Origin: Podarcis filfolensis
Lineage: Eukaryota
Direction: 5' to 3' (one strand)
NCBI GenBank assembly: GCA_964270895.1
Contig: OZ185445.1
Length of the DNA: 64,000 nucleotides
Below, piece after piece: positions 1 through 64,000 of the stretch. Under the pieces are notes generated by a model. It was not told the origin of the DNA. It ran no database searches and saw only the letters and a list, made by a program, of their open reading frames with translations. The position numbers were made by a program, and so were the translations under genes. Each line of letters begins with the position of its first letter. Position 1 is the first letter of the stretch.

Positions 1-763
1 ACGGAATTTTTTAAAGCCACCTCTAGACATGTTTTACTGTACCTAGCAACAAAGGTGCAGCTAGCCAGTGCAGACTACAATTTGCAAAGACTGGAGGAGG
101 GAGAGAGAACTACATATGTAGGTGTTATTCCCTCCATCAGTGGAACAAATTGTAAATGTTACAGCTTGCTGGGAAACGGGTACAGTCCTAGGGACTAGAA
201 ACTTCAATTTTAAAAACCTATCTGACATTTCATTATTATTAAGAATGTGTTAGATTGTCATGCAAGCAGAAGGACTGAAGGCTTGCATTCTGAAAAACAT
301 GACTACAAAGCCAAAACACCTGTGTACATCCCTATATAGCATCAGAAATGTTTTACTTGTCTATGCCAAAGCTTCAGCTGGCTGGAAAAAAAGAAGAATC
401 TCCGAAGAGGAATTTAACCAATGAAGCGGTGTTAAAAACTGACAATCTAACATAACAACATCGCTACCATTAAAGCCAGTTTGCTTCCGCGGTGCTATTA
501 AAGACTCCACATTGCAATGATTCCTTGATGCCACCAAAATAAAGATGTCACTCTGTGGCTACTGGATGAAATAAATGTAGATGAGAAGTGCCAAGTTCTC
601 CCCACCACCACCACCTAACCCGGCCACCCCATCTAACTATGGAGGCGATTTTCACAGAGTCAGAGTAACAAATCAAAAGGAACAATAACTGCCAGTAACT
701 TTGCAGGGATATCTAATGGGAAGAGGCTACAGCTTTTGTAAGATCTTCATCAGAGGACTAGAT

Positions 764-1017
764 CAGGGGTCAGCAAACTTTTTCAGCAGGGGGCCGGTCC
801 ACTGTCCCTCAGACCTTGTGGGGGGCCAGACTATATTTTTTGGGAGGGAAATAATGAATGAATTCCTATGCCCCACAAATAACCCAGAGGTGCATTTTAA
901 ATAAAAGCACACATTCTACTCATGTAAAAACACACTGATTCCCAGACCATCTCCTGGCTGGATTTAGAAGGCAATTGGGCCAGATCCGGCCCCCGGGCCT
1001 TAGTTTGCCTACCCACG
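764..1017 (+). mobile_element. hAT (Charlie-type) non-autonomous MITE
   Basis: Imperfect terminal inverted repeats CAGGGGTCAGCAAACT ... AGTTTGCCTACCCACG; perfect 8-bp target-site duplication GACTAGAT at 756-763 and 1018-1025; no coding capacity. Confidence 0.9.
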
Positions 1018-1249
1018 GACTAGATTGTTGCGTGTTTAAAATGACGGTGGTGGTGATGTAGCAACTAAAGATGAAAGTAATACATTCAGTGCAAACCGGG
1101 TGCCTTTGCAAAGGGAAGTGGCTGGTAAAAGGAAGGCAGCAACCTAAGGGCATAAAGAGAGAGGGAGAGAGAGAGAGTACAGGGTGGGGGTGGAAAACTT
1201 TGACATGCCTAACCTGACAAGGCAGAGGACAGGGAAGACGCTGCATTGC

Positions 1250-1480
1250 ACTAGCAGAGGCAGAGCCTGCACCAGAGGGAGGAGAGAGCGCGCGCCAGCC
1301 TAGGAGATCAGCCATCCCGTCTCCCGGGAAACACCAATCACTGTTCGCGCCTGAGAGGCAACTGGTGCTTGTCACACAGCAGCCTGGTACTGCCCAGCGG
1401 CCCGCTCGCTGCCATTGCTACGCCAGTTCTCGCAGCAGCAGCAGCAGCAGCATCCGTCCTCAAACGGTTGAGTCAAGTGC
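1250..1480. promoter_or_regulatory. Small CpG-rich patch with (GCA)7 repeat; candidate regulatory element downstream of the miRNA
   Basis: Local CpG cluster (GAGAGCGCGCGCC, CCCGCTCGCTGCC) and (GCA)7 at 1432-1452 in otherwise CpG-poor DNA. Function is inferred only. Confidence 0.3.
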
Positions 1481-3565
1481 ACCTTCTTTTGAACTAGCCT
1501 AGCCTTCTCCCCAGAAAAACGCACACACGCATCAGAATACAGTAATCTGATATTCTCAGCTCACGAGAGGGATTGAAAAAAAACAAAGCAGTAATAATAA
1601 TACAAAAAACAGCAAAAAACTTTCCTTCCTCTTTTGTCTGGTGCTGGTTTGGTTTTGAGCATCTTTGCAGGTAACTCTCACCCCCCCTTCCTTTCTCTTC
1701 TTGTAGCCTCAGGTCATTAAGCAACAAGCGGCAGGAATTCAGCAGGCCAGCTGCCTGTCTGTCCACCTCCTCCCTGCCCTCAATGATCTTCAGCATCTTT
1801 CATAAAGAGCTGCACTAAGATCACATTGCACGGTGCTAGGGAACGACCAGCATGGAGTCAGGCTCAGCAGCAACAACAGCAACACGGCTCTCTGTTCCAG
1901 CCGGAGCCCTCACTCCTCTGGGCTATCCAGGAGAGCAGCTAGCTTTGGAAAGGGGAACCAGAGCCACGAACCAAGAAAGGCTTCTGCTTATACCCACCTA
2001 GGATAATAGCAGAACCATAACATGAAAACCAATAATATTAATAACACAATTGTCACTGCCTGGACTATCTGTATTCCATTTTCCTTTGACCTCACTGCTT
2101 ACAATTCCACCCCACAAAGTGTTTGTGTGTGTATCAGAATAGCACTTAATGCAACTGATGAAGTAGTCTGCAGTCCACAAAAGCTTATGCCATGACAAAA
2201 GAATTAGTCTGTAAGGTGCCACAAGGTTGTATGCTGTTGTCTTTGGGGTAACAGACTAGAAAGGGTTAATGCTCTGGGAACTTCCCAAGCTAAGGTGTCC
2301 CTCCTGTGATCTGTGGATGTCTCCATAGGGCCTGAAACAGATCAGACCCTCGGCTCACTAAAATCTGTGACTAAAGAAGGTCTTCCTGATTTAAACATAC
2401 TGTGCATTAAAACAAAAAACAGATTTGCAGCCTAAACTACAAAGCTGGAAGACTTGGATGTAATCTTGTGTAATTCCACTGCAGCTAATGGGACTAAGGC
2501 CTTGTGCCTGCTCACTTGGGAATAAGCTCCATCTGACTAAAGAGAACTTACTTATGAGTAAGCATACATAAGATTGTACTGCACATCAACTTCCATACAG
2601 GTACTTCAGACAAAGAACTGGACAGAGTCAGACAGAGTCCTGGATAGAGTCATAACCCTGTTTACATTGAGGTTAACAGTAAATTCCTGCTGGAAGCAAT
2701 TTATGAGTCTTGGATTAAACTTCAGTCTTGGCAAAGTCCATAAAAGAAACTCTTACTGGCATATTTCACTAGAAAATTAAGTCCCACACAATTGAAATGT
2801 ATTAAGATGTCAAAAATCCATCATCATTATCAAAAGGTAAATAATATACATGTGTTGGTATTGTGAAATGCACTCCCAGTCAGTTTAGATAATCATTTAA
2901 AAAATAATGTGCATTTTCAAAATGTGAATGCCCTTTTCTTCTTAGTGTTACTTTCTGTTTGCTACCTCCTTCACAACCTCCCTCTTGCCCCACCCTAATT
3001 AAATGAGAAACAGGCAAGAAATCCCAGTAAATCCACCATTTCCGTGACAGAGAAACACTGATTAAGCAACAGAGTAAAATTAAAGATGTTTATGAAATGT
3101 TTGTTTAAAAGAACCCAAAATGTACAGATGACAACTATTATTTTAGCCAATGGAGAGGCTCTTATGACACCCTATGAACCCCCTAGTTCTATGTTCCTTT
3201 ATGTGGAAATAAACTCCACTGGTTCCATGGATCATACTTCCGAATAAATATTTAGAAACACAAACTTTGTGGTCCAGTTCTCTACTTGTTCATTCAGACC
3301 TTCCCTTGAGTACCCAGACTTACAGTTGATTTTAAAAAATTGTTGGCTGTTGTTGGCTAGTTATTATGCATAATTTTTTTAATTTGGGGCCTACAGCTGA
3401 AATAGTTTACTCCAGTGAACAGCAATACTATACATGTCTACTCAAAAGTAAACTCTAATGATTCCAATGGAATTTACTCTCAGGTGAGTGAGTATAATAT
3501 TGCAACCTTAGTGAATTGAGGACTCTGGCCAGTGCCATGCACTCTTGGAAGTTCAATAACTGAAT

Positions 3566-3816
3566 TATGTTCAAAACCTTTAAAAATCATTATTACCCAA
3601 GTAGAGTAGACCCACATTGAAATGACTATACCAAAGTTAGCCATGCCCATTAATTTCAATGGGTGTACTTTGAGTATGGCTAACCCATAATTGTTAAGGG
3701 TTGTATTCAATATAAATCATACTCATAGCAGACCCATGGAAATGAATGTACCCAAGTTAGTCATGTCAATTAATTTCAATGGGTCAACCCAAGTAGAGCA
3801 TAGCTGGATACAACAC
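3566..3816. mobile_element. Two adjacent copies of a palindromic squamate MITE-like repeat
   Basis: Second copy 3698-3816 has ends GGGTTGTATTCA ... TGGATACAACAC and an internal GACCCATGGAAATGAA ... TTAATTTCAATGGGTC inverted repeat; the upstream copy repeats the same core (AGTAGACCCACATTGAAATG ... ATTAATTTCAATGGGTG). Confidence 0.55.
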
Positions 3817-4913
3817 TAAGAAAAGAAAACATTTTACTATTAACTTTTGGTAAACCATTTTGATACTGCCACCCCTTCCTCTCAACCAACAGTATTTTGT
3901 AATCCATTATGATCACATTTTACTATTCATCTAGTTAATTCGTCCTTTATAATTCATGGTGTTGATAGCTGGAATACTCAACAAAAGCGTGGGGTTTTTT
4001 TGAAAAAAAATACAATAAAACTTAATGGTGAACAAAATAGTGGAGAGAGTAAGAATTAAAACAAAAGCAGCATAATTATGTATAACATCACAAACTACTG
4101 ATTTATTTTTTAAAATTTCACCAATTGCCCCTTTTAAATGCTAAATCAAAGGCTGAACTGGTTAGGTCCATTATAAGTTATCATTATAAATTTTCTTAAA
4201 GCGATGAAAGCAAAGTATTTCATTGTGAAGCACTATTGTGGCACCCAATCCTGTATGGGCAAGCTCCTGTAATTCCTCATTAAAGCTCCTCTCACATACA
4301 CTGTGTTGTTTGTCAAGCTCAAACTGATTAATATTCAAAGAGAAGTCCTAAATATAGTAAACTGGAGAGCTAACCACAGCAAACTTTCTAGGCTATCATT
4401 ACTATGAAACCAGCCAGCTGAAACATTTTTTAAGAATACAGACTGTATATGCTGTTTATTTTCTAGATTACTTGAGAAGCAGTTTTGCAACTTGAACTTC
4501 TAGAGAAAGGATTACCCAGGCTCTACCTCAGCAATTCAAACTCCCAAACTGGGAAGAAAGAAAGGGGGGGGTTTGCTTGCCTGAAATAACTTTTAAATGA
4601 AGACCCCTTTTTTTAGTCGCTTTTTTGTTATGTTGTGCATTGTACAGCCTAGCAATGATATTAGTTCTAGTGTGGGAAAATATTATAATTGAGATCTGGT
4701 AAGTTATTTGCAGACTTCAAGTTTTTCTTTACACTGTGCTGACATTTAGCATAGCCCTAGTGAGGAAAACAATACTGCCATTCATGGCTCTAGACGTAGG
4801 TTTCAATCGACTTAAGCGGGCACAATGAAACTTGGTCATTCACTGGTTACCCATATTGTGTTCTCAAATTTTCTCTCAGCAAAAGTATAATGACTCAGTA
4901 TTGTATGGCCGCA

Positions 4914-5045
4914 NNNNNNNNNNNNNNNNNNNNNNNNNNNNNNNNNNNNNNNNNNNNNNNNNNNNNNNNNNNNNNNNNNNNNNNNNNNNNNNNNNNNNNN
5001 NNNNNNNNNNNNNNNNNNNNNNNNNNNNNNNNNNNNNNNNNNNNN
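4914..5045. other. Assembly gap / masked run (132 N)
   Basis: Directly seen. Confidence 1.
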
Positions 5046-5465
5046 TCTCTTTTCAAAAAAGAATGAGGCTGGTTCCCACTAGTTAACATGCATACTCACG
5101 CAAGCCTGCAACTTCACTCCCAACTGTTTTACAATGCAATGGTATGCTAAATAAATTTGATCTGGGCTCTTCCAGTGTTAAAGCTAGCCATCAAAGGCCT
5201 GCTCAGATTATATTTATACTTCTGTGGACTAAGCTTTATGTTTGCAGGCTATTTCAAGCTCTCGAAAGAAATATCACCTTACTGCCACAAAATCATTTTG
5301 ACTGAAATATTGTAAATGACAAACCAAACTGAACTTTTCTCACAATTGTTATAGGTTGACAGTATGCGGAGTAAAAATAATAATGAATAAATGAACTTAA
5401 CCGACTTTGTGTCAAATCGGAGGAAGAGAAATAATAAATAATAATAAAATAACATTAAAATGTAT

Positions 5466-5471
5466 TTTATT
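5466..5471 (-). terminator. Candidate poly(A) signal of the miR-9-2 host transcript
   Basis: Minus strand reads ...TTTGTACCC...ATCAATAAAATACATTTTAATGTTATTTTATTATTATTTATTATTTCTC: upstream UGUA, AAUAAA and a U-rich downstream element, about 2.5 kb 3' of the hairpin. Other AATAAA hexamers occur near 6096-6106 and 6346. Confidence 0.45.
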
Positions 5472-6812
5472 GATTGATACTCATGAAACATTAGCAGGGT
5501 ACAAAACAATTCTGATGTGACAATGGCTAACACAGAATTATATCATAAAGGGGGGGGGGAATCCTTAGGTGCTTTCCTTAACAAATGTACAGAAAAGGAC
5601 CAAGAGGTAAATAAGATCTCATTTCACAAAGTAAAAGTAATTTCACTCCACTAGGTTTTTTGTTTGGTTTTTTTGTTTTTGCTAATCAAAAGATTTCCCC
5701 AGACAACATCTTGTTACCTTAATTGAACCTCTTTAAGAAAACTACACACTTTGTAATGTAAATGTTAATTGTAGTAGACAATGACCCTAGGTAAACAGCA
5801 CCCCTGGACATGCAGTAAAGAAGAGGGGGGGAAGGCAGCAAGGCACTTAACAATGAGAGGCTGGTCACACAAACAGAACTTCCGAAGTAAATAAACAAGG
5901 GGACTGTTCATTGGTCACTAGAGTAGTAAACTCTGGCACGTGCACAGCAGCCAAAACGGCTCTTTTGTAAACAGTCTCGCCATCCAAAATTCAGCGCAAA
6001 GTACTGTAACAAGCTAAGCTCCTTAAAACTAAGCTCTTGCAAAATCATTTATGTCTGCAGGCCACGGTGCCTTACTTTAAAGCCACATCCTTGCTTTTAT
6101 TTTATTTTTAAATGTCAAGTGCATGTCATTACTGGCTGCAAGTTTATATGCTGGGGCTTACTGCTGACTAAAAATACATAGGAATTTGCTATCACATGTG
6201 TTACACATGTACACACACATGCACAGGGTGTATTCTGGCCTAAGGTGGCTCTGAAGTTTATCAGAAATAAAGAGTCTGCTTTCTTATCTTGGGAGCATCC
6301 CAGGGGCAAAGACTGCACTTCCAAAACAAGCTGATTTAAATATAATTTATTTTTTATATATAAAAAAACCAACAAAAATTGCAAAGTGCAGTAATTAATA
6401 TTAAAATTAAATATTGGGGAGGAGGGTGTTTGGTAGAGAGGGAGAGGATTTGCCCAGGAAATATATAAACACCTTGCTTCCCACCACTTTTCTTTTGTGA
6501 GCTTCACTGTAGAAAATTTTCATCTCAGAAGCAAAGCTACATTTGATTATGAGTAGCTGAAACAGTGGTTATAGAATTAACAGAAACAGACAGTCTGCAG
6601 CTACAGAACAGTTGGGGTCCCCACTTGGGAGCCTGCAGATGGCTGTGGGTGGGAAATGCCTCCACTTTCTTAAGGGATGGAGATGAGTCTGGTGTGGTGC
6701 ACTTGATGTTTTTTTCATAGGCAACCCCCACAGGGCTGTCTGTCATAGGCTGCCGGGCCCATAGCTTTGCCACTTGCCCCCGAGCGTGGGAATGGGAGCG
6801 TCCAGCCGTTCA

Positions 6813-6955
6813 CATCTCAGGCATTCCGTTTAACGGAATCAATTAGGCAAGACCAGACCCCTCAGATTCCCCACCCCCTTGCCTTCTCTCTCTCTCTCTC
6901 TCTCTTTTGGTCAGGTCTATATACGTCCTAATTATTTCAGTTTGAGATGCCTGAG
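6813..6955 (-). other. Nested inverted-repeat element (candidate structured RNA) in the host exon
   Basis: Four compatible stems seen: 6813-19/6943-49, 6823-29/6833-39, 6841-47/6927-33, 6850-59/6909-18 (9 of 10 pairs). Confidence 0.45.
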
Positions 6956-7999
6956 CAGTTTCCTGGATAGATCTGATCATCCTTAAACAAGAAGAGAGCA
7001 GGCGCACACGTGGGTTTTGGCGTAAATGTCACTTTCATTTCTAATACTAGACGCAGAATAAGACACAGACTACTTTTTAACACTTTGACAAGGGCGGAGG
7101 CAGTCTCGTCTCCATCACGTTTTTCTGCTTCAGTAGCTTCCTCAAGGAAACCCTTTTGGAACAGAGAAGCATCTGTGCTTGCATTTTGAATAGAAGACTG
7201 GTCGGCTGGTGGATTCCCCCCCCCCCCAATTTTTTTTAATAATAATAGTAATGGTAATAGTAATCAACCTTCAGCTTCCTCCTCCCCCCCCTCCCAGTTT
7301 GTGGAACTCTACCAGATCCTTGGTAGACCGAAATGATTAACCTAGCCTTATTCTTCAATCCAAATGTTTATTTTTTATTTTAGGCTTTGGCTTTCGTCTC
7401 TTGGAATAACAGCATACCCAGCAACACTACAAAACTTTTAAAAGTCTCACAGGCAGAGTTTGGCCCTACACACACACACACACACACACACAAACCCCTA
7501 AAAATAAATTATAAATACTTTAAAAGCACACAGGCCACAACATTATGCTTCCAAACACATGCTAATCGTTTCTCAATGTTTAGCAAAAGACTGCAGTCTT
7601 GTACACACTTACCCAGGAGTAAGTTTCATTGAATTCAATGGAACTTGCTTCTGAAGAAGCGTGCAACCGCTGGAAAACAATTACATCAGAACTTAAAGTA
7701 TTAACTTAATCATCCCCCACCTCCCAGAACAGCAAAAACTTGCACATGCATTTGTTTACCATGAGCACCATATCCTCTTTGCAGCGTATGGTTTACTCTT
7801 CATCATCCTGTGCCTGTCATCTTGTACATGTATACATGTACAGATAGATTTGGCACTCGTATGTCACTGAATTTCGTCCTCTCTCGCCTTGAGCTGTAGA
7901 AAAGGTGCCATTCAATAAGAATTCCTGACATGGCTGGGTCTGTCTCTTGCTGGAGTTTCTCGTTTCCTTGTGCAGCACGAAGATCATGAAGGAGTTTTT

Positions 8000-8021
8000 A
8001 CTTTCGGTTATCTAGCTTTAT
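8000..8021 (-). ncRNA. MIR9-2: mature miR-9-3p (miR-9*)
   Basis: AUAAAGCUAGAUAACCGAAAGU, exact. Confidence 0.98.
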
Positions 8022-8035
8022 GAAGACCAACACAC

Positions 8036-8058
8036 TCATACAGCTAGATAACCAAAGA
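8036..8058 (-). ncRNA. MIR9-2: mature miR-9-5p
   Basis: UCUUUGGUUAUCUAGCUGUAUGA, exact. Confidence 0.99.
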
Positions 8059-8949
8059 TAACAACTCGCTTCCCTCATATGCTCTGAGGTCGACTGGAGG
8101 GTCTTTTCCGCCCCTCCTTCTCTAGAATCCAGATTGTTTCTGCAAATAGACTTCTCCAAGAACACCAGCCGTGCCTTAAAATATTCATCCTTTCAGCGTA
8201 ATTGTCACCTGCTTCACAGTGTCTGGACTTGTGTGTGCTTCTAATACCACATCCCAAGTAGATCCGTCGCCTTCAAAGTTTTATTCCGAACTTTTCTTGT
8301 CTCTTTCTCTTTTACCCCCATCCTGTCTCTTTCTCCCTCCTTTAAAGCCAGCGATTTCCGGCAGCGATGGACCAACTATTCATCTGTTTAATATCAGAAA
8401 GTAAAACCAGCTATTAAGGTGCATCAAGCTGTTAAGAGTGCGAAGCATCCATCCCTCCACAGGCCTCTATTTGCATTGTAAATTGCTTCATTCTCGTGAA
8501 AAGTCTTTAGCCTCTATAAAGATGTAAAGCCATCGGCAATTTCCAGCGCAGAGCAAGGAGGAAGCAGGGGGTGTTGGGAGTGTCTCCCATTTCAGAAGAA
8601 ATTGACAAGATGATGGTGGTGGTGGTGCGAGGATCCAGCTCTCCCTCCTGATCCCTTTTGCGGATTATGCATCAGAGCGCTCTTAAAAATTCTTATTTTA
8701 ACCAAATGGTGGCAGCAAATATCTTGCGGGTTTTGAAGGGGAGGTGGGGGAGGAAGCAACCTGGCAGATCCACGATTTCTCAGGATTCCCAGAGCTGCTG
8801 CGCATGAGGAGCTGCAGGTCTTGCTGGCTGGCTGGCTGGCTTGCTGCTGCTGCTGCCCCCGGTCTGAAAGAAGGAGAAAAGGGCTATCATTGGAGGGCTT
8901 GCAGTGCCAAAAAATGTTGACCAGCCCGGCAAGGTCAGAGGTCCTGGAC

Positions 8950-9900
8950 CGCGGGAGACCAAGGTAATGATGATGTCACGAGGAAGCTCAAGTACACCCG
9001 GTTATTGCTATGCATGAGCGATCAGCGATCTGCCCCCTCCGCGCCATGGGGAAGAGCGGTGGTGGCGGCGGCGGCAGCAGCAGCGGCAGCAGCACCCTCG
9101 GAACACCATTCCTACTCTCCCAACCAGCACAGGATCGCCTTCTCTAGCGCTACCGGGAGGAGAGAGAGGGGGCGGGAAATATATATATATATTTATATAT
9201 ATATCGCGGCCTTTTACCTTCCCCGTTGCTAGCGCAGATCTCTCTAATATCCAAAGACTGGGAGGAATCTCTCTCTAAGGACAGATAAAAGCGTTTCAGG
9301 TCGGGGGAGGCGGGGAGCGGCATGGAAATAGGGCGGGGTGGGGAAAGGAGAGGAGAGGCGCCTTTGCCTGCATCGCTCTCTCTTTCTCTCTTCTGGCAGA
9401 CTCTGCATGTGCTGTGCAGGGAGATGTGTGTGACTGAGCCAGGCACTCGCGGCTCGCTGCTGCTGCTGCTGCTGCGATGACTGCTTAAAGCAGGGCCTGC
9501 TTTCTGGGACTGGGAATCTACGCGCGTCTTTACGCAGCGCGAGCGGAGGTGCCATTGCATTGCTAATTCGCTCTGCCCGTCTGGCGCTTTGGAAATGGCT
9601 TCACTTCTCGCTCCCTGCTCAGGGGCTACAAGACCCTCTTCGCCAGTGCTACTTGCACCGTGGAGGTTGCACAACGCAGTTTACGCGCGCGGGGAGGAGG
9701 GGGCGGATGCTGCAAAGAGCAGGCTGCTCAAGCCTCGCTCCCTCTCTTCCTTTCCGAGCTGCTCTCTGTTTCCAGCAAATCCCCCTCTCCAACCGACGCG
9801 CGCTCCCGCTCGCCCTTTTCACACATAGCACATTTCTCCCGTCTTTCCCTTGACCCTTCCCAGCTCTGGACAGCGCAGCGCAAGCGAACATGCGGCTTTC
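8950..9900. promoter_or_regulatory. CpG-island-like region about 1 kb upstream of the hairpin
   Basis: Dense CpG, with GCG/GCA and CTG triplet runs and a (TA)n tract at about 9179-9203. Judged by eye, not computed. Confidence 0.6.
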
Positions 9901-11706
9901 CTTTCCAATTTTAATGCATCCGTTTCATTTGAAGATGTGTCCAAACACAGCGAAAATGTACTCTGGGTTGTTTTTCAAACTTCCTACCGCTGCTGATGGC
10001 AATGGCAAGCAGTATGCCCAGGGAAGCCCTCCATCCTGAAAGGTTCATAAACACCCTGTTCAGCCTCTCCCCATTCCCCTAACCTCCCAAAAGGCAAAAA
10101 GGAGCAGGCATTCAGAAAGAGGCATAAGGGACATTACCCTGTGAATTCCTGCTATAGAATTCGGACAGGGAGATTTTATATATTCTTCCCAGTGTAAAGG
10201 GCAAACATTACAGGCCCTCTTGATTATATGGGAAACAATGAATCTCACGGCAGAGAGCTGCGCTGTTTACTGATCAAATTAATAAATGCACTTCAACCGC
10301 TTGCCAGTTTATATTTAAACACTCAGCAGAGCTATGTCTGCCCCCACATTCCAAAAGGAACCAGGAGTCCTGCTGTTGCATGTTAAGGTATAGTATGTTA
10401 AGGGCAAAAGGAAACAATATATACTATACTGTTCAATATAGTCCAGGATTGTTTAGAGGACAGTCTTCAGAGTGCATTTTAAAAAGGCATATTTCCTACA
10501 ATGTGCCATACCTGCATGAGTTAGCATTTATTTTCTCCTTCACATATAAAAAAGGCAACATTTGTGTATGTGTGTGTGCTCGCGCGCCTGTGTGCGATAC
10601 CTACGTGTATGTGCACTCCACACCCACACACCAACCACAACCAGCCATCATCACCATATTAACGTGCTTGCATTATACTTGTGTGTTTTCCAGGGTATCT
10701 AACCTGCATGCCTGTCACTACCCTGAAGGGCGAAATCTGTGGGGTTTTGTGGAGCGAGACATGTCTACTTTCCCAATGTCTACTTTCGATACTCGAAATT
10801 AGACTTGTCAACGGCTAAAGATGAATGCTGCCATATATACAGGCAAAAGGAAAGCAAAATAAAGTAATGGCAAGGCAAAGTCCCCGATTAATTGATTGAA
10901 ATGATTCCTAGGTTGATGCTACCTATAAATGTTCCAAAAACAAAGCACCTTCACAACTGACGATGCACTCAAGCCACAACTGTTTTCATTCAGTATCCTC
11001 CCTGTATTGTTAATTATGCATCGTGAAATGTCATAGTCAGGTAAACCATGCTTACGGCGTCAGTGTCATGTTATATAAGACGACATGAGAAGGCCATGCC
11101 TCTGTTTTTCCACAGACAGAACAAAATGGTGAGGATTCCTATGTACAGTGCAGTGAGCTTCGCTTTTTTTTTTAACCATCTGAGGCTGCATAGGTACCAG
11201 CGGCATTAGTGTGTTGAGCAGCAATATGTATAAAGACACACGTTCATTCTGATGGTCTGTAGAAGTCTAATGAGCTTCTTTGAATTGGCAGATACACAGA
11301 ACAAAGCCCTGCCCCCCCCCACTTTATTTCGCAGTAGCTAGAGGCAGCAGTGCGAGTGATCGGGCATGTGCTATAACAGACCAGGCTTATGAGCTGATGC
11401 ATTAAAATCAGAGACAAGAACATTCAGATAACGTGAGGTCTCTCTGGGCATGCTATACATATTGGCATATATACACGTGTGTACACGCGCCTGAATGCGT
11501 TTAAAATGAAGTTGGCTAAGGAGGCAAGCCTTGGCTCTTATTTATTTTGACGCTGCCTTCAGGATCCATTGAATTCAATGGGACTTCTGCTACTATTCAC
11601 CTCCTGCACTTAAAAAGAGAATGACTTGTTTTCCTCTATCAGTTACCACGTAGATCAAGAAACACACCTGTGTCGTTTTGCAGATCGATAGCCTTTGGAG
11701 CCCTCA

Positions 11707-12286
11707 TGACGTGAAAACAGCTAACGTCACAAGGATGACCTTGCTGATCATTAAACACAGAAAGGATCGCCCTCCTGCTTCTCCTTTGCTTTGCAGGTGT
11801 CTAGGAAATCCACACGTTATTCTAAATATCTGCACATGGAAGAATTATCAGTTGCTTTCAATTACGTGTGTTTAAGACTAAGGTGTTGTTAAGGCAGCGT
11901 AGAAAACCCCTGACGTCTCTGAATGTCTACAGTGCCTATGAATCAATTGTTCTCTCCAGGTATTCTTTACAATTCCGTATGTCCGTAAAATAAACCGCAT
12001 TTGGTTAAGCAGGAGATGCAGCCTTTGGCAATGCTAAACTGCCCACACCGCCATGTTGCTGGGTTTTGTTTTGTTTTTCATTATAGGCATTTCCAGTAAG
12101 TGGGTTAGCCTTATTTTAAAATAAAAATTCACCGAGAACGATGAATCGCCATTTTAAAGCAATCTGCGTTATTTGAAAGATCCTGAACTCTAACTAGGCT
12201 CTCTAATAAATGGCCTGTAGATTTGGATGTGATTGCCATGCTTGTTTTCTAATCTCTTTATGGGTCTCCAGATGGTTGTGACGTAA
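11707..12286. promoter_or_regulatory. Cluster of four CRE/ATF half-sites (TGACGT)
   Basis: TGACGT at 11707, ACGTCA at 11724, TGACGT at 11911, TGACGTAA at 12279. Confidence 0.35.
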
Positions 12287-15243
12287 AGGCGGAGAATCCT
12301 GCAAGGGGTTCCTTTGGAATAAACAAGCGCTGTTAACCTGCGAGTGGATCTTATCTGTTGCACCTCCTACGAACCAAAATTCTGCCTTCGGGACAAGTCC
12401 TCCGGTTTCATGGTGGGGAAGGGGGTGTCTATATAGGAAGCCCACTAGGCTCCCATGAAAGGATGCCCATAATCCCGAGACTGAAGAGCACACACTCCAA
12501 TCCCTGATTCTTCGATAATTCACTTACAGCTCAATTCTGCACATGGCTACTAAAAAGTAAGTCCAATTGAATTCAATGGAACTTACTCACAGGAAACTGG
12601 ATTGCAGCCTTAAACATAAACTGCAATCCTCTCTTTGGAGCCGCGTGTAAAGTCATTTTATTCCTCGAATCTGCATGCCCCAAGAAGTCTCGTTGTACCT
12701 GCTTGGATTTTTATTGCAATCCTGATATTGGTTTCTATACCTACTGTACCTTCCACAAACAATATATTTACGACCATATGTCTGCAGTATTGCCACACCT
12801 AATATCCAGGGTGCGAAAGGTAAAGGGTCTGAAAATGTCTCTCAGAGGCAAATGTTTTGCTATTTTTTTGTGCTGTTGCTTATTCGGCAGCCACGTACAT
12901 TTCTTAATTTAATCATTAGGTTTAAAAGGGATTACCTTTATGTGCTGATTGTCACTCCATTTGATGGTCGCTTTCTGTCTGGCTCTGGAAAATAGACAAA
13001 AAGAGAGAGAGGCGAACGATCATTTAAAAATAAATATTTATGTTTATTCATGGATTGTGCAAGTGCATTCTGATTCAAGGCCTGTACAGCAGCAGCAGCA
13101 GCAGCAGCAGATCAGCCAATCCACTGAATCCTAGAGGCAAAATCCTCCAGGAAGTTCTCCTGCGCAACCCCCATGAAAATTAATGTGTTGGGGTAGGGCA
13201 TTACCCTGCTGCCTGCACCAGCTCTCGTCATGAGGGCTGCTCAGGAGAACTTCTTGATGGATTGAGACCCGTGGCTCCAAACTGCATTTTCCAAAGAGCT
13301 GCTAATATTATTTTCTTAAGATGAATCTATATACTGAACAGGAAAAGAAAACCAGGGGTGTATATTCTTTTCGGGTGTCAGAAGAGTTAAATATTTCATT
13401 TTAGATATATATGTATATATCCTCAGTGGTAAACTGGGATAGAAAGCCCAGAATATGAGAGAAGGGAGGCCGAATTTCTAAACTGAGATTATAAGAATAG
13501 CTTGATTTGTGGGGTGGGAGGCAGGGAAGGCAGAGGCGTCTGTATTTACATGCTGTAGGCTGCCAGTTGCTTAATAAAGGTCGGAGGCTCCACCTAGCCT
13601 CCACTTTCAAAATATGCAAAACGCGCTCTCTCTCTCTGGGTTTTCAAGCCTCGCAGGTTCAGATCGCGGCTGGCTGCATGGAGCTGCTTGGCTCTAAACA
13701 GACTCAGGCTGGTTACAGATTTACTCAAAGAAGAGCAGTGCTCGTGCATGTACTCCTTCTCGCCACCGCCACCCCCACTCCACCCCTCTTCTTTGCATCA
13801 CAGGATGGTGTTAATCACCTCAGCCAAAAAGGGAGGGGGGAGAGAAAGGGGGTGTCTTAATGCTACTCCCAATCAATCACGTGTGTTTAAAAAATTAAAA
13901 AAAGGACGAGGAGAAGCACTATTTGCTCTTTTCCCTGAATATACTGGGTATCCTTCTTCAGTCTCCTCTCCCACCTTTTTTTTAAAAAATCAGCCCTCTT
14001 GCATAAATACATGGTTCTCGACTTTGTTCCCCGCTGGAGCTGGCGAACTGGGTGTGCTTAGAGTGAGTGGCATTCAAGGTAGATGGGAGGAGAGAGCGTG
14101 GAGGCGAAACTCCACCGGCTTAATAGCAACCTGTGCTTTGGATGCTCCAAGACTCCGGAAGCTCAGGGAAGCCAGGCAGTCTGGGAGTTAGGCCGATCTA
14201 GAACCCAACGCTAGCTGAACCGCCTCAAATCCAAGGGAGACATCGACTCCAAAACCTATCACCTAAGTCGATCTACGACGCAAACCTGTGTGTGTGTCTG
14301 CTTAAGGCAAGCCCCACTGATTTACTCCCAAGTAAGCTTGTACAGGATTTGGGCCTTAACTGACTTGTGCATGGAGCTGTTCGCAACTCTCCCAAGCTAT
14401 CACACTCCTCGCAGGCGCTCTCGAACCCACAACCTGAGCGTCTCATTCAGAACTAGCAAAACCAATGAAAACGTTGCCAACGGCTTCTAATCTACACCTC
14501 GAAAGCTCCTTGCAAACAATGCCAAGGTAAATAAATCCACATACACTTGCGAGGCAAATTCACGTTGCCATAAATTTAATTACACTACTTTCTTTATAAA
14601 TTTGGCGGTCCAAGTAGGGAATGAGTTTCAAATTAGGAATTCATTAGACATATTATTTCACCAGTCATGCCTATTTGAAGTTACAGAAAGAACTGCTTCT
14701 CTAGATGTAAGACACGACAACAACAGCTCTCCTCACTCTTTTCAACCCTCATGCAAGTAAATAGTATACCTTTCAATTGGTATAGCCACAAAAGTCCAAG
14801 TTGAGGGGATCAAAGGGAGGTGCTAGGTCGGGAAGTTTGGATCTAAATACATTGTGAGAAAACGCCTCCCTTGCACCCTTCTCTAAAATAAGCAAATGTG
14901 CAGCCAGAGTTACCAATTTCACCGAACACTTTCTCTTCCCATTTTTCACTGTTCTCTCTCTCTTCCTCCCCCCTCCTTCGCTGTCAATCTGTGTGCTAAT
15001 TAATAGTCCCCTCGTCCCGAGGAAGTGCCTGCAACGCCAACAGGTTTCATATCACACGTCCAAAATCATCAGAAGCTCTCCGGTTAACCCATAAAGCTCT
15101 CCACTTCTGTTGATCTTCCTCCTAGGTTCCAGGGAAAGTCAATGGGAGCTCTAACAATGCAACCTGTTCAATGAAGCAACTATCTCACTCTTCCTCTTTC
15201 TAGCCCTGAACCTGACACAGACACCGATGGAGTTCACGTTCAG

Positions 15244-15247
<4 letters not shown>

Positions 15248-15289
<42 letters not shown>
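15248..15289. repeat. (AC)21 microsatellite
   Basis: Directly seen. Confidence 0.95.
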
Positions 15290-15290
<1 letters not shown>

Positions 15291-16599
15291 GCTCATGAAT
15301 CAGATGAACAACTGTAGCATAAAGTTCTCGCATAGTCCACACTTTCTCTCCCTTCCCCGGTTTCCCCACATTTAGTTTATAAAGAAGGCTAGTCGTGAGA
15401 AGTCGGCAGATATACTTACTTTTTCTCGTTTCTTCTCGTTCCAACAGATTGGGGGGGGAGGGAGGGGGGAAGGACAGTCTGATCCTAGATCTTAGGTGAA
15501 TGTGGTGGAATCTTCGGCAAGCAACAAGGATTCCTTAGCCAAAACTTCCTTTTAAATCGCAGAAAGCAGTTTCAAAGTCTCCCAAGATTCGGATCATCCC
15601 TTTCGTCATCTCTATTTATAACTGGCTTTTTAAAGTTCCATCGTAGAACACTTGCACGACTGGATTCTAAAATGGGTCCTTTTCCATCCAGAGGGGGGTG
15701 AGAATGAAGAGGGGATTTAAACAAACAGTTTTCTTTTCCCAATACAGCTTGCACAAAGCGCCAGAGTAGAAAGTGAAGTATTGTATGTGTGAGCCACTCT
15801 GCAAGTTTTTTTTAAAAAAACGGGGGCAGGGGGGGGGGGTTGGCGAGGTCTAGCCCAGCCCTCTCTGGAAAGGAGGACGTGCTCTGAAATTCAACCAGTT
15901 TCCCCAACGCTTTTGTTGCTCGCGAACTGAAGCCCTATTGTTCGTCCATTGCCACGGTCTTTTTCAATCCCTGCTATACGTTATGCGTTGCCAGAGATAA
16001 TGAATTTGCACCAAACCCTCTCCCAGCCCTTTTCTGACAGACGGAACAAATTAGAAATGTCTAGCCTAAACGGGAGCAATGGCTACATTTCCCTGTGGTG
16101 GAAGAGCAGGGAAATATGCATTTCTGCGTGGAATTCTTCTTTTCTTTTTTAAAAACTGCCTTTGCATCAAGAGCCCGCCTTTAAAACCAAAACAAAAAAC
16201 TTTTCACTTTCACGATTTTTCTTTTTAATGTTTCCTTCCGAAGAATAGAGTTGCTCTCTATGCCTTCCTTCCTGCCTGCCTTCTCTTCTCACTCCTTTTC
16301 TTTCTTTCTTCAATTCTTGAGGCAACCGAGCTATTGTGAGTTTAAGCTGTTGCCTTCTTCTCTGCAAAATACTCATGGCCATCTGAGTTTTTTGTAAACT
16401 TGCTCCGTGCTCTTCCGCGGTAGGTCAGGACTCTGTCGAACACTTGGGCTGCCTGGGCTGCCGGTACTTCAACATCGGCTTTCTTTTCCTTTTCTTAAAC
16501 GCTTTTTAGGTAAAAGCCAACGGCACCAGGCTGCTCGAGTTGATGTCTTCGGCGCAGAAGGATCTGAAAGGGCACCCGTCCTCCTTGCTCACAGAGGTT

Positions 16600-17350
16600 G
16601 GCAAGAGAATGAGCCCTAGCACGGTTCATTTGGAAGAACGCGGGTGCAGGTTGCGCCCTATACACGCAAGTTTCAGTGCAATAGGATGCGAGCGCGCGCG
16701 TGTGCGTCTGTGTCCTAGGACACGGGTGTAGGGCTGCGCAACGGAGAAGGCTAGCCCCTTGTGTGATTTCGGGTGCTCAGAGTGCATACAGGAATACTGA
16801 CTTGTGAGTATGGCCAGGGTGTGCTGGGGCGTTGCTAAGGATTCCGCGCCTTGGGAGAGAAGCGCTTCGGTTGGTGCGTCTCCTTCCCGACGAGGTTTGC
16901 ATGTGGACACGTTTCCCCAGCAGCAGGGCTGCGTCTGAGAGGCCGTTGGGTGTCGCTTGTAGGTGTGTCGCGAGATGTCCACAGCTGCGTGTTGGAGACG
17001 TGTGTCTGGGATAGAGAGGGGGGAGGCTTGCAGGGGTGGAGCCAGGCGAAGGGAGGGGGCACAGATTCAAATGAGCATCTCGTATGGAAATGTGGGCTGC
17101 CGGGAGGTGGGGGGGGGGACGGGGAAGCCGTTAATGAGAAACCCAAGGAGGGAGAGGCGCCGTCTGAAAGCACAGACCTTTCTGCTCTGGCAGCAACTTT
17201 CCCGCCAAATGTAGCCTAAGGAGAGGCTGTCACTCGTGTTCTCGTCAATGGCTGCCATTGCCTTCTCTTTACACACCCACCACGGCAGGAGTATTCTGGC
17301 TGTTGCTTAGCTGCCTGCCCCAGCCTAATAAAGAGCGGAGAAAGAACACA
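16600..17350. promoter_or_regulatory. CpG/GC-rich region within the host gene
   Basis: CpG-dense, with G-runs and a GCGAGCGCGCGCGTGTGCG tract. Confidence 0.5.
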
Positions 17351-17869
17351 TTATTCGGGGGATAGATATAGATATATCTGTATCTTGCACAGGGGCACCT
17401 CTCTCTGTAGCAAGCAGGGACAGAATGTTCCATGGGCTACGTATTGCTCTCCTGCACAATACGGAGCCCAAATAGCTTCTAACTGTCAAGGCTGCCTCGA
17501 TATTTTAATACAGGTGAATCACTGGATGGAGGATTAAGGGGAAGGCGCTCGTTTGCCTCTTCGGCTGTCTTATACCTTTCCAAAAGGCCCTGGCAGAATC
17601 GGAAGCGAATGCCATGGTGGACCACGTCGAAAGGATGGTTTGCGGGTTGGATGGTGGAAAGGGAGCCAGGTGACGCAGACTGAAGAGGGTCTTCATCCCC
17701 TCTCTCAAAAAAACCCAAAGCTGGATAGGCTCCAAGTATAGGGCCATCCTCGAGAAAACTCGACCTAGCGCTTGCGAATCAAATAATACTATTGTTGTGT
17801 TTAACAAGAACGAGAAGGGATGACAGGCGAGGGGACGGGGAAAGCAAGATTTCCAGACATCCTTCTCAC

Positions 17870-18045
17870 CTCCACCACGCCGCAAACCACTTCTTTAGCT
17901 CCTTTTTCTTCCAAAAATAAAAAATAAAAAAGTCCAGTGCAGAATTGACTGCAGGAATCCGGGTTATCCTTACATTCAGTCTCTGGCTGCAAACCAGAAT
18001 ACAGTAAAGCCAAAAGAAGACCATGTTCAAGGTTGACTTCGGCAT
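17870..18045 (-). ncRNA. Candidate exon of MIR9-2HG carrying a 59-codon ORF
   Basis: Strong donor GAG|GTGAGA (GT at 17869-17868); acceptor-like TTTTTCTGCGGGCTCAG immediately before the ATG at 18045. The true 5' boundary may lie further upstream. Confidence 0.35.
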
Positions 18046-18559
18046 CTGAGCCCGCAGAAAAACTGTATGATGATCAGGTTGAATTGCCAAAGGTTACAAG
18101 TTCACAGGTGATCTAGCTACACCCCTGTGCTTTTCCTAGTCGTCCTCGCCTTTCTCTTTTCCTTCCTTCATACATATAGGGGCCATGAATGTCTCCTCTC
18201 TCCCTCTTCTCTTTCACACTCTTTCTTCCTCCTCCTCCTCTTTGTGTACATACGTGCCATCGGCATTCCCTTCACACTGCAAAACAACACCACTGTACTA
18301 CGCAACACACGTAAGCTGGCGTGGTGAGTGGCACATACATAGCTGGCTATGGTCCTTCTCTGAAGCCCCTGATCTTCTGGAGAGAAGCAGTCGCTGCACC
18401 CCCACTTTTGTATCACCACTTCAGAGAGCTGTGCATTGGGAGGATGAGGAGAGAAAAATAGGTCTACTGGGGACATCTCCCCTACATGCATGCACACACA
18501 CACACACACACGTTGCATTTGCTTTCTTGTTATCAAGAGAGGGAATATATTGGGAGGCG

Positions 18560-19520
18560 GAGGGGTTATGCAAATGTTTATTTTGTTAGAGGGAGATGCT
18601 GCCAGGCTCGCACAGTGCTGTACAAGGAGGCAGAGAGAGCTGGCGATATCTGACTAGGAGTCTTCGCCGGGTCTTCGGCTGTCTCTTTGCATCTTCCGGT
18701 CGTCTCCNNNNNNNNNNNNNNNNNNNNNNNNNNNNNNNNNNNNNNNNNNNNNNNNNNNNNNNNNNNNNNNNNNNNNNNNNNNNNNNNNNNNNNNNNNNNN
18801 NNNNNNNNNNNNNNNNNNNNNNNNNNNNNNNNNNNNNNNNNNNNNNNTCTCCTCCCTCCTTCTCCGCTTTCCCTCATCCCAGCTTCACGTTCAAGGTTTA
18901 GCAGCGAGGTCACGTCCATTGACGTCAGCTCGAGTCTTACTGTACGTTCGGCTACATTTACATACATCAAGGAAATTAGGGCATTAAAAAAATATGCAAA
19001 TCCTGCCGCTTGAAGAAGAGACTGTAGATTCCCGGAGCGATCGCCTCCTTTCATTGAAGATTTTAATTAAAGGAACGCAAAAAAAGAAGAAGATGATGAA
19101 GAAGGGCGGGGGTGGGAGAGAGAAAAAGCTGAGCTCACCAAAGCAAGCCTTTCGTCCTAAAACAACAGCAGCAGCAGCAGCAACTGCCCCCCTCTCCAAA
19201 AAAACCAAACCAAACCAAACAAGCAAAAGCCCAAATGGCCAAGATCTGCTAAAACATGGGGGGATGAGATTCCTGCCGATCGGCTCCTGGCGCCAACCGA
19301 GGGAGCCGGCCTGCGCGCAGCGCTGCTGGGAGAAGAAGCCGCAGAAGCCGAGCAGGTTACCCGGAGGCTCCGGCACAGCCCAGACGTCTCTCTCTCTGCA
19401 TAATCAACGCTGCGCCATTCTGCTCTCCTCCTCCTCCTCCTGCTGCTGCTCCGGTTGGCTCCAGCGGGTATTATTTTTCATACTGATGCATATGTAAAGG
19501 TAGATTTGCATTTTTAAAAC
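18560..19520 (-). promoter_or_regulatory. Candidate main promoter of pri-miR-9-2
   Basis: Perfect CRE TGACGTCA at 18920-18927; perfect octamers ATGCAAAT at 18568 and 18994 and ATTTGCAT at 19504; CpG-rich. CREB control of miR-9-2 is established (Laneve et al. 2010). TSS not mapped. Confidence 0.55.
18708..18847. other. Assembly gap / masked run (140 N)
   Basis: Directly seen; CT-rich flanks. Confidence 1.
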
Positions 19521-20896
19521 ATTTACTGGAAGTTACGGTCTTTGGATTGCCTTTCTCTCTCTTTTCTTTTCTTTATATAAACAAAACATTTTTTAAAAAT
19601 AATATTTTTTGTTTGTTTATGATTTGGCAATACCTCTGTTCTGCCGTGTCGCTGCTCCATAGATGCAATTTTGCTCCCTGCTTCTTCCTTTTCCATAGGG
19701 CTTACAAAATATGTACCGACATTGTTCCTAACGCAATTTTTTTCAAGCGTCAGGAGCCTCTTTAAAAAATAAAAAAGAGGAGAGGTCGGTTGGTTGGATT
19801 TCTATATTAAAAAATATAATATATACTTGCATGTTATGTTGATCGACGATAATGGCAGCAACCGGAGATTCAAAAGTTTGATTAGTAACCTCATCATGAG
19901 CAATATAATAAAATAGAGGGCGGAGCAAAACCGAAGCTTGCATAATAGGGACAGTTTAAAGTGCTGTAGGCTGCCTTGTATGAACATTTATTTCTGTTTT
20001 GGCTCCGGGAACCTTTAATTTTCAAATACTCTCTTTAAAAATGTGCCCAGACCCAGGTGAGGGAGAGCTTTATCTAAGGAAGACATTTTCAACCATGTTG
20101 TATGTTCTATCTTAGCTGCGGTACATTAGTAATGTATTGCATTTCGTTTAAAACTTGCTTGGCTTAAAGCCAAGCACCGCTTTACTGAGCGACAATGCAT
20201 TTGATATGCTGTTTCAAATCAGTGTCTATTATGCGAATGCTTTTCTGTTTGCTCGAAAGCCGAGGGGCCTAGATCTACCTAAAATATTAGGTTATTTGAG
20301 AGACATTTTATTTGGAGTTCGGTGTTTTTTGTTTTTAAATAATTCGATCCTGTTTACAAATAAAACATTTCCTTCACCCTCTCCCTGTAATCTATATACG
20401 TCTTTAAAATAACGCAGGGTTCACACCCAAAAGAACAATGAAGGCACACTTACATCACATACCTATTTAAAGCCAAGTAAGCCAAAGCACATGCATAGGT
20501 AATTAGGCACAGCATGAATGACTTACCTGCACACAGGCATAGGGTGAAAGTTAACTCTCCTCAAAGCCAGCCATACATATGTTTTGAGAAAGGCTCAGGA
20601 GAGCAATTTTTCGTTTTTGTGGTATGCAGCATCTATTTCCCCGAGCTGCTCACTTTAGTTCTTTGAGCATTCTTATGGCATGTTCAGCCCTACCTCCATC
20701 TCCAGTTTTACGTGCCCTACACTAAAGTGCTCATATGATATGTCACCCAATAAAAAGTGGTCAGATGGCGACACGTAAAACATTAAAGGGGGGCACCAGA
20801 CACTCTTCCTCCATTAGGTTAGTTCTTACCTATATATATACATAGAGAGAGAGAGAGCGCAACAATACATTTAGGTGAGTATGCTCGCCACATGCC

Positions 20897-20906
20897 ATAT
20901 ATATAT

Positions 20907-20953
<47 letters not shown>

Positions 20954-20984
20954 TCAGCTATATATAGAGAGAGCCTATATATAT
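20897..20984. repeat. Compound (TA)n microsatellite
   Basis: Directly seen. Confidence 0.9.
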
Positions 20985-21299
20985 ATGGCTCCAGCAACAG
21001 CACCGACTGCCAGTCGACTTGGCCATTTACATAGAACATTGGGGACACCTCGCTGATTGAGACAATCCCAACCTCCTCGAGTGACTAATTAAACCACGTG
21101 AACCATCTGAGCTGGCTATAGCTCTAGTCCTGCAGAGATCTAAAGAGGATCGCCGCACACGAAGGATACATACGTGGGAGTAAAATATGTGTCCATTCAA
21201 GGAGCAGATCTGTTATCGCAGGCATCTGCTTGGGCGTCTACCCCATGCCTACAAGTGCACTCTCTCTCTCTCTCACTCGCACACACACACACCTCGATC

Positions 21300-22000
21300 T
21301 AGGTGTCGTTATCATGCTTAAGTCCCTACCGAGGTCCATGCGATGTCTTGCTTCCTGCTAACCCCAGCTCTCTCCCGTTCCCGCTGGCTCCTGCTACCCT
21401 GGGGTCGACGGCTCCGTGGATGCTGTCGCTGCAAGAAAGGTGCAGAGTGGCGTCCGCTGCCTTCGGTGCCCGTGCTCTGTCCGAGCTTAGCTACTAGCTG
21501 CTAGTCGGGAACCCACTCCAACACACAAGCACACACACACAGGCACACACGCGCGCGCCCCACACACCTCCGCCCCCTGCCCTGCTAAAATTACCATATG
21601 GAGGCCGAGTCCCTGCGAATCGCAGCACCAGCGGGCGGCGTTTGAATGAGCCTCGCAATCTGCACAAATCCCAACTCCTTCGCACGCTGCTCTCGCTGTG
21701 AAGGCCACTTCCACGGCCCTCCTGCATCTCGCAGCCCCTCCCCTCTTCTCCTCGTCTCCCTCTTCGCCCCCACCCACCCCATCCCACCCCACCCACAGCA
21801 CCTCAAGTGCCTGGGCCCCAGGGAGATCAAGGGACAGCTGCCTCGTCTTGTGCCACATGCCACGAAAACGCGAACCATGACGGCGCGAACAATAAGTAGC
21901 GAGTCGCCCACGACCACCATTATATCGTATCGCACATTGCTCTCGTTTAGGATTGCACCCCACATACACAGCGATGCGATGCCCATGGGTAAACGTTAGA
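21300..22000. promoter_or_regulatory. CpG-rich region
   Basis: CpG-dense; C-run cluster at 21767-21794 (G-quadruplex-prone on the minus strand). Confidence 0.5.
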
Positions 22001-25000
22001 TAACGACCGCCCCATTCATAATAACCCCTCGTGCCAAGTCTTATGCAGCCAAGGACCACTTTTTTCAAAATTTAAGCACTGGGTCAGAAAAACAGAAAAT
22101 GCTCCAAATAATATTTTCTTCGTTTCAATTTAGTGGGATCTCTAAAACCAAAAAGCAAATTCATTGCTTTTATCTTTCTCGAGGTCCTCCGCCCTTTAAA
22201 CCTGCAATACGTATTCGCAAGACACGTTCGATATGATGAGACACGTATAGAAACACTTCAGGTATGAAAACGTGCAATTTTTAGGATTCTTTAGATTTTG
22301 CAAAGTGGGAAGGTGTGTTATATAGATCTGGAAGCAGAACTTTAAAAACAACAACAACAAAAACAACAACAACCACCACCACCACAGCACATTCGTAGCC
22401 CACAGCGTTGTTTGCATGCTTTTAAGAACAATTTCCACTGAAATGAGATACATTCCGAATGCAAATGCACTTTGCCAATCATCTCCAATTTAGCTTAACA
22501 TTTCTCTCACGAATCCTCCCCCTCCCCCCTTTTCAATTCATAAATTGAGATCGAGTCTTGTGTAAAAGGCACGCTTAAAACACCTCGTGGGGGGGGGATA
22601 AGGATTCTTCCTGAAAGATTACAAAATAAATAAAATCCCAGCCTCTTGTTTATTAATAATCTCTTGCATGACATCTCAAGGCAGAAGGCAAGAGGAGATG
22701 GGGGTAGAGCTTTTAATAGTCTGGAAATGAATATGGATTTCAGATAATTGAGAACTAGTTTTCCGTAGAGGATGAGGACTGGGGAAAGGTGTGTGTGGGT
22801 GTGTGGGTGTAGACGTGGGCAAAGCTCTTTGTTATAAAAGCATTTAGGTGAGTCAATAACACTGAGAGTATTCAACACGGTTAAGGTCAGGCTCACATGC
22901 GTAAAGTAGCCAATGCGGATTTGATTGCAGCCCAACATTTCCAGAAGAAGCGTCAACCCACATATTCCCCCAGTAGCAGAGTAGTTTTATTTTCTAAATC
23001 TGGGTAGGTTTTTTTTATTATGGTTACTTCTCCCTAATTCAGCACCGGGTTTTAAAATTTAAAAATTTCTAAAATCTGATGTGATCTGTTATTTCCTTGG
23101 TTATTTCCATTAGGCCCTTTTCTCTCTCTTACCAATTGGATGGTTGGCTGGAAGGAGGCAGCGATTATATTGTGCAGAGACCAAGTTAAAATCTGGATGT
23201 AGATGGCGCACGGGGTGGGGGGCGGACGGTGATCCCCGACACTGGATTTCTCTCGCTCGGCCCATCCATTGCTTGTGCCCATTTAAGTAGAGGAAGAGGC
23301 CTTCCAGAAAATGCCTCAGCTAAACGGACACAACTTTCGCGCGCCCCGTCCTGGTAGGATGGTCAAGTGCGAGAGGTGAGCCAGTGCTGTCTGTCACTTT
23401 GAGGCTATTTGCAGCCTTAATGGATCCCTGGAGGGAAAGGACCAGGCAGAGCATTCCTTGCCCCTGAATGGCTCTTGGCTACCCTATTCTGGCCAGCGGG
23501 GGGACAGCGACACCTACTGGCTGCCCACACAAATCCAAAGGGTGGTGGGAAGGATGGAGGGGGCGAGTGTATTTGAATAAAAGAAGCGTTTAAACAGCTA
23601 AGATCGCGCTAGTCTCCCTGATATAACATCTTCAACAAAGAGGGGGGAAAGTGGGGGTAGGGAACCCAGCACTTGTATTTAACACCTTCGCAACTAGATT
23701 TCAGCCACTCTTAAAATTCCAGGAAACACAGCCCTAGCACAATCATCCAAATAGATAGCATAGATAGAGAGATTTAACCACAAATAACCACCAACGCTCA
23801 GGGAGACTCAATGGACTGTAATCGTGCAATACTGGGTCTTCCAGAACTAGTCTTCTCTGGGGAAGCAAGTAAACGAATCAAAACTCCAAGCTAGACCACT
23901 GAACGCTGACAACCCTCTTCTTTAAACGATAATCATAAAGGATTAGGTTAATCCGAAATTAGAAAGCAATTAGAAATCCTTAACTGGGCTCTCTTACGAA
24001 GGCAGAAAAGGACGCCGCGGATGCGCAGAGCCGGGAGCACTGACTGCCCACAGAGCTCGCCTGCCTCGCTCCTTCCCCGTCGCCAGGCCCACGATCTGGC
24101 CAGGTAGACCCTCTGCCGCTGCTCTAGATGGCTGGGGAAGGGGGGGGGGGAGGGAGGAGCGACTTTCCCCTTTAAAAATATATTTCCCCTGAGCCTTTTG
24201 AATGTATGATGACTTCTTAGCTCGCTGACAGAAGCGGCACTGTTTCACTAGCCCGAGGAAGGTAACATTAAGGGACAGTATCTTCCCGCTCTCTGCTAGG
24301 AGGCAACTTCGAGGTTCTTCATTGGATCTTTTTGAGCGCCCCACCACCACCCCGAAAAAAAGGGTCGAGCTCGTCTTTGAAAGGGGAATCCTTAATTTCA
24401 GGGACAGAAAGAGCAGCGAAGTAATTGGGTAGACAAAAGGAGGCCTATAATATAATACGCAGGACTTGCAGCAGGTAGCTGAGTACCTATGCTTGGAACA
24501 AGAAGCCATTTCGCTCATATCTTTATTTCAGCAGTTAATTAAGCGTGTGCGTATGTTTAAGAGAGAGCGAGAGAGAGAAAGTATATCTTATGTCTTGCAC
24601 ACCTATTCATAAATAAATCTTTTTATTTTATTCTTTCCTTTTTTACACCTAGGGCCTTTAAATAAATAAATAAAAGAAACAGGGATAGGAGAAAATTAAG
24701 TTTTCTTGCTGCTGCAGCGAGCTGGGTGGGTCAATTTTTTAAATTTTGTTTGCGGTTCGGTTCTCCTTGTTGTTTGTTCTTGCATGTCAAAGGCTGGAGT
24801 CCTCGGCAGTCTTACTAGGAAGTAAGTACAACTGAAAGCGGTCCAATGTACTTCCGAGGAAACACGCGCAGCGTTGCGGCGCATGTATTTAAACATGGAT
24901 TTCTCCACCCGTTATACGACACTGAATTTCCTAGAATAAGGCTAGGGCGTCATTTAACCGCAATTCTCCAAGGCAGATGTAGTGCCAATACGTGCTTTTA

Positions 25001-27049
25001 CTCCCTTCTGGACATACCTAAACACACTGACTTGGCCCGCGGGGGGGGGGGGGGGAGAAATGGAAACGGTTGCAGTTGTTCTCGGCCTGGTCCACAACAC
25101 AGTCCCAAGCAATTCTATGCACTGGAGCTGATCAAGTCTGGTGTCTGCCATAGAGCGCAAACTGATTTAAATGCAACAATTTCGGCTTAGCTTGGTTGTG
25201 TGGATCAGACAGACTCAGTCCTTTCCTTCCCCTCCTTTCTAGTAAGTGTAGAAAACTGCTGTTGCTATGCTTGGTTTTAAAACAAAACAACAATGGCAAT
25301 GGCAATATCATTCGGGAATTAGCGAATGCAATTATTGTAATATGCTATACACACGTTAAATTTAAAACCCACTTGCGAATGTTTTAAATAAAATACTGGT
25401 CTTTCCCTCACATTTTAAGTATTTTAGCGCTACTAGATTGCAACTCTTTTCTTAATTGCTTGCATGAATCCTTAAACGGAGAGAACGGTTTCCAGACAAT
25501 TTATACATTTCCTCTCTTGTTTTTAAGATACAGATTGAACAAGGAAACGCAGGTTAGTCAGTGGCACTACTAATCGGCCTGACCTTCTGTCCTAAAATGT
25601 CATCTTCAAAATCCACTCCCCCCGCCCCGACCCCAATCTGGTCGTCTTCTGTCCACGCTTTTTGAGTGCTAATCAATGAAAGGAAACAAGCCGATTAGTC
25701 CAGAGCTGACAGTGTGCAGAGCTCTCTCTGCTGGCGCTAGTTCTGGAGATGCGGTGGGCCTATTGCATAACTCCCGGGGAGTGGCCGGCTCTGCAGCCAT
25801 TTTCAAAAAGGTTTCCCCTCCCCTCCCCAGCCTCATTAAAACATCTTTGCACAGTCCGCCCCAGAAAAAAAAGTCAATTCCCAGGCTAAATTCTGCCAAC
25901 AAAATTTGGCACACCAATCTACTTATCAGCTAATCCAGAATACTTGAGGCTGCATCCCGATCGCAAGCAAGCCCATTTGGAAGTAAATTCCCTTAAAGGT
26001 CAACCGGGCCTCTGATTGGTATGACAGCATTATAGTAACTATTAAATTTGTTTGGCCTGGCATCTGGGAGCACATTTTCTGACAAGTTCAGCTGGAAGTG
26101 TATCCGCCACTGCCGAATGTATTTGGAGCTGCACTTAAACGAAAGTAAACACAGAACTCCTAAACTGAGGCCTTTGGTTAACTGGCCTGTGGATCGCAAT
26201 CTTCCACAGCCCAGTTAAGACAAAACAATTTGATTTCTCCCCCAATCATCATCATCATCCCTTAGGAGATCCACAGGTCTATTAACAAAGCAGAAAACAG
26301 AAAAGAATTAATATTTAGAATTAATATGGAGAAGGATCAGTCCGGCTTAAAGCTAATATCTGAACTGAGGATAGATTTATAATAATATATTTTATGCAAG
26401 AGCTAATGCGGGGTGGTTCAATGGAACCCGCTTGGCGGCCAGCTCTCTTTGCTCAAGGGTTTCCAAGAGTTGGATGAAGCTGGAGGCCTTTGGTAATGGT
26501 TTGTCTGCTTGCTCCCAGTGCCAGGCCCCGCCGGTGCGGAAGCCAGGACCCAAACCAGGCGAGAACTGGTCTCCTTTCCCACGAAGCCAATTGTCTTCAC
26601 ACCTGTGAGCCAACAAGTGCCAACCTTTCCAGCGTCACAGCAAACGACATTCCCTCCGTAAACAACACGCCCTGAGAAATAGCCTCCTCCTGTTTCTTTC
26701 TTTTTAAAATAAAGAAATGAATTGGTCTCGAACACCGCCTGGCCTTTTCGAAGGGCTGTCATGCCACCTCAGATCCCCCTGCCTCGGGGGTAAGTGCGTC
26801 ACTTCCATCGCTGACCCCAGAAATGGCAATAAATGCCCACAGAAATTCCCAAAAGGCCTCGGGAGTTCAGTTTGGTCGAGTTTTTTTGTTTTAACCCTAT
26901 AGGTAGGTTGCCACCTGATGATCGAACTTCGGGATCTATTTGTATTCGCATTAGCCTGAGTATTTATCCCCTCCCTCTTCTGCAGAAATAGCTTCGTTAA
27001 CAGCAAAGAAATGGAAAGGCGCTCACATTCGCTCGGGAAGAATCGAATA

Positions 27050-27592
27050 ATAATAGTACAGTAATGGTAAAATAAATAATGTCAGCCAGCTAGTCCTCAG
27101 CGTTCTAAAGTCCCCGCCCCCTCTGGGATTCTAGAGCGGATGAGCGGAGCTCTTGCCTCAAGGGTGCAAAGCGCGGGAAGGAAAGGAGCAGGAGATGGCG
27201 ACCCGCCGCTCCTCCGCTTCGCCCCTCTTCTCCTGCGCGGCTGAAATGGTCGGTGTCCCGTCGCCGCCGCTCCCTCTCTCCCTTGTCTCACCCTCACGAG
27301 TTTCCCCTCAGGAGCCAGGAGAAGGACGCCGAGTCTTGCTCGGGCTGGCGCCACAGCAGGGCGAGAGGGTTTGCTTCCCGCCGCCGCTCGCTCTCCCTCC
27401 AGCTCCCCGGAACTCACCTCAGCAGCGGCCCTATGAGCAGCGTAGGCGTCGGCCAAGGCGCTCTCCCGAGCTGGCGGCCTTCGCAGGCGTCTCCTCAGCG
27501 CCTCTCTCGACGGCACCCCGCCCCCCTGCGCTTATACTTGTGACTGACTTTTGCGAACCGAGCGCTGTTCATTCAGCGCGAGCCAAGAGCCC

Positions 27593-27625
<33 letters not shown>

Positions 27626-29100
27626 CCTGATAGAGAACGAGGTGGAGCGGCTAGGGGAGGTGGCTTTGGGGCTGCCCCTTAACTGGGCTGCTGGGACGCG
27701 ACGCCCCCTCCGTAGCCCCCCTCCCCTCCAGGACCAAATAGCGCTCGCGGAAGGGCGGGGCGGGGTGGGGGAGAGAAGGGAAACCGGGCGAGGCGCCTCA
27801 TCCGGCCAATTTTAACGCAGGCGCGAGGATTCGGGAAGCCACGGGAAGCATCCGGTCCTGTCTGACGAAACCTCAAAGCACCCCCGCCAAGTGCCAGAAG
27901 GGGCTGTGACACATGTCCTTCGTGGAAGTCGACTACTCAAGTCCCACTGAAATAACGGGACTTACTGTCAAGTCAACGTATTTGGCATTGGGGGCCTTTA
28001 AAATGGAGGTCAGGCTGGCAGCAGGCAGAGGCGGGCTCTTCCCGCCAACAGCTCGCCTTCCGGCCGTTGTTTTTCCCACGCTGCGTCCTGCGTTCTTCTC
28101 AGGCAGCTTTCCTCAGTGAGGCGCGCCAACAAACCCTTCGGACAGATTCGGTTCTTTTTTCTCCCTCCACCACAGCTTCCTGTTTCAGTCTCTACCTTGT
28201 TTTTCTTTTTCAGGAAGTTTTTTTAATAAGAACAACCCCCCTCCATCTTTTTAGACTCGGTCTCTTCCCTCAGGCCAAATTGCCTAAAACTCTCCCTGTT
28301 AGTCTGTGTGAGCGAAACCAACGGGAATCCGCCTCAGGGACCAAACCAGCCTGGCGTCGCGTTTCCCATTCCCTCAGGGTTTCTTCTCCCCTACAGGCGA
28401 GGCTGCTTCGAATCTGAGGGCGGCGTCGCGCAGCTCCTGCCTAGACTCGCGTCTCCCGCCTTCTTCACACACACCTTCGTCTCCATATCCTGCCCATGCC
28501 GACATTTCCCCGGGGGAACTCGCTCTTTCTCTCAGCCCGGGGATCTTTATCGCCCGACGAACTGGGTTCGAGAGAATGGATCCTCACCTGAGTAGCGAAT
28601 GTGTAGTAATATGCGTAATAACACAGTCGTCTTGCAGGAGATAGCCTAGTCGTCCCCCACTCCTAGCTCATTTCAGCCCGGATTTATTTTGCGCATAAAC
28701 TAGATTCCTTTCTCGTTCCAGAGCAGACAACCTGCCGAGAGACATTCCCCGAGCCGCCTGCTTCAAGGAGCGCGCGTTTTTCAGACCCCCCCCCCGCCCG
28801 CCCCGTGTCCCCCAGACTTGCTCTGGACCTGTTTAGGTAGGAGGGTCTTCGGGCGAGTCTGTGAGCCCTGAGAAGACTCATTCGCCACCTTTCTTCTCTA
28901 TCCTGGAGGGAACCAAATGGGTGGCGGGGGAGGGAGGGGAGAGAGATGAATGGGTCTCTCCCAAGTTTAAACCGGGGAAGAGAGAACGGCCTCAGAAGCG
29001 GGAGACTGGTTTCTCGCGGATGTGGCCAGTTCAACTTGAGGGCCGGCTCGGAGCCTGAAGGATGAAGGAAACCATCGCTTCGAAGGCTGGCGTTGTGCTC
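27050..29100. promoter_or_regulatory. Large CpG island (candidate distal promoter of the host gene or an antisense lncRNA)
   Basis: Most CpG-dense 2 kb of the window by eye; GC boxes (GGGCGGGGCGGGG about 27753), CCAAT about 27808, (TG)n(CG)n at 27595-27625. Confidence 0.65.
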
Positions 29101-30439
29101 CTAACATGTCCTCTTAGTAGCGCCCTTCTCCTTCCCATGGATGTAGCCAATCAAATAAATCAATTAAAAATAATAATTAACTAACTAACTGAGGTTCCCC
29201 CCCCAACAAAGAGCCTAGCTACGCCTATGCTCCTTCCACTGCCTCGATTGCTGCATCCTTGAAAGAGGAATGTGGCATTAAACTCGAGAAGTTCACCTAG
29301 GATCGCAGAATTAGCCGTTTCCCTGAAAGGAAAGGTGTGTACGCAAGACAAATGTCAAAGATTCGCACTGTATCCTAAGGATTTCTTGTGCACACAGGTT
29401 GATCTCTGAATGGAATTTCGTTTTCTCTCTTCCTCTCTCTCACACACTTTTAGAAAGCAGGCACAAAAGCCTCGCCATTGTAGACACGCTAATTGCCTTT
29501 TTGATTTTCTGCATGAACTGAAAGTGAGCGGTGCTTCTACAGAAGACTAATAGGCATTAAAAAAAAAAATACCTGCGCGCGCACACACACACAACACGGT
29601 ACAGCTTACATTAGTTGACTCAGGCCTCCTTGAAAATAACCCCCTTTCTGCAGTTGTAATTGTTACATCTACAGCAGTCTGTCCACAGTTTACACAAGAT
29701 CCGATGCAGCGGGATAATCCTCTCCTCTTTTAATGCAAACTCTGCCCCAGTATGATTGGGCAGATAATATTTAACTGGTGCGCCGAACACAAGAGGGAGA
29801 CGGTGGCTGGCATGAAGTTATGTAAGCGGTATTATGTGCCGGAGCGAGGGCTGCGTAAATAGAGATGTGAACACGTGCATGATGGGAGATATGACGATGT
29901 GCTTTACATTCAAATTCTAAACATATTTACACGGGTGGGGTGGGGTTTAAATGGATTTTACTTTCAGGCAAACGTGCGTAGAATTGCAGCTTTAGTATTT
30001 CCGTCGTCTTGAATTGAGTTAGTGAATTCGCCTGCCTCAAATTATAGAGTGGCATTTACAAGACACTGTATTGAAGAACTTCGTCCCTGGTCCTAAACGC
30101 AAGGCTTGGAAGTAAGTGTTAAATCAATGCGACTTCCAAGTTGTGTGTATAAAGACAGAATTGTTAAAGTCGAGAGAAATAAAATGTGTTTTCTTTTCAT
30201 AAATGCCGTGAAACAAAATGGCTTTTTACTAGGAAGTCTCACAGACACAGCATATTTTAACAGAGACCATTTATAACAAACACGTGATTGGCACTTCCAT
30301 CCTAAACACAGCTGGAAGTAATTCCTATTGATCTCAAGTACGTAGTTGTAATATAATATTATTTATTATGCCTATGAAATCTATTATTTATAAGCCCTCA
30401 AGGCACTTCATTTATTTTATCTGGTCAGTTAATCACATT

Positions 30440-30625
30440 TTAAGTCCCATTGATTTCAATGGGATGGATGTTCAGCCCGATCCTATGGTTGCTTACTCTG
30501 AAGTAAGTCCTATTGTCTTCACTGAGGCTTATTCCTAAATGTACACAGGATTCCCGTTTATTGGGAATAAGTTCCATTGAACTGAATGGGACTTCAGAGC
30601 AGACATCCAGCCATAGGATCTCTCT
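30440..30625. repeat. Adjacent degenerate copies of the short palindromic squamate repeat (CCCATTGA-TTCAATGGG core)
   Basis: GTCCCATTGATTTCAATGGGA and AGTTCCATTGAACTGAATGGGACTT cores with the typical AATCCTATG ... CATAGGAT flanks. Related relics at about 2470, 3430, 7590, 11565, 12545, 14310, 27930, 34460, 34790, 35960 and 39510. Confidence 0.6.
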
Positions 30626-31510
30626 ATCAGGCATATGTTGTAATAACTCAATAATCTTTTACTAAAACATAAAACTCCCCTATAACCTTATACAGTTGTT
30701 TCTTAGTGCCGTGGTCCTAACACGTTCCAGATATCCCCCTACCCTATTTTATTCGTTTTATACCACTGATATGTCAAACTTGCGCTGCAGTTCTATTACC
30801 TGTGAGTACACCCACTGGCTACAATGGCACTTTTACTTCCAAGTAAACACTCGTTGCATTGTGCAGTAATCCAAAAGCCAACTAGGTCTTTTTTAAAGGA
30901 AGCTGCAGCTGCATTATTTCTCCAACATTGCCTGGGAGTCGGCTGAGCTTAACAAGTGCAATCTGATTCTATCTATGGATATTGTCCATCGCCATATTGG
31001 CTTACCTAGGGCTGCTCCAAATGAGTTAATGCCTGAATGAAAACCGAGAACCAACACGCCCCGCTTTAACCAGCAGGTTAAAACTACCGCGTAAGCGCTA
31101 TTCAAACGATGACTAATCAGAACGCCTTCCAGGTAATGGCGCTTGAAGGCTTGAAGGATGGCGCGCTTTCGGTGCGCTATCTAGAGTGCATCCTGCAAAT
31201 CCGAATTCTTGTTGTTACTCAGCTACAGAATAGAGTGGTTCGCCTCATTCAATCCGATATACAGCAAACCAGTTAAACCTAACCCTTCCTTTTAATCAGA
31301 TTAGCACCTTAATCCTAGATGTATTTATTTAGTGGAGAGTTAGGCGGATTTGAGAAGCAGTTACTTGCAAGTAATCATATTTAGGACTCTGGAACGTGGT
31401 TGGGGCAGGAGGCGGAATTTAAAACCAGATTTGGGAGAGGGTGTAAAGTTCTAGTCCTCAATGCATTACTTGGAAATTAATCCAGTGTCAAGACAATCTC
31501 CTTTTAAATA

Positions 31511-31752
31511 CAGTGGTACCTCAGGTTACATACGCTTCAGGTTACATACGCTTCAGGTTACAGACTCCGCTAACCCAGAAATATTACCTCGGGTTAAGAA
31601 CTTTGCTTCAGGATGAGAACAGAAATCGCGTGGCGGCGGCGCGGCAGCAGCGGGAGGCCCCATTAGCTAAAGTGGTGCTTCAGGTTAAGAACAGTTTCAG
31701 GTTAAGAATGGACCTCCGGAACGAATTAAGTACGTAACCAGAGGTACCACTG
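31511..31752 (+). mobile_element. Tc1/mariner (Tigger-like) MITE
   Basis: TIRs CAGTGGTACCTC ... GAGGTACCACTG; TA target duplication at 31509-10 and 31753-54; internal AGGTTACATACGCTTC repeats. Confidence 0.92.
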
Positions 31753-33398
31753 TAATGTATTTAGGATCAAGGTACACATGTGGTTCTTTGGTGGAGGCTC
31801 GAAACATGCTTAAGCCCGCCCATTCCCCAGTCATATTTGCTCAGATTTAATTCCATTTCAGTCTCGCTTAGAAAGCAAGTCCTATGAGGTTAGTGGGGCT
31901 TGCTAACAAGCGAACGAATTTCCAGTTGACCAGTACACCCTTCTTAAATTACTCGCTTTGCCGATCTGCCCCTCTCAGTAACTTTGACTTCCGTGCACTC
32001 TGGATGGTATTAATTATCTTGCGTGGGTCTAATACCCCAATTACTACTCTTATTGATCATTACTATCATTGCGAATCATTGCTGTTGCAAATCGTCACTG
32101 TGCCCTTATTTAGCATAGATTTCAGTCTTGCAGGAAAAAATTGACTTACTTGCATTTCTTCGGCTTTGCCCCACGGTTTACTATATCTACACACAAATAG
32201 GGCTATTGCATTCATGCCCTATTGGTCATCCCAGATACACCTAGTTGGCCAAGGGGGTGGGAAGCAGATGTTGGACTAGACAGACCATAGGTCTGATCCA
32301 GCAAGGGCTTTCAGTGTACATTTCTCTCTCTTCCCCCCCTCTCTCTGTGTACCAGTCACCTGGAAAGGTATACTTTAGTCCAGGAAAGTTTGTGCTACAA
32401 TAAATTCTTCAGGCTGCCACAACCCCCCCCCCTTTTAGAGAGATTCTAAACTCATTATACAATTGGTTTCATAAACGGAGGATAAGCTGCTTTGTTTGAA
32501 GATCCACCCACTGAGAAGTTCTCCTGCACAAGCCCTATTCATTTCTATGGGGCTTGCGATGAGAACATCCCAGTGGATTGTGTCTTAGGCCCTTAGTCTT
32601 CCACATAATCTGGTTAAATTTAAATAGAATATGTATAATAAATCTGGCTTTATGCAAAGTGCACTTAATTATGTTTTTTAAATGTAGTGATCTATTTTCT
32701 GCAGTAATATAATTTAAACATGTTCTCCAAAACATAAAGTTTTTAATGTCAAAACAAAACTGGGAACATCGTTTAAATTATATTTTGGGGCCAGATTTCA
32801 CTAAATGAAAAGAAAATCAACTTAATGCGACTATGAGAAACTTCTGGAGAACAATCGTCTGCATATTGTTTTATAATGTGCCATAATCTGAAGCATGTAA
32901 AATTTCGGTCCATTATTATTCAAACCAGGAATTAGCAGAGTAATTTTTCCTTCTATTGTCCATAAAATTGCCAAATGACTAAATTAACTGACTTCATACT
33001 GTGGACCATCAATTACATGGTATATTTCATTCGGATGGAGTTCGAAATTACCTTTGTACTTTTTTATTTAAAAAAAATCCTTTTCTTTTCTTTCTTTTTT
33101 AGTATGAAACATTTCCCCAGTCTAAACGTTTGTTGTCAACTGTCAAAATAAAGCACAACCCGCCCCCCAAACCCACCCATTGTCAAAAGCTCGGGTACAG
33201 TCTTGTCAGGACTAAACTGCCTTAAATGAAACTGGAAGCAACCTGGTCTGTTAACTGCAGACTGCATCCTCAGTGATCTATGGGGGTACCATTATTAGTG
33301 CTTTAGGGACTCTCATAAACTATTTCTGATAAACCTCACTAATTCTCATAAGAGCTTTGTTTAAAGTTAACAGATCTGAGTTACAGCTGGGCTTTATG

Positions 33399-33445
33399 AT
33401 ATTATTATTATTATTATTATTATTAGTAGTAGTAGTAGTAGTAGT
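33399..33445. repeat. Compound (ATT)n(AGT)n microsatellite
   Basis: Directly seen. Confidence 0.95.
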
Positions 33446-35999
33446 GCATCCATAGATCTCAGGCGGTTTATATGTAAATAAACCAAAAACCAGACAAACT
33501 GGAATCTGACATGAGGTCTTTATTTCAGAAACCTTGGTGTAACTTTGCAGTATGTAACAGACACTAAGTCTGAGCGCAGACCTCAGGGCTACAAGATCCT
33601 GCCCAATCTGCGTGTCGTGTTTCGTATTGTCCTTCCTCGTCGCCCCGCCCTCCCATTGCTTTGTGTAACTCGAAACTCGTGCGGAGAACTCGAAGGTTTG
33701 CTCATTATTTTGTGACATTTCGGTTGGTCCTAATAAATATATTGCCCAGTTCTGGATTTTGAGGTTTTTTGTTTTTCTTATGGACCAATACCTTAGTTGT
33801 TTACTCCCCCCACCCTTCGTTCCTAAACAGTTTCACTGAAATAAGTAGCTGGCTACAGTTGCATCCATACGAACCAGTCAAGGAGGGACATCTTGGTCAC
33901 GGTGCAGAGATGGAGAAAACATCTCACTGATTTCAGCTGAACTGAAAACAAACTGCTTACATAGCTACCCGCGACAACCTTAACCCAATTTATCAGTTAA
34001 ACCGAAGAATTAGGATTAACATCGATCAGGTCCCATTGTAGCAGAATGATTATACCCAACCACACAGGCAATCATCGGCTTCAATGCATATGCTTCTGCC
34101 TAATGAGATTTTTGAGGTTCCTTGCCCCGCTGACTTCACATGCTACATTTATGTGATTATCTGGGGCTGTGTTTCTGGGGCTAGTCAGCTAAACTCCTTA
34201 GGACTTCCTCAGAAGTAAATGGGTGCGAGCATCAAGGTGCAGGTCACACAACTTCTGTTGATATCTCCTGCCTGCTTGGACGTCAGAGTTATTTACTTAG
34301 AAGCAGAGGAGCTAGAGATGATGGCCCAAACCTAACTGCTGATCAGATTTTTTAAAACCATTAACAAGGACACACAGGATTCAAAATTCTTTTTAAAACG
34401 GGAAAAACAAAAAATATATTTGGTTATATCGGACTACAGAGCAGCAGAAAGATCTCGTGCGCAAGTCCCATTGAAATGAACGGAAGCTGCACAGGAAACT
34501 TCAATGGGGAGACGTTATTATTGTTCCATTCTCTTTCATAACTTCCTTCCAATGGTCCCCTTCAACAACAGCAACACAAGATAATATCAAGTTCAAATTT
34601 AATATTTAAGTCCAGTTTAGTTTAATGGGGGAAATGTTAAACATGTGATGATCTCAGATATATTGTTTTATGTTATCAAAATGATTTTTATACCGCTTTT
34701 CATTTACCCAGAACAAACTGAAAAAACACCAAAGCGGCTCACACCATAATAAAAACATAAACAATATCCAACTCAGTGGGGTTGAACTCAGGGGGACGTT
34801 AAGGCTGCAGTCATGTGCCCACTTACCTGAAATAAGGTCGATTGAACTCAATGGGACTTTTGAAAGGATATGTATGGGAACAGGCTATACAAAGTTTGCC
34901 TTTCTCTGTATTGTGTATCAGTGATAATTACAGTATCTAGGAAGGGTTTTGGGAGCTGGTGTTTTTTTAAATAAAAAAAATGGAGGCTAAAATTAGCATA
35001 AATCATTTTAAAAACCTTTGCAGAGTTTCATTTTCCCCTTATTTCTAGATTAGTGGGAACTTTTATGACCCTCTCTACCTTGGGAAAACATTTTGCCACT
35101 TTCTTGGGGTGACTACTCTCTTTTGAGGATTCTGTGTACGCTCCACTTTATGTTCAAAATTTTTCCATAAGGAACAATCTGCTTCGAAAATAATTCATTA
35201 AGAAAAACAAACAAATAAATAAATGTCATGTTTTTATTAACTTTTTTTTAAAAAAAAGCTTTTCAAGCTACAACCACCTGCGCGCTTACTATAGAGTTAG
35301 TGCTCTCATTGATCCATTGGGACATATTCCAGGGTGAAAATGCGCAGGACTTACCTGGCTGCGCCTTGCTCAGTTATCACAAAAGAAAACATGAGATCCA
35401 TAATAACTCTAAAGCAAGGCCGCTCCTGGTTTATGCAAAGCTGCCGAAATTGGGGTTTTGTTTTGTTTTCCCCTAGTGACAGCGGAAGTATCACAAACTC
35501 TGGGGGCTACAAAACGCTACCTTGAAAATCCCTTCAGAAATTTCCAAGGGATATTGACTAGCCAATAAAGAACCAGCGTCATATTAGTCTATTGCTGGAC
35601 GCTTTTGCTTGTTTTAAAATCGTGAAGACAGCCCCCCACCCCGCAGCTTGTTTCATTTTAGTGACATATTTGCCACTATCGTCCTCTAGTGAGAATTCTA
35701 TATAAAGATTCCATCTGATTTTTTGGAGCTCAATTCCTAAACGGGCTAAGCCCCTATCTTAAACCACATACCTCTATCCTACCCACCAGGAGCGAAAATG
35801 CAGCTGAAACGAGCCTAACTCTGAGGAAATAAGAGGTGCAAGATGAACCCATTTGGATCGGGACCGTGCAAAGGCTTAAAAACAAAACGAAACGATTCCG
35901 TTGAACTTTGGAGGGGTTAAAAGCGTGCCATTAAAATTGCGGCGCGCTAAGCGCTTCCACTTAGAAGTGAGATCTGTTGAAGTCAGCGGGACTTCATAA

Positions 36000-37810
36000 A
36001 CTGCATTTAGGATCGAGGCATAAGTCGTTTCCAAACGCAAGCGCTCTCGCGCGAGAGATGTTTGTGAATGGCATCCTTTGGGACCTCCGCGTTAAGGACT
36101 CAGCGCGCCTATCCCCTGGGTAGCTCGGATCATGGCAAAGTTCTCGAAAAGGACCCCATGGCATCCTGAATTCTACCGGGGGGAAGGGGAAAGCCCTCCA
36201 GTCGGGAGTGTTTTCAAAGAGTGGAAAAAAGAAGGAGCAATCAACACAAACAAAGGCGCTTTCAGTCGTGCTGAACGACGCAAGCCGATAGACGCTTGGT
36301 CTGCGCGCTCCAGGGAAGGGAAACGCTTTGGATTCGAATCGCGTGTGGGAGACGGGCGACTCTTTCCACGGGCGTTGGAAAAGGAGAGAGAAAAAGATGC
36401 CTTTAAGTGCTAGGATGAAGGTGAACGAGCCCTCCTCCCCAGCTCCCAGCCATCAAAGCTACTTTTGGGTACCAGTTCTCCTCGCTCTCTCTCTCCTTCT
36501 CTTTCATGGAGACCAAGCCTTGGTAAGTCACGGGCACACAGGTGAATCCTGCAAGGGACTGCATTGGCTTTCATACTGAACAGCCAGCCGTTTGGATTTT
36601 TGCAGGATCTGGCTCAACGCTGCCTACTTCAACCCAGAACCACAGCCAAGCTCTTCTGACTATAAACGCTGTATCCGTGGGCAAATAAATGTGAATCTGA
36701 AGGGTGGCGTGTATGTGTATGTTTGTGTTGGAGGGAGTATTCCCAGCTGCCTTGTCGGTGCCAAGTAAGTGTCTGTGTTTGGGCGGGATAGGAGGATCGC
36801 TTCCCTGTTTCTTCCCCTTCTCCATCCCTGCCACTGACGCGTGTCCTCCCTCCGCGCTCACACGGCCAAGAACCACTCCCTACCCTCACACGGCTGAGCT
36901 GCAGGTAACCCCGTCGTGAGGAGAAGTCTCCTGCATCCCTATTGGTAGGGATCGCAGTGCCAAACCTGTCACATAACGCTCTGATTTGCGGGCTCAGTTT
37001 TATTTTTCCTTTCAAGAGCCGGGATGGAAGCGAGTGAGGTGTGTATGTGTGGCACAATGTAGGTCTTGCTCCCCCAGGCTGTTGAGTAGTTTGCCCGAGA
37101 ATCTGTGCCCATTAAGCCCTGCTGGCGGTGTTCCAGATGACTACCGCGTTCACACCCACCCACCCCCGCCCCGCTCCACAGCGCGGCCATTGCAACGCGG
37201 AAACGGCTCTTGTAAGCAAGAAATCTGTGACTGAGAAATCGACGGGGGGCACCTTCAAGAAAATGCACCGGGCTTCAAGGGGAAAGCCGAATGACTCGGG
37301 CCGGTGTGGAAGGTGGTGGGATGGCCGAAGGCAGTTTCCACGGCCCCGGGAGCACAGGATCGGCCCGCTAGCCTGGAAGGTGCACGCCTCTCTGAGCATC
37401 GGAGCACCTCCAGGCCAGCCCAGAGCTTCCGACGAGGGCGCAGAGCCAGGCGGGCGCCTAAAATGCCCAGCCTGGCTGAGGAGAGCGCGCGGGGGCGGGG
37501 TGGCGGCGGAGGGGAAGCAGGATGACATTTGACCCTGGGCCTTTCTCCCCAACAAAGGACCACCAAAGCCCTGCCCGTCCCCTCGGACTGCTTGACATCC
37601 GGATGTCTTTGCTCCCCTATGGAAATGCGAATGAACTTACGAGGGACCAGTCATTGACCCCAGTCACCCGCCGCCCCACCCTGGGGACCGCCGCCCGCCG
37701 CCCAGGCAGCTCGGCCCCTGGCGCAGCGATGATGGATCCCCACTTAATCGCTTCCGCCGCTGAATGGCTTCCCTCCTCCCGAAATCTCCCGGCCTATAGG
37801 AAGGGAGAGC
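36000..37810. promoter_or_regulatory. CpG-rich region
   Basis: CpG-dense, especially 37150-37800; followed by (GA)28. Confidence 0.55.

Positions 37811-37812
<2 letters not shown>

Positions 37813-37868
<56 letters not shown>
37813..37868. repeat. (GA)28 microsatellite
   Basis: Directly seen. Confidence 0.95.
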
Positions 37869-37870
<2 letters not shown>

Positions 37871-38928
37871 CGACCTGTGCTTCAAAACACACCCTCCTAG
37901 CAGACAGGTAAAATTGGTCCTGGGAGAGGAAAGGGAGAAAAGAAGAAATCTATTCGCTTCCGAATAGAACCCCTTTCCATCAGGGCTGGTGTGGTGGGAG
38001 ATCTGGTTTAGACACTTGACGTTTGTCTAAACAGGAACAAGCTGGCAAATACAAACCGACCGTGCCTTTTCAGAGCGGACGAAAAGACGTACAAAAACTC
38101 CAGAAAATAAAAGGAAATCTGGCAAGGTCATAGCGTCCGGAGGGTTCCTGAGTACAGTATAATATCTGTTGAAAAAAATGCGTACTCCCCCACAAAAAAC
38201 CCATCACTTCCTACTTCCATTACAGTATCTTTGTTCTGTTTATCTCTGCTCCTTAAAAACAAACCCGTCTTCATTCATGCAATTGAAGAGATTGCCAGCT
38301 ATCACCTGAAATATCTGGGACAAAAATCTAGTCTCCCAGAAGACTTGACTCTCTTCCCTCTTCTTCATACATGCTGTTCTGAAAGCGAAACATGAAGCCC
38401 ATCTTGGAGAAGGGGGGGATGAAAGCCTAACACTGAGATAATTGAAGTATTCTTATTCATTCCAATGTAGATTATTAAATAGGAAACGAGATGATGATGA
38501 TGATGATTATTTTAGTAAACTCAGGCTGGTTAGAGGAAGAGAATTATATTCCGGCACAAGAGAGAATTCAAGGGGGAAATGCCCGTTCTCCTTCTGCCCC
38601 CTCCCACCTTGGAAACATGCACGCGGAGAAGAGAGTTCATCGCAAGGAAATTAAGACCCCAAGTTATAAAAGACAGAAGGAACTGTACCTTGGAAACTCG
38701 GACGCTCGCCTCCAGTTTTGTGAATGACGATGGGGCTTTTGGGTGTCATTTGAAAATAAATCAAGAATTAGTTTTTTTCTTTGTTCTACACATACCCTGC
38801 GTTTGGACTGTGCTGTGGAAAGCCGGTTGATAGACTACAGCGTTAATTAATACTGTGCTAATTTGAGTTTAAGAGTGAAGGGAGGTGGAACTGGGGAGAG
38901 CGAGCGAGAGCGAGACTGTGATGGGACA

Positions 38929-38942
38929 CTGACCTCTAGTGG
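38929..38942 (-). promoter_or_regulatory. CTCF core motif
   Basis: Minus strand CCACTAGAGGTCAG, 13/14 match to CCACYAGRKGGCRS. Confidence 0.5.
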
Positions 38943-39269
38943 CGAATTGAGGCCATGCACGCCTGAAGAACCGAGGGAAGGAAACTGGCTGAACAAAACG
39001 CTCAGGTCGTCTCAACTGCGCGTCTCTCCCCGAGAGAGAAAGTTTTCAGCTGGAACTCGAGCTGATGCGATGCTGCACCAAAGAGTCCTGCAACGATTCG
39101 AATTGTGGATAGGGCAGCTTCACAAGCTCAGAGCCACTGACGGGGAGATGCGGGCATTTTGGGTCAACAGAGGCAAGTTTAGCAATAACTCCTTGAAACT
39201 CCACACCGGATTGAACAAACATAGCAATTCGGTTATTGCGGTCCTTAACCAACACATTTCCCACCCAGA

Positions 39270-39467
39270 CATAGGAGCCAACTCCTAGGGGCCAAGGGGT
39301 CTTCGCGCGCCCTCCAGTATCTGAGGGGTCCCCTCCCAAGTTGATGGGCATTGATTGCCATTCAAATAGTGTGCGTGCAGCGTGTCATGTGATCGATTAT
39401 GTGGAGCGGGGCTTACCTGGGTCTCCCCCGCCCAACACACATAATTTTGTTCAGGTTGACACGCTTG
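39270..39467 (+). mobile_element. hAT-like MITE, family copy 1
   Basis: Starts CATAGGAGCCAACTCCTAGGGG, ends CAGGTTGACACGCTTG; flanks CACCCAGA / TGCCCAGA (6/8 TSD); homologous to 47626-47821 and 49805-49988. Confidence 0.75.
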
Positions 39468-39589
39468 TGCCCAGATACGCTGAAGCTGCGATTCTGCCAT
39501 AAGAAAATTTATTTGGGAGGAAGTCCCGCTGAGGTTAGCAGGACGTCCCAATTCACAGCGCAATCCTGTGCTTGTCCACTATCATAGGG

Positions 39590-39850
39590 AAAGGTCAATG
39601 CACCATCTAGCCCAGCGCCCTGTTCTCACAGATGCCCATGGGAAGCCTGCAAGCAGGACCCCAGCGCAGGAGCCATTTCCCCAGCGCCCATTCCCAGCAA
39701 CTTTGCGCTCAGAAGCATTGCTGCTGCTTCTGACCCTATGGAACCATTGATGGCATCCTCCTCCATGGATTTGTCTAGCCCTCTTTGAAAGCCACCCAGG
39801 TTGGGTGTCATCACTACATCTTGCGGGAGCGAATTCCATAGAAATCCTAA
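39590..39850 (-). mobile_element. Degenerate CR1-type 3' fragment
   Basis: Resembles the antisense 3' region of reptile CR1-type repeats (GATGCCCATGGGAAGCC...CAGCAACT...CATCACTACATCTTGCGGGAGCGAATTCCATAG); related copy at 43580-43760. Confidence 0.6.
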
Positions 39851-41085
39851 CTCATTTCCTTGGGTATCCTATACACCCACGTACCTTAAAAACAGTGGAT
39901 ATTTGAATAAACAGGATTGCGCTGTAAATGTGTTTAAATGTAAGGTGCCGGCCAGGGTGACAGACTAAAGGAGAGACACAGATGGCTCTTGCGGGTTCCA
40001 TTATTCTCGTTATGTTTATTTCGTCTTGTTTTAATACCTTTGCTTCTGCGATTGATTTTATGGGCGTGTTGCAGAATAACTACACAATGATTTTAGTGTT
40101 GCCAAGCGCGCTGAAATAAAAGAAACAAAACAAGAAAGCAAAATAAAACAACCTCAGAGCTTCTAAACGGGCGCGTTGCAGATACAGTAGTTCAACTGAA
40201 TCCAGCGGGGATGGCCGAGACCCGCGCAGTCCGATCCTATGCCCGTTTCTTGGGAAGCAAATCTCCTTGTTTACTCCCAGCCAAGCGCGTTCAGAACAAC
40301 CTAAAAAAATAATAGCTGGATTTTGAAAGAAGCCGCCATGGAAAGTACTTCCACGAGTCTTCATATGATGAAATTCTGGCCGTAGCAGAACTTACTCTGC
40401 AAGGGCGCGATCCAGTTAAGGTTACGTACGCTGAAGTCCTATTGGGACAGACGGTCTTTAATTCTCTCGCCGAAGCCAACGGGGCTTTCAAAAAGTGGCC
40501 GGCTTTTGGTTGGGCGATTCTGCCGGCCTGCGTTTCCCACAAGCACGAGTTTCTTCCAGAAATTTGGTGGAACTGGGATAAGGATCGACAGCCAAAATAT
40601 CCATGGACATTATTCGATCATATTGTTCGCTCAGTTTCCCCGATTCCGCAGTGCGCTAAAAACACAGAGACGCGCAGGTGGGGGAATTGAGCGGGGATGC
40701 GATCCTTCTCAAAATGATTTCTTGCGAAGGAATCCTCCGGGCCTTTTCAGGACCCGCAGCTTCCTGCTTTTCTGTCCACCCTCCCAAATCCGCGCCCCCC
40801 TTCTGGGTTCGCGCAGGTGCCTATTTTAACCGCGCCCAGATGAAATTGTGATTGAACCGAAAGGCAAAGCCAAGCCTTCAAAAGTTCCTCTAAAAAAAAC
40901 AACGAATCCCTAGCAGCGACGGGGGATGAAGGAGAAATCCTAAGTCTCTAGTCCTCATGTTCCACGATACCCTGTATCCCAAAAAACTGAGGCTGACGCC
41001 CGCGCATTCTGCAGGCTTCCCCAAATTATTTGCACTCCCAACTATTGAACTATTTCCATGTTGAAGCCTACCCCTCTTCTCTCTT

Positions 41086-41208
41086 TCCGGGATAGCTCAG
41101 TCGGTACAGTTTGAGACTTTAAATTTCCGAGTCGTGCGTTCGAGTCCCACGTTGACCTAATGATCCTCGCGGTCCCTTCCAACTCTACAATTCTGTGATT
41201 GTATTCTG
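41086..41208 (+). mobile_element. tRNA-Lys-derived SINE with CR1 tail (Squam2/POMSINE-like), internally deleted
   Basis: Head TCCGGGATAGCTCAGTCGGTA...GTTCGAGTCCCACGTT (A and B boxes) fused to GGTCCCTTCCAACTCTACAATTCTGTGATT. Confidence 0.8.
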
Positions 41209-42549
41209 AAACAATGTAGGAATCAAACGGAAGCCACCTCTCTTCCCCCTTTCCTGCATGAGAGCATCCTATGTATCCGGTATAACACACAACAGTATTG
41301 CATAATTGGGGTGCAAAATATCTAGACACTTGGATAAAGGAAGCTCGACAAGGTCTGTCTTCTCGGTTTATTGTTGGACGCAAAAGTAGAGCGCTTCCAC
41401 GGAAAGCTTTCTAGAGGAACGGACCTGGAGGCTTTGAAAAATAAGGGGAGGGAGCGAACATATAACCCAGGTAAGAAAAAAAATAAAGTTGTTAAAGTGA
41501 AATCGGTTAATAATGGTGATTGTGAGGATGAGTCATCGGTCTCCAGCCCAGACGCCTTGTATCCTTGGCTCCCCGGATGTGGTTGGACGCCAACTCCCAT
41601 CATCCGTGGGGAAGATGGGAATTAGAGTGGAGGAGCGTCTGGGAAGACAAGGCTGAAGAAGACAGCTCAAGGAATCGAGAAGGCGGAAGGGCAGAGTGAA
41701 AAAAATGGCCAGAAAGATGGACCTTTAGTAGGAAGAGGGATGCACAATAAATAAATAAATGGGATTGTTTTGTTTTTTGTTTTAACACAACAGGAAACGC
41801 TTCAATCACTTCCACGCCGCAGGGGTTTCCTGGATGCTCAAGCCACGTGGGTGAGAAAGGAGCTGACAAGCGCAGAGCACCAGCCAGCAGCTGAAGTCTG
41901 TTGGCATTTCCAGGTGATTACAAACCTGCTGGAATCCAAAGGATGCAAAGCCCATTTTGGACCGAGTGGAGGCAGCATAGGAAGATCTTCAATGTTAGGA
42001 TTATATTTGCATGAATTTTATTATGAATTTATACCCTCATCTTTCCTATGGGGACTATGCAGGGCACACTTCCCAGGCAGTCTCCCATCTAGGCCCACTT
42101 AGTTCCTGCAAGGTTGCTGTGTTGACTGGTTTCAGACTATGTCACAGGCTGGGCACTTAATTTCTTAGGGACACAACTGTTATCCTTTCTGCCACCCCAT
42201 TCTTCACAGATGCTTTCTCTGACTTTCCTAGTTTCAGGACACTAGGCAATGGTTCACCAGCGCAACCTTCCTAGCCAAGAGATACAGCCATGGGGAAAAG
42301 CAGCACCTGTTGAATGTCTGCTTGTTTTGTTTTTTAAACCACCATGCACTTCTGGCAGGGAAAGGTGACAACCTAACCCCCAATTTTGCCTTCCTCCAGC
42401 AAATGGATAGCTGGGAAATGTTTGGAGAAATGTGTTGCCTGGATGTGATTAGCTTTAAAGCAACAACCCTTATTCCAGGCCACGTGTTTAAGGGATTCCT
42501 GGTTTTGCAGAGTGAACAGTGTGCCCAGCAGCAGCACTGAAGCCCATTA

Positions 42550-42622
42550 CAGAATCATAGAATTGTAGAGTTGGAAGGGACCCAAAGGGTCATCTAGTCC
42601 AATGCCCTGAGATGCAGGAATC
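42550..42622 (-). mobile_element. Headless body and tail of the same CR1-tailed SINE family
   Basis: Minus strand GATTCCTGCATCTCAGGGCATTGGACTAGATGACCCTTTGGGTCCCTTCCAACTCTACAATTCTATGATTCTG. Confidence 0.75.
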
Positions 42623-43579
42623 ACAGCAGGAACCATTAGCATTGCCCAATTGATTTCCAGGTTGATTTCAGATGATCTCCTACAAAGTCAGTGAGCACAG
42701 CAACAGGTAAGGTCACCACCTTTCTTCCCCAACAAAGACTCTGTGCTTTTTAAGAGCTCTGCACGGCCAGCAGGCACTCAGCTTGGGGACACAGTGATGG
42801 GGGAAGCCTCTCCTGTTGCTCTTTTGCAGCTCCTAAAAACACATGTTGTTCTACTAGGAACAGCAATGGCAACAGGATGTCCTCTTCTAGACCCAAGCCT
42901 TCATTGCTGGTCTGCTGGATCTCCCCTAACCACAATTCATAAACAGAAGATGATGCAAACATCTCAAGTGAACTACATTATGGAACACACAAAGATTCTC
43001 TCTCTCTCTCTCTCTCCCCTCTCCCTCTATCCCACCCACCCACCCACACTCCTGCCCTTGGAAGACAGGGCTGAGTAAATAAACTGAATAAAAAGATGTG
43101 TGCCATCACAAATTTGCACAAATGGCAAACTCACAGTGGCACCAGCCAAGGCCAAGAGGAAAGTATCAGTAGGCTCAGGAGAGCCCCAGTTTCTGCAGAA
43201 GTACAAAATACTTTAGAAAGAAAAACTAATGGGGAGACCCCAAAGCAGCCTCACAATGAATGATCATGCCCAATTATCACTGAATGCTGACTGTCCATGG
43301 TGGAGTTTGGGGTTAGAATGGGAAATAAGAGGCGGGAACAAAATGGAATACCCTAGAATAGGGCATGGCTAGTAGGCAGGAACCCTGAATGATAGCACTA
43401 CACACAACTCTTTTTTTGCAGTTCCCACTTCTAAATACATTATATATTCATCCTCATACTTCACCTAGAATGATTTCATTATGTGTTGGTGTAGGAATAT
43501 TCAGTAACCTATGTTGTTGGGAACAATCTGAAGGACTGTTTATTCTATTAAAGTCAATGTTGTTTGCTCAATGCTCAGT

Positions 43580-43760
43580 GTCAGTGCCTTATAACCAGAT
43601 ACCCGTGGAAAGTCCACAAACAGGACAGGTGCTCAGTGTCACTTTCCTCATCTGTGATTCCCAGCAGCTGGTAGTCATAGGCAGACTGACTGCCTCCTAC
43701 AGTGAAGGTGGAGCATAGCTGTCAGGTTTAGTAGCCACTGAGTATCCATTGCAGTAGTGC
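43580..43760 (-). mobile_element. Degenerate CR1-type 3' fragment (second copy)
   Basis: Similar to 39590-39850 (AACCAGATACCCGTGGAAAGTCCACAAACAGGAC...CCCAGCAGCTGG). Confidence 0.5.
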
Positions 43761-44527
43761 TGAGCCAGAGTGGATTTATCCAAAAGGATGGGCTGCGGTT
43801 GGGAGCAAAATGGCACCTGCTGCTGTAGACCAAATAGTTACCTGTATTAGGGATTGAGATTTAGTATTAACTAGGGGCTGTTAATCCACTGCAGATCCTG
43901 TTTGCAGGTTTAAAAAATGGCGGCCCTTAGTTACCTCAGCAAAACGTCTCCCCTTTTACTCCTGGAAGGCAATTGACAAAATAGGTGTTTGCTGTTCATG
44001 GCTTTAAGTTAGTACTGACCGTTTCTGGAGGAAATCACCTGCCATGTTAAGATAAGGTTGCCATATTTCCAAAAGTGAGAATCCAGACACAAAAGTTGTT
44101 GTTTTTTGGAAATTTGTGATTTCTGCCTGGGTGCTGTTACAGACAGCTGAATCTCAGCTATGTCCGGGATATTCCGGATGTATGGCAATCCTATGTTAAG
44201 ATACATATTATTATTATTATTATTATTACCCCAGCCACTTAGCCACATTTGGGCATCCATTAGGGGAAAGGGATCTCAGGACCCGGAACCCTAGAACAGG
44301 GTGGGAAGCCTCAGGCCTGAAGGCATCTCCAGCTGACCCTCAGGGTTCTCGTCCAACCCCACACCCTTCTCATCCAGACTTTGCACACCCTTTTTGAGTG
44401 TTTTTGCCTGGCTGGAATGTGTCCCTAAGCCCTGATAATACCTCTTGCTTAACTTGGGTGGAGAATAGAAAGAGGGGGTGAGGGTGATGAAACTAGCCTA
44501 TTGTACAAAGGTAACACAGAAGCATAG

Positions 44528-44885
44528 GGGACGCGAGTGGCACTGTGGGTTAAACCACAGAGCCTAGGACTTGCCGATCAGAAGGTCGGCGGTTCGAATC
44601 CCCGCGAAGGGGTGAGCTCCCATTGCTCGGTCCCTGCTCCTGCCAACCTAGCAGTTTGAAAGCACGTCAAAGTGCAAGTAGATAAATAGGTACCACTCCA
44701 GCGGGAAGGTAAACGGCATTTCCATGCGCTGCTCTGGTTCGCCAGAAGCGGCTTAGTCATGCTGGCCACATGACCCGGAAGCTGTACGCCGGCTCCCTCG
44801 GCCAGTAAAGCGAGATGAGCGCCGCAACCCCAGAGTCGGCCACGACTGGACCTAATGGTCAGGGGTCCCTTTACCTTTACCTTTA
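44528..44885 (+). mobile_element. Full-length Sauria SINE (Squam1)
   Basis: GGGACGCGAGTGGCACTGTGGGTTAAACC head, B box GGTTCGAATCC, (ACCTTT)n tail; 16-bp TSD TAACACAGAA(G/C)CATAG at 44512-27 and 44884-99, one mismatch. Confidence 0.95.
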
Positions 44886-44941
44886 ACACAGAACCATAGG
44901 ATCACTGAGTTGGAAGGGACCCTGAGAATCATCTAGTTCCA

Positions 44942-45518
44942 TTTAAAACCCTAAATGACCTTGGCCCAGTATACTTGAATATCAGGAACATGCCCCGCCT
45001 CCCCCAGGACCCAGTAGAAGAGGCATACGGGGTTCTGGAGCTGTTCCTGTTGGGGATGGAGCTCTGATTCAGATTAGGACATCTGTTGTGAGAGAACCAC
45101 TCTGGATGTAAGCTTTTGTAAATAAAGACCAATTGAGGTGATGATAACCATTTCCCGAGCTTGCTGGACTGCTTGCGGCTAACGAGCATTATACTGAAGG
45201 AGCGTCTCCACCCACATCATTCAGCCCAGACACTGAGGTCCAGCTCCAAGGGCCTTCTGGCAGTTCTCTCCCTGCAAGAAGCGAGGCTACAGGGAACCAG
45301 GAAGAGGGCCTTCTTGGTAGTGGCGCCTGCCCTGTGGAACGCCCTCCCATCAGATGTCAAAGAGATAAACAACTACCTGACATTTAGAAGACATCTGAAG
45401 TTTTTAATGTTTGATGTTTTACCATGTTTTTAATATTCTGTTGGGAGCCGCCCAGATGGGCAGGGTATGTATGTATGTATAAAATAAATAAATAATAATA
45501 ATAATAATAATAATAATA

Positions 45519-45520
<2 letters not shown>
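44942..45520 (+). mobile_element. 5'-truncated L2 LINE 3' end, interrupted by an approximately 211-bp insertion (44980-45190)
   Basis: Translation LKERLHPHHSAQTLRSSSKGLLAV...RAFLVVAPALWNALPSDVKEINNYLTFRRHLK is typical of the L2 ORF2 C-terminus; ends in an (AAT)n tail. Confidence 0.8.

Positions 45521-45562
<42 letters not shown>
45491..45562. repeat. (AAT)10 directly followed by (TAT)14: AT-rich palindrome
   Basis: Directly seen; 30-bp arms 45491-45520 and 45522-45551. Confidence 0.95.
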
Positions 45563-45566
45563 CCCA

Positions 45567-45653
45567 CCCCCCTGCAATGCAGGAATATGCAGCTGTTCCT
45601 TACGGGGATCAAACATGCAACCTTGGCGTTATCAGCACCACACTCTAACCGGC
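45567..45653 (-). mobile_element. tRNA-Ile-derived SINE head and partial body
   Basis: Minus strand GCCGGTTAGAGTGTGGTGCTGATAACGCCAAGGTTGCATGTTTGATCCCCGTAAGGAACAGCTGCATATTCCTGCATTGCAGGGGGG; the head matches vertebrate tRNA-Ile(AAT). Confidence 0.75.
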
Positions 45654-46334
45654 TTTTCCTCCACTCACTTTTGTATCTGACCTCCCACCACTACCATGTG
45701 GCCCCAGACGTTTGCCTGGAAAAGAATGCCGTTCTGAAAAATTGTACATTTTAAACTACTGATTTTATTAATATATTTTTTAATTTGTTGTTTTGGATTG
45801 TATGGCCTTTGGGGGTAGATTTGCAGAGCCATGTACATTGGTGATGCAATATAAATGAATGTCCATCGTCATCATCGTCACTGCCATGTTTCGTACCCCT
45901 GCCATAGAACCAGCCCCAAGTGGCACCTCTTGGCAATGCTCAACCTCTTCCCTACTTTCACGAGGAGCATTATTTGATTTGAAAGTTATGGTGGTGCTTT
46001 GTAAAGTGTGTTGTGCATTTAGGTGTCAGTGGGGCAAACTCAGCAGTGTGTATGATGTCCCAGTTGTGGATAATGGAGGGCCTGCTGGAGAGGAGGAATG
46101 AGTCGTGGTCTCAGGGACTGGAATATCTGGAGATGAGAGAGCCCATGAGGATAACTCATGTGCTGAACAGGAGCAGATGTCAATAGAGACAGCTTGTCTG
46201 GCTGTTTGGATGCCAAATTTGCTGCATGAATCACTGGGGCACACTTGTCAGACAGCCTGTTTGTGAATGTCGGTTGCATCTGGTTTGATTGTTTGTTAGG
46301 GAGAGCTGACATTTTGCTGCAGGCAATGTTTACA

Positions 46335-46403
46335 GAAGAAGAAGAAGAAGAAGAAGAAGAAGAAGAAGAAGAAGAAGAAGAAGAGGAGGAAGAAGAAGAA
46401 GAA
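46335..46403. repeat. (GAA)n microsatellite
   Basis: Directly seen, with a GAGGAG interruption. Confidence 0.95.
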
Positions 46404-47204
46404 AATAATACTGGCAAGGATGGAGCTGAAAGTTTCATTGCCTGCCTTCCTCTCCTCAGTATACTTAGGTTGCTAAGAAATGGTTCTGTTAAAAGAAGAA
46501 GAAAAAAGTCCCATTTTCCTTTAGAGGGAAATGGTGAATGTGAGCTTGACAAAGGAAGCCAAAATGACTTTCTTTTATGTAAGGAGAATCATGTTTCCAT
46601 TATAAGGAGGTGCCTGTAGCTAACTGGCAAGCCAGCATACAATGCAGTGAAACCAAAATACTTGGATTCAAAACATTTTAATCCCATTGATGCCCACTGA
46701 GAAAGCTCATGTAAATGCAAGTGGTTTGATTTAACTGGGTTGTGGATTATATAGTGTATGGACTTATATATAAAAAGTCAAACCTAAAAAACCTATTTCT
46801 TCAATGCTACCTTAGGGAGGAAATATTTTATCCTACAAACCAGATTTAAAGCAGCTATATATGTTGATCTAAGGAAAAAAATTCCCACTCTGGACATTTT
46901 TATCTTGCAAGAAATCCCAGGCACATTATATGTTTATGTCCCGGCCCTAGCATTAGGCAGAGTGAAGCAGCTGCTTTAGGTAGCAGATACTGTGGAAAGG
47001 CAGCATAATACCCAAGGATTGGGCTGGCTGTTCCACATGCCCTCCTCTACCCTCCCTTAAACTAGCCCTCTGCCTCTCTGTTTGCTTTCTGCTTATAATT
47101 TTACCGGTTGGCTGTTGTTTTACTTGTTTACTGTCTATTGTATTTTATTCTTTTTCTCATGCTGTAATCCCCCCCTTGGGTGAATGGTGGGTAATGAATA
47201 TGCT

Positions 47205-47249
47205 AAACAAACAAACAAACAAACAAACAAACAAACAAACAAACAAACA
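47205..47249. repeat. (AAAC)n microsatellite
   Basis: Directly seen. Confidence 0.95.
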
Positions 47250-47625
47250 CCCTGCCCTTCAAGGCATAAATGCCACTCAAGGCTGCTTCAGATATCTTAA
47301 AGTAAAACTAGAGAAGCAAAATCAGATATATTTACACAATAAACCAACCATGATAACAAGAGCAGAAACCAAAAGTCAAATCATCTGCAGGAGCATCACT
47401 TGTCGCTCCCTGAGTTGGTGAAGCTTGTTTGATAACAATGAGAAATCAAGCCTTTAAAGTCATTGGCTCTGTCCTGTGGAATTTATTGCTGTTATTATTA
47501 TTATTAGATTTATAATAACAAATTCAATAATAACAAACCCTTCATCCAAAGATGAATATTGATTCAGTAGATGCCTTCTGTGCCTACTGAAAACTTTTCT
47601 ATCCCACCAGGCCTATGCAGGCAAT

Positions 47626-47821
47626 TGGAGGTGGCAACTTGAATAAAACATGGGGGGAGGGGGTCAGGTAAACCCCGCCCTACACAACCAGTCACATGAC
47701 GCAGTGCACACACACTATTTGAATGACAATGTCCATCAACTTTGGGAAGGCCCAGCCTCCTCAAATATTTTATTGGAGGCAGGAGTAAAGGTACCTTGGC
47801 CTCTAGGAGTTGGCTCCTACA
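47626..47821 (-). mobile_element. hAT-like MITE, family copy 2
   Basis: Reverse-complement homologue of 39270-39467; perfect 8-bp TSD CAGGCAAT at 47618-25 and 47822-29. Confidence 0.85.
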
Positions 47822-48025
47822 CAGGCAATTAAGCATACATCCTTCTGCAATGGTTACTTGATGTCTGTTTTTAGCTGTTTTAATTTTTTTTATGATTTTA
47901 TTGCTGTGAATCACTTAGACATTTTTAAATGATATAGTGGTATACAAATACTTTTACAAACAAACAAAAACAAACAAACAACAAACAGTTATTTGAGAAA
48001 CTTCCCCACTATTTGCACACCTTAT

Positions 48026-48398
48026 GGGACGCGGGTGGTGCTGTGGTCTAAACCACAGAGCCTAGGGCTTGCCGTTCAGAAGGTCGGCAGTTTGAATCCC
48101 TGCGACAGGGTGAGCTCCTGTTGCTCGGTCCCTGCTCCTGCCCACCTAGCAGTTCGAAAGCACATCAAGTGCAAGTAGATAAATACCGGTAGGTACCGCT
48201 CCGGTGATAAGGTACCGTAAATGGCATTTCCGTGCGCTGCTCTGGTTTCGCCAGAAGCGGCTTAGTCATGCTGGCCACATGACCTGGAAGCTGTCTGTGG
48301 ACAAATGCCGGCTCCCTCGGCCTGTAGAGCGAGATGAGTGCCGCAACCCCAGAGTCGTCCGTGACTGGACCTAACAGTCAGGTGTACCTTTACTTTTA
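48026..48398 (+). mobile_element. Full-length Sauria SINE (Squam1), different subfamily from 44528
   Basis: Same head, body and tail; carries the longer GCTGTCTGTGGACAAATGCCGG segment where the 44528 copy has GCTGTACGCCGG. Confidence 0.93.
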
Positions 48399-49499
48399 AG
48401 AGGACAAGCAGATGATGCAGCAACTTGCAGAATCGTATGCTACATATGAATAACCAACCTTCTTTGACTGGACTTAACCATCCAGGGGTCCTTTACATTT
48501 ACCTTTTTACCTCTCATATCCCCCAAGTGTGGATTTCTTTGGAGAAACCTTGCAATCATTTGTGTATTTTTAATAGATTTGTATATTTAATTCATTTTGG
48601 TGTCCTTAGATCATTTCCCCTTCAACTCAATTCAGACAGAAAGCATTTGTATTTTCCTGTGTTGTAATATTTTTCATCTTGTATATTAAAATATTCAGAT
48701 GAAAAATAGCTTTAAAAATGCCCACTGTAACAATAAAGTTCTGCTTATAAGTGGGCAGAAAGGGACCAGCTGAGTCTCTGGCTCCCAAAAATTCAGTGGG
48801 ATTTACATTCACTCTCCAGGAAGTGTGCTTAGGGCTGCAACCTTAGAGTCCTCCTCCTACTTCTTTGAAGTAAAAAAAAGAAAGAAAAAAGCTAGGCAAA
48901 CCCCAGGGCCTTTGGCATTGCTTTGCTTGTGTCCCTGCAGTGCCAAACCATCTCCCTGTTGGTAATGTGCAAACCAGGATAAGTTACTGTCTTAGACAGA
49001 AAAGGAGTCAACGCAGAAGCTGCAGCAAACCCAGCCATCACTCTGCTGTCCCCTGGGAGCTGAACCCAGGAGAGTGAGGGCAGAATTGGGCTTCTCAAGA
49101 CTATTACCAGGCTCGAGGTTTTCCTTTGCAAATCTATCAAAACAGAAGGCTATTAATGTAACTGCACACTGAGAAAAGCACATGATTTGACTCAGAGCTG
49201 GTGCAGCATTACGGCAACACTAAACTCGGGAACTGGAGATAATACAAACAGTGGGATAATGTCACAACACACACATCCCCCCGCCTCCCCCCCCACGTTG
49301 ACAGGTACCTGCGCCGGGAAAAGAAAAGGAGTTCCTACTGCCTCCTCTGAGAAAGGGAATTGCAGAAGAAGCAAGCGAGCCAAAGCTTTGCCATGGAGAT
49401 GTGCTGTTTTTGGGAGATGGAAATTCAGGCCCCAACCAGAGGGACCAACAACAATCTGTTGCAGCGCATCTTCATGCTGCTCATGAGTGTTTTTGCCTC

Positions 49500-49748
49500 A
49501 GAAGAAGAAGAGTTTGGATTTGATATCTTGCTTTATCACTACCCAAAGGAGTCTCAAAGCGGCTAACATTCTCCTTTCCCTTCCTCCCCCACAACAAACA
49601 CTCTGTGAGGTGAGTGGGGCTGAGAGACTTCAAAGAAGTGTGACTGGCCCAAGGTCACCCAGCAGCTGCATGTGGAGGAGCGGAGACGCGAACCTGGTTC
49701 ACCAGATTACGAGTCTACCGCTCTTAACCACTACACCACACTGGCTCT
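49500..49748 (-). mobile_element. CORE-SINE (Squam3/MIR-like)
   Basis: Minus strand AGAGCCAGTGTGGTGTAGTGGTTAAGAGCGG tRNA head, CORE-like GGGTGACCTTGGGCCAGTCAC...CTCACAGAGTGTTTGTTGTG, and (TCT)n tail. Confidence 0.85.
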
Positions 49749-49804
49749 CGGGGTTTCCACCAGCCTGTTAGTCAGTCATGCTGTCCTCCAGGATGCTATA
49801 AACC

Positions 49805-49988
49805 TGGACCAGCTCCTAAGGGTCGAGGTCCCTTCAGCCTCCCAAATAAAACATTTGAGGGGCTTACCCCCCCAAAGTTGTTGGACATTGCCATTCCAAT
49901 GGTATGTGTGAACTATGTCTTGTGATCAGTTATGTGAGGCAGGGCTTACCTGCCTCCCTCCTATATTTTATTCAAGTTGACACCCCTG
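49805..49988 (+). mobile_element. hAT-like MITE, family copy 3
   Basis: Homologous to 39270-39467; ends CAAGTTGACACCCCTG; no TSD recognised. Confidence 0.7.
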
Positions 49989-50900
49989 CAGTCTCTCCAT
50001 CTCTCAGGTCTCGCCATGCTCATGACTCAGACTGGACAAGGCAGCTCCATTGCTTCTTCCTGCTCTGCAAAGTCACCAAGTGGGGTGAGCAAAGGGTGGG
50101 AGGTCCTTCCCATACTTCTTTTCCCCACACTTGGTTTCCCTCTTGCTCTCCCTTCCCAAACCGAGCCTAAAAGCCCAACCAAGATGGGCAAGTGAAGAAG
50201 GTTTGTCCCTCACTCGCGTGGTTCCATCTTCGAGCTAATGTTGTGACTTGGGGCATTGAAAGGGAGAGAGGTTGGCATCCATTTTTGAATCAGTTGCTTC
50301 CGATCATCACTTGGTTCCTTGCCATGGGTTCATTATCTTGTAAAAACCCTTTCCAGCACGGTTTCTTGATAACGGAGCCTCTGAACATTTCAGCGCATTC
50401 ATTTGCATCTGGTTGCGGAACCCTCTTTAACTCCTATTATGTTTCCCCCCTAATTTCCTTTTTTTTCTGATTAGATGACACATCCTCAAACATGGTAATC
50501 AGAGGGAACTGGAAACCCAAGAAATGAGCAGCCATTGTGAAAAAAGAGACGACTGATGGTCATTAAAGCCCAGCTGAACAGCTCCTCCCAGCACAGAAAA
50601 CAATAGGTCACATCAGGTGCAATATAATGCAATAGCAGGATTTAAAGAAAAGGGGCTTTGCCAGGGCCATGTGTTCCAATTACAGAGAACTAGCAGAGGC
50701 ATTCAAGTATTAAAGAATTGGACAACTCCATCAATGAACCGCAATGCACAAAATCTGTATAATATTGTTGCTTAACCATTTCAAGTGCAGAAAGCGGCAG
50801 AGGCTGTTGCAGATTCATAAGAATGTAATGATGAAAGAGTAGGAACAAACCATCTTTTTGAATTGACGGAGAACTGTGCATTTTCTTGCGGATGCTTGAA

Positions 50901-51075
50901 TAGGAACATAGAAAGCTGCCTCATACCGAATCAAACTATTTGCCCGTCTAGAGCACTACTGCCTACTCTGGCTGGGAGCAGCAGTTCTTCAGGGTTTCAC
51001 ACAAAGGTCTCTTACAGTCCTACCTGGAGATGCTGGGGATTGAACCAGGGGTTTTCCACACATGGCAGATGCTCT
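50901..51075 (-). mobile_element. tRNA-derived squamate SINE, 5' end truncated by the LTR
   Basis: Minus strand GAGCATCTGCC...GGTTCAATCCCCAGCATCTCCAGGTAGG...GGCAGCTTTCTATGTTCCTA; B box present, first approximately 15 nt (A box) missing. Confidence 0.75.
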
Positions 51076-51081
51076 GTCTGC

Positions 51082-51654
51082 TGTCATGGAGTGGTTGGAC
51101 ACAGAAGAATGGTGGGAAGGACGAGCTGGGGAACCCCCAAGGGAAGAAGGCTCAGAGCCCAGGGAATGGTGTTGGGGCAACAATGAGTGGTCAGAGGGAG
51201 GAGAGGGAGAAGAGGAGGTGCTGGCAGCTGAAGACCCCTTCACAGGGCTTAGTGAGCTGGGAGAGTCTGTGGCAGAGAGAAGTCAAGAATCAGAGGCAGA
51301 AGCTGAAGCAGGTGAGTGGGAGGAGGGAGGTGAAGAGGTAGAGATGAGTCTGCCTGGTGAAGAGTCCAGGCTCCCCTCCCTCTTGACTCCCAGAACCAGA
51401 CGATGTATGAAAAGGGAGGAGCAAAGTCAGGCTGCATGCAGGCACAGTCTCCTATAGCTTGGAAGAAGCCCTGGAGAGGAGGAGACATATAGGAGATGGC
51501 TGTCAGGAGTTGGGGACTGATTGCGTGGAGGGCATAAGCTGCTGTGCTCATTAGGCCTGAAACTTAGCTAAGTCTGTGAAGATCATGTTCCGCTAATAAA
51601 GAGGTAACTCCAGCTTTGAACCGTGTGATTTACTGACCAGCTGGCTCCATGACA
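51082..51654 (+). mobile_element. Solo LTR (probably Gypsy-type), 573 bp
   Basis: TG...CA ends with perfect 10-bp inverted termini TGTCATGGAG / CTCCATGACA; AATAAA at 51595-51600; no TSD; contains a 123-codon acidic ORF (51086-51457). Confidence 0.75.
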
Positions 51655-51765
51655 ATGTTGCTAGACTCCAGTTCCCACCAGCCCCAGCCAGCATTGCAAA
51701 TGCTCAAGGACTATGGGAGATGTAGTCCAACTGCATCTAGTAGGCTACTCATTCCCCACCCTTGG
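51655..51765. mobile_element. Left-truncated palindromic MITE (GACTACA...CCCATCATCC type)
   Basis: Homologous to the complete copy at 54186-54319 but lacks the first approximately 30 nt. Confidence 0.65.
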
Positions 51766-52499
51766 TTTAAACATTACTGTAGCCATTTAAGAACTGCTGA
51801 TGGATCCTGCACTTTTTAAAGGGCCCATAAATGCTTGCATGTGTTGAGGGTAGAAGATGTATATCAAGTCTTCAAATTATCTCTCCCAATATGCTTTCCC
51901 CTCCCAAATATGCAACACACACATCCCTGCAGTTTAAATTGGAATGGTTCAGAAAAAAAGCTTTGGTGTTTGATTCTGCTGATTTCTATAAGCTTAAGCA
52001 GATGGCGAACCTGTCATATAACTGCTTTGCCATATGCCCAAGCCTGTTTCTCCATCATGGTTTGCCACTTCCTAGATTTACCCAATGCAAGTATGTCAGA
52101 CCAGGTTGAAAAAAGTCAGATCTAGGGATGTGCATTTATTTCTAAATGAACGTGTCCCATTCAATTTCTATTCATTCCAAAGTGAATGGTGGTGGCAGCA
52201 GGTGAGCCGACCACAATGGCCATTCCTGGCAGCTTCCATCTGTCACTCACCCGCCAAGATGCCCCACTAACCCCCGCAGATTACGTGACTGTAAGATACC
52301 CAGCATAATTTAACAAATGTAATGAAAGGAGTGTGATTTCAACAAAGAAAAGGACGAGGTCTTTAATTACAAAAAGGAGTGTAGTTACAAAATGGGGAGG
52401 GAAAGAAAGAAGTCTTACAGCCTCCCTAATCATATGTTGGGCATGTAATGAATTTTTTTTTGCTGATATCAGTGGCAGAACAGGGGAGGAATTGGAAAA

Positions 52500-53542
52500 G
52501 GCAAGGAAAAGTCAAGACCAGATCCAGTTGCTCTTGGAGGAAACTGATTTTCTAGATCAACTTCTATTGGGATTAAGTCTGGTTTTGGCCCAGAAGCTGC
52601 TTTGGTTGCCTTGTATGATGACCTCTGTTGGGAAAGAGACAGAGGAAATGTATCCCTGTTAATTCTTGTTGACCTCTCAGCGGGTTCCAATATCATGACT
52701 ATGGTATCCTTCTGGAGCGGCTGTCCGAGTTGCAGGTGGGTGGCACCACTTTGTGGTGGTTCTGGTCCTACTTGGATGGTTGTTTCCAGAGGATGATGCT
52801 TGGGGAAGGCTCTTTGGCCCTGTGGAGTCTTCATTGTGGGGCTCCTCAGGGTCTGATTTTATCCCCCATGGTGTTTGGCATCTACATGAAACTGCTGAGT
52901 GGAGTCATCTGGAGTTGTGGAGTACATTGTCAGCAATATGCTGATGACACACAGCTGTATTTCTCTTTTACATCTGCAGGTGTGGCAGTGGATGTGCCAG
53001 TCCAGTAATGGATTGGATGGCAACCAATAAAGTGAACAAAGCTCAATCCAGATAAGGCTGAGGCACCATTAGTAGGAAGTTCCCTAGACTGGCTGGATGG
53101 GAGGTGATGTACTTTGGGATCCATTGCTGTTGCTTGAGGCTCAGGTGGCCTCAACTGCATGGAGTGCTTTCCATCAGCTTTGGCTGGTGGCTGCGCCCCT
53201 ATCTGCACAAGCATAGCCTAACGTCTGTTGTCTATGCTCTGGTAACATCTAGGTTAAGTTACCATAACACATTTTACATGGGGCTGCCTCTGAAAATGGT
53301 TCAGAAATTTAAGCTGGTGCAGAATTCAGTGGCCAGGTTGCTCACCAGGGCAAGAAAATTTGAGCACTGAATGCCAATCCTGACCTGACTGCATTGGCTG
53401 CCAATTAGTGTGCCTCCACCAGGAAAGGTCTGATTGGCAGCAACACAAAAATGGAATTGTTTTTGTTTATTACTATGCTATTTTGCGTTTTTATATTTGT
53501 AAACTGCCCCCCTGATCCTTGGATGAATGGCGGTATAGCAAT

Positions 53543-53590
<48 letters not shown>
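52500..53590 (+). mobile_element. Degenerate L2 LINE (reverse transcriptase region to 3' tail)
   Basis: Frameshifted RT fragments: ALYDDL...LLILVDLSA, PQGLILSPMVF.IYM, QQYADDTQLY (YADD at 52937-52948); L2-type 3' end GTAAACTGCC...GGCGGTATAGCAATT followed by (AAT)n from 53545. Confidence 0.88.

Positions 53591-53627
<37 letters not shown>
53545..53627. repeat. Compound (AAT)n(AAC)n microsatellite
   Basis: Directly seen. Confidence 0.95.
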
Positions 53628-53628
<1 letters not shown>

Positions 53629-53659
53629 TCCAGGGACCTCTGCAAGAGAATATGCAGGG

Positions 53660-53916
53660 ATATCTGACCTCTGCTATCTGGCTGTGCATGAAAATCCTCC
53701 AGGTATCCCTATTTTCCAAGTGCAATCTGAGATTTACAGAAGCTGTCCTGGTTTCTGATTGATCCCAGAATGTCCCGCTCTTCATTAGATGACTTAGAAT
53801 GTCCCTATTTTCATCAAAGAAATGTTGGCCGGTGTCAAAGAGGACATCCCTATTTTCATCAGAGAAATGTTGGAGGAGATGTCTCTATTTTCTTTGGAGA
53901 AATGTTGAAGGGTATG
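53660..53916. mobile_element. Non-autonomous DNA element with triplicated subterminal unit
   Basis: Three copies of TC(C/T)CTATTTTC....GAGAAATGTTG(G/A) (about 53793, 53846, 53881), ending GTTGAAGGGTATG, a terminus common in lacertid MITEs. Confidence 0.55.
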
Positions 53917-54185
53917 TGAATGCCATATTGCCTTACTAGGCCACAGAGTTTGCCCTCCACCTGCAGGAAATAGACACCTCTCATTCTATCTTCCATGCTT
54001 GTTATAGCCTACTTTTCCCTTAGACAGCCAAGAACCGCTTACTTGGGGCTTGGTCTCCCATCCAGGCAGAGATTCATGATTGTTTGGCTTCACCATTGCT
54101 ATATTAGATGCTTCTGGGCTTGAGCCAACCTACTGAAATGCTAAGTGTTCTGCACCGTTCCAATAGCATAGAGCATATGAAGTGG

Positions 54186-54319
54186 GTGGTGGGGAAAACA
54201 TTGGCCCTCTAGATGTTGCTGGACTACATGTCCCATGAACCCCAGCCAGCATGGCCAACACTCAGGGATGATGGGAGCTGTAGGCCAACATCTAGGGGGC
54301 CAAAGGTTCCCCGACCCTG
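54186..54319. mobile_element. Complete palindromic MITE
   Basis: Arms GGGGAAAACATTGGCCCTCTAGATGTTG...CTACA and TGTAG.CCAACATCTAGGGGGCCAAAGGTTCCCC. Confidence 0.75.
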
Positions 54320-55304
54320 AAAACAATAACATATTTTGATGAGTTTCTGTGTTTTAAGTGCCATATCCGTATCTGAAGATCCTGCTTTTAGCTTCAAGAC
54401 AGGACTATTTTCCTACGAAGGATTGATTTACGAGAAAAGTCAACTCATGGTAGGCTGAACTAGTCAAATGTGGGTGGAAATTGCAACACTGCAGTGTTTT
54501 CTCTCGCTCCCCGCGTGTCCCCTCCCTCCACTTGTTTTGGCTTTGTCCCGCTTTCCTGCTCTCCACTAAAACAGGTCTGAACAAGCACTTGCAGAAAACC
54601 TGAAGTGAACTAATTCCATGCAGATGGATTTATGAACTTCAGTTAAGAGCCACAGGTAACCCAAAGGCTGCCAATTCCTCCCCTCCAGCTTTATGATCTC
54701 CAGGGCACCATTTGTCCTTAATGGTCCAAGCAGCCCTTTTCTTCTGTTGTGGGTGCAGCCAGTGGTTCTGAATGGTGGTCAGGTGCGCCGCAGGACGCAT
54801 TGGCCTCTATTTGTCCCCTCCCTCCTCTGATGCCCTCTCAAGTCTCTGTTTCCAGAGGCTTGCACAGCTGTTTGTTGCAGTGGCCCTGGCTACAAGTTCT
54901 CCAGGCAAATCATGCCTCCAGAGGCATGGGGTGTTGGTTGTTGGGAGCTGAGGTGGCCTTGGAGGAGAGGGGAGAGGAGAGGAGGCTGATGAAACCCTCC
55001 ACAAGGGAGGGTGTCAAAAAAAGGGGTGAGGGGCTGACAGCTTGGCAGGCAAGGGGCAACATAACTGAGCTTCTGAGACTTGGAGAAAGCTTCCCTACAG
55101 GGGAGCGGCAGAAATAATGTAGTTGGTCAAGGGAACCATCAACTCAAAAAGGTTGAAAGCCTCTGGAAGCTTTAGGCAGGGACTCCAGGTCTTGAGCTTA
55201 CATTAATGTCTAACTGTGTAGCAGAGCATTATTTAATTATTATATTATTATGATTATTTTAAAAAATGCACCAGAGACACTGTATCACTAAGAAAGCCAG
55301 TAAC

Positions 55305-55310
55305 TTTACT
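55305..55310 (-). terminator. Distal variant poly(A) signal AGUAAA
   Basis: About 20 nt upstream of the presumed mRNA end at about 55285. Confidence 0.6.
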
Positions 55311-55375
55311 GATTCGGCTGCAAAATACAAATTATACCTTATTTCCAGCAGGAGAAACATTTGAAATTTTCCCAT

Positions 55376-55389
55376 TTTATTTATTTATT
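55376..55389 (-). terminator. Three overlapping AAUAAA hexamers
   Basis: Minus strand AATAAATAAATAAA. Confidence 0.6.
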
Positions 55390-55868
55390 GTTCACTACAG
55401 ACAGCTGAATTAAGTCCCTTGAGATTCACAGATGTGATTTTTAACTTGGTTATAATGTCTTGTTATCTAGTGGCGACAAAGTCCAGCTTATGCCGCTGTG
55501 AGCCTCTTAAGTTTAATATTTCTTGCAAAATGCTCGTATGCCCCCATTTACAGGATGATTTCTTAATTATCGCTGATTTAATCAAAACAAATCCCCAGGA
55601 AAAGAAAATAGAAGCAAATCATCTGAAGCAATCCAAGTCAAATGCTTTGTGGTGCAATGTGAGCTGATGTCAGTGGCTCCACAGAGAGCATCAATGCTGG
55701 GGGTTTCATCTGTCATGGGGTTGACCTCTTTGAATGACACTGAGGCATGGGTCAGTCTGAGGGATGAACAGGGATGGGATGGTGAAGCCAAATGACCTGG
55801 TTATGCTCATAATCCAGCACGGAACATGATACAGGATGTATGGAACTCAACACTTGGATTGCTCCACA

Positions 55869-55878
55869 TCTTTGGTTA
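55869..55878 (-). promoter_or_regulatory. miR-9-5p 8mer target site in the MEF2C 3'UTR
   Basis: mRNA reads UAACCAAAGA, complementary to miR-9-5p nt 1-10. Confidence 0.7.
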
Positions 55879-56058
55879 AAGTATATTCACAAAAGCCTGT
55901 TATTAGCTAACAGTGAAGCATTCTCAACCGACCCCAATGTCCCACCACTCCTTCACGGGACCTGTAATGCCAGGAAATGGAGGCCACAGAAGTGAGGACG
56001 TCACTGCAGATGGCATAAAATGGGAGCAGATGAAGTATGCTGTGTTTAGGCAACAGCC

Positions 56059-56064
56059 TTTATT
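56059..56064 (-). terminator. Internal AAUAAA poly(A) signal
   Basis: Context CCTCAATAAAGGCTGTTGCC, recalled as shared with human. Confidence 0.55.
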
Positions 56065-59000
56065 GAGGTTTCAAGTGGCTTTTTGGGAAACAAAGACAAA
56101 GCATTTGCCTTCTGGGGGAAGGAGAAGAGAAAGGAAACAAAAACCACATATGTTGTGTCTACTAGGGAAGATGGGCCTAAGACAAATGCAAACAATAAAA
56201 AGGGGTTCTTGACATTCTTGCAAACAGCGTAGCAGTTGTTTTATTCTTGCTTTTTAGCTTTGCCTGAAAAAAGCTCTGAGAAACAGCAGATATCTTTATA
56301 TTAATCATTAAAAAATTTTAAATTCCGCTTCCGGGGAAAATAGAAACCATTTGGTTACAAAAAACAACTTTGAAAAAACATTGAAATGATTAAAAAGACT
56401 TCACCGGGAAAGGCATCAATGCATACAATATACAAATTTGTGCAGATTGTGTATATCATATCATTGTCACCAGCGATTAGGTTTAATAACGTCATCGACA
56501 AGGCTTTCCCAAATAAGGATCAGCAAGAAAGGGAGGAGATTCCTCTTAAGGGATCTCACGTTGCCTATACCTTTGTACTGCCTGGGTTGAAGTAAATCTT
56601 AATCCATTCTTGGGGCGCTGCCCCAAACTGCTTAAATATAAAGGAATCACACAATAAGCCCCAAAAGTAGCTTTGCAAATGCAATAGATGGTTAAGGTAC
56701 AGATAAAAGGAACAGTTAAAGATAGACAGTTAAAGTTTCTAGAAAGCGACATCACAATTAAAAGTTGTGCTTCTTTATTAATTAACTCCATTTACAATTA
56801 TGAATTAACCCTCACTTCTTGCCCCTATACTTCACTTTAGCTCAGTAGAGGAAAGAGGAGCGAAAACACGTCTATTTCCACACAATTCAGTTCTGTGGCT
56901 GTATAAAAACCAAGGTTTTAACTGCAAGAGATTGCCTAGCTTAGTTGCATGAGCTTGTTTACACTGTTACCTACTTGCACACAGGTACAATGCGGTAAGT
57001 TAACATTACACACCCACTTCTTTTCAGAAGCTCAAGTGTTATCTCCCCCCCCCCTTGTTGTGTAGCTGAGGCAGCTGTACGGTAAACTATTCATATGGCT
57101 ATTCTTCAGACTCAGAAGACTGACCCCATCAGCCCCATTGACAAATTACTTCCAACAATACTGAAAAACCAAATATTGTTTCTCTCTCCTTCTCATTTTG
57201 TTTCAACGACAAGGTACAATTGTCACATATTTGCATATTTAAGACACATCTAAGTTGAAAGTTCCCAAATGGAGAATGTGACTATTGGTATATGTCAAGG
57301 TGAGGGATATAATTTGGCAGATGTCTTGAAAAAAATCAATTATTTGCCCCATTCTCACTTTCTTTAAATGCCTGCGTATCTTTTGTAAATCACCTGTAAG
57401 AATGATGCATGATCAGCTGTTTTTCTGTGCTTGGAATATGTGGTCTCAGCATGCTCCTAAGATTTTCTGTGCCAGCCAATAAATACTTAGGATGGGACCA
57501 AGCAATTGTTGAACCAGCTCATCACCCCAAACGGCAATGCTACAAGTTGTGGTAGAAGGCAGAGACACAGGTGCAAATGTATACCTGCAAATAGGTCTAG
57601 AGTAACATTCATGATATGAGAAAAAAATGGGAAGTTTCACCTATGTTGTTCATGCTTATTATTGGGGGTTGTTAGGAGTCAACAAAAGCATGTTACAATT
57701 TGCGATGGGTGGCTTAAACCAAGCTTAAACAGTTCACCTCTGTCTACTAAACCTATGAATCTACATCAGCATTGGTCCAATGTAAGATGGATGTTTTGCA
57801 TACATGTCATAGTGCAATTCTCGCTTGTGACACTGAAAAAGTATTGCTGACTAATGAGCAGTGCCCAGCAAGAGTGTTTATTAACAGGTAATAAAGGATA
57901 GGAGGTCCTCCATTCTCTCCACTCTTCTTTATACTGGCAATATATCTATGTGGGTGGTAGGGATAATTTAGGAACAGCAGCAGCACCAGCTGACTTATGT
58001 CACTGAAGTACAAGAAGTTTACAGTACTTGGCTTTCTAACTCGTATTCCTCCTTCCCAACTGAGAATATGTGCTGCATCACTTGCAGAGCTCAGCAATGC
58101 TGATATGCAGGACTTGTTTGGAATGCCCCATGTCAAGCCTCAAATACAGTAAGTTGTGATGAAGACAAAGGGTGTTTTGACCTGTTTGCAGAGTGCCTTT
58201 CTTATCCTACCAAGAAGCTACATAGAGCCTCACCACCATCACACACACATCTGGGAATAGAGGGACTGGATTCCTAACAAGCCTCAGTCTCAGGATTATT
58301 ATTATTTTAAAAGAAAGAAAATGAATTAACTACCAATCACTTGCCACTGAAGTTCCACACGAGAAGGAAAAGATGCATTCGGAATGAATGACGCTCTCTT
58401 TCACGCAGTGCTATTTTTGCTTAACAAAACATGTTATTTCATAAGGGACAAACTCAATGCTACATGCAGGTGTAAGTTCCTCCTAACATTATAATTTTTT
58501 TTCTTTAAAGAAAAGAAGCCTCAAGAGGCAGCCATCAGAACAGAAATGGCGGGTGGAGAAGAGGTCCTTCACTTTTCCCCTGTGGGACATGTTTCTGCTT
58601 GATAACCACAGTTGCTTTCCTCCATATTGGGGTGATTGTGGAATGAAGGTTTGGAAATAGCACAACTTGGCTATTCTTTTAGCATGGTCATGAAACTGTG
58701 GGATGCCTGAAACTGACGCAGCAATTGATTGGGACTTAAGGACATCTTGTCTGCTCACGACAAAGGCAGTGCAAAACATGACTGCTCTTGAGCGGAACAG
58801 TCCACTCCTGTTACTCACTAAGAGTTGCTGGGTCAGACCTGCATGCTCATCACTTTCTGATTGCAACACGAGACTAAGTAAAGATCCCAACTCAAATGCA
58901 ATACTTTTCACTCCAGATGGATCACCCATTCTGCTTTGAGTTACCATAATGATGCATGACCAAGACTGTCATCCTATACCCGTTTACCTGGGAGTAATCT

Positions 59001-59981
59001 CCACTGAAGACTGTGCTGCAAGTGATGTAAATGCATATATAAATCAGGCCTTGGGTTCCATCAACTCATCTTTGCAATGAGCTTTAGAACTGGTGTGCTG
59101 CTGTTCCTGTCCTCCATTATTTTTGTCTAAGCTGGAAGAGATATTCTACACTTTCATGCCAAATCACATTTCTGAGGTAACGTAACCTTCCTTGGGTTTA
59201 AAAGACAGTTACGCTTGGGATAGCAGCTCCCCTTTTAGGTAACTCCGTACTGGATTTTTATATTTACTTCCACTTCACTTTGAAGCATGGGAGTCTGAAG
59301 GAATTTTTCCTGGGTGGCGGTGGCAATGGAAAAGCATATGAAATGCGGAGCAGGCTAGTTTCTCACAAAAAAAGAGAACAGTGCCTGTTCATTTTGCCTC
59401 CTATCTCAGGTCCTAAAAACTTAATCTTTTAAAAATACCCCAAAAAGCTGAGGATCAGGATATTATGGTTCTTCAGGGGTGGGGAACTGCCTCCTTTGCC
59501 TCCTCCCACCATGGATGTCTATGCTTTGAAGGATGCTACCCTAAACTTCCTTTCTTTTTTTCCTCCAGGTTGCAAATCAGAGCAAATCTCATGAGGATGC
59601 CAATTTTGATGAATTTATGGAATGAAGGCCAAGCTGAGCCAGATCATGTTGTGATCAATATTTGCAGAAAGCCACAAGTTACGCAAGACATAAATAAAGT
59701 AAGAAGAGGGCCTCAAATGTGTAGATCAGTAGGATGGAGCTGATCGGTATATACAATGGATCAGAAAACTGATGGCAGATGGATTAGAATTATATGGGCT
59801 GCTATAGGAAGGGGGGGGAAAATCTAATCTTTTGCAGATTAGCCTTCAACAGCTGACTGATTCTGTAAAATGTATGCAGATTAAAAGAAAAACCAAAAGG
59901 AGAAAAAAATAGTTACTTAAATGTGCAACTGCACAAATATAATTCCCCCACTATTAAGATAACAAAAAACTTCTGCTATTA

Positions 59982-60186
59982 NNNNNNNNNNNNNNNNNNN
60001 NNNNNNNNNNNNNNNNNNNNNNNNNNNNNNNNNNNNNNNNNNNNNNNNNNNNNNNNNNNNNNNNNNNNNNNNNNNNNNNNNNNNNNNNNNNNNNNNNNNN
60101 NNNNNNNNNNNNNNNNNNNNNNNNNNNNNNNNNNNNNNNNNNNNNNNNNNNNNNNNNNNNNNNNNNNNNNNNNNNNNNNNNNNNNN
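59982..60186. other. Assembly gap / masked run (205 N) in the MEF2C 3'UTR
   Basis: Directly seen. Confidence 1.
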
Positions 60187-60348
60187 CCCTTTTGTTTCTT
60201 TCAGGGATGTTTAAAATATTCGCGAAGCTATGAAGGGGAAAAAACACATTTTGGCTTAGTAGACTACAAAAAGCCACAATGCTTTGCGAACTCTGTCTTA
60301 CTTTTTAATATGAAAATAAGGAAAATGTAATTTACATATTTTTATATT

Positions 60349-60354
60349 TTTATT
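60349..60354 (-). terminator. Proximal AAUAAA in an AU-rich conserved block
   Basis: Minus strand TTATTAAATAAAAATATAAAAATATGTAAATTACATTTT. Confidence 0.4.
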
Positions 60355-60648
60355 TAATAAGTGATGCAGACCCAGAATTTTAAAAATTAAATAGGTTAGC
60401 CCTCAAACTAATTTTTTTTTTACAAGTATGGTCCTTTTTTAAATGCCATACTCCAATAATATGCCAACATATTTGTGTGCATTTCAGATATATTAGGTGA
60501 CCATCCTTTTTCTTTTTTTACTTGGTCACCCAATTTCTGGGTCTCTCAAAACGTCTGTACATTTTCTATATGTTGCATAACAGCTGCTTTCTCTCTCAGT
60601 AAAGATCTGCCACCGTTGGGCAAAAAAAGTTTCCTTTTTTTCTCTTTT

Positions 60649-60804
60649 NNNNNNNNNNNNNNNNNNNNNNNNNNNNNNNNNNNNNNNNNNNNNNNNNNNN
60701 NNNNNNNNNNNNNNNNNNNNNNNNNNNNNNNNNNNNNNNNNNNNNNNNNNNNNNNNNNNNNNNNNNNNNNNNNNNNNNNNNNNNNNNNNNNNNNNNNNNN
60801 NNNN
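60649..60804. other. Assembly gap / masked run (156 N) in the MEF2C 3'UTR
   Basis: Directly seen. Confidence 1.
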
Positions 60805-61026
60805 CTCAGCATTGCTGTTTATCTTTAATATGGTATCACTGAGGCAATTTAAAAGTACTTTTACAAAACAGAGTACCTGACTTTTCCCCCCCGCCCCCAC
60901 ACGCACAGCACATATAATGCATATCGACCCCCTCCCGCCCGCCCTCTTCCCCATTAAGGTATAGCACACGCACACGCACACACACACTGCAAGGAAAAAA
61001 AAAACCCCTAATAGCTAATAATGTTA

Positions 61027-61224
<198 letters not shown>

Positions 61225-61388
61225 NNNNNNNNNNNNNNNNNNNNNNNNNNNNNNNNNNNNNNNNNNNNNNNNNNNNNNNNNNNNNNNNNNNNNNNNNNNN
61301 NNNNNNNNNNNNNNNNNNNNNNNNNNNNNNNNNNNNNNNNNNNNNNNNNNNNNNNNNNNNNNNNNNNNNNNNNNNNNNNNNNNNNNNN
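61225..61388. other. Assembly gap / masked run (164 N) covering the 5' part of the MEF2C last exon
   Basis: Directly seen. Confidence 1.
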
Positions 61389-61956
61389 AGAGCCCCCCGG
61401 AAATGCACACGTAACACAAAACAACAGCTCAAAGACTCGAGGCCGAGACTGGGGCATGCCAGGAAGTGAGGAGGGCAAGGGGTGATATTATTTACAGAGG
61501 CAGAAGTGGCCCCATTGCAGGGGTGGAGCCATAACCCTACTCCCTGGCAGCGGTGGGGAGGTCAAGGCTGTGTGGGCTCGCTTGTGGGAATGTGGGACTG
61601 GTGTCACTGGTGCGCCCGCACAGCTCTAGCCTCCCTCAAGCCCTTCTCAGGAAGTGGCAGCAGGGCTGCTGCCAGGAAGCTAGTGTTGCGGCTCTGCCCT
61701 GCCGGGCGGTTTGACCTCATGAACGCCTCGTTGCCTGTCGGAACTGCAAATCACTGTGGCCGTTTTGGGAAGAGGTTCGAGCCAGGATGAGGCAAATTAA
61801 GAAAGGTCAAAACTCAGACCACACTTTCCAGGAACAGTGAGAGGGATCCACACTCTGTACTCTCTAGTGCACTCAAAAGATTAACCTGGATGTGGGAGGG
61901 GGAGATTTAAATCCTTGCTCAAGAAAGTTCTTGGAAAATTCTCTGGTGGTTCAGAT

Positions 61957-62143
61957 GTAATGCTAAACTATGGTTTAATGTTTACATGAATGAGCCTTGG
62001 ACTCATGGGCTCTTTCCCGCTTCTCCTCCTCCAGCTTGTTGTATTTCAATAAATCATAGTTTAAAGTAATCAGAACTTGGCGTAGAGGTGAGGCAGAACC
62101 ATGCAAGCCCAGGCCTTGTTCATAAACGATGGTTTAGCATTAC
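61957..62143. mobile_element. MITE-like element with 20-bp terminal inverted repeats
   Basis: GTAATGCTAAACTATGGTTT (61957-76) versus AAACGATGGTTTAGCATTAC (62124-43), 18/20 complementary. Confidence 0.6.
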
Positions 62144-62441
62144 TTTTAACCTGGGTTATTATCTTGGGTTCTTCCAACATTTTAAAAGTAATTTCCCCCT
62201 TTCTATGATGACAGCCCTATCCCCAAGTCCTGCTTCAGAAGCTCAATAACCATACAAATGGAAAGAGGGTGGGGTGGGCTATGGAGGGAAAGGTTTGCTA
62301 TTTTTAAACAAAATTAAAAATACAGCAGATGTAGACTATAAGTGGTGGAAAGAGGGTCTGTGTGCTCAGTGAAAAATGGTGCCTAGGAAAATAACATCTA
62401 CATCTCTCTATGCCTATATCCATATAGCTACTTTAAAAAAT

Positions 62442-62478
<37 letters not shown>
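62442..62478. repeat. (TG)n microsatellite
   Basis: Directly seen; a second (TG)16 at about 62718-62750. Confidence 0.9.
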
Positions 62479-62482
<4 letters not shown>

Positions 62483-62715
62483 GATGAACGCATGTACACA
62501 CACGCACCCTTCCCCCACAAAAAAGCTGTAAAACTACTGTGTTCCAGTGGTGTCACGGGCAACAGCCAACATGCTCCACAACAGAAATTACATCTGTGGA
62601 ATTACTCTTTGCCTGCCTCTTCAGAGGAGGGATCAGGCTGTCCTGATTTCAGCTTGAAGTGCACTGAAAACCAGTATGACAAAACCAATTTGATGAGACT
62701 TTGCTATGGGATGGG

Positions 62716-62752
<37 letters not shown>

Positions 62753-64000
62753 AGAAACGTATGTCGATACTGCTGTCAGCAATGGCACTATTCTGTCACA
62801 CCCACTGCTCTACTTCTGAATAAAACCTCAAACCTGACAAACCTTATAGAAGTGTCGTGAGAGCAAATGAAAGATAAGAATTCAAAAGCACTCGTTTCAA
62901 TTAAAGAGACTCGTTCAGGTTGGCAGTTGCAGAATGCGCAGGGCCACCCCGAGAGCTGTTTGCTCTTTGAATATCTCCCGGAGCAGGTGCATGAGTTCAA
63001 TGGGAAGTACAAATTAAATGTTGACAGTAGGAAACAGTCTGATACGATAGCTGTGTGAAATGTCTAAATTAAAGTGAGATTTAATGCCTGCACTACGGAG
63101 TTTCTTGCATCTAAAGGCGAAGACTGTTCAGATGCCCTCCAACATGTTCAAGGAACCTGTGAGATGGGGGAGCAGGACTACATCTTTAAGCCACAACCCC
63201 AACAATGTTGACTATGCCCCTCCCCACTTAATCACACATGCCCCTCCCCTTTCCCAGTAACCCTGAATGCAGTTGGCTAGAGCACAGTTAGTGGGTGCTA
63301 TACCATTCTGCCCCTTAAAGGTTCAGTGGTTGTTGTAAGTGTTTATCTGAACAGCTCTGGAGACACCGACCATTTACGCTGGCCAATTACGAGTGAAATC
63401 ACGCTCCGGAACCATGCATCAAACTGAACTTTCAGCTTGCTCCTACTTAAATTTGATGTGGGCTTGATGTGCTTTGCACATGGTGGCCCTGTGTCAACCT
63501 TTCTGAGCATAGATTTGGTTGCTCCTTTGAAGTGAAGTGAAAAGTTATCTGCAGGGGAGACTCCACTTGCGCATGAATATTTGCACCCGGCTCTGGCAAT
63601 CTTAGTGGGACACCCTCCCGAGCCAAGAACTGGAGGATTGTAGCCAATATCTATCAAAATTTCTGCAAAAACGCAAAAATAATGCTTTATCTCATGTGAA
63701 CACATTTGTACTTGGAATGATGTGGCGGTGCTTTTCTCACTAATTGTCACAATGTTTAATAATGAATGGCTATTGTTAGGCAACAAAGAGAGAACCGAAC
63801 GCTGCATGGGTAATTGCTTTCATCTGCCCAGCATTCAGCAGATTTTTGTCAAAATTGGTGCCGTTATCTTCCCAAACAGAAAGGACAAGTGTGTTGGCCC
63901 TACAGTTGCGATTGTGTGAGGAGCAAACGGAAGTGCAGCATTTCCTCTGATAGGCATTGTTTGGGGCTCCTGAAGCCAATAAACTCAGGATGCAACCCCA

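What the first reader, a model, noticed from the sequence alone, without database searches (positions are those of the whole stretch)
55869..56064. Poly(A)-switchable miR-9-5p site in MEF2C, 48 kb from mir-9-2 itself
Seen: the MEF2C 3'UTR has UAACCAAAGA (55878-55869), pairing with miR-9-5p nt 1-10. It lies about 180 nt downstream of an AAUAAA (56059-64) and upstream of the distal signals (55376-89, 55305). Cleavage at the 56059 signal would remove the site; the longest isoform keeps it. Known: MEF2C has been reported to bind and activate the miR-9-2 upstream region (Davila et al. 2014). I recall the same TTAACCAAAGATGTGGAGCAATCCAAG block in the human UTR. Inference: a physically linked loop (MEF2C drives miR-9-2, miR-9 represses only long MEF2C isoforms) tuned by alternative polyadenylation, which may help explain the conserved linkage of the two genes.
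Basis: partly seen in the sequence, partly recalled or inferred. Interest (0 to 1): 0.72.

Follow-up and report, generated by a model that had tools for sequence, protein, structure and literature searches.

The report
Ancient miR-9 site in MEF2C tail
Near the end of the long untranslated tail of the MEF2C gene lies a binding site for microRNA-9 that has stayed unchanged from bony fish to lizards and birds, so it is probably a working brake on MEF2C. The idea that one particular nearby poly(A) signal switches it on and off is not supported, and neither is the idea that it explains why the two genes are neighbours.

Summary
TAACCAAAGA lies at 55878-55869 on the minus strand. It is an 8mer site for miR-9-5p with extra pairs to nt 9-10. 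It sits 5,149 nt after the MEF2C stop codon and 47.8 kb from a canonical mir-9 hairpin (7992-8067, same strand).

Its presence alone is near chance. Conservation is what makes it real. The 8mer is intact in 7 of 8 MEF2C tails I could fetch: this lizard-like window, an unidentified amniote contig, quail, eel, bonefish, whitefish and a goodeid. A snailfish keeps a 7mer-A1. In a six-species alignment the run AACCAAAGA is the longest invariant stretch outside the terminal poly(A) block.

The poly(A)-switch idea is not supported for the AAUAAA at 56059-64:
- AAUAAA occurs at background density in this window.
- This copy has no UGUA upstream and no GU-rich element downstream.
- It reads AGUAAA in one amniote.

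A better candidate for a short isoform is a conserved AUUAAA plus GU/U-rich block about 0.72 kb after the stop.

The linkage argument is weak. mir-9-1/MEF2D and mir-9-2/MEF2C are paralogous neighbour pairs in enhancer-dense regulatory blocks. I found no paper that tests miR-9 on MEF2C.

The parts
55869..55878 (-). miR-9-5p target site: 8mer ACCAAAGA (55876-55869) plus pairs to miRNA nt 9-10
   Evidence: The run AACCAAAGA is invariant in the six-species alignment. It is also intact in Xenoophorus and is a 7mer-A1 in Liparis.
55853..55898 (-). Conserved island around the site. Upstream is a UUUUGU..AUAU tract and downstream is GGAGCAAUCC.
   Evidence: Alignments.
56059..56064 (-). It has a poor poly(A) context and its use is untested.
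   Evidence: One search gives the position; 0 UGUA within 100 nt upstream and 0 GU-type triplets at +15..+55. AAUAAA in quail, AGUAAA in L001, unalignable in eel.
55376..55389 (-). Triple AAUAAA. It is an insertion specific to the window's lineage, about 85 nt before the ancestral terminal signal.
   Evidence: Absent at the homologous place in L001, quail and eel.
55261..55530 (-). Terminal conserved block of the 3'UTR. In orthologs the ancestral distal poly(A) region reads AGUAAA followed by a GU-rich tract. Similarity to every other species stops near 55261.
   Evidence: blastn end point. Alignments. No hits for the piece 55275-52000 in any species.
60262..60358 (-). Better candidate for a proximal poly(A) site, about 0.67-0.75 kb after the stop. 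It has AUUAAAUAAA (60358-60349) and AUUAAA (60309-60304), then a GU/U-rich block (60287-60262).
   Evidence: The hexamers are shared by the window, quail and L004. The GU/U-rich block is conserved to eel, Albula and Coregonus. It has the best downstream context in the table.
61027..61224 (-). End of the last MEF2C coding exon, with the stop codon at 61029-61027
   Evidence: Translation. It is 100% identical over 65 aa to proteins that sources name MEF2C (porpoise) or leave unnamed (goat, quail), while MEF2A-named proteins are 70% or less; the quail protein's cluster holds MEF2C-named members.
7992..8067 (-). mir-9 hairpin. It is called mir-9-2 because it neighbours MEF2C. The mature 5p arm is canonical.
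   Evidence: Rfam RF00237, 83.9 bits, E 3.7e-15.

Best explanation
The 10-mer is a functional, canonical miR-9-5p 8mer site about 0.5-0.6 kb before the end of the full-length MEF2C 3'UTR. It has been kept by purifying selection since at least the common ancestor of teleosts and tetrapods. Where miR-9 and long-UTR MEF2C mRNA are in the same cell, Argonaute-miR-9 binding would lower MEF2C output modestly. Mef2C has been reported to activate the miR-9-2 promoter, so the two links together would form a negative feedback loop that buffers MEF2C dose. Shown here: the site, its position after the stop, its deep conservation, and the neighbouring mir-9 hairpin. Inferred: that the transcript reaches the site in this species, that miR-9 binds and represses through it, and that the loop closes. 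Transcripts ending at any upstream poly(A) site would escape, but the AAUAAA at 56059-64 has no special claim to that role.
For: 1. Match: an 8mer plus nt 9-10 to the miRNA encoded at 7992-8067.
2. UTR unit: conserved blocks run in the same order from the stop codon to a terminal block in quail, eel, Albula, Coregonus, Liparis and Xenoophorus. All similarity stops near 55261, and nothing matches 55275-52000. This behaves as one 3'UTR.
3. Conservation of the site: TAACCAAAGA is in L001 and quail within an identical 27-nt block. It is also in Albula, Coregonus and Xenoophorus. Eel has AACCAAAGA. Liparis is weakened to CCAAAGA, a 7mer-A1.
4. Conservation relative to surroundings: in the six-species alignment AACCAAAGA is the longest invariant run outside the terminal block. 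By my count from the runs listed, only about 10 of about 808 8-mer positions are invariant.
5. Teleost tails carry a second conserved ACCAAAG site (AACCAAAGCCAGTGGCATT) in eel, Coregonus, Liparis and Xenoophorus. Two independent conserved miR-9 matches argue that miR-9 is the selective agent.
6. The flanks are AU-rich (0.65) and the site lies near the UTR end. Both are known to favour efficacy (established site-context rules; my own knowledge).
7. Literature: Mef2C activates the miR-9-2 promoter (PMC3979806). miR-9 overexpression in zebra finch Area X changed MEF2C mRNA, direction not stated in the text (PMC5800847).
Against: No listed run that holds the stretch is on record as RNA. No mammalian ortholog could be fetched: the porpoise and beluga isoforms were not on record.

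The conserved island is wider than a miRNA site, because GGAGCAAUCC and an upstream U-rich tract are also conserved. Another factor may therefore contribute.

Predicted accessibility is ordinary (59th percentile).

Davila et al. screened these mRNAs with TargetScanS and reported only HDAC4 as a miR-9 target. In zebrafish with reduced miR-9-5, the mef2cb in-situ pattern was unchanged. That test is qualitative and other miR-9 genes remained (PMC5909433). I found no paper that tests miR-9 on MEF2C.
Confidence: 0.7

Rival explanations
1. One reading: cleavage at the AAUAAA at 56059-64 is a regulated switch. It would give a roughly 5-kb UTR without the site, against a 5.7-kb UTR with it, and so tune a MEF2C/miR-9-2 loop.
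For: The hexamer is there, 181 nt upstream of the site. It is AAUAAA in quail too, inside an 80-nt stretch that is about 90% identical among three amniotes. MEF2C is listed among genes with differential proximal/distal 3'UTR use in human brain cells (PMC13754597).
Against: AAUAAA occurs about 1.06 times per kb per strand across the window, so five copies in the 5.1 kb upstream of the site is background. This copy has no UGUA in the 100 nt upstream. It has no UGU/GUG/GUU/UUG triplet at +15..+55, and the U fraction there is 0.33. L001 has AGUAAA at this place. The region is not alignable in fish. The human APA paper gives no site positions.
Confidence: 0.12
2. If alternative polyadenylation gates the site, the main short isoform ends at the conserved proximal signals about 0.67-0.75 kb after the stop (60358-60262). 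That would remove nearly all regulatory sites at once, not miR-9's in particular.
For: AUUAAAUAAA and AUUAAA are shared by the window, quail and L004. They are followed at the right distance by a GU/U-rich block conserved to three teleosts. This place has the best downstream score. MEF2C shows proximal/distal APA in human brain.
Against: No RNA ends were seen here. The hexamers themselves are not conserved in fish. The GU/U-rich block could serve another factor.
Confidence: 0.35
3. The island is conserved for a reason other than miR-9, such as an RNA-binding-protein site or a structure, and the seed match is coincidental.
For: Conservation extends beyond the seed match on both sides. Accessibility is ordinary.
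Against: The invariant run coincides with miRNA nt 1-9. A second, independent miR-9 match is conserved in teleost tails. Where the site changed, in Liparis, it kept a weaker canonical form.
Confidence: 0.13
4. The loop explains why MEF2C and mir-9-2 stay neighbours.
For: They are neighbours here and in human and zebrafish (PMC5909433).
Against: A miRNA acts in trans, so the loop puts no constraint on gene order. mir-9-1/MEF2D and mir-9-2/MEF2C are paralogous pairs, which places the linkage before the vertebrate genome duplications. Both lie in blocks dense in conserved non-coding elements (PMC3123655). A deeply conserved enhancer in this block acts on miR-9-2/miR-9-5 and not on mef2cb.
Confidence: 0.05

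Closest known systems
Canonical conserved 8mer miRNA target sites in 3'UTRs (seed-match class defined by Bartel and colleagues)
   Same: It has a match to miRNA nt 2-8 plus an A opposite nt 1. It lies in a 3'UTR near its end, has AU-rich flanks, and is conserved above its surroundings across vertebrate classes.
   Different: Nothing structural differs. What is missing is experimental proof of binding and repression for this miRNA-gene pair.
miRNA-transcription factor feedback loops, e.g. miR-9/TLX and miR-9/Hes1 (cited in PMC3979806), and the Mef2C-HDAC4-miR-9 positive loop of Davila et al. 2014
   Same: A transcription factor reported to drive miR-9-2 carries a conserved miR-9 site in its own mRNA.
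   Different: Davila's loop is positive and indirect, through HDAC4. This would be a direct negative arm, which that paper did not report.
Escape from miRNA repression through 3'UTR shortening by alternative polyadenylation
   Same: The site sits in the distal part of a long UTR that has several upstream hexamers. MEF2C shows APA in human brain (PMC13754597).
   Different: No specific, well-formed poly(A) site lies just upstream of the site. The effect would be generic to every distal element.
Genomic regulatory blocks that keep developmental genes and neighbouring miRNAs in synteny
   Same: TMEM161B-MEF2C-MIR9-2 synteny holds from human to zebrafish, with deeply conserved enhancers.
   Different: This explains the linkage without any role for the target site.

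Membership tests
Canonical miRNA 8mer target site | Watson-Crick match to miRNA nt 2-8 and an A opposite nt 1 | tested here: met
   ACCAAAGA at 55876-55869, against the 5p arm of the hairpin at 7992-8067
Canonical miRNA 8mer target site | It lies in the 3'UTR of an expressed mRNA, on the sense strand | tested here: inconclusive
   It is on the same strand, 5,149 nt after the stop. Conserved blocks run in the same order to a conserved terminal block in 7 other species. No RNA reads could be laid.
Canonical miRNA 8mer target site | Preferential conservation relative to the flanking UTR | tested here: met
   It is the longest invariant run outside the terminal block in the six-species alignment. 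The 8mer is intact in 7 of 8 species and is a 7mer-A1 in the eighth.
Canonical miRNA 8mer target site | Argonaute binding and seed-dependent repression | not testable with these tools
   This needs CLIP data or reporters. No paper found tests it.
APA-gated miRNA site | A functional poly(A) site upstream of the miRNA site: hexamer plus upstream UGUA and a downstream GU/U-rich element | tested here: inconclusive
   The hexamer at 56064-56059 is present but has no UGUA and no GU-type triplets, and it is AGUAAA in L001. A better-formed candidate lies at 60358-60262.
APA-gated miRNA site | Observed 3' ends at both sites, with tissue-dependent ratios | not testable with these tools
Human brain APA of MEF2C is reported without positions.
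miRNA-transcription factor negative feedback loop | The transcription factor binds and activates the miRNA gene | tested here: inconclusive
   Shown in rat and mouse cells by Davila et al., with a 34% reporter loss on deleting both sites. Here there are only MEF2-like motifs at 10309-10318 and 13024-13033, which are 2.2 and 5.0 kb upstream of the hairpin. Their conservation was not tested.
miRNA-transcription factor negative feedback loop | The miRNA represses the transcription factor in the same cells | not testable with these tools
   No data here. The songbird and zebrafish reports are indirect.

The most novel reading that the evidence does not exclude
MEF2C and its chromosomal neighbour mir-9-2 form a direct negative feedback loop that is at least as old as bony vertebrates. 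It would have one conserved site in amniotes and two in teleosts. Short-UTR isoforms made at a conserved proximal poly(A) site would bypass it. MEF2C dose in neurons would then depend on both miR-9-2 copy number and UTR choice. That bears on 5q14.3 deletions that remove MIR9-2, MEF2C or both.
Probability: 0.25. Interest if true: 0.55.

Novelty: new member of a known kind. Interest (0 to 1): 0.38.

Why it matters
MEF2C is dosage-sensitive: haploinsufficiency causes a severe neurodevelopmental syndrome. MIR9-2 lies in the same 5q14.3 deletion interval (PMC12324547). A direct, ancient miR-9 brake on MEF2C would add a testable negative arm to the published Mef2C-HDAC4-miR-9 circuit. It would also give a concrete element to mutate. 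However, this is an ordinary kind of element, a conserved seed site for a broadly conserved miRNA. Target-prediction databases very probably list it already; that is my expectation and I did not check it. The parts of the finding that would have been new, the specific poly(A) switch and the explanation of linkage, do not hold up.

Tried and rejected
One local blastn script did use the whole window file as its subject. Later scripts left those places out.

2. A search with the 65-aa C-terminal peptide alone found only paralog-like fragments, because of the tool's length window. Repeating it with the 130-aa last-exon ORF and region 66-130 gave named handles. I did not read the masked part of that exon in other species.

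3. Porpoise and beluga MEF2C isoforms were not on record, so there is no mammalian ortholog. The Gekko kuhli locus (L006) and L005 showed no similarity. L004 ends before the site.

4. L001 and L004 are Logan contigs of unknown organism. I do not take them for human. Each 'protein' that led to them is on a single contig in the whole collection. L004's protein clusters with a blue jay MEF2C.

5. I did not scan the metagenome collection with the conserved block, because it could have fetched human-derived contigs.

6. Paper searches: one hit was miR-935, not miR-9. Two searches were wasted on word matching.

7. Ideas dropped: 3'-supplementary pairing (no contiguous match to miRNA nt 13-16), and read-through from MEF2C feeding pri-mir-9-2 over 47 kb (no evidence).

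Full report
**What is there**

On the minus strand, TAACCAAAGA occupies 55878-55869. The window's own mir-9 hairpin (Rfam RF00237, 7992-8067, minus strand, 83.9 bits) carries the canonical 5p arm. The 10-mer pairs with nt 1-10 of that arm. In the usual classification it is an 8mer site (ACCAAAGA) plus two further pairs.

The last MEF2C coding exon ends ...[11 protein letters not shown], with its stop at 61029-61027. Its last 65 residues are 100% identical to proteins that sources name MEF2C or leave unnamed (porpoise, goat, quail), while MEF2A-named proteins are 70% or less. The quail protein's cluster holds MEF2C-named members.

The site therefore lies 5,149 nt downstream of the stop on the sense strand. 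It is the only ACCAAAG there. A triple AAUAAA is at 55389-55376. The hairpin is 47.8 kb further downstream. All coordinates in the finding are correct.

**Is it more than chance?**

Not by presence alone. ACCAAAG occurs 12 times in the window against 13.8 expected. One given 8mer is expected about 0.09 times in a 5.7-kb tail. The case rests on conservation.

**Getting orthologs**

No vertebrate genome collection was at hand, so I used gene calls in the protein collection as handles.

- An antisense ORF next to the site (window:55913-56209) led to a Logan contig, L001, of an unidentified organism. It is 77% identical to the window over 2.3 kb.
- The last-exon ORF, searched over residues 66-130, led to named records: scaled quail (L002), European eel (L003), bonefish Albula (L007), whitefish Coregonus (L008), snailfish Liparis (L009) and the goodeid Xenoophorus (L010).

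The window is only 73-83% identical to quail in the tail, so it is not a close bird relative. Other agents' notes call this genome a wall lizard. I did not verify that.

**One UTR unit**

In every species the conserved blocks lie in the same order: just after the stop, at about 0.7 kb, at the miR-9 site, and at a terminal block of about 200 nt. Similarity stops near window 55261. Nothing matches 55275-52000 in any species.

In the orthologs the terminal block ends with AGUAAA followed by a GU-rich tract. That is the arrangement expected of the ancestral distal poly(A) site. The window's triple AAUAAA is an insertion absent from L001, quail and eel.

The site is thus about 0.5-0.6 kb before the end of the full-length tail. 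That the lizard transcript really reaches it remains an inference.

**Conservation of the site**

| Species | Sequence at the site |
|---|---|
| L001, quail | 27-nt block around the site identical to the window |
| Albula, Coregonus, Xenoophorus | TAACCAAAGA kept |
| Eel | AACCAAAGA |
| Liparis | GACCCAAAGA, which is still a 7mer-A1 site |

In a six-species alignment of the last 0.8 kb, 223 of 1,193 columns are invariant. The run AACCAAAGA (55877-55869) is the longest invariant run outside the terminal block. By my count from the runs listed, only about 10 of about 808 8-mer positions are invariant.

Eel, Coregonus, Liparis and Xenoophorus share a second ACCAAAG match, in the context AACCAAAGCCAGTGGCATT, 0.3-0.6 kb upstream.

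Two independently conserved matches, and decay into a weaker canonical form where change did occur, point to miR-9 as the selective agent. The island is wider than the seed match, because GGAGCAAUCC and a U-rich tract are also conserved, so another factor may share it. Predicted accessibility is ordinary (59th percentile) and the flanks are 65% AU.

**The poly(A) switch**

AAUAAA occurs 136 times in the window on both strands, about 1.06 per kb per strand. Five copies in the 5.1 kb upstream of the site are therefore what the background gives.

The copy at 56064 has no UGUA in the 100 nt upstream. It has no UGU/GUG/GUU/UUG triplet at +15..+55, and the U content there is 0.33. It is AAUAAA in quail but AGUAAA in L001, and the region cannot be aligned in fish.

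The other upstream AAUAAA copies fare no better:

| Hexamer (start) | Where it is shared |
|---|---|
| 56245 | Window and L001, not quail |
| 56779 | Window and L001, not the bird sequences |
| 57882 | Lies in a 2.3-kb stretch (59667-57365) with no similarity to the bird sequences |

A better-formed candidate for a short isoform lies much nearer the stop. AUUAAAUAAA (60358-60349) and AUUAAA (60309-60304) are shared with quail and L004. They are followed by a GU/U-rich block (60287-60262) that is conserved to three teleosts.

A recent single-cell atlas lists MEF2C among genes with differential proximal/distal 3'UTR use in human brain (PMC13754597). Alternative polyadenylation of this gene is therefore real in at least one species, but no positions are given.

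Because the miR-9 site is near the very end of the tail, any upstream cleavage removes it. 'Switchable' is a generic property, not a feature of the 56059 signal.

No listed holder of the stretch is on record as RNA.

**The loop**

Davila et al. (PMC3979806) showed that Mef2C knockdown lowers rat miR-9-2 promoter activity. Deleting two Mef2 sites about 1.8 and 4.8 kb upstream lowered it by 34% for the double deletion. They screened the circuit's mRNAs with TargetScanS and reported only HDAC4 as a miR-9 target.

The window has MEF2-like motifs 2.2 and 5.0 kb upstream of the hairpin (10309-10318 and 13024-13033). Such AT-rich motifs are common here, and I could not test their conservation.

I found no paper that tests miR-9 on MEF2C. 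The indirect hints are these:
- MEF2C mRNA changed after miR-9 overexpression in zebra finch Area X, direction not stated in the text.
- The mef2cb in-situ pattern was unchanged in zebrafish with reduced miR-9-5.

**Linkage**

A miRNA acts in trans, so a feedback loop does not constrain gene order. PMC3123655 notes that mir-9-1 neighbours MEF2D and mir-9-2 neighbours MEF2C. These are paralogous pairs from the vertebrate genome duplications, and both lie in regions dense in conserved non-coding elements. PMC5909433 shows TMEM161B-MEF2C-MIR9-2 synteny from human to zebrafish. It also shows a deeply conserved enhancer there that acts on miR-9-2/miR-9-5 and not on mef2cb. Interleaved long-range enhancers explain the linkage better.

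**Verdict**

The site is very probably a real and ancient miR-9 target site in MEF2C (about 0.7). The specific poly(A) switch (about 0.12) and the linkage argument (about 0.05) are not supported.

This is a new, untested member of a very familiar class. Prediction databases probably list it already; that is my expectation and I did not check it.

No human sequence was fetched or compared. Masked N stretches were not filled.

Noticed in passing
L003:15488, L008:17772, L009:14470, L010:16519: Teleost MEF2C tails share a second conserved miR-9 7mer-m8 match, in the context AACCAAAGCCAGTGGCATT. It lies 0.3-0.6 kb upstream of the deep site. It is absent from the window and from quail. Albula has an ACCAAAG at 16065 in a different context.
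   Followed up: partly
window 55485-55491 (-): AUAAGCU, a 7mer-m8 match to miR-21-5p, sits in the terminal conserved block. It is identical in L001 and quail and reads ACAAGCU in eel. miR-21 repression of human MEF2C through one seed site is published (PMC3002786), but that paper gives no position, so identity with this site is not shown.
   Followed up: partly
window 57365-59667 (-): About 2.3 kb in the middle of the tail has no similarity to the two bird sequences. It largely accounts for the tail being about 5.7 kb here against about 4.4 kb in quail. It may be a lineage-specific insertion.
   Followed up: no
window 55990-56090 (-): About 80 nt around the 56064 hexamer are roughly 90% identical among the window, L001 and quail, although the place looks like a poor poly(A) site. 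The reason for this conservation is unexplained.
   Followed up: no
window 10309-10318 and 13024-13033: MEF2-consensus-like motifs (YTAWWWWTAR) lie 2.2 and 5.0 kb upstream of the mir-9 hairpin. This spacing is similar to the two Mef2 sites reported upstream of rat miR-9-2. The motif is common in this AT-rich window (26 matches).
   Followed up: no
window 55376-55389 (-): AAUAAAUAAAUAAA is an insertion specific to the window's lineage, about 85 nt before the ancestral terminal signal. It may have moved the main cleavage site slightly upstream in this lineage.
   Followed up: partly
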